From the NCBI GenBank assembly GCA_951406725.2, contig OX597814.1:135842001-135906000 (forward strand): a DNA stretch of 64,000 bases. Reading direction: 5' to 3'. Below, piece after piece: positions 1 through 64,000 of the stretch. The position numbers and the translations under genes were made by a program. The number at the start of each line of letters is the position of its first letter. Position 1 is the stretch's first letter. A model generated the notes under the pieces. The model did no database searches and was not told the DNA's origin. It worked only from the letters and a program-made list of their open reading frames with translations. This stretch comes from Octopus vulgaris. Its lineage: Eukaryota.

Positions 1-21
1 CTATCTATGTATGTATGTATT

Positions 22-310
22 ATCTTTTATTTGTTTCAGTCATTAGACTGTGGCCATGCTGGGGCACCACCTTGAAGAATTTTTATTGAAATGAATCAAC
101 CCCAATACTGATTTATTTATTAGTCTGGTACTTATTCTATCAGTCTCTTTTGCTGAACCACTAAGTTATGGAAGCATAAACACACCAACACTGGTTGTCA
201 AGTGGTGATGGGAGACAAACACACATGCACACACACACACCAGTTTTCTTTTAGTTTCCTGAACCTGGAACCATGTGGTTGGGAAGCAAACTTCTTACCA
301 CACAGCCACA
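22..310 (-). mobile_element. tRNA-derived SINE, family A (internally deleted)
   Basis: Reverse complement of the family A copy at 16046-16472 (ctggtacttattctatc...cttcttaccacacagccac). Confidence 0.8.
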
Positions 311-511
311 TTTGCACCTTATGTATGCATCTACATGTGTGGGCTTGTCTCCTTGTCTTGACATCGTGTGATGGTTGTGAATGAAAACCAGTCATACAAG
401 CAGTGTCATTCACTTCCAAAATCCTGAATATTCTGCAAGAACATGTCTGGCCATGGGGAAATATAACCTAGCTGGGGAAAAGATGAGCATTGGTGACAGG
501 AAGAGCATCAT

Positions 512-925
512 ATTTCTTTATTGCCCACAAGGGGCTAAACATAGAGGGGACAAACAAGGACAGACAAAGGGATTAAGTCGATTACATCGACCCCAGTACG
601 TAACTGGTACTTAATTTATTGACCCCGAAAGGATGAAAGGCAAAGTTGATCTCAGCGGAATTTGAACTCAGAATGTAACGGCAGACGAAATACCTATTTC
701 TTTTCTACCCACAAGGGGCTAAACATAGAGGGGACAAACAAGGACAGACAAAGGGATTAAGTTGATTACATCGACCCCAGTGCATAACTGGTACTTAATT
801 TATTGACCCTGAAAGGATGAAAGGCAAAGTCAACCTTGATGGAATTTGAACTCAGAACATAATGGCAGACGAAATACTGCTAAGCATTTCGCCCGGTGTG
901 CTAATGTTTCTGCCAGCTCACTGCT
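512..925 (-). mobile_element. SINE family B with ~183-bp internal tandem duplication and ~14-bp TSD
   Basis: tatttcttt..cccacaaggggctaaacatagag...cagacgaaatac occurs twice; flanked by caggaagagcatca / cagggagcgcatca. Confidence 0.8.
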
Positions 926-1073
926 ACAGGGAGCGCATCATGCTGTAGAAAACTCTGCCTCAAATATATTACTTCTGATTCATATAAACATTGAGAAATA
1001 GACATTAAATGAAAATGAGATATCCCCAGCTGTCTTGAGACAAAACTTTGTTCATTAATCGTCTATCTTTAAA

Positions 1074-1287
1074 GTGGTGAGCTGGCAGAATCTTTAGCAT
1101 GTTAGGTAAAATACTTAGCGATATTTTGTCTGTCTTTATGTTCTGAGTTCAAATTCCACCAAGGTTGTCTTTGCCTTTCATCCTTTTGGGCTCAATAAAA
1201 TAATTACCAGTTGAGCACTGGGGTCAATGTAATCGACTTATTCCCTCCCCTGAAATTACTGGCCTTGTGTAAAAATTGGAAGCCATT
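1074..1287 (+). mobile_element. tRNA-derived SINE, family B (exemplar; other copies near 27835-28045, 29200-29390, 31965-32165, 42398-42810, 46157-46370, 56200-56410, 61865-61955)
   Basis: Head ggtgagctggcagaat, B-box-like gagttcaaattcc, conserved core ctttgcctttcatcctttcggggtcgataaaataagtaccag recurring across the window. Confidence 0.8.
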
Positions 1288-1691
1288 AATTGTTTATTTT
1301 TATTTATCCAATCACATAACACGATTCTATCATGTGACATTTTCTGACTTCCATATTGTTTGTCTTTTAGCATAAGCCTATTTACCTAATTGTATGACAC
1401 ATTGACTGTATCAGGAGATGTTTTTTGTACATTGACTCATTTTATGGATTTATTCTTGTCCACCTCATGGCACTTGTTTTTAGTAGTCTTATTCATTTAC
1501 ACCATGGACAATTGGAATTACAGTTTACCATTTTACATTTTGTTTTGGAATTATTACAATATTTTTTGCTCTTTAATAAAATCATTATCTGAACACAATA
1601 TCATTATTCTTATATTATAACAGATGATGATGATGATAATGATGGTAGAGTTACAGTCCATTTGAGTAATCTTCTACACAGTTTCCATCTA

Positions 1692-2017
1692 CATCATCAT
1701 CATCATCATTGTTCGACTGTCGTCGAGACAATGGAATTCACTATGTTACGCCAGACTTCATGGTCCATCATAGCATTACGGAGGTCCTGTTGCTGGATGC
1801 CTGTATCCCTGGAGATTACATGAGGGTAGGAGAGTGTGCGCCCTCTGGTATCGTGAGCAGATGGCTTCCAGAGAAGAGTAGAAATTACCTTGTTTTCATT
1901 TCTACAACAATGTCCAGCAAACTGGACTCTTCTACCTTTCACAAGCGACAATACAGGTGGTAGTTTTCCATATATTTGTACTTTGGTTGGATGACGTTTC
2001 CACGAGAGATTTTGAGC
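1692..2017 (-). mobile_element. RTE-clade LINE 3' fragment
   Basis: ORF 1706-1951: RRVQFAGHCCR...LLWKP...RGR...SRDTG...AMMDHEVWR resembles an RTE C-terminus; followed by (GAT)n tail. Confidence 0.8.
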
Positions 2018-2661
2018 TCTCCATCTACCTAGTCTTTGGCCAATTCAAGTCTTTGGTCAATCACAAGTCTTAGGTCAACCCAAAGCTGTAGCAGAAGATA
2101 TTTACTTGTCCAAAGTGCAGTGTTATAGGATTGAACCTAGAACCAAATGAGTGTGAACTTCTTAAACTATGTAAGCCAATTGCCTATATACAGTACAAAT
2201 GCTGTGACAAGTAGGGGGACATTGTGAGAATTTAATGAAGAGAGAAGAGATTTATAATAGCGGTCTTTTAAAATCACCATGATATATTTAAAGTAAAGAG
2301 ACAATAAATATTTTTTTGAAATTATTTTGTTGATTTTTTTTGTTTTATACAAACACCCACCCACCCACACACACACAAATGAAGAACAAGAACAAGAACA
2401 TGCTAAAAATATACAGAAATCATGAGAAAGTTGAGATTGTTGAATTAATTACTGAAGCAAATTTATTGAGTGTTTCTGTCAGACTTTTGCAGAGAATTGA
2501 TCGGTTCACATCTTATGGTTTTCTAATTCTTGTTTCTTTGTCTGTTGTCAAAAATAGCTTCAGTTATTTTGAGAAAGTTTTGCGTTCAGTGCAGTCTTAT
2601 TTTTTTTTCTTTCTAAAGATGCAGATAATTGGATATCTTTACAGTACAAATGTAAAGATAG

Positions 2662-2695
<34 letters not shown>

Positions 2696-3375
2696 ATGTA
2701 ATCCTCTACTGTACCTGATGAGATGTCAGTCTCTTAACTTATGGTTGTTACCTTCACAAACTATTTACATCAGTATTTTCTGAAGTCTGGAGCCAAGGTG
2801 AAGGAATATGGTTAGTCTTTTGGAAATTTGACAAGAAATCACTTGCATTGAATAAATCTTCGATAGAGTAACATCATGGTAGAGAATAGAAATAAGCTAC
2901 TTGTCATTCTAGTCCAACCTTCTTTTTTGATCCATGGCACAATGAATGAAGGCTCTAAAAATGTCATTGCACTTTTAAAATGTTTTATTATATTGTTTTT
3001 TAAAAAAAGAGTATTAAATTAAACATTTTTTGGTAACAGAGATGGGTTCATGTATTGGGCTTTGTACAAATGAATAGATTTGCACCTGTGTAGTGCATTA
3101 AAAACATTCATTTTTTAAAATAAATATTCAATCATTTTCTAATTTATTTCAAAGAATTTGTGACACACTTGTGGATCATATCTGATACACAATTATATGG
3201 TTCACTGTGCCACAGTTTGTTCTTGACCAATTCTATTTACCTCTCTCACTTACCTAATAATGTTCTTGAGAAAAGCATCAATATAAAATCCCCTTTTTAC
3301 TCTCCTCTAGATCTTAAATATTGTCTTTGTAAAAAACATCAACAGAAACGTAACAAATTATTCAAGTTACCAAAG

Positions 3376-3775
3376 GTGCAGGGATGGCTGTATGGTAAGA
3401 AGTTTGCTTCCTAACCACATGATTCTGGGTTCAATCCCACTACGTGGCACCTTGTGACTCTAGTCCCTGGTTGACCAAAACCTTGTGAGTGGATTTTGTA
3501 GATAGAAACTGAAGGAAACTTGTCATATGTGTGTGTGAGTGTATATACTCCCCTCTACCTTCTGCTTGACAACTGCTATCAGTTTGTTTGTAACCATGTA
3601 ACTTAGAAGTTCAGCAAAAAGAGAATCAATGGAATAAGTGCCAGAAAAGAAATAAATGAATAAATAAATAAATACTTGGGTTGATTTGTTTGACTAATGT
3701 TTGACTAAGCCCTTCAATGAGGTGCCTCAGCATGACCACTAACTGAAACAAGTAAAAGATAAATGATAAAAGACT
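3376..3775 (+). mobile_element. SINE family A
   Basis: ggtgcagggatggctgtatggtaag head, ggttcaatccc B box, gaaacaagtaaaagataa tail. Confidence 0.75.
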
Positions 3776-4789
3776 GTACCTGGTCAGGATCGAAACCTTA
3801 GCTGTCATGTCTGTTTGTGTCAAATGTAAATCACATTACAAACTTTGTAAGTCTTTTCTTTCATGATTAAGATGTTAGAAGTATCAAAACCATTTATTCT
3901 CATACTCCAAATGATATAAATCAGTGGTTCTCAACCATTTTTTGCCTATAGACCCCACTTTGATTCTTATTTTACTCTACTGGAATTCCATAAACATTCA
4001 CTGTACATAAAAAAAGAATCCTACCGCATTTTCATATATATATATATATGATAAGCCACTGGTTTTAATTGATTAAAATCAATTTCTATATATATGTATG
4101 TATATATACTAGCACTCTGTCAGTTATGATGAAGAGGGTTCCAGTTGATCCAATCGACAGAACAGCCTGCTCATGAAATTAACATGCATGTGGTTGAGCA
4201 TTCTACAGACATGTGTAGCCTTAACGTAGTTCCCAGGTTGTGAATTCAAATGACAGTTTGTCCATTGGTATCCAATGATGACAAAGTTGGTGTTCTCAGT
4301 GATGAGAGTGCTGTGACTGTAGTCCAAAGCTGGAAGCACACATGCGCCTGCAGATGCCACAGCCATAGTCTGTTGACAGGACTGAAGTGGATGCTGCCCT
4401 GTGATATCTCTGTAAGAAAGCCATTCACTGTGTTTTGTCATGGAGAAAACATCATTAGTTTGCACCATTTGTCTACAGCAAAAAATTTTCTCCGTGACAA
4501 AACACACAAATGGCTTTCTTAAGGGTTCAAATATGACCTAAGTATATTTCAACATATAATAGCTCATATTTTTTTACTGTAACATTCTTAGTCTTCTTTC
4601 TATATTAGAAGCAGTCATGATGAATGACTAATTTATGATTAAGATCAGTATGAAATGTCATGTGGAATTCATCATCATTGTCATACCACCCCACCCCTAG
4701 CCCAACTATCCCCACCCCCCCATCATCATCATCATCATCATCATTTTCCATGTTTGCATGGGTTGAACAAGATTTCGAGGTAATATTCT

Positions 4790-5255
4790 TTTTTTTTTAT
4801 TTATGTGCCCTTTTCAAGCCTAGCCAGGCTCATGGGCCTGGTTTCTCAGTTTCTGTGGCGTATGTGTTCCCCCCAGCTGGATGGGATGCCAGTCCATTGC
4901 AGCGTTACTCAAGAAACAATAAGAAAGAGTGAGAGAAAGTTGGGGCGAAAGAGTACAACAGGGGTCGCCACCACCCACTGCTGAAGCCTTGTGGAGCTTT
5001 ACGTGTTTTTGCTCAATAAACACATGCACATGGCTGAGCACTCCACATGTGTACCTTTAATGTAGTTATCAGGAAGATTCGGTGTGACACAGAGTGAGAC
5101 AAGGCTGGTCCTCTGAAATACAGGTACTACTCCTTTTTGCTAGCTGAGTGGACTGGAGCAAGGTGAAATAAAGCATCTTGCTCAAGGACACCATGCATTG
5201 CTGGAAATTGAAGTCACAACCTTACGATCATGAGCTGAATACCCTAAACCACACA
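4790..5255 (-). mobile_element. SINE family C (composite)
   Basis: Reverse-complement similarity to 23573-23958 and 23995-24232. Confidence 0.65.
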
Positions 5256-5556
5256 CCTTTACATTGAGAAAAGACTACATCAAAATTAAAATGAATATGT
5301 ATGTTATGTGGAGTTCATCCAGGAAACTAAATGATTTTATTTAATTTTACAGTGGAATAAATAAATATATAAAAATAAATACGTAATTAGAGAAAAAATT
5401 ATTGGCAAGTGAAATTGTGTTTTTGAAGCAGTTATTTAAAAAAAAAAATGACACTAAGTTATATGAATGAAAAAAACAGAAATCTGACTTAAATGATGTA
5501 GTAATTTAATTAGTTTAATATTTGTTGGTATATCTTTTGACTGGTTTTTGTATATT

Positions 5557-5665
5557 ACTTGTATGTGTATGTACACATGTATGTATGTACATACATATGT
5601 ATGTATGTACATACATATGTATGTATGTTTGTATGTATGTATGTATGTATGAATGTATGTATGTA

Positions 5666-5696
<31 letters not shown>

Positions 5697-5790
5697 ATAT
5701 GTGTAGACATGCATATGTATATATACACATACACACATACAAACACACACACACACACACACATACAGATCTGTATGTGTGTGTGTATAT
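5557..5790. repeat. compound microsatellite (TATG)n/(TG)n/(CA)n
   Basis: Direct reading. Confidence 0.9.
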
Positions 5791-6912
5791 GTTTGTATTG
5801 AGTATATTTTTGCAAGAAGTTTCTTGTGCAACTGTATACTGAAGGAAAAAACAAATTCCCGTGGTATTTTGGTTGAGTAATAGTTGCCAAATAATAATTA
5901 GTCTGTATTAAATAATTGGCAGCTATATTTTGTACCAAAATACAACAGTATTACTCTGCACCCTTCCTCTTCTTCCACCTCCTCTTCTTCTTCGTAATCA
6001 TTGTCGTCGTTGTTGTTGCCATAATTGTCATCATCATCATCATCATCATTGTCATTGTCATCGTCATCATTGCCATAGTTGTTGTCATCATAGTTTTAAC
6101 TTTGCATATTAGCATTCTTCAAAATCCTGTGCTGACATATCTGTGAGACTTAAACATCTTTATTCTAACAGCATCACTTCTTCCTAGGAATTTTTTGGCC
6201 TTCTTCTGTTGCTAAAGTCACCTTCTATTGTGAACACACATGCACACACACATGTACACACACATGCATGTATGCATGCATGCACAAAAATACATGCACA
6301 AAAATACATGCACTCCTACACATATAGACACATCCATACCCTGTTTTACATAAATTCTCCTCTGTGGATACGAGCTGAATGTTGTTTTTGCCTAGTCAAG
6401 CTTTTGGACTCATCAATGAAGAAACTGTACTCACTACTAAATACTATTTCTGCCACTAACCACTCAATTATAAAGGATTGGCATGGTTATTAACCAGACA
6501 AACTATTGAAGCAAGTTAATTAAAACTCGCAAATGAGTTGTTGCTAATAAGATTATAATTTTATGACCAATTAACCTCATCTTGAGGGAGGAGAATATTT
6601 TAAATATTTGGATTTATATTACATTTTGATTGGTTGGATCTTCATATAATATTCAGTGGCTGCAGAGTAGGGGGTCAGCAATAGGTTGACCAATGAGATG
6701 CTATCTGTAGTCCTTGGACCTTTTCTAAAAATTTTCAAGTCTAATGTTTTTGTGAGCCATTGAGCAGGTGATGGCTTTTAGATAGTCTTTTGTCTCGTAA
6801 TTTGTTTAAAGTTAGCTTACATAAGCATTGTTAGTAACAGAAACAGGAAGAATATGCAGGGATATTTTTATAAGTTCAAATATGAATTAGAAGCACTTTG
6901 AGATATATAAAC

Positions 6913-7500
6913 AAAATTGAACACATATGCACAAGGGGTGTGTGTTGTTAGTTCATGGGTCAGCTGTATTTTAGGCATAAGAGAATGTAGTGTGATGGAG
7001 TAAAAGGACAACAGAAAAAAGAAGCAAACGGGAGAAAGAAATACAAAAGGCCTTACCTGTTCACCTCAACGGAATGAACGATCACTCTCAAGAAATAAAC
7101 ATGTCTTTGCTCGCTGCTGTCTTTGCTCGAACTGACCACACGTGCTTCCTGCCCACGCATGCCCCATGCCTGTGCCACCGGCCCCTGCAGTGCTCACTTC
7201 CATCTACCTCATCTGCAATCCCCTTCACCAACACCACACAGCTCCATCAAAGCCCATAACACCACCAACACCACAGAGAATATATTCTCAAAGCACCTGG
7301 TGTTAAAAACACTTGAAAGTAAGTGATAGGCAAGTGACTCTGAGAAGGGATTTGGTGTGAGTTGTCTCACTTGCCTATGACTTACTTTCAGGTGTTTTTA
7401 ACACCAGGTGCTCAGAGAATATATTCTCTTATGCCTAAAATGCAGTCGACCCATTAACTAACAACACACACAGAGACATTGTGCATATGTGTTCGATTTT
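6913..7500. mobile_element. Nested inverted-repeat element, probable Penelope-like remnant
   Basis: Outer IR 6913-6989/7420-7500; inner IR 7275-7337/7367-7429; interior translates CLCHRPLQCS...FTNTTQLHQSP, reminiscent of the Cys motif preceding PLE GIY-YIG. Confidence 0.55.
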
Positions 7501-7604
7501 AATTTTATAAGTAAGATATGATATAATATGCATGTAGGCTCTAGACAAATGAAAAAGCCAAAAATGAGCTAGTGTATAAAAAGTCATTGATTACATGTTT
7601 TAGA

Positions 7605-7878
7605 ACAATGGTTCCTGACCCTTTTTGCACTTTGGACCGATTCCATGCAACACAATCCCTTCGTGAACTGGGGAATCATGCACATAATAAGACACATTAA
7701 AGAGCATAATATATGACTTTATTATTAGACATATAATAAATATATGTTGCAAATGTAATACATATATAAGGCAAAAACAGACAGTAGACCAGTGATAGTC
7801 AATAAAATAGAAATAAATTTTAAAATATATTCTTTCTGTGCAGCCTGGTACCGAACGATCTTTGGTCCAGTGCTTTAG
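7605..7878. mobile_element. hAT-like MITE remnant
   Basis: Starts caatggttcctgaccctttttg, resembling cagtggttctcaacc hAT MITE ends (also seen at ~3922). Confidence 0.4.
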
Positions 7879-7904
7879 AAGAGGTAAGAAATATTATCCT
7901 TTGT

Positions 7905-8299
7905 GTGGCTATGTGATAAGAAGGTTGCTTCCTAACCACATAGTTCTGAGTTCAATCCGACTGTATGGCACCTTGGACAAGTGTCTTCTACTATAGCCTA
8001 AAGCCGACCAAAAGCCTTGCAAGTGGATATAGTAGATGGAAAGTGAAAGAAGCCTGTTGTACACACACATACACACACACATGTCTTTGTGTTTATGTTT
8101 GTCCCCCATGACAACCGGTATTGGTGTGTTTACATCTCTGTCACTTAGCATTCGGCAAAAGAGACTGATAGAATAAGTACCAGGCTAAAAAAAAAAAAAA
8201 GGAAAAGGTACTGGGATCGTTTCATTCAACTAAAAATTCTTTAAGATGGTGCCCCAGAATGGTTGCAGTCTAATGACTGAAACAAGTAAAAGATAAAAG

Positions 8300-8300
<1 letters not shown>
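7905..8300 (+). mobile_element. SINE family A
   Basis: gtggctatgtgataag...ggcaccttggacaagtgtcttctactatagcc...gaaacaagtaaaagataaaa. Confidence 0.8.
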
Positions 8301-8333
<33 letters not shown>

Positions 8334-10538
8334 GACAAGCACTTCTTTCAGTTTCTAGTTACTAAATCCACTTGTAAGACTTTGGTGAACCCAGGGCTAT
8401 AGTAGAAGAATTTTGCCTGCATTGCAGCACAGTGGGACTGAACTCAAAGCCACAATAATTGGAAGCAATCTTCTTAATCACACAGCCATGCCTACACCTA
8501 TTCATTATATTCCAAAAATAAAAATGGTGAATATATTTTAATACTAAATCAGCAACCGGAAATTATTGAATATGCTAAAACTGTAATAGCATAAAATGCA
8601 GATAATATTTTAAATACTGATATAGCAACCAGTCAAGTTATAGGATAAATAAAAATATGTAGCATAGCATGTATTGAATATTTATTTTAGAATATCAAGA
8701 CAGCAACTACTAAAGTTATGGAATAGTGGTTGCGATGCAATATATATTATCTTTTATCTTCTATTTTTCACTTGTTCCAGTCATTTGACTGTGGCTATGC
8801 TAGCATGCCATCTGCTGGGGTACCATCTTGAAGGTACCGTCTTGAAGCGGTTTGTTGAATAAATCAACCTCAGTACTTATTTTTTTTTACTATTTTTAAG
8901 CCTGATATTTATTCTATTAGTCTTTTTGGCCAAACCACTAAGTTACAGGGATGTAAACAGACTAACACCAGTTGTCAAGTGGTGGTAGGAGACAAAGGCA
9001 CAAATACACATATACATATACAAAAGACTTTTTGCTGTTTACATTTACCATATCCACTCACAAGGCTTTGGTTGACCAGACGCTCTAGTAGAAGACACTT
9101 ACCCAAGGTGCCATAGACAGGCGAGACCACTTGCTCCAAATCCCATTCAAGAGCAATGGACATTGATGTTTTGCCATTTTTGTGGATCATCAACATCATG
9201 TACTTGAACTGAATTGGAGGCAAATTGAATTGCCAACCCATGAGTATATACAAGTGGTGTACAAACCATTTGCTGGCTGGTATGTTCCTATCATGCATAT
9301 GTTAGAATAAATTCAGATATGAATTAGAAGCAGCTTCTTAACCATGTATAACTATAGTAGTTATTTTGATTTTGTAACAGACATTGTTCTTGTTGCTATT
9401 TAGTTCCTGGCCAGTCCTCATTTAGCAGATCTATGATCAAAGGCATTCCAGTTATGACTGGACTGTCTTATTTTCTTTCAGACACAGTTTATCTAGGACT
9501 AGCATTATTCAATATGTTCTTTCCTTTTTTTATTTAAAGATTCTAAAGTGTAATATGAGGAATATTTTGCAGCTAATTCTTACAAGTGAGTTGACTGTGG
9601 CTATGTGGTATCTTTTATCTCTTACTTGTTTCAATCATTGGACTGCAGTCATGCTGGGGTACTGCCTAGCAGGACTTTTTTTGTGCCCTTTTAAAGCCTA
9701 GCCAGGCTCTGGGGCCGGTTTCCCAGTTTCAATGGCGTATGTGTTCCCCAGCTGGACGGGACACCAGTTCATCGCAGCGTTACTCATTTTTGCCTGCTGA
9801 GCGGACTGGAGCAATGTGAAGTGTTTTGCTCAAGAACACAATGCATCACCCGGTCCAGGAATTGAAACCACAATCTTACGATCATGATGCTGACGCCCTA
9901 ACCACTAAGCCTCATACCTCCACCTAGAAGGATTTAGTAGAACAAATTGCTTCCAATATCTATTTTTTCATTATTACTCTCTTTACCTTATTCTCTAATT
10001 CACTCCTTTGTTTTCCAACTGAGGCATTCATGTATCTGTTCTATAGCAAGGTGCCTATATATGTACCTTCTATACCTTAAATCCCTCAACCCATACAATG
10101 CCACACCCTCTCAATACAACACCCCAATCCCAGTTGAGGGATTTTTGTCTTGCAAGGTTCTTGGTGACTTTGTCAGTGCTGGTGCCACATAAAAAGCACT
10201 GATGCGGGTGCCATTTGAAAAGCACTAGTGATGGTGTCATATAAAAAGCACTGGTGATGGGGCCATGTGAAAGTACTGGTGATAATGCCATGTAAAAAGC
10301 ACCCAGCACATTCTGTAAATAGGAAGGGCATGCAGCTGTAGAAACCATGCCGCAACAAACAATGGGGCCTGGTGCAGTTCTTGGCTTTGCCTGCTTCTGT
10401 CAAACCATCCAACCCATGTCAGCATAGAAAACGGTTGTTAAAGGATAATGATCAATGTCATTATAAGTCTGGTACTAATTCTATCAGCCTCTTTTAGTGA
10501 GTATCAGTTGTCAAATAGTAGTGGGGAACAAACACACA

Positions 10539-10606
<68 letters not shown>

Positions 10607-10879
10607 ACAATGGTCTTCTTTCAGTTTTCCTCTGCCAAATCCACTCAGGCTTTGGTCAGTCATGGAGCTATAGTAGAAGTCACATGGCCAAAGTGCCATG
10701 CAGTGGGACTGAACCGGGAATCAAGTGCTTGGGAAGCAAACTTCTCACCACACAGCCACTCTTGCACTTATATAATGAGGTGTTTTTTCATATCTGTAGC
10801 ATTGAGTCAAATTAATTAAAATGAATGAGCTCATAATAATTAGAGTAAACTCCACAAAGAAATTATAGCCAGAGCAACA

Positions 10880-11271
10880 AACTGGCCTCCGTGCTGGAGG
10901 CATGTAAAAAGCACCATTTGAGTGTGATCGTTACCTGCGTCACCTTACTGGCACTTGTGCTGGTGGCATGTGAAAAAACATTCAAGCGAGGTCGTTACCA
11001 GTGCCGCTGGACTGGCTCCTGTGCAGGTGGCACATAAAAAGCACCATTTGAGCGTGGCCATTGCCAGTACCACCTGACTGGCCCCATGCCAGTGGCACGT
11101 AAAAGCACCCACTACACTCTTGGAGTGGTTGGCATTAGGAAGGGCATTTAGCTGTAGAAACTCTGCCAGATCAGATTGGAGTCTGGTGCAGCCATCTGGT
11201 TCGCCAGACCTCAGTCAAATCGTCCAACCCATGCTAGCATGGAAAGCGGACGTTAAAAGATGATGATGATG
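10880..11271 (+). mobile_element. RTE 3'-UTR fragment / RTE-tailed non-autonomous element with ~65-bp internal repeats
   Basis: Shares aaaagcacccactacactc...ccaacccatgctagcatggaaagcggacgttaa(GAT)n end with LINE 20834-23143; similar copies at 10080-10452, 13140-13601, 14781-14873, 17923-18287(-), 31615-31960, 37394-37637. Confidence 0.85.
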
Positions 11272-11674
11272 AGGAAGAGGAGGAGGAGACTAATAGTAAG
11301 TTGTAGTAGTCTACTCCTAAGCAGAATTAAAATGTGGGCTATACTGGTAGGCTGAAAAGAGGCAGCTTTATCTTGCCTAACAACAGCCAAGATGCTGAAA
11401 TCAATACTGAAAGAGTACTAGAAGGAAAAAATCTCATGTGACCTGTAGATTTCCACTGGAGAAAAAAAATTCTTTCTTTAAGTTTATACAGTATTTTCTT
11501 TATCAAATATGTTTTAGCTACATTTAGGTGTAGACTTGCAATATAATTAAGAATTCCATGTTGCTATCACATGGTTATGAGTTCAGTCCCACTGCATGAC
11601 ACCTAGAGTAAATATCTTCTACTATGCCTTATGAATGCATTTGGTAGACACAAAATGTGTGGAAACCTGTTGTA

Positions 11675-12545
11675 CGAGAGAGTATACAAAAGAAACCAGA
11701 ATTTTGCAATATTATTTTATTCACTTAGTTTTACATGTTTACACTTTTACCACCTTCAAAGTATTCTCCATTTGAAGCAATGCATTGGTCAAGATGCATT
11801 TTCCACTGTTTGAAACAGTCCTGGAACTCTTTCAAAATGATTCTTTTTAACCATCTCTGTCCTTTTTTTCTTCACCTCTTCCGCATCTGCAAATTCCGTA
11901 GCATCAGCTTTTGTCACCAGTGATGACCTTTGAATAAAGGTCTGGATCAACTTCAAATTGTTCTTTCAGTTCACAACACGTATTCAGCTGTGACTACTTT
12001 TGATCTTTCGTGAGCAAGTGAAGCACAAAGTTTGCTGCAACTCTTTTTATTTACAATTCCTCACTCAAAATTCATTAGCAGGAGCTCTAGGACACACCAG
12101 TTATATGAACAAGTTCGTAAATTATTTGGCAACAGTTCTCCTAGATCAGTTCATGAATTTTCATGATATTTTCATTCATTTGGGATGTTGATGGTGACCC
12201 TGAACAAGCTTGGTCTTCAACTGGCAAGTGACCTTTCCTAAAGCACAAAAACCACTCATAAACTTGTGTTTTGGTCATGGCAGCACCCTTGTAAGCTATT
12301 TGAAGCATGACAACTGTTTTGGCTGTTGTTTTCTTCACTGTTCCTTCATTTCAACCATCATAATAATCAACGAAGAAGCACTGCAAAACAAAGATGCACC
12401 ACATGGCAGTATGACCTCACTCAACAATGCCGGTTGGCAGACTGATGCCTGAGGGTTGCATCCAGTGGCTTCTAGTGGCAGAAGCCTGAACTACAACGGG
12501 CTTGTCCCATAGAGGTCTTACTGGTTATTTTTGGGGACCTCCACA
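11675..12545 (-). mobile_element. Degenerate, internally deleted mariner nested in a family A SINE
   Basis: ORF 12141-12338 has AYKGAAMTKTQVYEWF..FRKG...VEDQACSGSPSTS (mariner HTH); TA-cgagagag terminus; SINE halves on both sides. Confidence 0.8.
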
Positions 12546-13952
12546 TATATATGTGGATATATGTGTGTGTGTGTATGTGTATCTGTACATGTGTGTGTGT
12601 GTCTGTTTGTGTATTGCCACCCACCACTACTTGACAGCTGGTATTGGTATGCTTATGCCTCCGTAACTTAGTGATTCAGCAAAAGGGACTGATAGAATAA
12701 ATACCAGACTTAAAACGTGAGTACTGGTGTTGATTTATTTGATTAAACTCTTTAAGGTGGTGCTCCAGCATGGCTGCAGTTCAATAAATGAAACAAGAAA
12801 AAAGATACTATGAAGTATTAGCAACTGAAAATTTACCAAGAAACATTATCATATTTAGTCTTGCCAGATATTTTTAGCATCTCAGTGGTGTTTCCTGATG
12901 GGACCAGGACTTTACCCTTTTTCATATCCTTAATTACTTTATCTACTAAACTATTGTCGATTCAGATAGCCAGCCCCTCTGTTGTGTCCACATTAGGCAG
13001 GCTCTCATTTGCTCCATGCATTTAAGAATTAATATGAATTTGTTGCATAGGAACAAGGCCTCAAAATGAATGGAATGAATATAACCAATTAGATAAACGA
13101 CAGTACTCTTCTGGGATTTATTTTATCAATTCCATAACCATGTACTTCCTCTATAGCAAGACATCTGTTTCTGCCTCTCTGTCTCTCTGTCTCTCTGTCA
13201 CTCTCTAATCTTTCATCATCTGACACAAGATCACCTCCTTTAATGCCCCCACCCTCTCAAGATTCCTTGTCTTGCAAGTTACTTGGTGACCTTCCAGTGC
13301 TGGTGCCATGTAAAAAGCATCCAGTCCACACCGTGAAGTGGTTAGCATTTGGAAGGGCATCCAGCTGTAAAAACCATGCCTAAACTGATCTCACCTGTGC
13401 TGGTGCCATGTAAAATGCACTCAGTCCACTTTACGGGGTGGCTGGTTTTTAGGAAGAGCATCCAGCCATAAAAACCATGCCAAACCAGACACAGAAGTCT
13501 GGTGTAGTCTTCTACCTGGCCGGCTCCTGTCAAACCATCCAACCCATGCCAGCATGAAAGACAGACATTAAATGAAGCTGCTGTTGCTGCTGATGATGAT
13601 GAAAGGCAATGTTGACTTCAGTAGGATTTGAACTCAGTGTGTAAGGCTATACAATTAAAAAAGCACAAGACATTTTGTTCATTATTAATATTAGCCATTG
13701 GATCCTACATAGTAATACATTTCTATTGAATGGTTTATAACAATCAATCCATTGACTTTTTTCATTTCAGTTCAGCTTCCTATTATCTGTTTATAAACAA
13801 TATTGAAGCTGCTTTTCTTTTTATCTCTGTTAGAGTTCTGATTTTATGCACCATTTATTCACAAGAATCCAATCACAATATAAATTGGAGGCAGATAAGA
13901 AGATAATGTAAATTGCTATTTTGACTCCGTCTTTGCAGTCTGTGATTGTGTG

Positions 13953-13994
<42 letters not shown>

Positions 13995-14384
13995 ATACAT
14001 AGATATGTGCTAATACACATTAAGGCATCTCAGTTTCCAGGAAATTATAATTCTTGGGCGATCAGAAGCTAATTTTTCTTTTTCATTTTTTGACTTTTAT
14101 TTCTTGATTTAAAGTTCTGAGCACTAGAAAACAAGAAGCATGAACATAAGATTTTATTCCACAAAATACACATATACTTGTATGGAAAACTAACAATTTA
14201 TGATAAATAAAAGAAAAAAAAAATTTCTAAATATCAAAAAAATTTTCAGTAAGATTGATGGCATTGTTTCAAGATGAATACATTTTTGATGGTTTTGTGG
14301 CAAAAATTTGATCGCAAATTTGTGACAAAGAGCCCTGCTACAGAATAGGCTCTGTCTGTTTAGCTGGAAGTTGGAAGAATGGTA

Positions 14385-14385
<1 letters not shown>

Positions 14386-14438
<53 letters not shown>

Positions 14439-14529
14439 ATCAATTAATCTATCTATCTATCTTTCTATCTATATATCTATCTGTATGCATACATACATAC
14501 ATACATACATACATACATACATACATACA

Positions 14530-14591
<62 letters not shown>

Positions 14592-14634
14592 CATATATAT
14601 ATATAAAATATATATATATATATAATATAATATA

Positions 14635-14714
<80 letters not shown>

Positions 14715-14728
14715 CATACATACATACA

Positions 14729-14763
<35 letters not shown>

Positions 14764-14779
14764 GTATATATATATATAC
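14386..14779. repeat. compound microsatellite (CTAT)n-(CATA)n-(TA)n
   Basis: Direct reading. Confidence 0.95.
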
Positions 14780-14895
14780 AGATTGGTGCCTGTTGCACCC
14801 TTCTGCTTGCCAGTCCTCTGTCAAACCGTCCAACCCATGCCAGCATGGAAAGCGGATGTTAAATGATGATGATATGTATACACACACATGTATAA

Positions 14896-15250
14896 GCAAA
14901 GTAGTTAGTTCTAAAATATCTATAAGAAATGTAAGTCGTAACAATATTGAAAATTAAAGTTTGTTGCCACTTTGCTTGTTGCAAAATCAGCAACTGAATG
15001 TTGCTTACTTTTCTATATATTGTGAGCTAGGATGAATGACTGTCATGTCAAGCAGACATGTGGCCGGTACTGGCGAAGGATAATACCCTGAAACCAGACT
15101 GGTATACTTGTGTTATCACTTGCAATATATTGGACACAAGTTGTGTTATTAACTAGCTGCAGGTGATGTCCTCCTGGGGGTTAAAAAAATGGTAGTAACA
15201 TAGTTCCATATCGAACAACCATGTTGAAGTGGCAACAAACATTACTTTCA
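14896..15250 (+). mobile_element. Short hammerhead-bearing element (Penelope pLTR/retrozyme-like) with 5' inverted segment
   Basis: Homologous to 50831-51210 in opposite orientation; 14896-14972 is inverted relative to the rest. Confidence 0.65.
15066..15108 (+). ncRNA. Minimal type-I hammerhead ribozyme motif (core variant CUGGCGA)
   Basis: ggta-CTGGCGA-aggataataccct-GAA-ACCAGaCTGGT-A-tact: stems I, II, III pair; GUA site; one core substitution. Confidence 0.7.
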
Positions 15251-16045
15251 TATACATATGTGTGTGTGTGTGTGTGTGTATGTGTGTATAGACAAAACAC
15301 TGCTCCTTTAAATGGAAACCTTAACTGTCATTGTGATTTTGTAGCAAAAAGCAAAGCAAGCCTTGCTGTCCATTCAAGAAAACACAGTGAACGATCCACA
15401 AACACTCAAGCAAACTGAGTTCTCAACTCGTTCCATTTCACAAAAGGTTTGCAAGGCACTAGCAGGCCTCAAGAGATACATTTGTGTCCATAGAACATGG
15501 TTAACATTTTATTTTACTGAATCCTTAGTGGTTCAGGTAAATAGACCAATAGAATAAGTATTAGACTTCAAAAATGGTTGGTAAAATGAGGATAATGATG
15601 AGTCATAAGCTCTGAATCTACAGTTTGATCATCATCCTCAAATGTATTTTCAAACTCATTGTTGTCATTGCAAAGGTCATGAGTTTCATTTTAGTTTCAT
15701 CATAAATTTCAGGTTCCTAATAACTCCCCACCCTAAAAAAAAAAGACAAAAGTAAAAACCATCACAGGCAGGCACAGGAAGTGCCAATGCATAACAAAAT
15801 TGATGCTTACAATTAACATCCTCACCAAATTTAACTGGCACTCACTCCATCGGTTAGAACTGCAAAAATATTTTTTTCTCCAAATCAAAGTTAAATTCAG
15901 AAAGCATTGTTTCTTAAATTTTGTTGATTTTTGTTTTCGACAAGTAATACTTCCACAAATTTTGATCATTTCTAAATTCCAGAACTTACCAATGATAGCA
16001 CACTCACAATGAGAAACTTTTGATTATGCAAGGAGTGGTTATATT

Positions 16046-16472
16046 GGCGTAGGAGTGGCTGTGTGGTAAGTAGCTTGCTTATGAACCACATGGTTTCGGG
16101 TTCAGTCCCACTGCATGGCACCTTGGGCAAGTGTCTTCTACTATAGCCTCGGGCCAACCAAAGCCTTGTGAGTGGATTTGGTAGATGGAAACTGAAAGAA
16201 GCCCATCATATATATGTATATATATATATATGTACGTTTGTGTGTCTGTGTTTGCCCCCCCCCCTCCCTACTAAAAATTGCTTGACAACTGATGCTGGTG
16301 TGTTTACGCCCCCATAATTTAGCAGTTTGGCAAAAGAGACCGATAGAATAAGTACTAGACTTACAAAGAATAAGTCCTGGGGTTGATTTGCTTGACTAAA
16401 GGCGGTGCTCCAGCATGGCTACAGTCAAATGACTGAAACGAGTAAAAGAGTAAGAGAGTAAAAGAGTAAAAG
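16046..16472 (+). mobile_element. tRNA-derived SINE, family A (best-preserved copy)
   Basis: A-box-like tggctgtgtggt, B-box-like ggttcagtccc, CORE-like ggcaccttgggcaagt, internal (TA)/(TG) tract, (gagtaaaa)n tail; further copies at 8750-9120, 16560-17240, 25320-25700, 44515-44910, 53636-53815. Confidence 0.85.
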
Positions 16473-16930
16473 GGTACATATTTCACTAAAGAAATACTGA
16501 AATTTTTTCAGAGTTTCATTTTCTGTTAATTATTTCTGTCATTATCTTTTTTCTTCTATCTTTTACTTGTTTCAAGTCAGTGGATTGTGGCCATGCTGGG
16601 GCACTGCCATGAAAAATTTTTAGTCAAACGAATTGACTCCAGTACTTACTTCTAAGCCTGGTACTTATTCTATTGGGTTTTTTTTACCAAACAGCTAAGT
16701 TACAGGATGTAAAAAAACCATCACTGGTTGTCAAGCAGCGATGGGGAACAAACACAGACACAAAGGCACACACATATACATACATACATACACACATACA
16801 TACATACATACATTCATACATGCATACATACATACATACATACATACATACATACATACATACATACGTACATGCATACATACGTACATACGTACATACA
16901 TACATGCACACATACACACATACATACACA

Positions 16931-16961
<31 letters not shown>

Positions 16962-17854
16962 CGTACATGCATACGTACATACATACATACATACATACAT
17001 ACATACATACATACATACATACATACATACATACATACATTCATACATACATATATATACATACATATATTAATATGCGATGGGCTTTCAGTTTCCATCT
17101 ACCAAATCCACTCAGAAAGCTTTGGTTAGCCTTAGGCCATAGTAGAAAAGACTTGCCAAAAGTGCCATGCAGTGAGATTGAACCTGGAACCATATGGTTG
17201 GGAAGCAAACTTCTTACCTCACAGCCATACCTGCACCTATATTAATCTGCTTCTATCACTAATTGCAATGTTTTCGTTTTTCAAATCATTGGCATTGAAT
17301 CATCTGTGTTAAATATGAATCATTATTTGATGAATGCAAACCTTTACCTGCAACAGCTTTCCAAATGAATGCACTTTTAACTATTGCATTTATGGAAAAA
17401 TCAATTAATAGCAACTAGTTTGAATATCTATTTCTTCTTCGCCATCAGTCTGTTTTTACCAAAAAAGGATGTTTTTTTTTATTTGTTGAACCTTATTGAA
17501 GGAGGTTCACCTATTTTAATTATATTAGTTTTTGAGAAATTTCTTTCAGAGCAATTTTGAAATTGTGCAAAAACCTGTTTATTGAACTGTTTGAAAATGT
17601 GAGAGGATTGGATAGTATTGAGAAGGAAGGATGGCTATCAAGTGGAATGGTATGCAGTTCCGCTCGCATTTAATTACAGCAGCAGAATATTACAGTTAGA
17701 GAGATGATGGATGGTGGGGATGGCTTGCAAAGGAAACTGGGTGAGGGGTCCTGTTGTGCACATATATAAATACAGAATCTCAGAGCAAGTCTCTTGAGTA
17801 TGTGCGTGTGTGTGTGTGTGTGTGTGCATGTTGTGTGCATGTTGTGTGCATGTG

Positions 17855-17894
<40 letters not shown>

Positions 17895-18287
17895 TTATGT
17901 GTATGTATGTGTGTATGTATATCATTATCATCATCATCACCATCGTTTAACGTCCGCTTTCCATGCTGGCATGGGTTGGACAGTTTGACTGAGGACTGGT
18001 GAGCAAGATGGCTGCACCAGGCTCCAAACAGATCTGGCAGAGTTTCTACAGCTGGATGCCCTTCCTAACACCAACCACTCTGAGAGTGTAGTGGGTACTT
18101 TTATGTGCCAGTCAGGTGGTACTGGCAACAGTCACGCTCAAATGGTGTTTTTTACATGCCACCTGCACAGGAGCCAGTCCAGCGGCACTGGCAATGACCT
18201 TGCTCGAATGTTGTTTTTCACCTGCGACCGGCTCAAGAGCCAGTAAGGGGACACTGGTAATGATCACGCTTGAATGGTGCTTTTATA

Positions 18288-18325
<38 letters not shown>

Positions 18326-18343
18326 AATATATATATATATATT

Positions 18344-18679
18344 GTGAAGGCGCATGGCTCAGTGGTTAGAGCATCGAGCTTACAATCGTGAGGTTGTGAT
18401 CTTGAATTCCGGACCAGGCTGTGTGTTGTGTTCTTGAGCAAGACACTTTATTCCATGTTGCTCCAGTTAACTCAACTATAGAAATGAGTTGTGACGTCAC
18501 GGGTGCCAAGCTGTATCGGCTGTTGCCTTTCCCTTGGATAACACTGGTGGCATGGAGAGGGGAGGCTGGTATGCATGGGGGACTGCTGGTCTTCCATAAA
18601 CCACCTTGCTCAGACTTGTGACTAGGAGGGTAACTTTCTAGGTGCAAGCCCATGGTCAGTGTCGTGACCGAAGGGGGTC
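18344..18679 (+). mobile_element. tRNA-derived SINE, family C variant
   Basis: gaaggcgcatggctcagtggttagagc head; ttgtgttcttgagcaagacacttt core; second copy 45120-45455. Confidence 0.8.
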
Positions 18680-18702
18680 CCAGGCCATATATATATATAT
18701 AT

Positions 18703-18764
<62 letters not shown>

Positions 18765-19817
18765 TAGATAGATTAGATAGATTAGATAGATAGATAGATA
18801 TCACCAGTAGTTTATATATCCAAAAAAGAAGCACACTCTAAAGCAATAGAGCAGTAAGCACTTTATAGGTGTGAAACCAATGGTCACTCTATGACTGGCC
18901 ATAACATTTAACTTTCTAATATATATATATATATATATGATCCCTTACTTCCAGTCAATAGATAATACGTATATTTTTCCAGATAAATTCCATATGTTAG
19001 TCATGATCCTTGTTTGGGTGGCCCTTTGTAGTGACCAACTAATAGTTATGTAATGATGAGGTATTAGGGTGATTTTATATAATAGTTATCTTTTTTTATA
19101 TTTAAACTGATTTGTATATCCCTCTTATTTAACATGGTTCTAACACCCCTATTAAAACTTTTTAAAATTAAAAGATTTAAATTCTATTTTATACAACATA
19201 ATACTACACAGGCTTTTGCTATACCTTGACTATAAACTTTTTCCCTCTGAGCCCTTAAGGTTTTCCTAGATCCCAGCATAGCATTCTAATTTTCATAGTG
19301 TATGCCTCTTTAACTGAAAATAATGACAAGAGTTAATGTCATGATACCCTACCTCTTTTATGGGCTTTTACTGCTATCTAGTTAACTCCTAAAGTGTATT
19401 GCTTTTTGTGGTGAGGGGTATCTATGGCATTAAGAAATTAAGGAATAGGAGAAACATCCAGTAATATTTATTTATGACCAGTAGCCAGCTATGAGCTGTC
19501 AACTCACAATCTTCTTTGTTCTCAGTAGTATGTTAGGCTTAGATCTTTTGTTGATGATAAGAAGGTAGATTAAGAAAATTAGAAATGAATTATAATCCTG
19601 TGACCCTCTCTGTGTTCTATGCCACACCAAAATTGTAGTTCTTCTCTTGGAGATTATTCTTGCTGCAATAGTGACAGTATGAAATTCTTTCATCCTCTAG
19701 CTCTGATAAAATGTTTGAGAATCATTATATTAATATATCTTATCTGAACGGTCGTATTGCACTAATATTTGGCATCCTGTTAGTTATTTTGATTATACAT
19801 ATATATATATATATATC

Positions 19818-19963
19818 TTCAGTAAATCACAAATCTAAAAGAGAAGTGCACTCTAAGTTATAGAGCAGTAGAGCGCTTGCTAGTGTGTTTTAGGGTCTGA
19901 AGGAATGCTGTAAAGCTAAATGCTTTATGGACATGAAACCCAGGGTAACCCCACAGACAGGCC

Positions 19964-19965
<2 letters not shown>
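19818..19965 (+). mobile_element. Short hammerhead-bearing element; deleted sister copy at 18803-18915
   Basis: Shared aaaagaagc/tgcactctaa..atagagcagta and GAAAC..GGT. ends; both abut TA/TAGA microsatellites. Confidence 0.6.
19893..19951 (+). ncRNA. Minimal type-I hammerhead ribozyme motif
   Basis: gggt-CTGAAGGA-atgctgtaaagc(taaat)gctttatggacat-GAA-ACCCaGGGT-A-accc; all three stems pair; one extra nt in core. Confidence 0.75.
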
Positions 19966-20041
<76 letters not shown>

Positions 20042-20116
20042 GCCTGCCTGTCTGTCTGCCTGCCTGTCTGTCTGCCTGTCTACCTCCCTCCCTCCCTCCC
20101 TCCCTCCCTACCTACC

Positions 20117-20156
<40 letters not shown>

Positions 20157-20239
20157 AATAAAATAGAACATATGCATATATATAAACATATATGTACGTA
20201 CCTACCTCTACATGTACATATACACGCATATATGTGTAC

Positions 20240-20736
20240 AGGACACCAAAAAGACGTCGAACACATAGAGAGACGAAAAACATAGACACAAACCAAGGAA
20301 CAAGACAAGCAAAAAAAGAGATACAGGACAATAAGCACAACGAAAAATCCCCTTCTTCAGTCGCTAAGGTTTCATCTACTAAACATTTCGAAGGATAAAA
20401 GCGAGACGTATACTTCGAAGAAAACTTCCTTCCTGCGAAAAGCAAATCAATTAAAATTCTGAGATCTTTTCGCAGAGGGGTAAAAAAAGCAAGACGGTAA
20501 CGACAGTACAAACATATAAACAGTAAAAAATATATATATAAACAGTGGAAAAATAAATATATAACAGTGAGAGACAGGACAAGGAGAACAAGATAAGAAG
20601 GGCTGTTAACGCCAGACGAAAAAAGTATTGCAAACGCTGGATTATAGTGGACGACGAGAGAGAAAGAATATCGACCAGTAGCCTTAGAAGGCGGGCGAGA
20701 AAAGACAGGATAGCAGTTACGACGGAAGTATCATCA
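20240..20736. mobile_element. CpG-rich non-coding repeat fragment, possibly Penelope pLTR-related
   Basis: Composition and purine-rich style resemble 53826-54050; lies between duplicated microsatellites. Confidence 0.4.
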
Positions 20737-20802
20737 TCTGTCTGTCTGCCTGCCTGTCTGTCTGTCTGCCTGTCTACCTCCCTCCCTCCCTCCCTACCTA
20801 CC

Positions 20803-20833
<31 letters not shown>

Positions 20834-20837
<4 letters not shown>

Positions 20838-22396
20838 CTGCAGAGATGCTCAAAATATCTGGTAGTGTCGGCTATAGCCTAGTCACCCGTATAGTTAACA
20901 AGGTGATACACGAAGGAGTCATTCCCAATGACTGGTGTAGCAGCATAATAGTCAGCTGCTACAAAGGTAAAGGTGGCACCCTAGATACAAATAACTACAG
21001 GGGTATCAAGCTGCTGGATCAGGTAATGAAGGTTATGGAGAGGGTTATAGCCCAACTAATTAGAGAGAGAGTTAGCCTAGATCAGATGCAGTTTGGGTTC
21101 GTGCCAGGGAAAAGTACTACTGATGCTATTTTCATGGTAAGACAGCTGCAGGAGAAATACCTAGCCAAAGACAAGCCCCTATACCTGGCTTTTGTTGATA
21201 TGGAGAAAGCCTTCGACAGGGTCTCCCGATCCCTTATCTGGTGGTCAATGAGGAAACTAGGGATAGATGAATGGTTAGTGAGAGCTGTACAAGCCATGTA
21301 CAGAGACACTGCTAGTAAGGTGAGGGTTGGCATCGAGTACAGTGAAGAATTCAGGGTAGAGGTTGGGGTCCACCAAGGTTCAGTCCTCAGTCCCCTCCTA
21401 TTTATCATAGTCCTCCAGGCAATAACGGAGGAATTCAAGACAGGATGCCCCTGGGAGCTCCTCTATGCTGATGACCTTGCTCTAATTGCTGAGTCTCTAT
21501 CAGAACTAGAGGAGAAGTTTCAGGTATGGAAGCAAGGTTTAGAATCGAAGGGCCTTAGAATCAACCTAGCCAAAACCAAAGTCCTAATAAGTAGGAAGGT
21601 AGACCAATCACAAACGCCTTCAGGTAGATGGCCCTGCTGAATCTGTAGAAAAGGTGCATCAAGTGTAAGCTATGGACACATAAGAGGTGCAGAAATGTCA
21701 AAGGAAGGCTAACTAGGAAGATGGTTATAGTATGTGGCAGATGCTCAGGAACAATAAACACTGAAAATGCTGAGACCAACTTCCGTCACTTTCCAGGGAG
21801 AAAAACTAGAAGTAGTTGATAGTTTCTGTTACCTAGGTGACCAAGTCAGTAGCGAGGGCGGGTGTGCTGAAAGTGTAACTGCTAGAGTAAGAATAGCCTG
21901 GGCAAAGTTTAGAGAGCTCTTACCCCTGCTGGTGACAAAAGGCCTCTCGCTCAAAGTAAAAGGCAGACTGTATGATGCATGTGTATGTACAGCCATGCTA
22001 CATGGTAGTGAAACTTGGGCTGTGACTGCTGAGGATTTGCGTAAGCTCGCAAGAAATGAAGCTAGTATGCTCCGATGGATGTGTAACGTCAGTGTTCATA
22101 ATCGACAGAGTGTAAGTACCTTGAGAGAAAAGTTGAACCTAAGAAGCATCAGTTGTTGTGTGCAAGAGAGACGTTTGCGCTGGTATGGTCATGTGGCAAG
22201 AATGGCTGAAGATACTTGTGTGCGAAAGTGCCACACCCTGGCAGTTGAGGGGACCTGTGGAAGAGGTAGACCCAGGAAAACCTGGGTCGAGGTGGTGAAG
22301 CATGACCTTCGAACTTTAGGTCTCACCAAGGAAATGACCAGAGACCGAGACCTTTGGAAGTATGCTGTGCGTGAGAAAACCCGGCAAGACCAGTGA
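20834..22396 (+). pseudogene. RTE reverse transcriptase ORF, disrupted (stop at 21638-21640 plus small deletions)
   Basis: ORFs 20846-21640 and 21767-22396 are consecutive parts of one RT. Confidence 0.9.
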
Positions 22397-22480
22397 GAAC
22401 AGTCAAAATCAAACCAAATCAATTCATATATCAGAAAGCAGAACCAAATTGAGGTCGATCAACATCAGGGCCCCCGTGCA

Positions 22481-22975
22481 GGTTCGTGTTCGTTGCCAGC
22501 CTCGCCTGGCCCCCGTGCCGGTGACACGTAAAAGCACCATCCGGTCATGGCCGTTTGCCAGCTCTGTCTGTCCCCCGTGCCGGTGACACGTAAAAGCACC
22601 ATCTGTTCGTGGCCGTTTGCCAGCCCTGTCTGGCCCCTGTGTCGGTGGCATGTAAAAGCACCATCCGTTTGTGTCCGTTGCCAGCCTTGCCTGGCCCCCG
22701 TGCTGGTGACACGTAAAAGCACCATCCGTTCGTGGCCGTTTGCCAGCTCTGTCTGTCCCCCGTGCCGGTGACACGTAAAAGCACCATCCGTTCGTGGCCG
22801 TTTGCCAGCCCTGTCTGGTCCCTGTGTCAGTGGCATGTAAAAGCACCATCCGTTTGTGTCCGTTGCCAGCCTCGCCTGTCCCCCCCCGTGCTGGTGACAT
22901 GTAAAAGCACCATCCGTTCGTGGCCGTTTGCCAGCTCTGTCTGGCACCTGTGCGGGTGGCACGTAAAAAGCACCC
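22481..22975 (+). repeat. ~62-bp tandem array (about 8 units, 185-bp A-B-C higher-order period) in LINE 3' UTR
   Basis: aaaagcacc recurs at about 22530, 22592, 22654, 22715, 22777, 22839, 22903, 22966. Confidence 0.95.
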
Positions 22976-23572
22976 ACTACACTCACGGAGTGGTTGGCAT
23001 TAGGAAGGGCATCCAGCCGTAGAAACACTGCCAGATCTGACTGGGCCTGATGAAGCCTTCCAGCTTCACAGACCCCAGTTGAACCGTCCAACCCATGCTA
23101 GCATGGAAAACGGACGCTAAATGATGATGATGATGATGATGATATACACATACGTACATATATATTGTTGCCATTGTCAACAATGCCATTGTCAGCAAGG
23201 AAGAACAAAAAATGTCAATCACACACATACACACACACACACATACACACACACACATACACACACACACACATGATTGACATTTTTTAAGCATTTCTGA
23301 CTTTCTGTCCTTGACTTCTCAGGTGATTATTCAGTCTTGTGGCAGATGTGCATGGTTTGAGGCATAGGTGACAGAAAAGTTGTAACATACTGTATGCTTC
23401 CAACACACATTGCCATAGCACTTTCAGTGGATGGAATGACAAATGAAGTCACCATAAAGAGAGATTTGTACATTGTGGGATATATAGGCACTAAACACAT
23501 GTAAAACATGAGTACCACTCACTGAGTCCCTGTGATTAATACCCAGTGACTAGCCAATGTGAAATGACCAGT

Positions 23573-23958
23573 GGAGGCGCAATGGCCCAGTGGTTAGGGC
23601 AGCGGACTTGCGGTCGTAGGATCGCGGTTTCGATTCCCAGACCGGGCATTGTGAGTGTTTATTGAGCGAAAACACCTAAAAGCTCCATGAGGATCCGGCA
23701 GGGGATGGTGATGGACCCTGCTGTACTCTTTCACCACAACTCTCTCTCTCTCTTACCTCCTGTTTCTGTTGCACCTGTATTTCAAAGGGCCGGCCTTGTC
23801 ACTCTCTGTGTCACGCTGAATATCCCCGAGAACTACGTTAAGGGTACACGTGTCTGTGGAGTGCTCAGCCACATACACATTAATTACACGAGCAAGCTGT
23901 TCCATTGATTCGGATCAGCCAGAACCCTCGTTGTTGGAACCGACGGAGTGCTTCCATC
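23573..23958 (+). mobile_element. tRNA-derived SINE, family C (well preserved)
   Basis: A box tggcccagtgg, B box ggtttcgattccc, tRNA-like head. Confidence 0.85.
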
Positions 23959-24520
23959 CACATCAGAGTATCCCTCTCCTAGAAGAATGTTGAGGCATGT
24001 AGTTTAGTGGTTAGAGTGTTGGACTCATGATCATAAGATTGTTGTTTTGATGCCTGGACTGGGTGACATGTACTCTTGAGCAAAACACTTCATTTCACAT
24101 TGCTCCAGTCCACTCAGCTGGCAAATATGAATAATCCTGTGATGGACTGGCGTCCCATCAAGGTGGATAACTTCTTTGCTATGGAAACTGGGAAACCAGC
24201 CCTTATGAATCAGCATGACTCGAAAAGGTAACTTTATATTTTTTCTTACCTCTCCTAGAAGGACACCATGGCAACAGCTTGGGGTTCCTCACTCCTGGTG
24301 GTTTTACAGTGTGTCCTGACTCTAACCAAAGGTATATCTCCATCCCTGCACTTAGATTGTCATCACATATATTAGTTAACGTATAGTTGGGAACCAGACA
24401 GGTGCTACAATTCTGGGTTAGAGTAGACCTGGGAACAATACTGGTGGTCCCAGGCTTCTCAAAATCCTGAAACACCCAAACCAGATCCCCACTAATGAAT
24501 GCAATTTAGAATCATGCCCA

Positions 24521-24576
<56 letters not shown>

Positions 24577-25137
24577 GTACATTTCATACATATGTTTGTA
24601 AGCATATATGTATGCATCTACATGTGGATGCACCTATGTGTGTATATCTGTCTATGCAATATCATTTCTAAAAAAAAATCCATTTCTTTGTTGAGATAGG
24701 AACAAACAGTGACAAGAATATCTGTACAAATATTTAATTTCAGGCTATAAACAATAAAAAGAAAGATCTATCTTTTGTCATAAGTATTTTTGTATTTGAT
24801 TATTTAATTTTTGCTATGACATTTTATCCAATGAATTCTTTAGCTTCTCAGCTGCTATAGAAAGATGTCTGACTGCTGTGCTAATGTAGAAAGAAGTGCT
24901 GACTGCTGTACAAAACAGGAAGGAATCAATACTATGACCAATGAGTGGTAACAGACTTTTCACCATAGAAATAGAGAAATTTTCTTGGAAGCTGAAGTAT
25001 GACTAAGTGGAAATATTTTTTCTCCCCTAAAAATTGAAGTGACAGAATTCTGTCCAATTAAATTTATTGTTGTTGGATAGGAAGATGGGGAAAAAAGACA
25101 ACTACAGTTCAAATTGCTGAAATGAAGCAAATATACA

Positions 25138-25171
<34 letters not shown>

Positions 25172-26389
25172 CATACATATATACACGTATATCTGTGTGT
25201 GTGTGCACGCATCCATGTGTGCGTGTGGATGTGAGCGTGCGTGTGTGTGCATATGTGTGTATGCATGTGCATATGTGTGTATGTATACCCATCTATTTAT
25301 GTATGTATTCTTTATTCTTATATTCTTTTATTTGTTTCAGCCATTTGACTGCAGCCATGCTGGAGCACCACCTTTAGTCGAGCAAATCTACCCCAGGACT
25401 TATTCTTTGTAAGCCTAGTACTTATTCTATTGGTCTCCCTTGCCGAACCGCTAAGTGACGGGGACGTAAACACACCCACATTGGTTGTCAAGCGTTGTTG
25501 GGGGACGAACACAGACACACAAACATATATGTATATATATATATATATATACGACGAGCTTCTTTCAGTTTCTGTCTACTAAATCCACTCACAAAGCTTT
25601 GGTCAGCCCGAGGCTATAGTAGAAGACACTTGCCCAAGGTGCCACGCAGTGGGACTGAACCCGAAACCATGTGGTTGGTAAGCAAGCTACTTACCACACA
25701 GCAAGTCCTCTATGTTTGTATGAATACATACAAATGGGCATACATACATGCACAGATACATACACACATGCCATCCTGCCATCAAGCCATCGATCCATGC
25801 ACACACACACACACACACGCACAGGTGAATGTATGCAAGTATATTCCAAGGGTCACAATTTTGTACCTAGATAGTAGAAAGTTTAAATAGGAGTACATCA
25901 CTTCCTGGAAAAGGCCATTGGTTAAGTAACTTCGACTGAAAATTGTTCATTTTAGCTCTTGGCAGAAAAACTAAGAATATTGTATTCCACCAAGCACAGC
26001 AACAGACACTGAAACAACTTAACTCATTTAGAGTAATTACTCAAATTAATTTAGTATTTTGAAAAATTGTGTTTTTCCAGAAAATATTTGGAAACATAAA
26101 TTTTCCTTGGAAATATAAGCATAAATCAACCTGGATGTCACCAGATGACTGAACTGGGAAAACCAGATAGATCACTTTATCATTCAGTGGAAATTGAGGT
26201 GGAGCTTACTTGATGTCAGTATGAAATGAGAGGAAGATGTGGCATCCAGCCATCATCTTGTCCCTGGAACACCAAGGGAATTCGTCTGACAAGTTGGCCT
26301 GGGATTATAGTAGAAGACACTCATCTAAGGTACTATGCAGTGGGACTGAAACTGGAATCATGTAGTTGGGAAGCAAGCTTCTTAATTGC

Positions 26390-26800
26390 ACAGTCATACC
26401 TTTACCTATACTCACATCAAAAATCATTATTTCAGAGAATTGCAGAATTACAAAGCAACCATGCTTTGGGAGTTATGCCAATCCATACACACAGGAAGAT
26501 CAAAGCTAACATGCCAGACATTGTTGTCAAAAGCATAAAACTGCCAGGAAAAGAAGTACCTGCCCGTCAAAGTGTCAATCTTAACAGATGATTATGTATC
26601 TTTTGAAGAAATGGAAAAATTTCTCCAAACCAGAAATAGAGTAAGCCTAAATGTGGGAACTATGAACAGAAACAACCATTACAATGCTAAGTACATAGTG
26701 AAAGATTAAATACACATGTGGACAGACACACATGTAGCCAAAACCCGACAAATATGAATATCATAAGGAAAATAGTCCTACGTGGTTCAAAATAATTATT
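26390..26800 (+). mobile_element. R4/Dong-type LINE endonuclease remnant
   Basis: PIHTHRKIKANMPDIVVK resembles the RLE T-D-x-x-I-x-A-N-R-P-D-I motif. Confidence 0.6.
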
Positions 26801-26957
26801 ACATAAAATAGTGACAATATAATAGAAAATACTGAACTAAAACAAACACACTGTAAATAAATTACATGGTACTTTGTAATGTAATGAAAGTAAGCAATAA
26901 AAACAAGACTACTGAATAAAAATGATAGTAATAATAATGATGATGATAATGATACTA

Positions 26958-27810
26958 TGCAGTACCAGGCAGTGACTTTCATGGCTTCTGATCTTAACTG
27001 ATTGGAAGTGTTATCATGTACATTGTTTTGTCTTGGTATAAAAGATGGGCTACAGCAAATATTCTGCTCAATACCACAGATTTGCTTGTCAGTTGTTTGA
27101 CCTTAACCAGTTGAGCATGTCTCTTAGTGGCTGACGATATGTGCATCTCAGGTCACGAGCAGAAGTAGTGGGGGAGCATCATAGCCATGTGTTGAAAGGG
27201 ATTCTTTGGTGTTTAGATAATTCACCTTTGGAAGCATGGGTGTTTTGTTCATCATTCTTAAACAACCCTTATTCAGGGACCTTTTGAGTAGGATGGTCTA
27301 CTCGACCTGAAGAAAATTCTAACTGGCATGGGTTGGACAGTTTGACTGAGGACTGGTGAGCCAGATGGCTGCACCAGGCTCCAAACACATCTGGCAGAGT
27401 TTCTACAGCTGGATGCCCTTCCTAACACCAACCACTCTGAGAGTGTAGTGGGTACTTTTATGTGCCAGTGGCACGAGGGCCAGTTAGGTGGTACTGGCAA
27501 CAGTCATGCTCAAATGGTGTTTTTTACATGCCACCTGCACAGGAGCCAGTCCAGCGGCACTGGCAATGACCTTGCTCGAATGTTGTTTTTCACATGCGAC
27601 CGGCTCAAGAGCCAGTAAGGCGACACTGGTAATGATCACCTGCAAGATCATCTGCTTTTCTTGATATGAGATCACTATGTCATGCACATATGGTTGTGAT
27701 GCATGTGCCTGGTGTACCCTTATCAGATTGGTAGTCATGATGGGTATACTGGGTTTTGTATATTTTACCCCAGTGTCACTTTGATGGCATGCACTGCTCT
27801 CTCACATATT
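26958..27810 (-). mobile_element. Non-coding interspersed repeat flanked by (TAA)-rich tracts, interrupted by a 320-bp insertion
   Basis: Higher-complexity block between aat-rich tracts; continuity ttctaactgg|...|cacctgcaag across the insertion; family not assignable here. Confidence 0.5.
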
Positions 27811-28045
27811 AATAAGGAATAATAAAAATAATAACCCTTTCTGATATAAGCACAAGGCCCGAAATTTTTAATGAGGGGTCTAGTTGATTACATTGACCTT
27901 AGCATATGACTGGCACTTATTTAATTATTTTATCAACCCTGAAAGTCAGCCTTGGTGGAGTTTGAACTCAGAAATATAAAGAACCAGAAGAAATGGTTGC
28001 TGAGCATTTTGTCTGACGTATTAACAATTCTGCCAGTATCTGCCT

Positions 28046-28111
<66 letters not shown>

Positions 28112-28775
28112 CGCCGCCATCACTGTCGTGGTCGTTGTCCTTGCTGCCGCCGCAGCCACCGCCACTGCTACTACAAATTATAGTAATGATAGTAACAAAA
28201 ACAACAATGCATTTTCCTTTTATATTTCATCTCTGTATTTCTATAGAAAGCTTCATATCTTCTAACTTCCTTCTTCCTCCATGCATCCAGCAATGGTAAT
28301 TGGGAAATTTGCTCCTGACAATAGAAACTGTTCAGCTCTACATCCATTTAAGTGTCCATCTTTCATTAGGGACACTTAAAAAGAATGTACACTCTACTTA
28401 TCTTCATCGAAAATATACGTATCTTATCAGCTAGCTGTCATTTTTCTCACCATTTACAGGCATCTATTGGAAATAAAGAAAAGAAGTTCATTGTTTTGGC
28501 AAAAGCACATAAAACTGGTCAAGATATAAAGCTCTTCTTTTTCTATTAATCTATTTATTATATCATAGCTGAAAAGGGCCAAGAAATTTTCTTTTTCTTT
28601 CTTACTCTGTTTTCTATTTTTCCTTTTGATATTTTTATCACATGCCAATATCATATGAGCAATTCATTTTGTTACAAATTTTGTTATTTTGATTCAGATC
28701 CAAATGATTGATGAAGAGAGATTAAGAGGTCATAGATGATTCTTTCTCTCCAGAGAGAGGGGTAGATAGATAGAT

Positions 28776-28854
<79 letters not shown>

Positions 28855-29409
28855 CTGAGTGAGAGTACTATAGTAGAATAGTGTGAAGCCTAAAGTGTTG
28901 GAGTTCATAGATGTGAGGTTAAGATGTTCATTTTACAACCATATTATTTCAGGTTCAATCCTAATGCATGGCACCTTGAGCAAGTATCTTTTATTATAAC
29001 ATTGGGTTGATCAATAACTCATTAGTGAAATTACTTAAACTGTACAAAAGTAATTGTACATACATACATACATACATACATACATACATACATACATACA
29101 TACATGCATACATACATACACCAGCCACATGGTTCTGGGTTCAGTCTCACTGTGTGATAGCTTGGGTAAGTGTCTTCTACTATCAGGTCATCATCGTTAC
29201 TGTGCTGGGCAAAATACTTAGTAGTATTTTGTTTCTCTTTACGTTCTGAGTTCAAATTCTGCTGAGGTCAGCTTTGCCTTTCATCCTTTCAGGGTTGATG
29301 AAATAAGTACTAGTTGAGCACTGGGGTTGATGTAAATGATTTGCATCTTTCCCTGAAATTTCTGGCCTTGTGCCAAAATTTGAAACCACTATTTTTGTTG
29401 TTATTTAAC

Positions 29410-29910
29410 TTGACTCAGGTTTGGTATTATTCCTGGTAGGATTTATGAGGGTAGCAGGTTACTACCTGTAACTACAGGTATCCACAAGTTTTCAGCAGTC
29501 TTTCAAGTGCTTAGAACCCTTCTGATAATCATTGCTGTCTCTGAGAGTCAAACCTTCTGTAGGAGCTCTACAGGGTATTCTATTCCAGTCTCTTTCAGCT
29601 GTTTATCTATATCTTTGCTTACTGTTCCCAACGCACTAATTATTATAGGGCATGACCTTGATAGTTCTCATACTCCAAACTTTTCCTATTTCAATATTTA
29701 AGGGATTGTATTGTTTTAGCTTTTCTTCCTCTTTCTTTTCAATCCTGGAATCAAAAAGGCATGATGGGTTGATTAGTAAGCAACTTCGCTTTTCCTTATC
29801 TATTGTTATGTCCAGTCTATTATTTTCTAACTTCTTGTCCGTTTGAATAGGAAAGTCCCATAAAATCTTACATTTTTCTGACTCAAGTACTCTTTTGACA
29901 CAATTTTATA
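29410..29910 (-). mobile_element. R4/Dong-type LINE 3' end (restriction-like endonuclease)
   Basis: Minus strand reads KILWDFPIQTDKKLENNRLDI...SRIEKKEEEKLKQY...ALGTVSK...LLQK...IIRRVL; adjoins (TAA)n. Confidence 0.85.
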
Positions 29911-29921
29911 TCATCATCATC

Positions 29922-29959
<38 letters not shown>

Positions 29960-32167
29960 CATCATTGTTATTGTTATTATTATTATTATTATTATTGTTA
30001 TTATTATCATTATTTTTATCATTATTATTATTGGTTTGTTTGTTTGACATAAGTAGGTATGTGAGTTATTGCTCTGCAAAATTTGGATATTTACCAAGCA
30101 TAGCTGAAGGAATAATAAACAAAACGTTTATTTTAAGATATTTACTTTTGAGAATTCTTCTAGAATATTATGGACTTCTCTTATACTGGGTGAGAAACAA
30201 GGCTTGCTGTTTTTTTTAATCTTTTAAACATCACTTTTTATTGTGTTTACATTCAGCTCAAGATGGCTACAAGACATAAAAACATGCCCATGTAATTCAA
30301 CTGAATGTGAGCATAGCATAAAAAAACAAAAAATATAGAAAAACTAAAAGAAAAATATTAAAATATTTCAGATGCTGTAAAAAATGATCACTCTTTGATA
30401 AGAAGCAGCAATTTTAACTCGAACATTTACAACAATAAACCAAACAACAACATCAAAAACAATATACACATATGCACGCATGCACGCACTCATGTGCGCG
30501 CACACACACACACACATTTTGCCAAACAAAAATAATACTGAAACTTTTTTAATATCAACAACAAATATAGAAATGTAGCTTTGTATCTTGATAATGCTTC
30601 CAGCAACAAAGAAATTCTATATGTGAGCTATTTAACTGAAAGAACTGTTTGGCAGTATTGTGTAACTGAAACAAATACGTTTTTGCTTGAAGCTATCACA
30701 CAAGTGTGAGAGAGGATGGAGGTGACTTGTTTGTACATTTTCAAAGCTGGAGAAAGCTCTGGTCAATGTGTGGAGTGAAATTGCCTTTCTAGGGACAGGG
30801 CTGATTATCTTGTTTTAAACTGGGGATGATGTAATGAGACAAATCAAGCAAGTGCATCACATATGTACCCATCAGCTATTCTCCGCCACAAAGATATATG
30901 AAATATAAAGATACAAAGGACACTGAGAAAGATATTAAAGATGATGTAGGATCTTGACTGCCATTTTTGTGGTACAAAATAGACTAATGGTAAGTATTGA
31001 TTTGAGCATTAATGAAATACTGGGCCTCCGTAGATAAATCAGTCTGGATGACATCTGAAGATCTCAAAATGATTCCAGAATTGTACCCTGTAGCAGGTGT
31101 AGAAGAAAGGGCTTTAAACCTTGCAGTGCAGAGTAGAAAGCTCAGTTGCTACACATATGGCAGTAAGAGTCATGTAAGAGCTTTCAACTCAGAAAAGTTG
31201 GAGTATTTGAAAGCAAAGAATCAATGCAGATAGCAACAGTAAGACTAGGCCACAAGGCTGCTGTTTACAAGACACAAGTTACAACTCTGCAAACTAGAGA
31301 GAAGATTTGCCTCACCCTCAGTCTCAGGAATCTGACCAAGAAGTCAGTAACTAAGAATTTTACAAGGAAGAAGTTCCTCCCTTCCAGTTATGCTCTTCCA
31401 TCTTCTTGTGATGATGGGATAAGATTGGAGAAACGTAGCAAGCTGTTGGGGTGGTCAGAAAAATATAAGAGTGAGGACAAAAGTAAGGGCCAAGTAGAAG
31501 TCATGTAAGGCTCAAGAAAAGAAGACTCATACATCTTCTTCATCATCTCTTACTTGCTCTCTTCATCCCTTTCCCTTTTCTCCTCTCTCCTTTCAACTGG
31601 ATAATTACATATCTCCTCTATTGCAAGACACCTGTTTATGCCCCCTACCATATTCTAACCTATCACCACCTGGCATGAAGCCACCGGCCTCAATACAACT
31701 TTACACTCAGTTGGGGAGTCTTGTCTTGCAAGTTACTTGGTAACCTCATTGGTGTTGGTGCCATGCAAAAAGCACCCAGTATGCTCTGTAAAGTGGTTGG
31801 CATTAGAAAGTGCACCCAGCTGTAGAAACCAGGCCAAACCAGACAGTAGAGCTTGGTGCAGTCCTCTGGCTTGCTAGCTCCTTTCACACTGTGCAACTCA
31901 TGCCAGCATGAAAAATGGATGTTAAATGATGATGATAATCATTCATCAACATCATCATCATAATTGGTGGTGAGCAAGCAAAGCTGTTACCATGCCAGGC
32001 AAAATGCTTTGGCAGCATTCATCTGTTTTTACATTCTGAGATTGACTTTGCCTTTGATCCTTTCAGGGTCAATAAAATAAGTACCACCAGTTGAGCACTG
32101 GGGTCAATGTAATCAACTTATTCCCTCCCTACAAATTTCTAGCCTTGTGCCAAAATGTGAAACCATC

Positions 32168-32276
<109 letters not shown>

Positions 32277-33284
32277 CAGAGAGAAAAGTAAGTTAAATGT
32301 AAAAATAAATGCGATCGAAAACAGAGAGTAAAGAAACAAACCTGATGTGAATAAATATTTCTATATCAAATCTGTTTTATTGGAAAAAGATGGAAGTTGA
32401 AGAAAATAACGCCTCCTCAGGAAATGAATAATTCTTATGAAATATTTCTACCTTTTTATGATAAAAATAACCTTAACATTATGAAGAAAAATAAAATTTT
32501 TCCAAAGTTTTAAAAACATTTTTAGCAACATGGTATCTAACTACGACATAAAATATATTATGACATTTAGAAGAGATTTTGTAATTCATTTTCAACTTAT
32601 TTAGAATTTCTTTAGCTGCAGTACAGATTTAGAGTTGGTGATTCATATGGTTCAAATTGCATAGCCATCTATAGTAGCTATCACAGTTCCTTTTGGTCCT
32701 AAGTTCTGTACAGAACATATTTTCCTCTCAAACCCTTCATTCCCAGAACAGCTTATCAGACCCACTATCCTGAAATTATGAGTGCAACTCCCTAATTACA
32801 AGGCTATGCACCTTTACATATACAGATATACACACACATATAAATAGGACAGGCTATAATTTAGGATGTTAGCTGACAAAGTAGATACAGTGAGACTGAA
32901 CTCCTAGACTCATGGTTCTGAAATGAATTTCTAACCACAGAGCCATGCCTGCACCTATATATGTATGTAATGATTAAATATAATGATCAATGAAAGTTGG
33001 AGTCATCAATCAGGTCAGGCTAGACAGGTTAAGAGGTGAGTTTAATCTCATAAATTTCCTAGTGCAACAAGCAAGAAGAATAGGCAGCAAACTCGTAGAA
33101 AAATGTCAATTTGGTTTTAAATCCTAGCTCCAAAATTTGGTTGTTATACACATGCACACACACACACGTGGTTAAGAAGCTTGGCCTGCAACCTTGGACA
33201 AATGTATTCTACTATAGACCTGGACTGACCAACTGACAGATATCTTGTGAATGAATTTGGTAGATGGAAACAGAGTGGAAGTTC

Positions 33285-33345
<61 letters not shown>

Positions 33346-34566
33346 CAGGGGTTGGACAAAATAATGGAAACACCTTAAAATTTCAAACAAATTTATTTTA
33401 ATATGGGGCAGGACTGCCTTTGGCAGAAATTAAAGCTTGAATTATTCTATGAGGTATGGACACGTACAAAGTTTGAATTGTTTCCAAAGGTATTTTTGTC
33501 CATTCTTCAACTAAAACACTCTCCAGTTCTTGTAGTGATGATGGTGGAAGATATCGACCCCTTACTTGTTTTTTCTAAATTGCACCATAAATGCTCAATA
33601 ATATTGAGATCTGGGAACTGTGGTGGCCAGATAAGATGTTTAACTTCACTAGAATGTTCCTCGTGCCATTCAGTAAAAACTTTAGCTGTGTTAATTGGTG
33701 CATTATCATCCTGAAAGTTTGCATTTCCCTCTGGAAACAGTTCCGCAACCATAGAATGAATTTGATTAGATAAAATGCTTAAATAGTCTTGACTATTAAA
33801 TTCTGCTATGAGGGGAAACCATTGGGATGGAGGATTTCCAAGATATAGCCTGTGTTTAACAGTTGGAAGAAGGCAGTCTGGGTCAAATGCTTCACACATA
33901 TACTTGGCCAGCATTGGAAATAAGGTAAAGGATGACTCGCCTGAGAAAATAACATTCTTCCACTGCTCTAGGGACTAATTCTGTAGGTTTTTACTCCACT
34001 CAAAATGCTTTGCAATGTTTGTTTTTGAAAGTAGTGGTTTTTTTTATCGCAGCCCTCCTGTGAAATCCGGCTTTGTGCAGCTCTTGGCAAACAGTTTTTG
34101 TGGAAATGGGTTTTTGAGGTGATCATTAAGCTCTGCAGTAATTTTGGGAGCTGTACTTTTGTGATACTTTCTAACAATTCACATAAGAGTTCGACGGCCC
34201 CTATCTGAAAGTTTTAGTTACCTTCCAGAGTTTTGTTTCAACAAGGAGGTTTTTCCCTCTTTTTCAAAGTCTGTCATTACTTTCAAGACTACTTCTTGAT
34301 ACACCAAACATTTCAGCTGTTTTTGTTATGTTAGCACCTGCCATACGAGCACCAACAATTTGACCTTTTTGAGAGTCTGATAGATCTGTCATTTTAATGA
34401 ATTTTAATTAACTTTTTCTGATGATATCTGAAAAGAAACAGCAATTTTAGTAAAGCATATTAAGCAACACTAATAATAAATCAAAAAGCATAAAAATAAA
34501 GAAGCTTTTGATGGTTTTATAGATATTTCAAAATTATGATGCTAGGTGCTTCCATTATTTTGTCCC

Positions 34567-34567
<1 letters not shown>
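33346..34567 (-). mobile_element. Tc1-family DNA transposon, DD36E spacing, ~1.2 kb
   Basis: TIR caggggttggacaaaataatggaaacacct with a partial reciprocal copy at the other end; TA flanks. Confidence 0.9.
33398..34392 (-). pseudogene. Tc1 transposase, frameshifted
   Basis: MTDLSDSQKGQIVGARMAGANITKTAEMFGVSR... FQDDNAP...WPPQFPDLNIIEHLW. Confidence 0.85.
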
Positions 34568-34611
<44 letters not shown>

Positions 34612-35479
34612 CACAGGAGTTGGACAAAATAATGGAAATACCTAGTGTCATAGCATCATAATTTTGAAATATCTATTAAACCGTCATTTATTCTTTGTAA
34701 GCTTAGTACTTATTCTTTTGGTCTCTTTTGCCTAACTGCTAAGCTACGGTGATGCAAACACACCAGCATCGGTTATCAAGCAACACAGACACACAAATAT
34801 ATACACATTGGTAAGTAAGCTTCTCACCACACAGCCATGCCTGCATCTATACCTATAGGTATAAAGGTGTGATCAGAAGATTGTGGTTTTGATTTCCCAG
34901 ATTGGTGATATGTTGTGTTCTTGAGCAAAATACTTCATTTCACATTGCTCCACTCCCACTCAACTGTAAATGAGTAACCCTACAACAGAATGGCTTTCTG
35001 TTCAGAAGGAATGCTGGCCTACCCATCTAGCCAGCTACAATAATGTAAGGAAGTGCATTGTGACTAGCATTATATAACAACATCAAAGAGTTTAGTTGAC
35101 AAAGTGACATAGTGATAACCGCATTGCCATTACCCATCTCCTTGTGGTTCCTAAAAGTAATTTTCTTTTTCCCTCTCTCCCCTTCTATAAAATGTATATA
35201 TATAATTCATGCCATGTTCCCACAGCACTTCTACTTTTGAGGTACTGAGGTATTCAGATTTTTTTACCAATTTTTTCTAGTTGTCTCAGTCTTGGGCTTT
35301 CTTTATACACCCTAATGTTCTCATTCCAGTCCATGTCATGATGCTGTTGAGCCAGTCTTTCTTGTCACCCTCTTCCCCTCCTAACCTTTTCTAATGTGAT
35401 TGTCCTTGCAATGTGTACCAGCTGGAATCAGTGGCCACATACTTACTTGTGCTCTCAAATAATGAAAACATAACATAAT

Positions 35480-36033
35480 GAAAATCAAATAAAAAAAAAA
35501 TCAAATCAAATCAAATCAAACCAAATCAAAATAGATGAACATCAATGGAATTTGTATCCTTGTGGTACCAGTGCCGGTGGCACATAAGAAAACCATCCGA
35601 ATGGGACTGTAGCCAGTACCGCATCGACTGGCCTCCGTGCTGTGGGCACGTAACAAACACCATCCGATTGTGGCCGTTCGCCAGCCTCGTCTGGCACCTG
35701 TGTCGGTGGCACATAAGAAAACACCGAAAACACCATCTGAGCGTGGCCGTCTGCCAGCCTCGTCTGGCACCTGTGTCGGTGGCACATAAAAAACACCATC
35801 CGAGCGTGGCCATCTGCCAGCCTTGTCTGGCACCTGTGTCGGTGGCACATAAAATCACCCACTACACTCTCGGAGTGGTTGGCGTTAGGAAGGGCATCCA
35901 GCTGTAGAAACACTGCCAGATCTGACTGGCCTGGTGCAGCCTTCGGGCTTGCCAGACCCCAGTTGAACCGTCCAACCCATGCTAGCATGGAAAGCGGACG
36001 TTAAACGATGATGATGATGATGATGATGATGAT
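35480..36033 (+). mobile_element. RTE 3'-UTR element with 4-5 units of the ~62-bp repeat
   Basis: aaacaccatccg...gccagcctcgtctggcacctgtgtcggtggcacata repeats, RTE 3' end, (GAT)n. Confidence 0.9.
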
Positions 36034-36299
36034 AACATGTAAAACTGAATATAAAGAGGTGAATTGTAACAGCATCAGCACAACAGCACAGTTAGCAATG
36101 ATAAAAATAAGATCTGGAACGACAAGAACAGTGTGACAAGCAACAAAGCAAGTCTAGTATAATCTGTGATAACTGCCATTGTATTGTATGGTTATATTAT
36201 TAAGTATCATCAGTATCTAAAGTAATTTGAAGACTATAAACTCGAATGAGATCAGAAATGTTTGATAAATGATAGAAAAATAGCGATTTCCACCTAACA

Positions 36300-36540
36300 G
36301 CGTTTCTCAATTTTAGTGCAGTTAACATTGTGATTATTTAATGATCTATGATGTATTCAATCAACTATGATGGCGATTTTGATCTTGATCTTTCTCTCAA
36401 ATTCATTTCCGTCAGTTGTGCTATGTCTATCCAATCAACTATGCTCCGTGTAACAAAGACAGTGATTTTGTCCTAATTGGGTTTCTCTTTCTCAATTTCA
36501 GTGCAGTCGTTGCTATGTCTGCTCAATGAACTATGCTTTG
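36300..36540. repeat. degenerate ~90-bp tandem repeat
   Basis: tctcaatttcagtgcagt and caatcaactatg each recur three times. Confidence 0.55.
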
Positions 36541-38091
36541 TTAATTCCTATGTACATGCCATAAGTCTGTTCAGACTCGATCAGACAACAAAGCTGTTAT
36601 AGCAGTAGTATCAGCAACTACAACAGCAACAACAATAACGAGGTTGGTAAAAGTGTTTGTGCCGATGATGGTATTGGGTGTTGTAGTACTGGTCACAGTA
36701 ATGTTGGTGTGTATAATGATGATAATAATTAGGATGTTGATGATAATGATGATGGCGAGGAAAAGCAAGAGAAAAGAAGAGAAGCTGCAAGATTGAGATG
36801 ATGATGATGGGGTGGGGGGATAGTGTTGGTGTTGGTGCTGGTGCTGGCCTTCTTTGAAAGAAAATTCAGAAACATCTGAAGAGTGGGGCAAGTTATTAAC
36901 GTTTTGCTATTTATTGTAATTGATTCATCAATTTAGGTGCAGGATGAGCCAACTAGATGTTTGCTTGAACTGGTATAAATAGCTGTCAAATCTCCCATAC
37001 GTTGACCCTTTTAAGGTGCAATATGAAGGAGATGTTGAAAAGGAGGAAGGACTCATCAGATAATGTAGTTTTGGATATTAGCATGTTTGTCAGTCAGATA
37101 TGAACACTAAAGGTTTAACTAACATATAAAGGCTTGCCTGCCTACCAATGTATGCAAAAACTGGAACCGGCACACTCTGTGGAAGAAATTTCCATGATTC
37201 AATAGAGAAATGGGGAGCAGCAATGCATTGTGAAGTGCAGAGAGTAAGCTAGGCAAGTAAGACATTTCGATTGTCTACTACATCCATCTCCATCTTCAGT
37301 TGTTTTGACCTGGTCTTGACACTGGATTGAAAACGGTAATCGACAAGAGAATGAAGTTGATAGTGTGCAACTCTCCTTCACTTTAAACAAAGTTACCATT
37401 TGAGCATGGCTGTTGCCAGTACTGCCTAACTGGCCCTCATGCCGGTGGCACATAGAAGCACCCACTACACTCTTGGAGTGGTTGGCGTTAGGAAGGGCAT
37501 CCAGCTGTAGAAACTCTGCCAGATCAGATTGGAGCCGGTGCAGCCATCTGGCTTGCCAGTCCTCAGTCAAACCGTCCAACCCATGCCAGCATGGAAAGTG
37601 GACGCTAAACAATGATGACAATGATGATGATGATGATATATAAATATAAGTATGTTGATGCAAACAAGAAAAATAGAACTCAATATATGAGTATGTATAT
37701 ATTTTTATTGATATTTAGCAGAAGTAGCAGAGTAACTCAAGGTCTGAAAGTTTCATGCATTGGCACTTATATATATAGATGCTTACTGAATTGGCAGACA
37801 GAAACTGAAAGAAGCATGTTGTATACATAAGCATGTTTGTGTATGTGCATGTATGTGTGTGTTGATCCTGTGCATGCATGCGTGTGTGTGTATGTGTGTT
37901 TGTATCTCTTTGTCTTGACAATGCATAATATGTCATACAAAGCAGTGTCATTCATTTCTGATTTTCTGTGAGGACATTTTTGGCAATGGGGAAATATTAT
38001 CTTGCTTTGAAACAGATGAGGGTCAATCCAATCATAGAAAATCTGCCTCAATAAACTCTGTCTGACCCATGCGAGCATAGAAAAGTGGACA

Positions 38092-38281
38092 TTGGCCCTT
38101 TAGTATTTAAATCAACCAGATTCAGATCCAGTCTCTCACACCTACTCAACAATGTCATTCTGAAAATAAGCAATAACATCGTTGAAATCTGGAAGCTACA
38201 AGATAATGCCTGCATAATTCAAAATAACGTGAATATATAAGCATTACATTTGACAAAGTAATCTGAACGCTAAAGGGTTGA
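38092..38281. mobile_element. piggyBac-like MITE (second copy 41140-41363, opposite orientation)
   Basis: Ends ccctttag...ctaaaggg, with TTAA-like flanks in the 41 kb copy. Confidence 0.55.
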
Positions 38282-38833
38282 AATGATGATGACGACAATG
38301 ATAATGATGATGATGATGATGATGATGATGACGACGACGATGACGATGAAAACGACGATGATGACGATGATGTGTGAGATCCTTACAGCATGTGTATATA
38401 ATATGCTGAATGCTTCCTTAAGGAACTTTCTTTCAGCCATAATCTTTTGTCAGTATAGTAACCATAGTAGCAGGTAATCAATTCATTGGTTCTTTGTCCA
38501 GGAAAGAAAAAAAAGTAAAGAAAAAGAAAAACGAAAAAGACAACAAAACGAAACAACAAACAAACAAAAGCAAACTATTCTAAGCTAGCAAGGACTGCTG
38601 TGACAGATATCAAGAATGTGTTATGAGCTATCATTTGACATCACTGAGTTTGCAAGCAACAGCAGCATGACACGTGACCATGGGACATGTGACAGGTGCC
38701 AGCAGACAGCTTGACCAGCATAATACTGTGAATCTGTGTTTGTCAATGTTTGTCAAAAGACTGAAACCAAGTAAAACAGTAGTTCCAGTGGTTAAGAAAC
38801 AAGTAAAACATAGTTCTGTAGTTAAGAAACTCA

Positions 38834-38851
38834 CTGCTGCTGCTGCTGCTG

Positions 38852-38909
<58 letters not shown>

Positions 38910-38928
38910 CACCACCACCACCACCACT

Positions 38929-38972
<44 letters not shown>

Positions 38973-39048
38973 AACTACTACTACTACCACCACCACCACC
39001 ACCACCACCACCACCACCACCACCGCCTCCACCACCACCACCACCACC
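38834..39048. repeat. compound trinucleotide microsatellite (CTG)n(CTA)n(CCA)n
   Basis: Direct reading. Confidence 0.95.
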
Positions 39049-39752
39049 GACTGTCATAATCATAACACCAATAACATTACTGACCCTATTAAGACACTAA
39101 CAACACTGATACAAATAATATAATTACTGTCATGGTGGTGATCGTCAGCATCCCTGTTCCTTTACCTCAATACTCCTTTATTAATACCAGTATATACCAA
39201 TTAATCAATATTCACAGATACCATCTGATGAGTTAGTATTTAAGTGTACAATATATATAAATATTAAACTATTTCTGGATAATTTCTTTTCCTCCCTCTA
39301 TAGTGGTAAAAGTTAGGTATATACTCAAAAGTATTCATAAATTTCTATCCTTTTGTTATAATATTTCAGAAGGCTGATTTTTGCCAATTTTTTTGCAGAT
39401 TTGTATTCTCCATAGCCGAAAACAGGGGTTTGTTTAGAAAAACAAAATTGAATAAAGAAGGAGTGTTTGGGGTGGGGGTACAAAAGGAAGTATTGCAATA
39501 TATATATACTATATATGTATATGTGTGTGGGCGTGCGTGTGGCTGTGTCTGTGTTTGTTCTGCACCACCACTTGACAATCTAGTGTTGGTGTGTTTGTGT
39601 TCCTGTAACTTAGCAGTTCAACAAAAGAGATGGATTGAATAAGTACCAGTCTTGAAAAAAAAAAGTACTGGGGTTGATTTATTTTGCTATGATTCTGCTA
39701 GGTTGTGCCCCAGCATGGCTGTAGTTTAATGTCTGAAATAAGTAAAAGAATA

Positions 39753-41042
39753 CGAGGGACGTTCAATAAGTAATGCCCCTGACCCACTTGCAGTTGTTTG
39801 ATCTTGCTGAAATTTTGCCTGTGCAATTATTTATATCTCTATAGATTAAGTGGCAAATTACAGCTCTGAACTAATTGTGGTTTCTGATTTACAGGTATTT
39901 GAACTGAGTCAAGTGGGAAATGGAGCCTGTTGAGTGTCGAGCAGTGATCCGGTTTTTGTATTTGAAAGGACGCACACCACGGGAGACTTTTGATGAAATG
40001 AAAGTAACTTATGGTGATGATGCCCCATCATATGAACTTGTAAAACGCTGGCATCGTGAATTCAAACACGGTCGGAACTCTGTGGAAACAGCTCCCAGAT
40101 CTGGTCGCCCCTTCTGCCATTGATAAGGCATCTGTCCGTCAAGTTGAGGCTGCCATTTTGGAAGATCGACGCATAACTATTCGCCAAATAGCCCATGAGG
40201 TCAAGATTAGCACCGGGTCTGTGGAAACTATCATTCATGACCATTTGCATATGCAAAAGGTGTCTGCCAGATGGATTCCCAGGTTGCTCACACCTTTCCA
40301 GAAGCAAGAACGCGTCGATTGCTTGAGGATGAATTTGGAGATGTGCCAAGAAGATGAGTCAAAATTTTTCAAAAGGCTGATTACACAGGATGAAACCTGG
40401 GTCCATCATTATGATCCAGAGACCAAAGCCCAGTCAATGCAGTGGAAGCACCATGACTCACCTCCTCCAAAGAAGGCAAGGGTACAGCCCTCCGCTGGCA
40501 AGGTCATGCTCACAGTCTTCTGGGACCAGGACGGAGTAATGATGACAGATTTCCTGGCAAAGGGTGCCGCAATTACAGGAGTCTATTATGCTTCACTTTT
40601 GAGGAAATTAAGAGAAGCTATCAAAATCAAGAGGCGGGGCAAGATCAGCAAAGTCATCCTCCTCCTGCAGGACAACGCTCCGATCCACAACTCGTGTGTC
40701 GCCAGATCAGAAGCACAGGTGTGCGGCTATGAACTCATCCCCCATTCCCTTTACTCTCCTGACCTTGCACCTTCTGATGTTCACCTCTTCCCAGCCATGA
40801 AGTTGTTTTTGAAAAGAAAGCGTTTCCCAGATGATGCAGCCTTGATTTCTGAAGTCACGTCTGGTTGGAGGACCAAGCTGGGGTCTTCTACAAAAACGGT
40901 CTTCAGAGCTGCATCAAACAATGGGAGAAATGCGTAACTCTGGGTGGTTCCTATGTAGAAAAAGACTAATAACTGTGCCAAGTTTCGTTGCTCTACTGCT
41001 ATGGGAAGTGGGTCAGGGGCATTACTTATTGAACGCCCCTCG
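39753..41042 (+). mobile_element. Full-length mariner transposon (1290 bp)
   Basis: 37-bp TIRs cgaggg(a/g)cgttcaataagtaatgcccctgacccactt with 1 mismatch; TA duplication at 39751-52 and 41043-44; inserted in a SINE tail. Confidence 0.97.
39920..40969 (+). pseudogene. mariner DD34D transposase with two 1-bp frameshifts (~40110, ~40860)
   Basis: WIPRLL, ITQDETW, LQDNAP-34aa-YSPDLAPSD; C-terminus WEKCVTLGGSYVEKD* in a shifted frame. Confidence 0.93.
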
Positions 41043-44000
41043 TAAAAGAATTTTCTCCACAGTGAATTCAGTATTGGAAACATTTCTGGTGTGTCCTCCT
41101 TCCCTTGGTGTTGTAAATATGTATCGTTAAATGTTTAGCTAACCCTTTAACATCCAAATTAATGTAATGCTTATTCATTCACATTGTTTTGTATTAACCA
41201 TGTATTCTCTCATAGCTTTGAGATTTCAATGTTGTAATTGTCTATTATTAGAATGACATTGTAGGGTTGGTGTAAGAGGCCAGATCTGGTAAGTTTGAAC
41301 ATGGAACATGGAACAGTAGAATGTTTGGGCTGGACATGGCTGCTTTAAATGCTAAAAGGTTAACCCCAGGCCTGCTTTCCCAGACTAAAACAATATTAAA
41401 ATATTGCAGAACTGGATGACACTCAGTATTTGGGGAAGATGTTGAATGAATGAATTACCAGTAAATATATTTATAGCATACTATAACTACTCTAAAGTCA
41501 AAACAAGCTGTTCAGCAACATCAAACACTCAACTACGCAACTGAATATTTAGAAATGACAAAAGCATCACAATATCGGCTCTGTAATTAACTGCAAAGGA
41601 AGAAGTGATCCTGTTATGATGATAGAAATAGGAAGGGGATGTGAGTCAAATTATTGTTAACAACATAATATACAAAAGAAAAGGAACAGCCAAAATAGGA
41701 ACCATATTCAATACTCACTGAAAAATCATAGATTAGCTTTTCCTCTGTCTGTTTTTTGACACTGTAACCTTTTGATAGTAAACAGATTTTCAATGGTTCC
41801 AATGTTAGATATGTCAACATTAATTTGACAACTAATACTGACTAGAAATAATTTAGTAGTAACAAAAAAAAGAAAAAGAAAAGATTTTCATGCCTGTCAT
41901 AGATGAAGGCTTTGCTGTTATCAAGGTCAATGACACTGCTTTTTGCTGAAATTCTTGAGAGAAAAATACTATTGGTGAGTGATATAGGGCAGCTAGTTTC
42001 TGATTGATCTAGCTCTACAGAAACTCTACACATTTTCACTGAGAAGGGAGAGATTATTAGAGAGAATAAGGATATGATTGTTAATGATTACTTTCATCAT
42101 CTTTGAGATTTTGGAAGTGAAAACAGAAGGTTGGTAGCTGATAGCATATGAAAGTTTGCTTTTCTAGGAAATGGAATGCACTGTAAAGTGTTTTCAAAGA
42201 TGGGTTAGAGCTATATAGAAAGAAATGTTGAAGAATATGGCAAAGTTAGGAGATGTCTTGGGAGCACATTATTTGAAGGTAATGGAAGAGATATTATCAT
42301 GGTTGTTGCATTGTTAGCTTTGACCACCCAACAGAATTTCAGTCTAACCAATTTATTGTCATATTCTGTCTCATTATTCTTTATTTAGAGAAGAAAGGTG
42401 GCAAGCTGATAGAATTGTAAGCACACCAGAGAAAATATCTCACAGCATTTCTTCTGGTTTTTACATTCTGAGTTCAAATGCTACCAAGATTGACTTTGTC
42501 TTTAATTTTCAATCTTTTGGGGATTAATTAAGAAGTACTAATTAAGCACTGGAGTTGATGTAATTGACTTACCCCTTCACAAAAATGGCTAAGCTTGCAG
42601 TAAAATTTGAAACCATTATTCTTTATTTAGAATGGTGGATTGGCTGACTTGTTCAAGCATCGGAAAAAATGTTTTGCAACATTTGTTCTGGCTTTTTACA
42701 TTCTTAGTTCAAATACTGTTGAAGTCAACCTTGATTCTCCATAGCGAATAAAATAAAGTACCAGTTAATTACTTCCTTAATGTTTGTGGCCATTGTGCCT
42801 ATGTTAGAAACAATTATTTACATCTATAGAAAATTTCAATAACTTCAGATCCATAATCATAGCTCAATTGATGTGAATTTCACTTTGCAACTATATGGTT
42901 TTAGGTTCAAACCCACCTATAATATTTTGGGCAAGCATCTTCTACTATAACCATAGATTGATTAAAGTTTGGTGAAGGAAATTTGGTTAATGGAAACTGT
43001 CTAGAAGCACATTGGAGGGACTGTTCTTGTTCTTGGAGTGAGCTTAATCTTGGTTATCTCTAAGGGAACCACTCAGTTGCAAGAATTGGAAACAGAAATT
43101 AGAATTCCTAAGCTGCCACTGGCCTTTACATTGAGAGTTATTTGTAATATTAAGATATACATTAAAAAGAGACCCTTAACTGAAAAAAAATTATCATTAC
43201 AGCAATTTTCTCATAAGCAAAAGACAAATATCAAATTGGATAAAGTTATTGGGATACTAGATCATGAGTCATGTGTTTAAATCCATTTCAGGCATATCTT
43301 TGTAATTCTGAACATGACACTGCGTTGTATGTACTTCAGGTTACCTAGCAAATGGGAATATGTAGTAACTCTTTGGAGAATGCTCAGTTTTGGTTACAGC
43401 AGACTGATATCCTTTACAGAGGACTATATATCTCCCATCTGCTTGCTGTGACAGTAACCACAATTAATTACCAATCTTATGGATCCTTAAAGGTTTGTGA
43501 AAGGATTGATAACAAAGTTATATATTTTTCTTGATAATATGACCATACAATGTTTGCAATATAACAATGGCCTGCTTTTGAATAAGCTGTTAATGATATT
43601 GACTTCTATGTATAACTTATTCTATCCATTATACTCAAACAATATTTACTATTCAGTTTTCAGATAAGGCATCTATATCTTATTTATCTAAATTGGGGGC
43701 ATTTGAAGCTGTATTAGTAGTACTTGCTATTCTTAAATAGCAATTTGATCAGCATCAATAAAAGCAAACATACATTCTATAATCAATAAATTCCCTTGAA
43801 AATCAACACTCTTCAAACATCCATCTCTTTAAATCCAGTCAGGTTTTTATCGACAGTTTAATTGACCTCGGTCATTCAATCGTTTAGCTGACTAAATTAA
43901 ATCACATAAAAACAATGTTTATTTATAACTTCACTTTATAAATAAAACCATCCTATTTATATATGGAATATTATAGAAACTAAATTACCATGATTATTTT

Positions 44001-44434
44001 TTTGCCTTTTTCCTATACTAGCAAGTGGAAGTTAATATATTCATTCTTGTTATTGTCAGTTCCTAGAAGGTTCTGTTTTGATTGATTTCTTCAACATGAT
44101 GTTAAGCTAGAAAAACAGGAAGCTTATTTTATGCTGATATATTTTTTTAGGACATGATAATGTTTGTTTTCCTGTGAACGAGGAGATGGATATATCTACT
44201 ATCTAATAAATCTGCAAGAAATTTAGGAACAAGTGCTTTGCAGTTATACAGATTTTAAAATACTGCCAAATGTTATTTGGCATGGTGGTGTCATTATAAC
44301 AAGTTCACTTTAGAACCGGATGATTCCAGGTTCAATCCTAATTCAGTGCTGCATACAGCACTGAGAGCATGTGTTTTCTACCATAGCATTGAGTTAGCCA
44401 AATATGGTAAATGGAAACAAACCGTATGGCAGTT

Positions 44435-44499
<65 letters not shown>

Positions 44500-45499
44500 C
44501 ACACATACACAAGGTGCCGGCATGGCTGTGTGATTAAAAAGTTTTCTTCTCAATCACATAGTTGGGAGTTCAGTCCTACTTCAAGGCACCTTGGGCAAGT
44601 GCCTTCTGCTATCGGCTTTGGCCAACTAAAGCCTAGTGAATGGATTTGGCAGGTAGAAACTGAAAGAAGACCATCTCCCTCACTCTCTCTCTCTCATGCA
44701 CGCACATGTCTGTGTGTGTGTATAAGCATATGTATGTGTGTGTAATTGAGAGGGTACATATATTTGTGTCTCCTTGTCTTGACATTGCATGATTGTTGTA
44801 AATGAGTGTCACTGTCATACAAGCAGTGTCATTCATTTCCATCATTCTATGAAAGCATGTCTGACCCTAGAGAAATATTACCTTGATTAGAAACAAATGA
44901 GGGTTGGCAACAGAAAGAGTCCATCAGTCATTTTGATTTACTTTATAATTGAAGCTGAACTCTAGTTCTGGTTCCAAAATGCTTGTAATGGTTAGTGCTT
45001 AATAATCTTTTCCTAATTAAACATCTCACACACACACAGCATAAACCATCAAGTAAATATTTTCTTTGGGTACAATATATTCTCACTTAAATTATTTTCA
45101 GAGTCTCTAAGATATTATGTGAAGGCGCATGGCTCAGTGGTCAGAGTGTTGGGCTCACAATCATGAGGTAGTGAATTCAATTCCTGGACTGGGATGTGTG
45201 TTGTGTTCTTTAGCAAGACACTTTATTTCATGTTGTTCCAGTTCACTCAGCTGTAGAAATGAGTAGTAATGTCGCTGGTGCCAAGCTGTATTGGTTTTTG
45301 ATTTTCCCTTGGATAACATTAGTGGTGTGGAGAAGGGGGTTCTGGTTACATGGGCAACTACTGGTCTTTCATACGCAACCTTGCCTGGACTTGTGTCTCA
45401 GAGGGTAACTTTCTTGGTGCAATTTCATAGTCATTCATGACCAAAGGGGGTCTTTACTCTTTAAGAGTTCATAAAGAAGGTAATTTGCACTTGGTTATG

Positions 45500-46110
45500 T
45501 AGAAATAACTTGTTGAAGATGTCACCAATTTCACGTTCATGGGCAGCTGGTGATTCTGAAGCAGATTTCAATTCCAGAATTGAGCATGCTGCAGCAGTGT
45601 TTAGAGGAATGAACAAGATTTGGGCTAACACTTTGATTAGCAATGTTATGACTATCATGCTATACTAGAGCATTGTCCTGCTAACAGCAGTCTATGCAGG
45701 ACAAACTTGGGAAATGACTTCCAAGATCACTCAGAGGTTAAATGCATTCAATCAATGGCTACTATGCAGTATATTCAAGATCACCTACAGGGACAGAATC
45801 ACAAACTGAAGTCCTGAGACAAACCAATCTGTGCAGCCTTCCAGAAATTGTGGTAGAAAGAGGAGTGAGACTTGAAGGTCATGTTTTCCAATTGCTAGGA
45901 GAATGAATACTCAAGACAGCTATCCCAAAGGGATGAAGAAGAGAGGGATCCAAAAAGACATTATGTGCCATCTTCATAGAAGATCTGAAGCAACTTAGCA
46001 TCACTTGGGGAGATGCAGGCAACTATGCTCCAAAGTAGGCTGTTTAAAGACATTTTGCTACCTGATGTATGGGCCAGCTGTATAGGAGAAACTTGAAGAC
46101 TTTGTGGAAA
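45500..46110 (+). mobile_element. Old RTE LINE C-terminal remnant
   Basis: Broken translation VTNFTFMGS..SRIEHAAAVFRGMNKIW..YAGQTW..RLNAF..IFKITYRDRITN. Confidence 0.7.
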
Positions 46111-46945
46111 TGAGTGAGCAAAGAAGTAAATCTTTTGGATGGAATGACAGCATAATATTGGTTTCAAGTTTTGGCACAAGACCAGCAGCTTCTAGGAAGA
46201 GGTTGAATTGATTACATCAACCCCAGTGCTTGACTGGTACTTATTTTATTGATCTTGAAAGGATGGAAGGCAAAGTCAACCTTGGCCGAATTTGAACTTA
46301 GAACATAAGGACAGACAAAATAGCACTAAGCATTTTGCCTAGTGAGCTACCAATTCTGCCAGCTTGCCACTTTATGGCAGCATGATATTCTCAGAAGACA
46401 CAACTGTATTCTACATTGATTTGAATTCATAATCCACAAGCTAAAGGTCTGGTACCTAATGCCACCTGGTTATTTTATCTCTAAATCTGTAATTAAACCA
46501 TGAAAGTGTACAGACATACAATCCAGTTAACTACTTATCTCTAATTAAATTATAAGCGTTAATTGTACAAGTGTGAAAATATGCAAGTATATTATTCAAG
46601 ATTAGTGCATAGTGTAGAAAATAACAATCTGTTAAGGCTAGCTAATATATCTGCAACAATAGCAAGTGTGCAACTGTGTGAGTTGCCAGGAGGCTTGTTT
46701 ATGAACTTGACTAATTACATAAAACATGCTGAAATATTTCTCATTATTACAATCTATAATTGGACAACTTCCCCAGATAATAATTAGCTTTGCTGAAATT
46801 TCATTACATTGCACTGCTCAATGTCTATCATAGTTATTTGTCTTACATTACATTTCACACACTGAAATTTTCTGTGGGATAGAAAACTGATGAAGATATC
46901 AGTCAGTGAAATATGGGATAGAAAGTTCATAAAGATATCAGATAT

Positions 46946-47001
<56 letters not shown>

Positions 47002-47638
47002 TATCATCATCGTCATCGTCGTCATTGCTGTCGTTGTCATTGTTGTTGTTGTTATCATATTCATCATTGTCATCATGAAAAGAGAGAGGGCAAATGGTGA
47101 GCAGTCATAGAAATGGTTAGTAGTAGGATAGAATGATGGATGTTACTTATATGTTTTCTGAGAAGGAGTGGTGGTGCTAAGGAATATAGAAAGGTAATGA
47201 CAACTGTTGAGAGAGAGGGGGGGAGAGAAAGAGAGAGTGAGAGAGGGAGAGAGAGAAAGAGAGAGAGAGAGAGAGTGATGAATAATCAAGATGGCAAGGG
47301 TGACTGAGTGATGGATATCAATAAGAGTTACTTGAGGGAGAGTGAGTCATGGCTATCATTACAGGAGAGTAAATGGATGGGAATATTGGACACCGACATA
47401 TCTGATGCAATTCTTTGTCTGTCCAACATCACGATGAGAAAGAAAGGGGAGAGAAAGAGATACTGATGGTGGTAGGAAGGACTGAAAATAAACTGGTTTA
47501 ATATTTTCCTTTAATACAAGGTGGGGATTATAATACAGGAGAGGGGTGATAGAAAAGTGAGAGAGATAGCAAAAGGATATTATAGAGACAGGATGGGTGA
47601 AAACCCTAGATGTAGATATGTATTATATATATATTGCA

Positions 47639-47685
<47 letters not shown>

Positions 47686-48052
47686 GATGCATATGTGCCC
47701 AGATTACAGAGTGTGTAACTTTGTCAAAAACCTCCAGATCAATGAATAAGTGGTACAAGTGGTTGTCTTACAAGGAAAATGGCACCAGTGGCCCTTCTTT
47801 CACATATAAATCTAAACAGCATCTCATCTAAACTAACTCTTTCCATATATTTTATAACTTGTCCCATCAATTTTCTGTCTTTGTAATTACCTCCCTCTCA
47901 TGCATCAACCTTTATGGAAACATGTGGCATAGTGGAAATGGTGTTGGACTCAGGATTGTAAGATTCTGGTTTTGATTCCTGGACTGCGCAATGTGTCATG
48001 TTCTTAAGCAAAACACTTCATTTCATGTTGCTCCAGTTCACTCAGCTTGCAA

Positions 48053-49716
48053 CCCTACTGCTTATGTGGCAGGACTATATTTTTTTCCAGATGTTTGTAC
48101 ATTGACTCTGCAAGTATTCCAGTCAATAATTTCCACATAAGTGACAAACAGGATATCGGCCTGTAATTGTCTACTGTATTGCCTTTTTTGATGTTTTTCA
48201 GGCACAGCACTATCCTACCCAATGTCAACCACTCTGGTGTTACTTGATCAGCATTTGACAAGATGTTTGAGTTGTGCAGCTATTCATACATGACATTCAC
48301 CAAATCTTTTGATCCAGTAGTCTTGAACTCCATCTGATCCCAAGGCTTTCCAGTTGTCCATTTTTTTGCTGATTTCCTTCACTTCCCTAACTGTAATGAC
48401 TAGTTCTGCCTGTTTTGGACAGAGTACTGTTTGTTTCAGTTCTTGCAACCATTCAGCATCCTTCTTGTGTTGTCTTTGCTCCAGATGTCACTCCAAAACC
48501 TTTGACTTTCAATGTTATCTGGTATTAACTTTTCATCTCTACACTCTCCATTTATTTCTTTATAGAATCTTTTCTGATCTACCCTGAATAATCTATTCTG
48601 CTGGTATCCTTTCATTCTTTGGTTGTATCTTACCATCTTTGCTTTCTTTGCAATGAGGCACTGTTTCAGTTCCTCCATTACCACTTTCAGGCCCTTTCTT
48701 TCAATAATATACTTCCTTTTCAGTGCCCTGTATTTTTGTTTGCTTTTAATCTCCCTTTCTCTTTTCGGTCTAACACAGAGATTTCCTTCGAGAACATGTC
48801 TAATCCTGTCTGGATTCTTCTTTTCCACCATGGATCTTTTCTTTTGTCACTCCCATTATGTTTCTTTTTCTTGACATCAACACCCACGTTTTCTGCTACA
48901 ACAATATCTGTTGCCTTGATCAAATTATTTGTCTCTGTGATGTTTGTTCTGATGTATTTCAGAATTTCATTGATAGTTTTTGTTTCTTGATTCAGTTTCC
49001 ATTGATCAACCTTTTTAAAGTAGCAAATAATGTCGCTATCGTTCTCTTGTAGTCTTACCTTTATTCTGTCGTAGATTGTCTTTTGTTCATCTGTCTTGTT
49101 GCCATTAGTTTTATTGTCTTCTTTTGGATCACCTATATGTCTCTCATCAAGTAAACTACCACTGCTCCTTTCCTGTGCTATGGGATTACTCTCATTAGTA
49201 AGAACTGTATTTTCATTGTTATCTCTGCTGCTATTTTCTATAACCCGTCTTTTGATAGCTTTGAGCTCTACTTCTGTGAACCAACAATTTTTCCCTATTA
49301 CTCTAGCTTGATCACATAGTCTCTGTTCCATGAGTTGAAACAATATCTTTTCTCTCCAATGATTATACATACGTTGTCGGTAACCCCTAATTTGAGCACC
49401 ATTTTCATCTACTGGGCTGCTCAGGTAGTAACACTCTATGACCACAGCATTAATTTGCTTGCTTCATCTACGCCATATGTGGTGGTCCCTTTCTGGATAT
49501 CGACAGGCTGAAGCCAGACCAGAATCTCTTACCCTACCGGGTGTAACACTATCACCATCATTTGCTTCAGTTTCATTACCACCGTTATTCACAATATTTT
49601 GTCTTTTTCATTGTCACTCATGTGAGGTAGCGATTATCAGGTTGCGAAATTACCAGTATTTTTATTGTGACACCATCACTAGATGGTGTCACTAGAAACG
49701 CCACCAGTTTCCTTTC
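48053..49716 (-). mobile_element. R4/Dong-type LINE 5' portion, decayed, broken off inside RT
   Basis: VIECYYLS..GYRQRMYNHW..EQRLCDQARVI; PWWKRRI; QQNRLF..DQKRFY; [29 protein letters not shown]; 5' end abuts (TAA)n. Confidence 0.9.
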
Positions 49717-50288
49717 ATTATTATTATTATCATCATCACTGATATCACTGATATCATTGTTTTTATGTGTAGTAGCAGCAGTGGTTGCAGCAATGGCAAC
49801 AGTAGCAGGGGTTGGGGTAGTGGTAAGGGTGGTAGTTGGGCCTCAGATTCCTGTGCTACCATAATAGTAGTAGTTGACAGTTTTGCAAAAATATTTCTAA
49901 CTGAAAATATACATGCATGGCATTGTGATTTTATGCACCCAACAAAGTATTATTGTTAAGCTGAAACTGTTGCTAATGTAAAAACAAATGGAATGGTGAA
50001 ACTGTTACGTGATGCAGCATGGAATTTTGTCAATAAACAGGTCTTGGTCTCAAAGCGACAAAAATATTTTGGCAAATTAAATTTAAATGTTGAAGTGAAT
50101 CTAACGGTTTTTGTGCCTTTTTAAATGGCTCATAAACACCTTCCATGCCGCAATTCTTTTTGTTTCAGCACACAATCTCAGATCAGGTCACTTGTTATAC
50201 AAGTACATCTCCATAACTGTTTTTTTGTTTTCTGAAAAAGCAATGTTTTGGACTTAGACACTTTTGCATAATAGCAATGATATATATG

Positions 50289-50818
50289 TATTAATTCCTT
50301 TCTGGTTTTTAATTGCTAGCGAACCACTCATACTATAATGTGTTTAATATATCTTAATATATTAATATATCATTGTAATATCTTCTTGTATTGATAACAT
50401 ACACTCTAACTGTTTGAATTTGGTGCTGCCTATCAACAGTTTCCTTTTCTCATTTACTATTATGAAGCAAACTATCTCTTTAGCCCTGAGTAGTTGGTAG
50501 ATGCTTCTGAAGAGAAACAAGACCTTATTGGTTAAATTTTGAAATCATGTGATAAATCCTTGTCCAGCTATTTCTTTTCATGAGTCTATCTCACAAGGGA
50601 AAGATCATTTTAGTTTGCTGTGCCCACTTCCCATAAATGTAATGAGGTTAGTACTATTTGTAGCTTTCAGAGTTAATTTTTAGCAATCGCTGGTGCTATT
50701 TTGCATACTTTATTTATTAATTCCTTTTTGGTTTTTAATTACTAGCGAGTCACTCATGCTATAATGTAATATATCTTAACATATTAATATACCATTGTAA
50801 TATCTTCTTGTATTGATT
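50289..50818 (+). mobile_element. Tandem-monomer (426-bp period) hammerhead element, retrozyme/pLTR-like
   Basis: ~105-bp direct repeats starting at 50289 and 50715; hammerhead in between; (TA)n flanks. Confidence 0.65.
50503..50558 (+). ncRNA. Type-I hammerhead ribozyme motif
   Basis: gctt-CTGAAGA-gaaacaagacc(ttatt)ggttaaatttt-GAA-ATCAtgTGAT-A-aatc; core intact, stems partly eroded. Confidence 0.55.
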
Positions 50819-50830
50819 ATATATATATAT

Positions 50831-51210
50831 AAGTAATATTCGTAGCCACTTTAACATGACTGTCCATTCGAGTGGACTCTACTACAGTTTTTTAACCCCA
50901 AGAGGACATCTCCTCTAGCTGGTTAATGATGCACAGCCGCATCCGATAAAATTGTGAGCAGGGGAGTGAACCCCTACCAGCTCTTAGCGACGGGATCAGT
51001 AGACCAGTGCTAGTTTCGGGCTATTTCTACCACTCCTCAGTATAGGATACCTCGTCTGCTAGAGATGATAGCAGCTCACTTCTGCACACAATATATATAT
51101 TTCAAGCGAACATACAGTCACTGATTTGCAACATGCAAAAATACTAGTTCTAAAATCTCTCTAAGAGATCAATGCAGTAGTTGTACTAACAAGTAATATT
51201 TGTAGTCACT
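50831..51210 (-). mobile_element. Hammerhead element, ~360-bp monomer with ~20-bp terminal redundancy; same family as 14896-15250
   Basis: aagtaatattcgtagccact (50831) / aagtaatatttgtagtcact (51191); shares gatgtcctc.tgggg.ttaaaaaa and agttctaaaat blocks with the 15 kb copy. Confidence 0.65.
50998..51043 (-). ncRNA. Minimal type-I hammerhead ribozyme motif
   Basis: Minus strand: ata-CTGAGGA-gtggtagaaatagccc-GAA-ACTAGcaCTGGT-C-tac; intact core, GUC site. Confidence 0.7.
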
Positions 51211-51220
51211 GCTTCGATCA

Positions 51221-51279
51221 ATCCCTAGGGATATCTGAAGAAGGAATTTTTATATTCTGAAATATATCAGACTATGGAT
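51221..51279 (+). ncRNA. Type-I hammerhead ribozyme motif
   Basis: atccctag..tat-CTGAAGA-a-ggaat(ttttat)attct-GAA-ATATAT-C-aga-ctatggat; palindromic stem III; distal stem I atccctag/ctatggat. Confidence 0.6.
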
Positions 51280-51570
51280 GATTAAATTACACCAGTTATT
51301 ATAGTGCATTATTGTACCAATCAAAACACATTATTACTATATATCATCATCATCATCGTTTAACGTCCGCTTTCCATTATTATTATTGATATAAGGAAAT
51401 TAATATCGAAACTCCTCATAAAGATATACCCGTGTGAAAATAGTTATTGTATTAAATATATAAATAAATAAATATAAATATATATCAAAATATATGTAAA
51501 TGCGTATAAGTATAAATATAATGTATAGATATATTTGATAACTTAAAAGTTTTGAATTAATTATTTAAAG

Positions 51571-51661
51571 CATCTTACGATCTTTCACAGAAGAGTTGTC
51601 CCTATAATGAAATCCTATATTGATAAGCATTTATAGACAATGCTTCAGCTCTTCAGAGATA
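51571..51661 (-). ncRNA. Type-I hammerhead ribozyme motif with extended stem II
   Basis: Minus strand: tatct-CTGAAGA-gctgaagcattgtctata...tatagggacaactcttctgt-GAAA-GATCGT-A-agatg. Confidence 0.65.
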
Positions 51662-51793
51662 TAAAATATGAATATTGTATAACATATCGAATGATAGGTT
51701 TTTTTTTAAAGTTTGAAGTAAAACTGTAAAATGGTGTTTGTTTGAAATATAAATTCAAAATTCAAAATTACTACTTTTGATGAGAGTCTTGTT

Positions 51794-51847
<54 letters not shown>

Positions 51848-51879
51848 CATACAAAGAAAGAATATAATTTAAATTAAGT

Positions 51880-51962
51880 TTCACTACAGCTGTTTCAGAT
51901 GTGGATTTTATTGATGAATAAACTGATTACACTGTAAAAAAACCCTGTTTTCTTCAGGTGAA
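51880..51962 (-). ncRNA. Type-I hammerhead ribozyme motif with extended stem II
   Basis: Minus strand: ttcac-CTGAAGA-(~54 nt; gggtttt/aaaatcc)-GAA-ACAGCTGT-A-gtgaa; perfect stem I, palindromic stem III. Confidence 0.75.
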
Positions 51963-52263
51963 TTAAAATGAAACTGCATACTGACTTGCATGTGTATATA
52001 ATTTCATATACATCTATATTTATATGGATGTGTATGTTGAATTGTTCTTATGCATATATATGTAAGTGTTGAGACATGTCCATGTATGTGTGAGCTTCTG
52101 TTTACAGTGTATACATGACTATACTAATTGTGCCACTAACTTGGTGTCCTTGTTTTTAAAATACCTTGATCCAAATAAATCCTACAATCAATTAATATAT
52201 ATAGATATACACATAATTAATATATATACTCACACGCATGCACATGCATATACATACTCATAA

Positions 52264-52311
<48 letters not shown>

Positions 52312-52547
52312 AGTAATTTTTTACTAGTTTCATCTTGCCTCTTTGTTTTCTCTCCGTGTTGATATATGGACAATTAAGGTAGTTTTAGAGTCAGATCATG
52401 GCTGCAATTTTCAGCATGGTGGTATCTCGTAGATACCCTAATTTATAATTTTAATAATTATTTACCTTTAAAGGTTATTTTTTCCATGCTGACCACTTGA
52501 TAAAATCGTTATTTATTTTTAGATTAACGATCTTATCCTTATTTATA

Positions 52548-52684
<137 letters not shown>

Positions 52685-53825
52685 GTATGCATATATGTGT
52701 ACAGGTGTGAGTGTGAGTGTGTGTATGTGTGTGTGTATGTGTGTGTGTATGGAGAGAGAGAGCGGAGTGTGAGAGAGCTGGAGTACAGAGTGAATCTCTA
52801 AACAAACAGGCAAACAGATCCTTATAACAACACACACACACACACACATACTTATAGAACAGTGTTTGACCTTTTATTTTAAAACAATACTGTCATACTG
52901 TGCTGATTTTAGACACAATGTCAGAACAAATAACAAAATGATAAAAACAAAACTGCCACACCAAGCCTATCTATTGACTACCAGGAAAACTAGATGACTG
53001 TATTGCATGCTAATATACGAAATGGTTATGATATATCTGAACAATGTAAGACGTGTTTGTTGGACAGAATAAAGAAGATAGTTTAGGCTTGCGTTTCTTA
53101 AGTTCTTATAATGAATCAATAGAAAGTACTGAACTATTTATGTCAAGATTAAGTCGATGGTAACAGCAAAATGTTCAAGTGGATAATGTAATAGATTAGA
53201 TGGAACATCAGATTATAGGTCATATGTAGATATCTCCTGTATTATGTCTCTGAGTAAGTAAGTTACTTAATGGCTGTCAGAAATATGTCCTAGATGTTTT
53301 AAGGGTTTAATTTTCTTGCAAGCAGGACATCATCACAAACAGGAATATTATATATGAAAGAAACAAGTCTGAGAAATAACTTAACTTCACCATAGACACA
53401 CACACACACACACACATATATACATACAAGCCCTAACAAGAGACAGTGGTAAATGTTAAAACAAAGGTTTTATACATAGAGTATGATAGGTGTGTGAAAC
53501 ACACCCAAATACATATGTGCATATGTTAAGCAAATGCACAAACACACAAATAAGGATTTAATGAACTGAATTTTTTGTAGGTGAAAACATGGCTGTGTGG
53601 TTAAGAAAGCTTCATTAAGTTTTATTAAATATATAGGCGTAGGAGTGGCTGTAGCTTGTGGTAAGTAGCTTGCTTACAAACCACATGGTTCCAGATCCAG
53701 TCCTATGGCATGGCACCTTGGGCAAGTGTCTTCTACTATAGCCTCGGGCCGACCAAAGCCTTGTGAGAGGATTTGGTAGACAGAAACTGAAAGAAGCCCA
53801 TCGTATATATGTATATATATATATA

Positions 53826-54050
53826 AAGTTAATCCAAACATGAAAACACAAAGAGAAAGCACAACAACACCACGAGGACGTGGAACAAGTATAGTATTAT
53901 TGGACGCTCAGGAAAGAAGGAAAGAAGGAGGGTTTAACATTTTGAGTGGAGCTCTTCGTCAGAAACATAGTAAAAGGAAAGATCCAAAGAAGGGAAGACG
54001 GAGAAAAAAAATCGCCAACGGTACACACGCGGTCACATTTTGATTTTGAA
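53826..54050 (-). mobile_element. Short hammerhead-bearing element inserted in the (TA)n of a family A SINE
   Basis: (TA)n on both sides; contains the decayed hammerhead at 53932-53966. Confidence 0.6.
53932..53966 (-). ncRNA. Decayed minimal hammerhead motif
   Basis: Minus strand gttt-CTGACGA-a-gagc(tcc)actc-AAAATGT-T-aaac; three transitions at inferred CpG sites away from gctc-GAAACGT. Confidence 0.55.
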
Positions 54051-54115
54051 TATATATATATACATATATATATATATATGTGTATATGTGTATATACGCA
54101 CATACACACACACAC

Positions 54116-54153
<38 letters not shown>

Positions 54154-54169
54154 CAAAAGTAAATAGACA

Positions 54170-55105
54170 CTCTTATAATCATTAAAATTTATTTAAATCT
54201 GAAATTATACAATCAAATTATTTATTAATTGTTATAATGTGAATATTTAATATATAGTAGACATGCCCTTTGCATTTTTCAATGCAAGGACCCTATTAGG
54301 CATGTTACTGATCTGATTTTGCAGATTTTCTTGCCAAGTTTCATGCAGTAATCCCCAAAGATCTGGCTTTGAAGATGTTTTCTTGTTCTTTTTATGAAGT
54401 GTCCTGTCCATTAAGTCCCAGAGGTCTTCAATAGGGTTCAATGCCATTCTCATCCAACAAATTTTGGGTCATTTGCCACGTAACAAGGAGCCCCATCTTC
54501 CATAAATAAAGAGTTTTCTTTAATCATTTCACCACTGGAGAAGATTGGAAGGAGTCCTTTCTGCAATATGGACACATATTTATCTGAGTTTATGTTTCCC
54601 TCACACTCCACCAGCTCTGATCAACCATTGCTCCAAATTGCTCTTCAGACGACCATCACAGAATTGCTGCTATGTTTCATTGTTGGCTGCAATCTTTCCT
54701 CATCAAATTCTTGATCACTGAGTCTCCAGACCCACACTTGACCACTGTCAGGAAATACAGAAAATCTGGACTCACCAGAGAATAAATATGACAGTGTCCC
54801 AAAATGCTAGTGGCCTCTCCACCATCTCACAGGCCCAATCTTTTCTCTGTTTGTTGTTGGCTGGTTGAAGAAGTGGCTTCCTTCTTGCTGCTCTGCCATA
54901 GTAACCAAGTTTGTGGAGATACCTGACAGCTGTTCTGGGACTGACATCAACTTGTTCTGCTATGTCAGATGTCTTGCAATGAGGATTATCCTCCACACTT
55001 CTCTTAAAAACGAAAAGGGTCCTGTCAGAGGGTCCTGATTGATCTGGGTGAGGTGATGTGGTCTCCTTCCCCTCTCTGGTGAATTGCACAGTCACTATTA
55101 ACTGT
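54170..55105 (-). mobile_element. Tc1-family transposon remnant
   Basis: VDVSPRTAVRYLHKLGYYGRAARRKPLL...RKDWA...FWDTVIF and LNPIEDLWDLM. Confidence 0.85.
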
Positions 55106-55916
55106 AGAAAGATATGCATACATGAATACACATAATATACACATATATATGTGCACACACACACACACGCACACACACACATGCGCACACACACACATGT
55201 ATGAATGTATGTATGTATGTATTGATTTGGTTATTTGGTTATATGTAAGTCTCATTCCTTCTTAATCATAAATGGGGTTGGGGTGGATGAATGTTTAATT
55301 ACAGAAAACAAAATATCCTAGTTTCAATAATTCGCAAAGATAATTAATTATATCCCCTAATGAAATCTATTTTAATCTTATATCCAGTTTTATTAGAGAG
55401 AGGGAAATGGATTTACCAAGGGATTAGAGATGAGTACTACGTATGTATGTTTGTGCATATGTGAATATGTATGTGCGTGATTTTGGTGCATGTGTGTCTG
55501 TGCATATGTATATACACAAGCGTAATACTCACATATATAAATGTGTGTTTATTGTGAGCCAGTGTATGTATAAGTGTGTGTGTGTGTGTCTGTATGCATC
55601 ATGTATGTGTTTGTTTGTGTGTATGTGTCTGTATGCATCATATATGTGTTTGTGTGTGTATGTACTTGCATACACATATACACATACATATAAATTTGTG
55701 GGTGTCTACATATATGTTTACATACACAAATGAAGACTCACTTATACATGTATGTTAGAGACATCTATTAAAACTGAATTTGAGAAATGACAACATCCAT
55801 ATAGATAATCTTTGAAAGTCCTTTGAATATGATCAATGCAACTAAAGTGTGAATATATAACTATATTCACACATGCGCACACATACACACACACACATCC
55901 ACATATATGTGTGCAT

Positions 55917-55974
<58 letters not shown>

Positions 55975-56444
55975 GTATGTATATTTAAGCTATAGATATA
56001 TTTCAGAGGAAACAACAATAACTTATTTTTGTGGTTGAGAACAAACCACCCTACTTTGCATTTGGGCGAGGGCTAATTGATTTCAGCGTCCCCCAAAATT
56101 TCATTTGACTGGTACTTATTTCATTAGCTCTAAAAGATTGAAAGGGAAAGTCGACCTAAACAAAAAAAAATAATAATAATGATAATAATAATAATAATCC
56201 TTTCTACTAAAGGCATAAGTTCTGAAATTTTGGGAGAGGGGACTAGTTGATTACATCGACCTAGTGTTTCACTGGTACTTAATTTATTGACCCTGAAAGG
56301 ATGAAAGGCAAAGTTGACCTTGACAGGATTTGAACTCAGAACATGAAAATGGATTAAACGCTACTAAGCATTTTGCCTGGTATGCTAACAATTCTGCCAG
56401 CTTGCCGCATTAGTAATAGTAGTAGTAGTAGTAGTAATGATAGT

Positions 56445-57430
56445 TGCATGAAAGGATCACTGTGCAACTGGCTGACTACCTGCAGCAAGGTCACATCCCT
56501 ACCTGGATGGCAAGTGGACAAATCCTACTATGTCTCAAGGATTCCTTGAAAGGAAACTTGGCATCAAATTTTTTTTACCTATAACCTGTCTACCATTAAT
56601 GTGGAAACTTATGACTGGTGTCTAGATGGAATAGTTATATAACCATCTGTAAAGTAACAATCTACTTCCAGAAGAACAAAAGGGGTACAGGAAACAAAGT
56701 AGGGCAACAAAAGATCATTTTTAGTTGATAAAATAATAATTTAAAATTATAGATGCAGATTGACAGGACTGAATGTAGCATGGCTAGATTACAAAAAAAA
56801 CGCATATGACATGGTACCACACAGTTGGATAAGTAAAACAATGAGCATGTTTGGAATAGCAAAAAGCATGGAGAAAATGCTTAATGAAAGTATGAAACAT
56901 TGGAATACTGAATTGATCAAAGGAAAACAATAACTTGGAAAAGTGAACATCAGATTACTATTCATATTGGCCATGACTCTGTTCACTATGATACTATGAA
57001 AAGTTAAAATGGTTTATGATTTGGGAAAAGAAAATAGTCAGATAAATCATCTCCTTTTCATGGAATGATTTAAAGGTTTATGTAGAAAATGAGAAACAGC
57101 TTGAAAGTCTTGTACATACTATCCACTTTTTCTCAAATGACATAGGTATGGAATTTAGGATAGAAAAGTGTGCTATATTGAAAATGAAATGAAGATTTGA
57201 AAGAAGCCATGGAATTGAAATGCCAAATGCGCAAACAATGAGAGTGGTTGAGAAAGAACAGTGGTATAAGTACTTTGGAGTACTGGGAGCAGACAAGATA
57301 AAAAAAGAAAAAATTAAACAAATTACCAGTAGCGAGTACACAGGGAGAGTAAGAAAATCATTACAGTTAAAACTGAATTCTAAAATTCCTATTGAAGCAG
57401 TAAATTGAAGCAGGAGATTTATATATAGAC
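56445..57430 (+). mobile_element. R4/Dong-type LINE RT remnant (heavily decayed)
   Basis: PITCLPLMWKLMTG, DYKK.AYDMVPHSWI, INHLLFM.DLK, DIGMEFRIEKCA, YKYFGV, EYTGRVRKSLQLKLNSK. Confidence 0.8.
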
Positions 57431-58311
57431 ATGGATATAAGATAGGCTTCTTTCTGGTTTCTCTCTACTAAATCCACGATAAAGCTTCAATCAGCTCGAG
57501 GCTATAGTAAACAACATTTACTCAAGATGCTGCACTGTAATACCAAACCTGAAGCAAAGCAAACTTCGCGACTACATAATTATGTCCCATTAAACTAGAG
57601 GCAGTTTCATTTGGGCTGATATCCAAACAATGAAATAAAGGAAGATTAACTCAACAAAGCAGTCTCTAATATACAAAAGAAGATAAATAAATAGAAAACA
57701 AATGTACTGGATCAAAAGTTTTCTTGCCCAGGGCAGAGCTGAGACTAAATAGGAGCCATAACAGTGTTTGCACCATGATATAAAGAAGAAATTGCAAGTG
57801 AATGGCTGAAGCAACTGGATTTAATTCACTAGCTTTGTAAAAGCAATATCGCTGTTTATTTAGTGACCTTTATCTTGTGACCTATTTGTTCATGTTCAGG
57901 TGACTAAACTAGCTTTATTTACATGTTTATATTTTTGTTAGTTGCGTTGGTCTTTTCAGTGTGTTGACACTTCTTGTTTGTAATATATTCTGCGTAATTC
58001 AGAATTAAAAAAAGAAACAAAAACAAAAATAAAACCTTTCTGTTTTTACTTTGTGAGGTCTTGCTATAATTATAAGAAAGGACTCTAAAGGTGATATTAA
58101 CAGACGTTATTGTCATGAATAAGATATGAGTAATTAGAGATGGACAAGCAGGCATGTGTGTCTTTGTGGTTACAAAATTTGTTTTGAAACTGCATTGTTA
58201 TAGGTTCAATCTCACTGTGCAGCACTTCAGCCAAGTGCTTTTTACCAAAATTCCATATTGAACCAATATTGTATGAGCAGAATTTGATACACAAAGACTT
58301 TGTGTGTGTGT

Positions 58312-58359
<48 letters not shown>

Positions 58360-58641
58360 TGATGTTCACAGTCTTGAATTTAAAAATTTTTCATTATTAT
58401 TATTATTATTATTATTATTCTATGTTTGACTTTTGCTTTATATTTGTACAAGTTGGCTTCAAGTCTCACCCAGAGACCTCAAGAGACAACAGGTTAGAAA
58501 TTCACGTTGTTGTTATGCCTAGTGTGCCATATATTTGGGGTTTTTTTGGTGTTGTACTAGTGAATATCTAATAAATAAATTTTTTTAAAAGTGTTTGTTT
58601 TAAATCTTGAGATTACATAGAAAGTATTTTGTGTATTATTA

Positions 58642-58688
<47 letters not shown>

Positions 58689-58735
58689 GTTACTATTATT
58701 ATTGTTATTGTTGTTGTTGTTGTTGTTGTTATTAT

Positions 58736-59750
<1,015 letters not shown>

Positions 59751-60489
59751 GTTGTTGTTGTTGTTGTTATTATTATCTCTGAAAAGGCTGTTTGCTTTTT
59801 GATTTTTGTTTTTGCTTTCTATTTTTGTGTGATTAGATCCTGTTGTTGTTGACAATGCCTGGATTAACTTTTCCAGCATTGATTATAATTTAATTAAATG
59901 ATTATAACAATAAAACATTGCATAAAATACAGTTTTTAGCATAAAGCAGTTATTTCTTATAAGCATTACATAGAATAAATCAATAATTGTTATAAACTGA
60001 AGTATAACACAAGCAGATAATTCACACAAAGAAATATATATTTCCACTTGCTATTAAATATGTAATAATACAGAGATAAACAAGAAAATTGCTAATAGTG
60101 CATTAGCTGTCCCTGTTGCTTTTGTTATTGATGTTGCTGTTATGAGTTTAACCACCTTAAGATATGCTTCAGATACTCAAATCTACTGTGCTTAATTCTT
60201 GTTTCACTCAACAGTGGCTACACTGGTCAGAACAAATTTGAAAGAAACTCAATTCCCTCACAACACACTTAAGATTTCTAGAGTTTCAAAACTCTATCTT
60301 ACTTGCCTTCTGTTGAAGCCAATCTGTTTTTTTTTTTGTATTGGTTTTGTCAAATAGAAGATTTGAGGCTCATCATTACATGAGCCCTTATTTCTGTTGA
60401 CCCTGTTATTCATCCTGGATTTAATCTGTTTTGGACCAAAAATAACAGCCCAAAGGAGGTGAAGGAGTTGCTTTTATGATGACTTAAAC

Positions 60490-61737
60490 AATCTCATACC
60501 ATACAGCATCTGTTGCTGTAGAAATTCTTAAGGTTAGAAGTCATGGAAAAGCAATGATCAAAAGCCCATGAAACGGAGAATGAGAACCAAGTTGAATTGC
60601 TTAATTGAGAACTTGGAATGTTAAATACAACATTTGAAAAGAAGATGGTGAAGGTAAGAAACAGTAATGAGCCCCAAAGAAAGTATAACATTAGCCACAG
60701 AAGAGTATAGGTCGCTAAAAAGTATTAAGGTACCCGGCTTCTTTTTTAAAATGGACAAAGAGAAAACTACAGGAATTTGATAGAAGAACTTGGAAGCTGC
60801 ATACATTGCACAATATACACCACCCTGAAAGTAATGTCAACACACTTCAAAGAAAGAAAAAAAAATAGAGGTTTATTAAATGCAAAAGACACTTTCAAAA
60901 CTGTGATATTGTATTTTGAAGAACTATTTAGTATGTAGTGAAGAAAGAATACCATCTGCCACTTGAAATATCTGAAAAGTCACCGAAAAGGAAGAGAGTT
61001 TAACGACAAAGGGAAGAACAATGGGATAAATACATGGAAATTACATGGTCAGTTCATGCAACAAACTGAGGATGGTGAAAGTAAAGGATGCTGGTTATGG
61101 CTGACTGATGGAAGCCTGAAATGAGAAACTGAAATGCTAATTATAGCCACTTAATTACAGTTAGCATTTTAATTTAACTTTAAAAAAAAAAAAAAAAAAA
61201 ATGAACGAACTACTGAGTTTGGTTTAATGGCCTACCAATATACACTATGAGTTTCTTTGCCCTAGGAGTCGGGAAGACACTCGGCAAGAAATGGAAGAAA
61301 ATTTGAAAGAAGAAAAAAAAAAGTAATAATAATAATAATAATAATAATAATGATGATGATAATGATGACGATGACGATCACTGTTATGGGTATTAGTGCA
61401 CCCCCAGCCATACCAAATAACATGAATGTTGTAAGTAAAGAGGCTGAAAAATGTCACCAAGTACTCCAAATGGAAATGGCAAGACAGTATGGAATGCAAG
61501 AGGGTAATGTAAAAGTGATACCAGTGGTGATCAGAGCATTGGGCTCGATCCCTTTGAAACTTCAAAACTTCTTAAGGCAACTGGAATTCCTATGAAAGAT
61601 TGATGTCTTGCAAAAAGCAGCTTTATTGGATACAGTGCACATCTTAAGGAAAGTACTATCTATCTGAAGTACTTGTTGTGACTTGACTGATGACTAAAGA
61701 CTCTGGTACGTTTTTACTTCCACTGTGTTACGAAGGA
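60490..61737 (+). mobile_element. R4/Dong-type LINE C-terminal remnants ending in (TAA)n
   Basis: LHGQFM, ETEMLIIA, VKVIPVVIRALGSIP, LQKAALLDTVHILRKVL*; (TAA)n at 61738-61865. Confidence 0.75.
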
Positions 61738-61755
61738 ATAATAATAATAATAATG

Positions 61756-61810
<55 letters not shown>

Positions 61811-61817
61811 TAATAAC

Positions 61818-61848
<31 letters not shown>

Positions 61849-62821
61849 GTAACAGTAATAATAATCCTTTCTATTAAAGGCACAAGGTCTGAAATTTTGG
61901 TGGGAGGAGACTAGTTGATTTCATCAACCCCAGTGCTCAACTGGTACTTATTTTGTGGACTTACAAAACCCTAAAACTTTCTATGAAAATCTGACTTTTC
62001 TTTGCTTCCTCCTTGAATATTCAAATATAAATGTAAACATATACTTTTTATTGTAAAAACACACCTGTTCTAACTGGACATACAAACATCTCTAGAAAAG
62101 TCAACTTCAACCTCCACAATATTACCTTACATGAAATATACAAACACTTTTTATTGCAATAACACAAACACACATGGAAAAAAAAATGAAAAAAAAAAAA
62201 TGATGATGCTAAGATTCTCTCTGGTTGAACACAACTTCTCTATTCACAAACAATACAGGACAGCCCTTCCTTAATTTTTCTTAAGCCTAATAGTAGTAAA
62301 CATCTGAACTTTTTTTGACCGATAGAACCCCACCTAAAAAAAAAAAAAAAAAAATATCACTGATGGTGATGGTGATGATGATAATAATGATAGTAATAGT
62401 GCTGATAATCTATCTATCTATCTACACACACACTCAAAGAGTTCAACCAACACAAACCTCACCTCCGCTCTATTGTTAACCAAATATGAAAGTATTATTT
62501 GACAGGCAAGAACTCTGGCTTTGAAGACAGTCAGCCAGCCAACCACGTGATGGTGATAATGATAAAAAAACAAAAATAACAATAAGATACTGCTGTGACT
62601 ACACATAAAACAATATCATTGATGATGATGGTGGTGATGGTGATGGTGATGATGATAATGATGATGGTAATGATGATAGTGATAATAATGGTGATGATAA
62701 TAACAATAATAAGCCGACTACGGCTGCTATAATGGTACGATTATAATTGTAACGGCAATGATGGCCGTCTCCCCACGAGCCAATCAAAGCTAAAAAATGA
62801 TAACATTATCGTAGCACCAAA

Positions 62822-63404
62822 ATGTTTTTGGAAACTAAAAGGAAAACTAAATCAGTATACCAAATCGCTTGTCCTATGGTTAATCTGGAAGCGCGTCCCC
62901 CAGGGAAGAGCCAACCTGGGATCGAAAAGTCATCAACTGGCACAAACTCTTCTCCGAATACGGACATGGATGGTCACTTGAACGGGAAATCCCCCAACTC
63001 GAGCCCTCCAAGTTCACCACCACAACCACCACAGAAAGAAAAATGTAAGCGGAACAAATGGACCCAAGAAGAGTATAAAGAAGTAATATACGCTTATTAC
63101 TATGCATTAGGTAGGCCATCTCAAGAGAGACACACTGCAAACTCTTACAGTATATGGAGAACATGGAATCAAGACAGTAGGCCCTATTTGGACGAGAACA
63201 AATTAGCAAATGTGAGGAGGGATATCCTTAGAAATAACAGACTCACAGACAGTGAAATAAGCACGATCAAGCACGCAATGGAAAATGACATAAATATAAG
63301 ACACAAAGGAAATGAAGAATCAGATGAACAGTATAGCCCGCCACGAGGCTTAATTGAAAGACTGCCATCTGACCAAAGTATGCAAAGGCCTGAAGATACA
63401 AGGC
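62822..63404 (+). CDS. R4/Dong ORF N-terminal segment
   Basis: RNKWTQEEYKEVIYAYYYA...YSIWR..LDENKLANVRRDILRNNRLTDSEI, homologous to the 48720-49445 ORF. Confidence 0.75.
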
Positions 63405-64000
63405 CTGTTCACATCCAATGCCAAAAAATTCTACAGAGAAATAGGGAAGGAGAAAGTAACCGTTAAAGACCCCCCTCCCATGGAAGAAGTTCAAAACTTT
63501 TGGAAAAGGATTTGGAGTGACAAGAAGACGTACAACATAAATGCAGACTGGATTATACAAACTGAAGGATCCTACCAAAATTTACAACAAGCATGGGAAG
63601 ACATCACAATAGCAGACCTAAGAAAGGCACTCACGAAGGCCCATAATTGGAAATCCCCCGGTAAAGATAGGGTGCCGAATTTCTGGCTCGCATCGCTCCC
63701 ATGCGCACACGGTAAGCTAGTTCAGCTGCTCAATGGAATTATGAGAGACCCAAAGAAAACACCTGAATGGTTAGCAAGTGGCATTACTTACCTACTCCCA
63801 AAGAATAACGAAACCAACCTTCCAAAAAACTATCGGCCTATAACCTGTCTATCCACCACGTATAAAATCCTAACATCTATCCTGGCGGAGAAAACATATG
63901 CATTCATGGAGAAGAACGATATTTTCCCCATTGAACAAAAAGGGTGCCGCCGAGGCTCTTACGGATGCAAAGATAAACTGCTAATCAACCGTATGATCCT
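63405..64000 (+). CDS. R4/Dong RT N-terminal part, open to the window end, different frame from the upstream segment
   Basis: Manual translation LFTSNAKKFYREI..FWKRIW..NWKSPGKDRVPNFWL..PEWLASGITYLLPK..NYRPITCLSTTYKILTSI..EQKGCRRGSYGCKDKLLIN; no stops. Confidence 0.85.
   Translation, partial: MFTSNAKKFYREIGKEKVTVKDPPPMEEVQNFWKRIWSDKKTYNINADWIIQTEGSYQNLQQAWEDITIADLRKALTKAHNWKSPGKDRVPNFWLASLPCAHGKLVQLLNGIMRDPKKTPEWLASGITYLLPKNNETNLPKNYRPITCLSTTYKILTSILAEKTYAFMEKNDIFPIEQKGCRRGSYGCKDKLLINRMI

What the first reader, a model, noticed from the sequence alone, without database searches (positions are those of the whole stretch)
50289..51962. Nest of five hammerhead ribozymes from apparently different short elements within 1.5 kb, strung between (TA)n tracts
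Seen: five CUGANGA...GAAA...UH motifs with pairing stems at 50503(+), 50998(-), 51221(+), 51571(-) and 51880(-). Their host sequences look mutually unrelated and are separated or flanked by TA-rich microsatellite; none has an ORF. Known: minimal type-I hammerheads with short palindromic stem III mark Penelope-like element pLTRs and animal non-LTR retrozymes, and cleave as dimers. Inferred: several non-autonomous self-cleaving retroelement families repeatedly target (TA)n and pile up here, possibly as uncatalogued cephalopod retrozyme/pLTR families.
Basis: partly seen in the sequence, partly recalled or inferred. Interest (0 to 1): 0.8.

Follow-up and report, generated by a model that had tools for sequence, protein, structure and literature searches.

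The report
Hammerhead-bearing Penelope-type repeats piled at (TA)n
Five worn copies of a self-cutting RNA motif (hammerhead ribozyme) lie within 1.5 kb of this octopus-like genome, at least four of them inside different multi-copy repeats that likely derive from Penelope-like retrotransposons drawn to the same TA-rich spot: a real but mostly ordinary case of a known kind, with cutting untested.

Summary
Five CUGANGA..GAAA..UH cores lie at 50507(+), 51040(-), 51235(+), 51656(-) and 51957(-), against a mean of 0.16 (maximum 2) in 2000 shuffles. None is a perfect hammerhead as it stands, and Rfam finds none. Public contigs laid on sites 1-4 show that all four hosts are multi-copy repeats. At 11 of 12 displayed variant sites in the helices, the family-majority letter restores or strengthens a pair; none breaks one or touches the catalytic core. 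So these are decayed copies of real type I hammerheads.

Hosts 1 and 2 are ORF-less units of 426 and 360 bp with partial terminal repeats. Family 2 also occurs head-to-tail and with inverted ends, as Penelope-like elements (PLEs) and retrozymes do. A (TA)n-targeting, hammerhead-bearing octopus PLE (Hydra-1_Obim) is already published.

Verdict: new members of a known kind. Cleavage, circular RNA and the autonomous partner are untested.

The parts
50285..50817 (+). Element 1: ORF-less A-B-A' unit, 426-bp period, terminal repeat of about 115 bp (50285-50401 / 50711-50823, 88% identical); (TA)3 at the left edge, (TA)7 at the right
   Evidence: multi-copy in 3 of 3 DNA-like runs (5-25 contigs per displayed site); the unit folds no better than shuffles (z -1.3)
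50503..50558 (+). HHR1: C3 at 50507, GAAA 50541-50544, helix III of 4 bp + 2-nt loop, predicted cut after 50554
   Evidence: the family-majority letter at 50557 completes a 4-bp stem I
50818..50831 (.). (TA)7 tract on which the 3' ends of element 1 (+) and element 2 (-) both end, tail to tail
50831..51212 (-). Element 2: 360-bp ORF-less unit plus a 20-bp repeat of its 3' end (50831-50850 / 51191-51210); highly structured RNA with the hammerhead at the tip of a long rod
   Evidence: joints 'goes back 360' in 3 of 3 DNA-like runs and opposite-strand joints; fold z -3.5, 0 of 100 shuffles as good; homolog at 14951-15248
50996..51046 (-). HHR2: C3 at 51040, C17 at 51002; family form has a 6-bp stem I, a 4-bp stem II with one bulge and a 4-5-bp stem III (Hydra-PLE-like build)
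   Evidence: 6 majority letters restore or strengthen pairs; core-open fold within 0.1 kcal/mol of the MFE for the family form
51213..51337 (+). Element 3: stub of a very abundant repeat, cut at its 5' side where it meets element 2 head to head; ends at (TA)3
   Evidence: 44-85 contigs per displayed site in the DNA-like runs; loose ends before 51214
51221..51280 (+). HHR3 (weakest): C3 at 51235, unpaired A before a 5-bp stem II, palindromic 4-nt helix III, C17 at 51268; proximal stem I not formed
   Evidence: the majority letter at 51258 gives the G10.1-C11.1 pair
51343..51377 (.). Fragment of a very abundant SINE-like repeat (at least 6 other copies in the window); not part of the hammerhead elements
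   Evidence: SINE identity recalled, not from a call
51453..51501 (.). Degenerate TA-rich tract facing the 3' end of element 4
51540..51797 (-). Element 4: piece of an abundant repeat, 3' end about 30-40 nt after the predicted cut; left boundary approximate (depth bins)
51571..51661 (-). HHR4: C3 at 51656, A17 at 51576, 5-bp stem I, unusually long stem II (13 Watson-Crick pairs plus a closing G-U in the family form), palindromic helix III lacking one base in this copy
   Evidence: 3 majority letters repair stem II; a one-base insertion after 51582 that completes the palindrome has 42%, 31%, 4% and 58% of depth in the four runs
51800..51851 (.). (TA)n array between element 4 and the 3' end of element 5
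51852..51990 (-). Element 5 with HHR5 (51880-51962; C3 at 51957, perfect 5-bp stem I, perfect 8-nt palindromic helix III, long imperfect stem II); 3' end about 35 nt after the cut, on (TA)n; right boundary approximate

Best explanation
These are five decayed type I hammerhead motifs in unrelated repeats (four shown to be multi-copy) that are likely 3' ends or short non-autonomous derivatives of Penelope-like retrotransposons, likely inserted one after another into the same TA-rich target. Shown: the motifs, multi-copy hosts 1-4, restoration of helices by family-majority letters, the 360-bp head-to-tail unit and inverted ends in family 2, the A-B-A' form of element 1, and TA-rich DNA at the 3' end of every host. 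Inferred: a PLE protein (RT + GIY-YIG endonuclease) supplied in trans nicks TA-rich DNA and primes reverse transcription near the RNA's 3' end. More-than-unit copying of a tandem or circular RNA gives the partial repeats of elements 1 and 2, and early termination gives the stubs 3-5. The hammerheads would cut tandem precursor RNAs: HHR1 and HHR2 as monomers, HHR3-5 as dimers through their palindromic helix III. Each insertion leaves TA-rich flanks that remain targets, so families pile up. The copies here are old and likely inactive.
For: Motif excess over shuffles. 11 of 12 displayed variant sites in helices gain pairing, 0 lose it, and 0 of 40 displayed rows fall in core positions. Majority letters lower the folding energy of element 2 by 11 kcal/mol; 0-2 of 100 controls with the same substitution types at random places do as well. 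Tandem and opposite-strand joints occur in three runs. A second family-2 copy at 14951-15248 has 22-nt inverted ends, the PLE arrangement described in PMC8557442 (passages). HHR1 and HHR2 share the build of the tabulated Hydra-clade hammerheads, which sit near 3' ends of PLEs listed with (TA)n preference, including Hydra-1_Obim. 8 of 9 hammerhead-like motifs in the window have (TA)4 within 300 nt downstream, against 20% of random positions. A PLE protein nicks AT-rich DNA and primes RT in vitro (PMC11167929).
Against: No PLE RT or GIY-YIG ORF was found next to any motif, and 16 of the 77 listed ORFs gave no PLE-type Pfam hit. No sequence link to a named autonomous PLE was found. Rfam is silent. 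No copy meets all three helices as it stands. Site 3's proximal stem I is not repaired by the displayed variants; 87 of 127 variant rows were hidden. Site 5's family is untested. TA tracts lie as close upstream as downstream of the motifs, so the test shows association, not direction, and the five clustered sites are not independent. Element 1's unit shows no structure gain from majority letters (75-86 of 100 controls as good). In the one PLE tested, hammerhead cleavage was not needed for insertion in vitro.
Confidence: 0.8

Rival explanations
1. All five are simply 3' (pLTR) stubs of 5'-truncated autonomous PLEs, and no independent non-autonomous (retrozyme) family is involved.
For: Hosts 3-5 end 30-70 nt after the cut and are cut at the 5' side; family 3 continues 5' with other sequence elsewhere (loose ends). 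Truncation is the usual fate of PLE copies (10.64898/2026.07.22.740005).
Against: Family 2 joins head to tail at a fixed 360-bp period in three runs and has no ORF. Element 1 has a 426-bp period with the hammerhead outside the repeated part.
Confidence: 0.25
2. Elements 1 and 2 are non-LTR retrozymes that are transcribed, self-cleave and circularize into 426- and 360-nt circular RNAs, which are the templates for insertion. This is a stronger version of the main reading.
For: Unit sizes are near the 350-390 bp of mussel retrozymes (PMC7229834). The structured 360-nt unit has a monomer-competent hammerhead, and the genomic copies are more than unit length.
Against: No long tandem array here (1.05 and 1.27 units). 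No evidence of circles or cleavage-site ends. Element 1 is not more structured than shuffles.
Confidence: 0.35
3. One or two motifs (most likely HHR3) are chance look-alikes in AT-rich repeats, and the cluster reflects the general repeat density of this genome rather than targeting.
For: The loose descriptor finds 18 motifs in the whole window. HHR3 lacks a proximal stem I. Similar patterns match bacterial and phage coding DNA by chance. The window was picked from very many.
Against: 5 within 1451 nt has P 0.0002-0.008 for 9-18 uniformly placed motifs. HHR3 has the unpaired base before stem II and, in its family, the G10.1-C11.1 pair, both hallmarks of PLE hammerheads.
Confidence: 0.12

Closest known systems
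Hydra-clade Penelope-like elements and their canonical type I hammerheads, incl. Hydra-1_Obim of Octopus bimaculoides (Craig et al. 2021, PMC8557442; saw passages, section 11 and supplement tables S1/S2)
   Same: Hammerhead near the 3' end; (TA)n insertion preference; helix III of about 4 bp with a 1-2-nt loop (HHR1, HHR2). HHR2's core and the start of stem II match those listed for Hydra-1_aMil and Penelope-2_NV.
   Different: No RT/GIY-YIG ORF here. The sequences differ from Hydra-1_Obim (compared by eye; one search found no meaningful match of six short motifs). Elements 1 and 2 are short units with 170-265 nt after the cut.
Animal non-LTR retrozymes (Cervera and de la Pena 2020, PMC7229834, read parts 2-3 of 6; Li et al. 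2026 bioRxiv 10.64898/2026.07.22.740005, read parts 1-3 of 5)
   Same: ORF-less 150-450-bp units with one type I hammerhead, low GC, head-to-tail joins (family 2), structured RNA; solo monomers are common.
   Different: Here only 1.05-1.27 units; circular RNA, cleavage and TSDs not shown. Neither paper covers octopus in the parts read.
Minimal hammerheads in the pLTRs of metazoan PLEs (Cervera and de la Pena 2014, PMC4209133; read parts 1-2 of 4)
   Same: 4-5-bp helix I, palindromic helix III, unpaired base before helix II and G10.1-C11.1 (HHR3), many dispersed single copies, nearby copies on opposite strands.
   Different: HHR4 (13 pairs plus a closing G-U, 63-nt insert) and HHR5 (54-nt insert) have helix II longer than the 7-8 bp described. 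HHR1 and HHR2 are not minimal.

Membership tests
Type I hammerhead ribozyme | Core CUGANGA, GAAA and UH in type I order | tested here: met
   5 of 5 sites; no displayed family variant in core positions of sites 1-4
Type I hammerhead ribozyme | Helices I, II and III all able to pair | tested here: inconclusive
   0 of 5 as they stand. Met in the family form of HHR1, 2 and 4. HHR3 stem I unresolved; HHR5 stem II imperfect and family not seen.
Type I hammerhead ribozyme | Match to Rfam hammerhead models | tested here: not met
   the models fit decayed, minimal or long-stem variants poorly (my inference)
Type I hammerhead ribozyme | Self-cleavage after H17 | not testable with these tools
   needs an in vitro assay; contigs cannot show RNA ends
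Autonomous Penelope-like element | ORF with PLE RT and GIY-YIG endonuclease | tested here: not met
   longest frame 26-65 codons per host; none among 16 ORFs scanned. So no host is filed as an autonomous PLE.
PLE-derived sequence (pLTR stub or non-autonomous) | Partial tandem (pLTR-like) and inverted 5'-truncated arrangements | tested here: met
   element 1 A-B-A'; element 2 20-bp repeat at 360 and homolog with inverted ends; tandem and opposite-strand joints. Not shown for hosts 3-5.
PLE-derived sequence (pLTR stub or non-autonomous) | Insertion into (TA)n | tested here: inconclusive
   every host's 3' end faces TA-rich DNA; 8 of 9 motifs within 300 nt vs 20% background, but equally near upstream and only one window
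PLE-derived sequence (pLTR stub or non-autonomous) | Sequence homology to the pLTR of a named autonomous PLE | tested here: inconclusive
   six short motifs searched in one supplement, no meaningful match; Repbase/Dfam and the genome are not available
Non-LTR retrozyme | ORF-less 150-450-bp unit with one type I hammerhead, occurring head to tail | tested here: met
   family 2: 360 bp, joints in 3 of 3 DNA-like runs. Family 1: 426-bp period in this copy only. Not shown for 3-5.
Non-LTR retrozyme | Two or more complete consecutive units each with a hammerhead | tested here: inconclusive
   not met at this locus; joints show only 31-77 nt across the junction elsewhere
Non-LTR retrozyme | Abundant linear and circular unit-length RNA | not testable with these tools
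   only contigs of one run guessed to be RNA were laid

The most novel reading that the evidence does not exclude
Family 2 is the first cephalopod retrozyme: a 360-nt, self-cleaving, circularizing non-autonomous element derived from a Hydra-clade PLE and aimed at (TA)n by that PLE's endonuclease. Families 4 and 5 carry a high-copy dimer-type hammerhead variant whose helix II is extended to 13 or more base pairs, which short-loop descriptors would miss.
Probability: 0.35. Interest if true: 0.5.

Novelty: new member of a known kind. Interest (0 to 1): 0.3.

Why it matters
If true, octopus genomes hold several abundant hammerhead-bearing PLE-derived families. The recent O. vulgaris repeat annotation does not mention ribozymes (0 occurrences of the word in its main text). 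Family 2 would extend the proposed PLE origin of retrozymes, argued so far mainly from Xenopus, to a mollusc and point to the Hydra clade as donor. The long-helix-II hammerheads would show that current descriptors undercount these motifs. It does not change the known mechanism, and the locus itself is most likely an inert insertion hot spot.

Tried and rejected
No whole genome is held, so genome-wide consensi and copy numbers could not be built. Rfam scans found no hammerhead.

Pattern scans for relatives gave only chance matches: site 5 in viral contigs (2 loci, inside a phage gene) and metagenomes (5 loci, no similarity beyond the pattern); site 3 in viral contigs (0 and 0) and prokaryote genomes (22 loci; none extends beyond the pattern). 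A short motif from the Hydra-1_Obim hammerhead matches at 18873, but the flanks are not a hammerhead and 3 matches are within chance. Aligning HHR1, HHR4, HHR5 and the 19897 motif showed no shared family.

Expression: no RNA holder was listed. One run guessed to be RNA had contigs on elements 2-4 and almost none on element 1, which is no evidence either way. Depth is not a copy number and was used only, with contig counts, to show that the hosts are multi-copy.

The scan's earlier findings held nothing by sequence, by place or by the long word list.

Rejected: a single composite element (the hosts differ in depth and in presence between runs); Naiad origin (Naiads lack canonical hammerheads); origin from the RTE-like RT at 20714-22396 or the mariner at 40044-40937 (far away, unrelated).

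Full report
Setting. The window is AT-rich animal DNA packed with microsatellites, SINE-like repeats, RTE-like RT ORFs and mariner remnants. I read it as octopus from recalled repeat sequences; no call names the host, and no whole genome is held.

The observation. All five cores are present, with C3 at 50507(+), 51040(-), 51235(+), 51656(-) and 51957(-). A loose descriptor finds 5 in 50201-52050 against a mean of 0.16 and a maximum of 2 in 2000 dinucleotide shuffles. Three stricter descriptors find 4 of 5 (0 of 2000 shuffles reach 4). One demanding all three helices finds none. The descriptors were written after seeing the motifs, and the loose one finds 18 in the whole window. Five within 1451 nt has P of 0.0002 to 0.008 if 9 to 18 motifs were placed evenly, before allowing for the choice of this window. 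Rfam finds no hammerhead. So the motifs exceed chance but are imperfect.

Are they decayed real ribozymes? Contigs of four public runs were laid on 50270-51795 at 80% likeness (site 5 lies outside). Hosts 1-4 are each covered by many different contigs, so they are repeats; depth is not a copy number. 40 of 127 variant rows were shown. Twelve fall in the helix registers I scored. Eleven create or strengthen a pair: 50557 in HHR1; 50996, 51012, 51029, 51043, 51044 and 51048 in HHR2; 51258 in HHR3; 51641, 51642 and 51647 in HHR4. One is neutral (51610), none breaks a pair, and none of the 40 lies in a core position. A one-base insertion after 51582 completes HHR4's palindromic helix III; it has 42%, 31%, 4% and 58% of depth in the four runs. 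Stems I and III are fixed by the core; the bulged register of HHR2's stem II was my choice. With majority letters, the penalty for holding the core open falls from 1.9 to 0.1 kcal/mol for HHR2 and from 4.3 to 0.6 for HHR4. Element 2's folding energy drops by 11 kcal/mol, with 0-2 of 100 matched random controls as good. Element 4 gives 2 of 100; element 1 shows no such gain. Against: HHR3's proximal stem I pairs at only two of its first four positions and is not repaired by the rows shown. HHR5 has a perfect 5-bp stem I and 8-nt palindromic helix III but an imperfect long stem II, and its family was not examined.

Anatomy of the hosts. Element 1 (50285-50817, +) is A-B-A' with an 88% identical terminal repeat at a 426-bp period; the hammerhead is in B. 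Element 2 (51212 to 50831, -) is a 360-bp unit plus a 20-bp repeat of its 3' end. Contigs in three runs join the family head to tail at exactly 360 and also on opposite strands. A second copy at 14951-15248 (76% identical over the best local match) keeps the hammerhead with paired changes in stems I and III and has 22-nt inverted ends. The 360-nt RNA is strongly structured (z -3.5); element 1's is not (z -1.3). Elements 3-5 end 30-70 nt after the predicted cut and look cut at the 5' side. No host has a frame above 65 codons, and the hosts do not align with each other. On the hammerhead strand, each 3' end faces TA-rich DNA: elements 1 and 2 end on the same (TA)7, element 3 on (TA)3, element 4 on a degenerate tract and element 5 on (TA)22. 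Four more hammerhead-like motifs lie elsewhere in the window (15070, 19897, 20360, 53962). Eight of all 9 have (TA)4 within 300 nt downstream, against 20% of random positions, but TA is about as near upstream.

How it likely works. [quoted passage not shown] More-than-unit copying of a tandem or circular RNA would give elements 1 and 2, and early stops would give stubs 3-5. The TA flanks remain targets, so families accumulate. The hammerheads would cut tandem precursors, HHR1 and HHR2 as monomers and HHR3-5 as dimers. In that same paper cleavage needed the protein and was not required for insertion, so the ribozyme's role is open. All of this paragraph is inference.

What is known. Minimal hammerheads in PLE repeats, dispersed as single copies and near each other on opposite strands, were described in 2014 (PMC4209133, parts 1-2 of 4). 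Non-LTR retrozymes include 350-390-bp mussel units (PMC7229834, parts 2-3 of 6), and a 2026 preprint derives retrozymes from PLE pLTRs, with sequence evidence from Xenopus (10.64898/2026.07.22.740005, parts 1-3 of 5; its supplements are closed). Craig et al. (PMC8557442; passages, section 11, supplement) describe partial tandems, inverted truncated copies and (TA)n targeting. They list Hydra-1_Obim, an octopus PLE with (TA)n preference and a 3' hammerhead. The Hydra-clade hammerheads have a roughly 4-bp helix III with a 1-2-nt loop, as HHR1 and HHR2 do. An O. vulgaris annotation counts 31 recently active PLE families and does not use the word ribozyme (PMC13282606, passages; its supplement was listed, not read). 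Searches for octopus with retrozyme or hammerhead (listings only, apart from the papers named) turned up no description of octopus retrozymes. Repbase and Dfam could not be checked, so these families may already have entries there.

Verdict. It is a pile-up of old PLE-type hammerhead repeats at a TA-rich site: new members of a known kind. The most interesting pieces are the 360-bp retrozyme-like family with a Hydra-type hammerhead and the long helix II of HHR4.

Noticed in passing
window 14951-15248: Second copy of family 2, hammerhead on + at 15070 (one core change), with 22-nt inverted terminal arms and a TA/TG tract at its 3' end.
   Followed up: yes
window 19888-19956 (+): Hammerhead-like motif with a long well-paired stem II, palindromic helix III and one core change; followed by (TATC)n and TA repeats.
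   Followed up: partly
window 20200-20720 (-), core at 20360: About 500-bp repeat with a half-decayed hammerhead core, ending on (TA)n, next to an RTE-like RT remnant.
   Followed up: no
window 53820-54050 (-), core at 53962: About 230-bp element with TA repeats on both sides and a minimal hammerhead whose G12 reads A in this copy.
   Followed up: partly
window 51378-51445: Repeat abundant in runs X1 and X2 but nearly absent in X9 (depth about 9000 vs 20), so probably lineage-restricted; element 4 is also several-fold lower in X9.
   Followed up: no
window 51205-51212: At the head-to-head junction of elements 2 and 3, eight bases are the reverse complement of the sequence that precedes element 3 in other copies (loose end): a micro-inversion or template switch.
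   Followed up: no
window 48436-49463 (-), 62804-63466 (+): Broken ORFs without Pfam match that resemble N-terminal parts of Dong/R4-type non-LTR elements (recalled, not tested).
   Followed up: partly
window 22420-22968 and 35633-35854: 62-63-bp tandem units inside SINE-like repeats.
   Followed up: no
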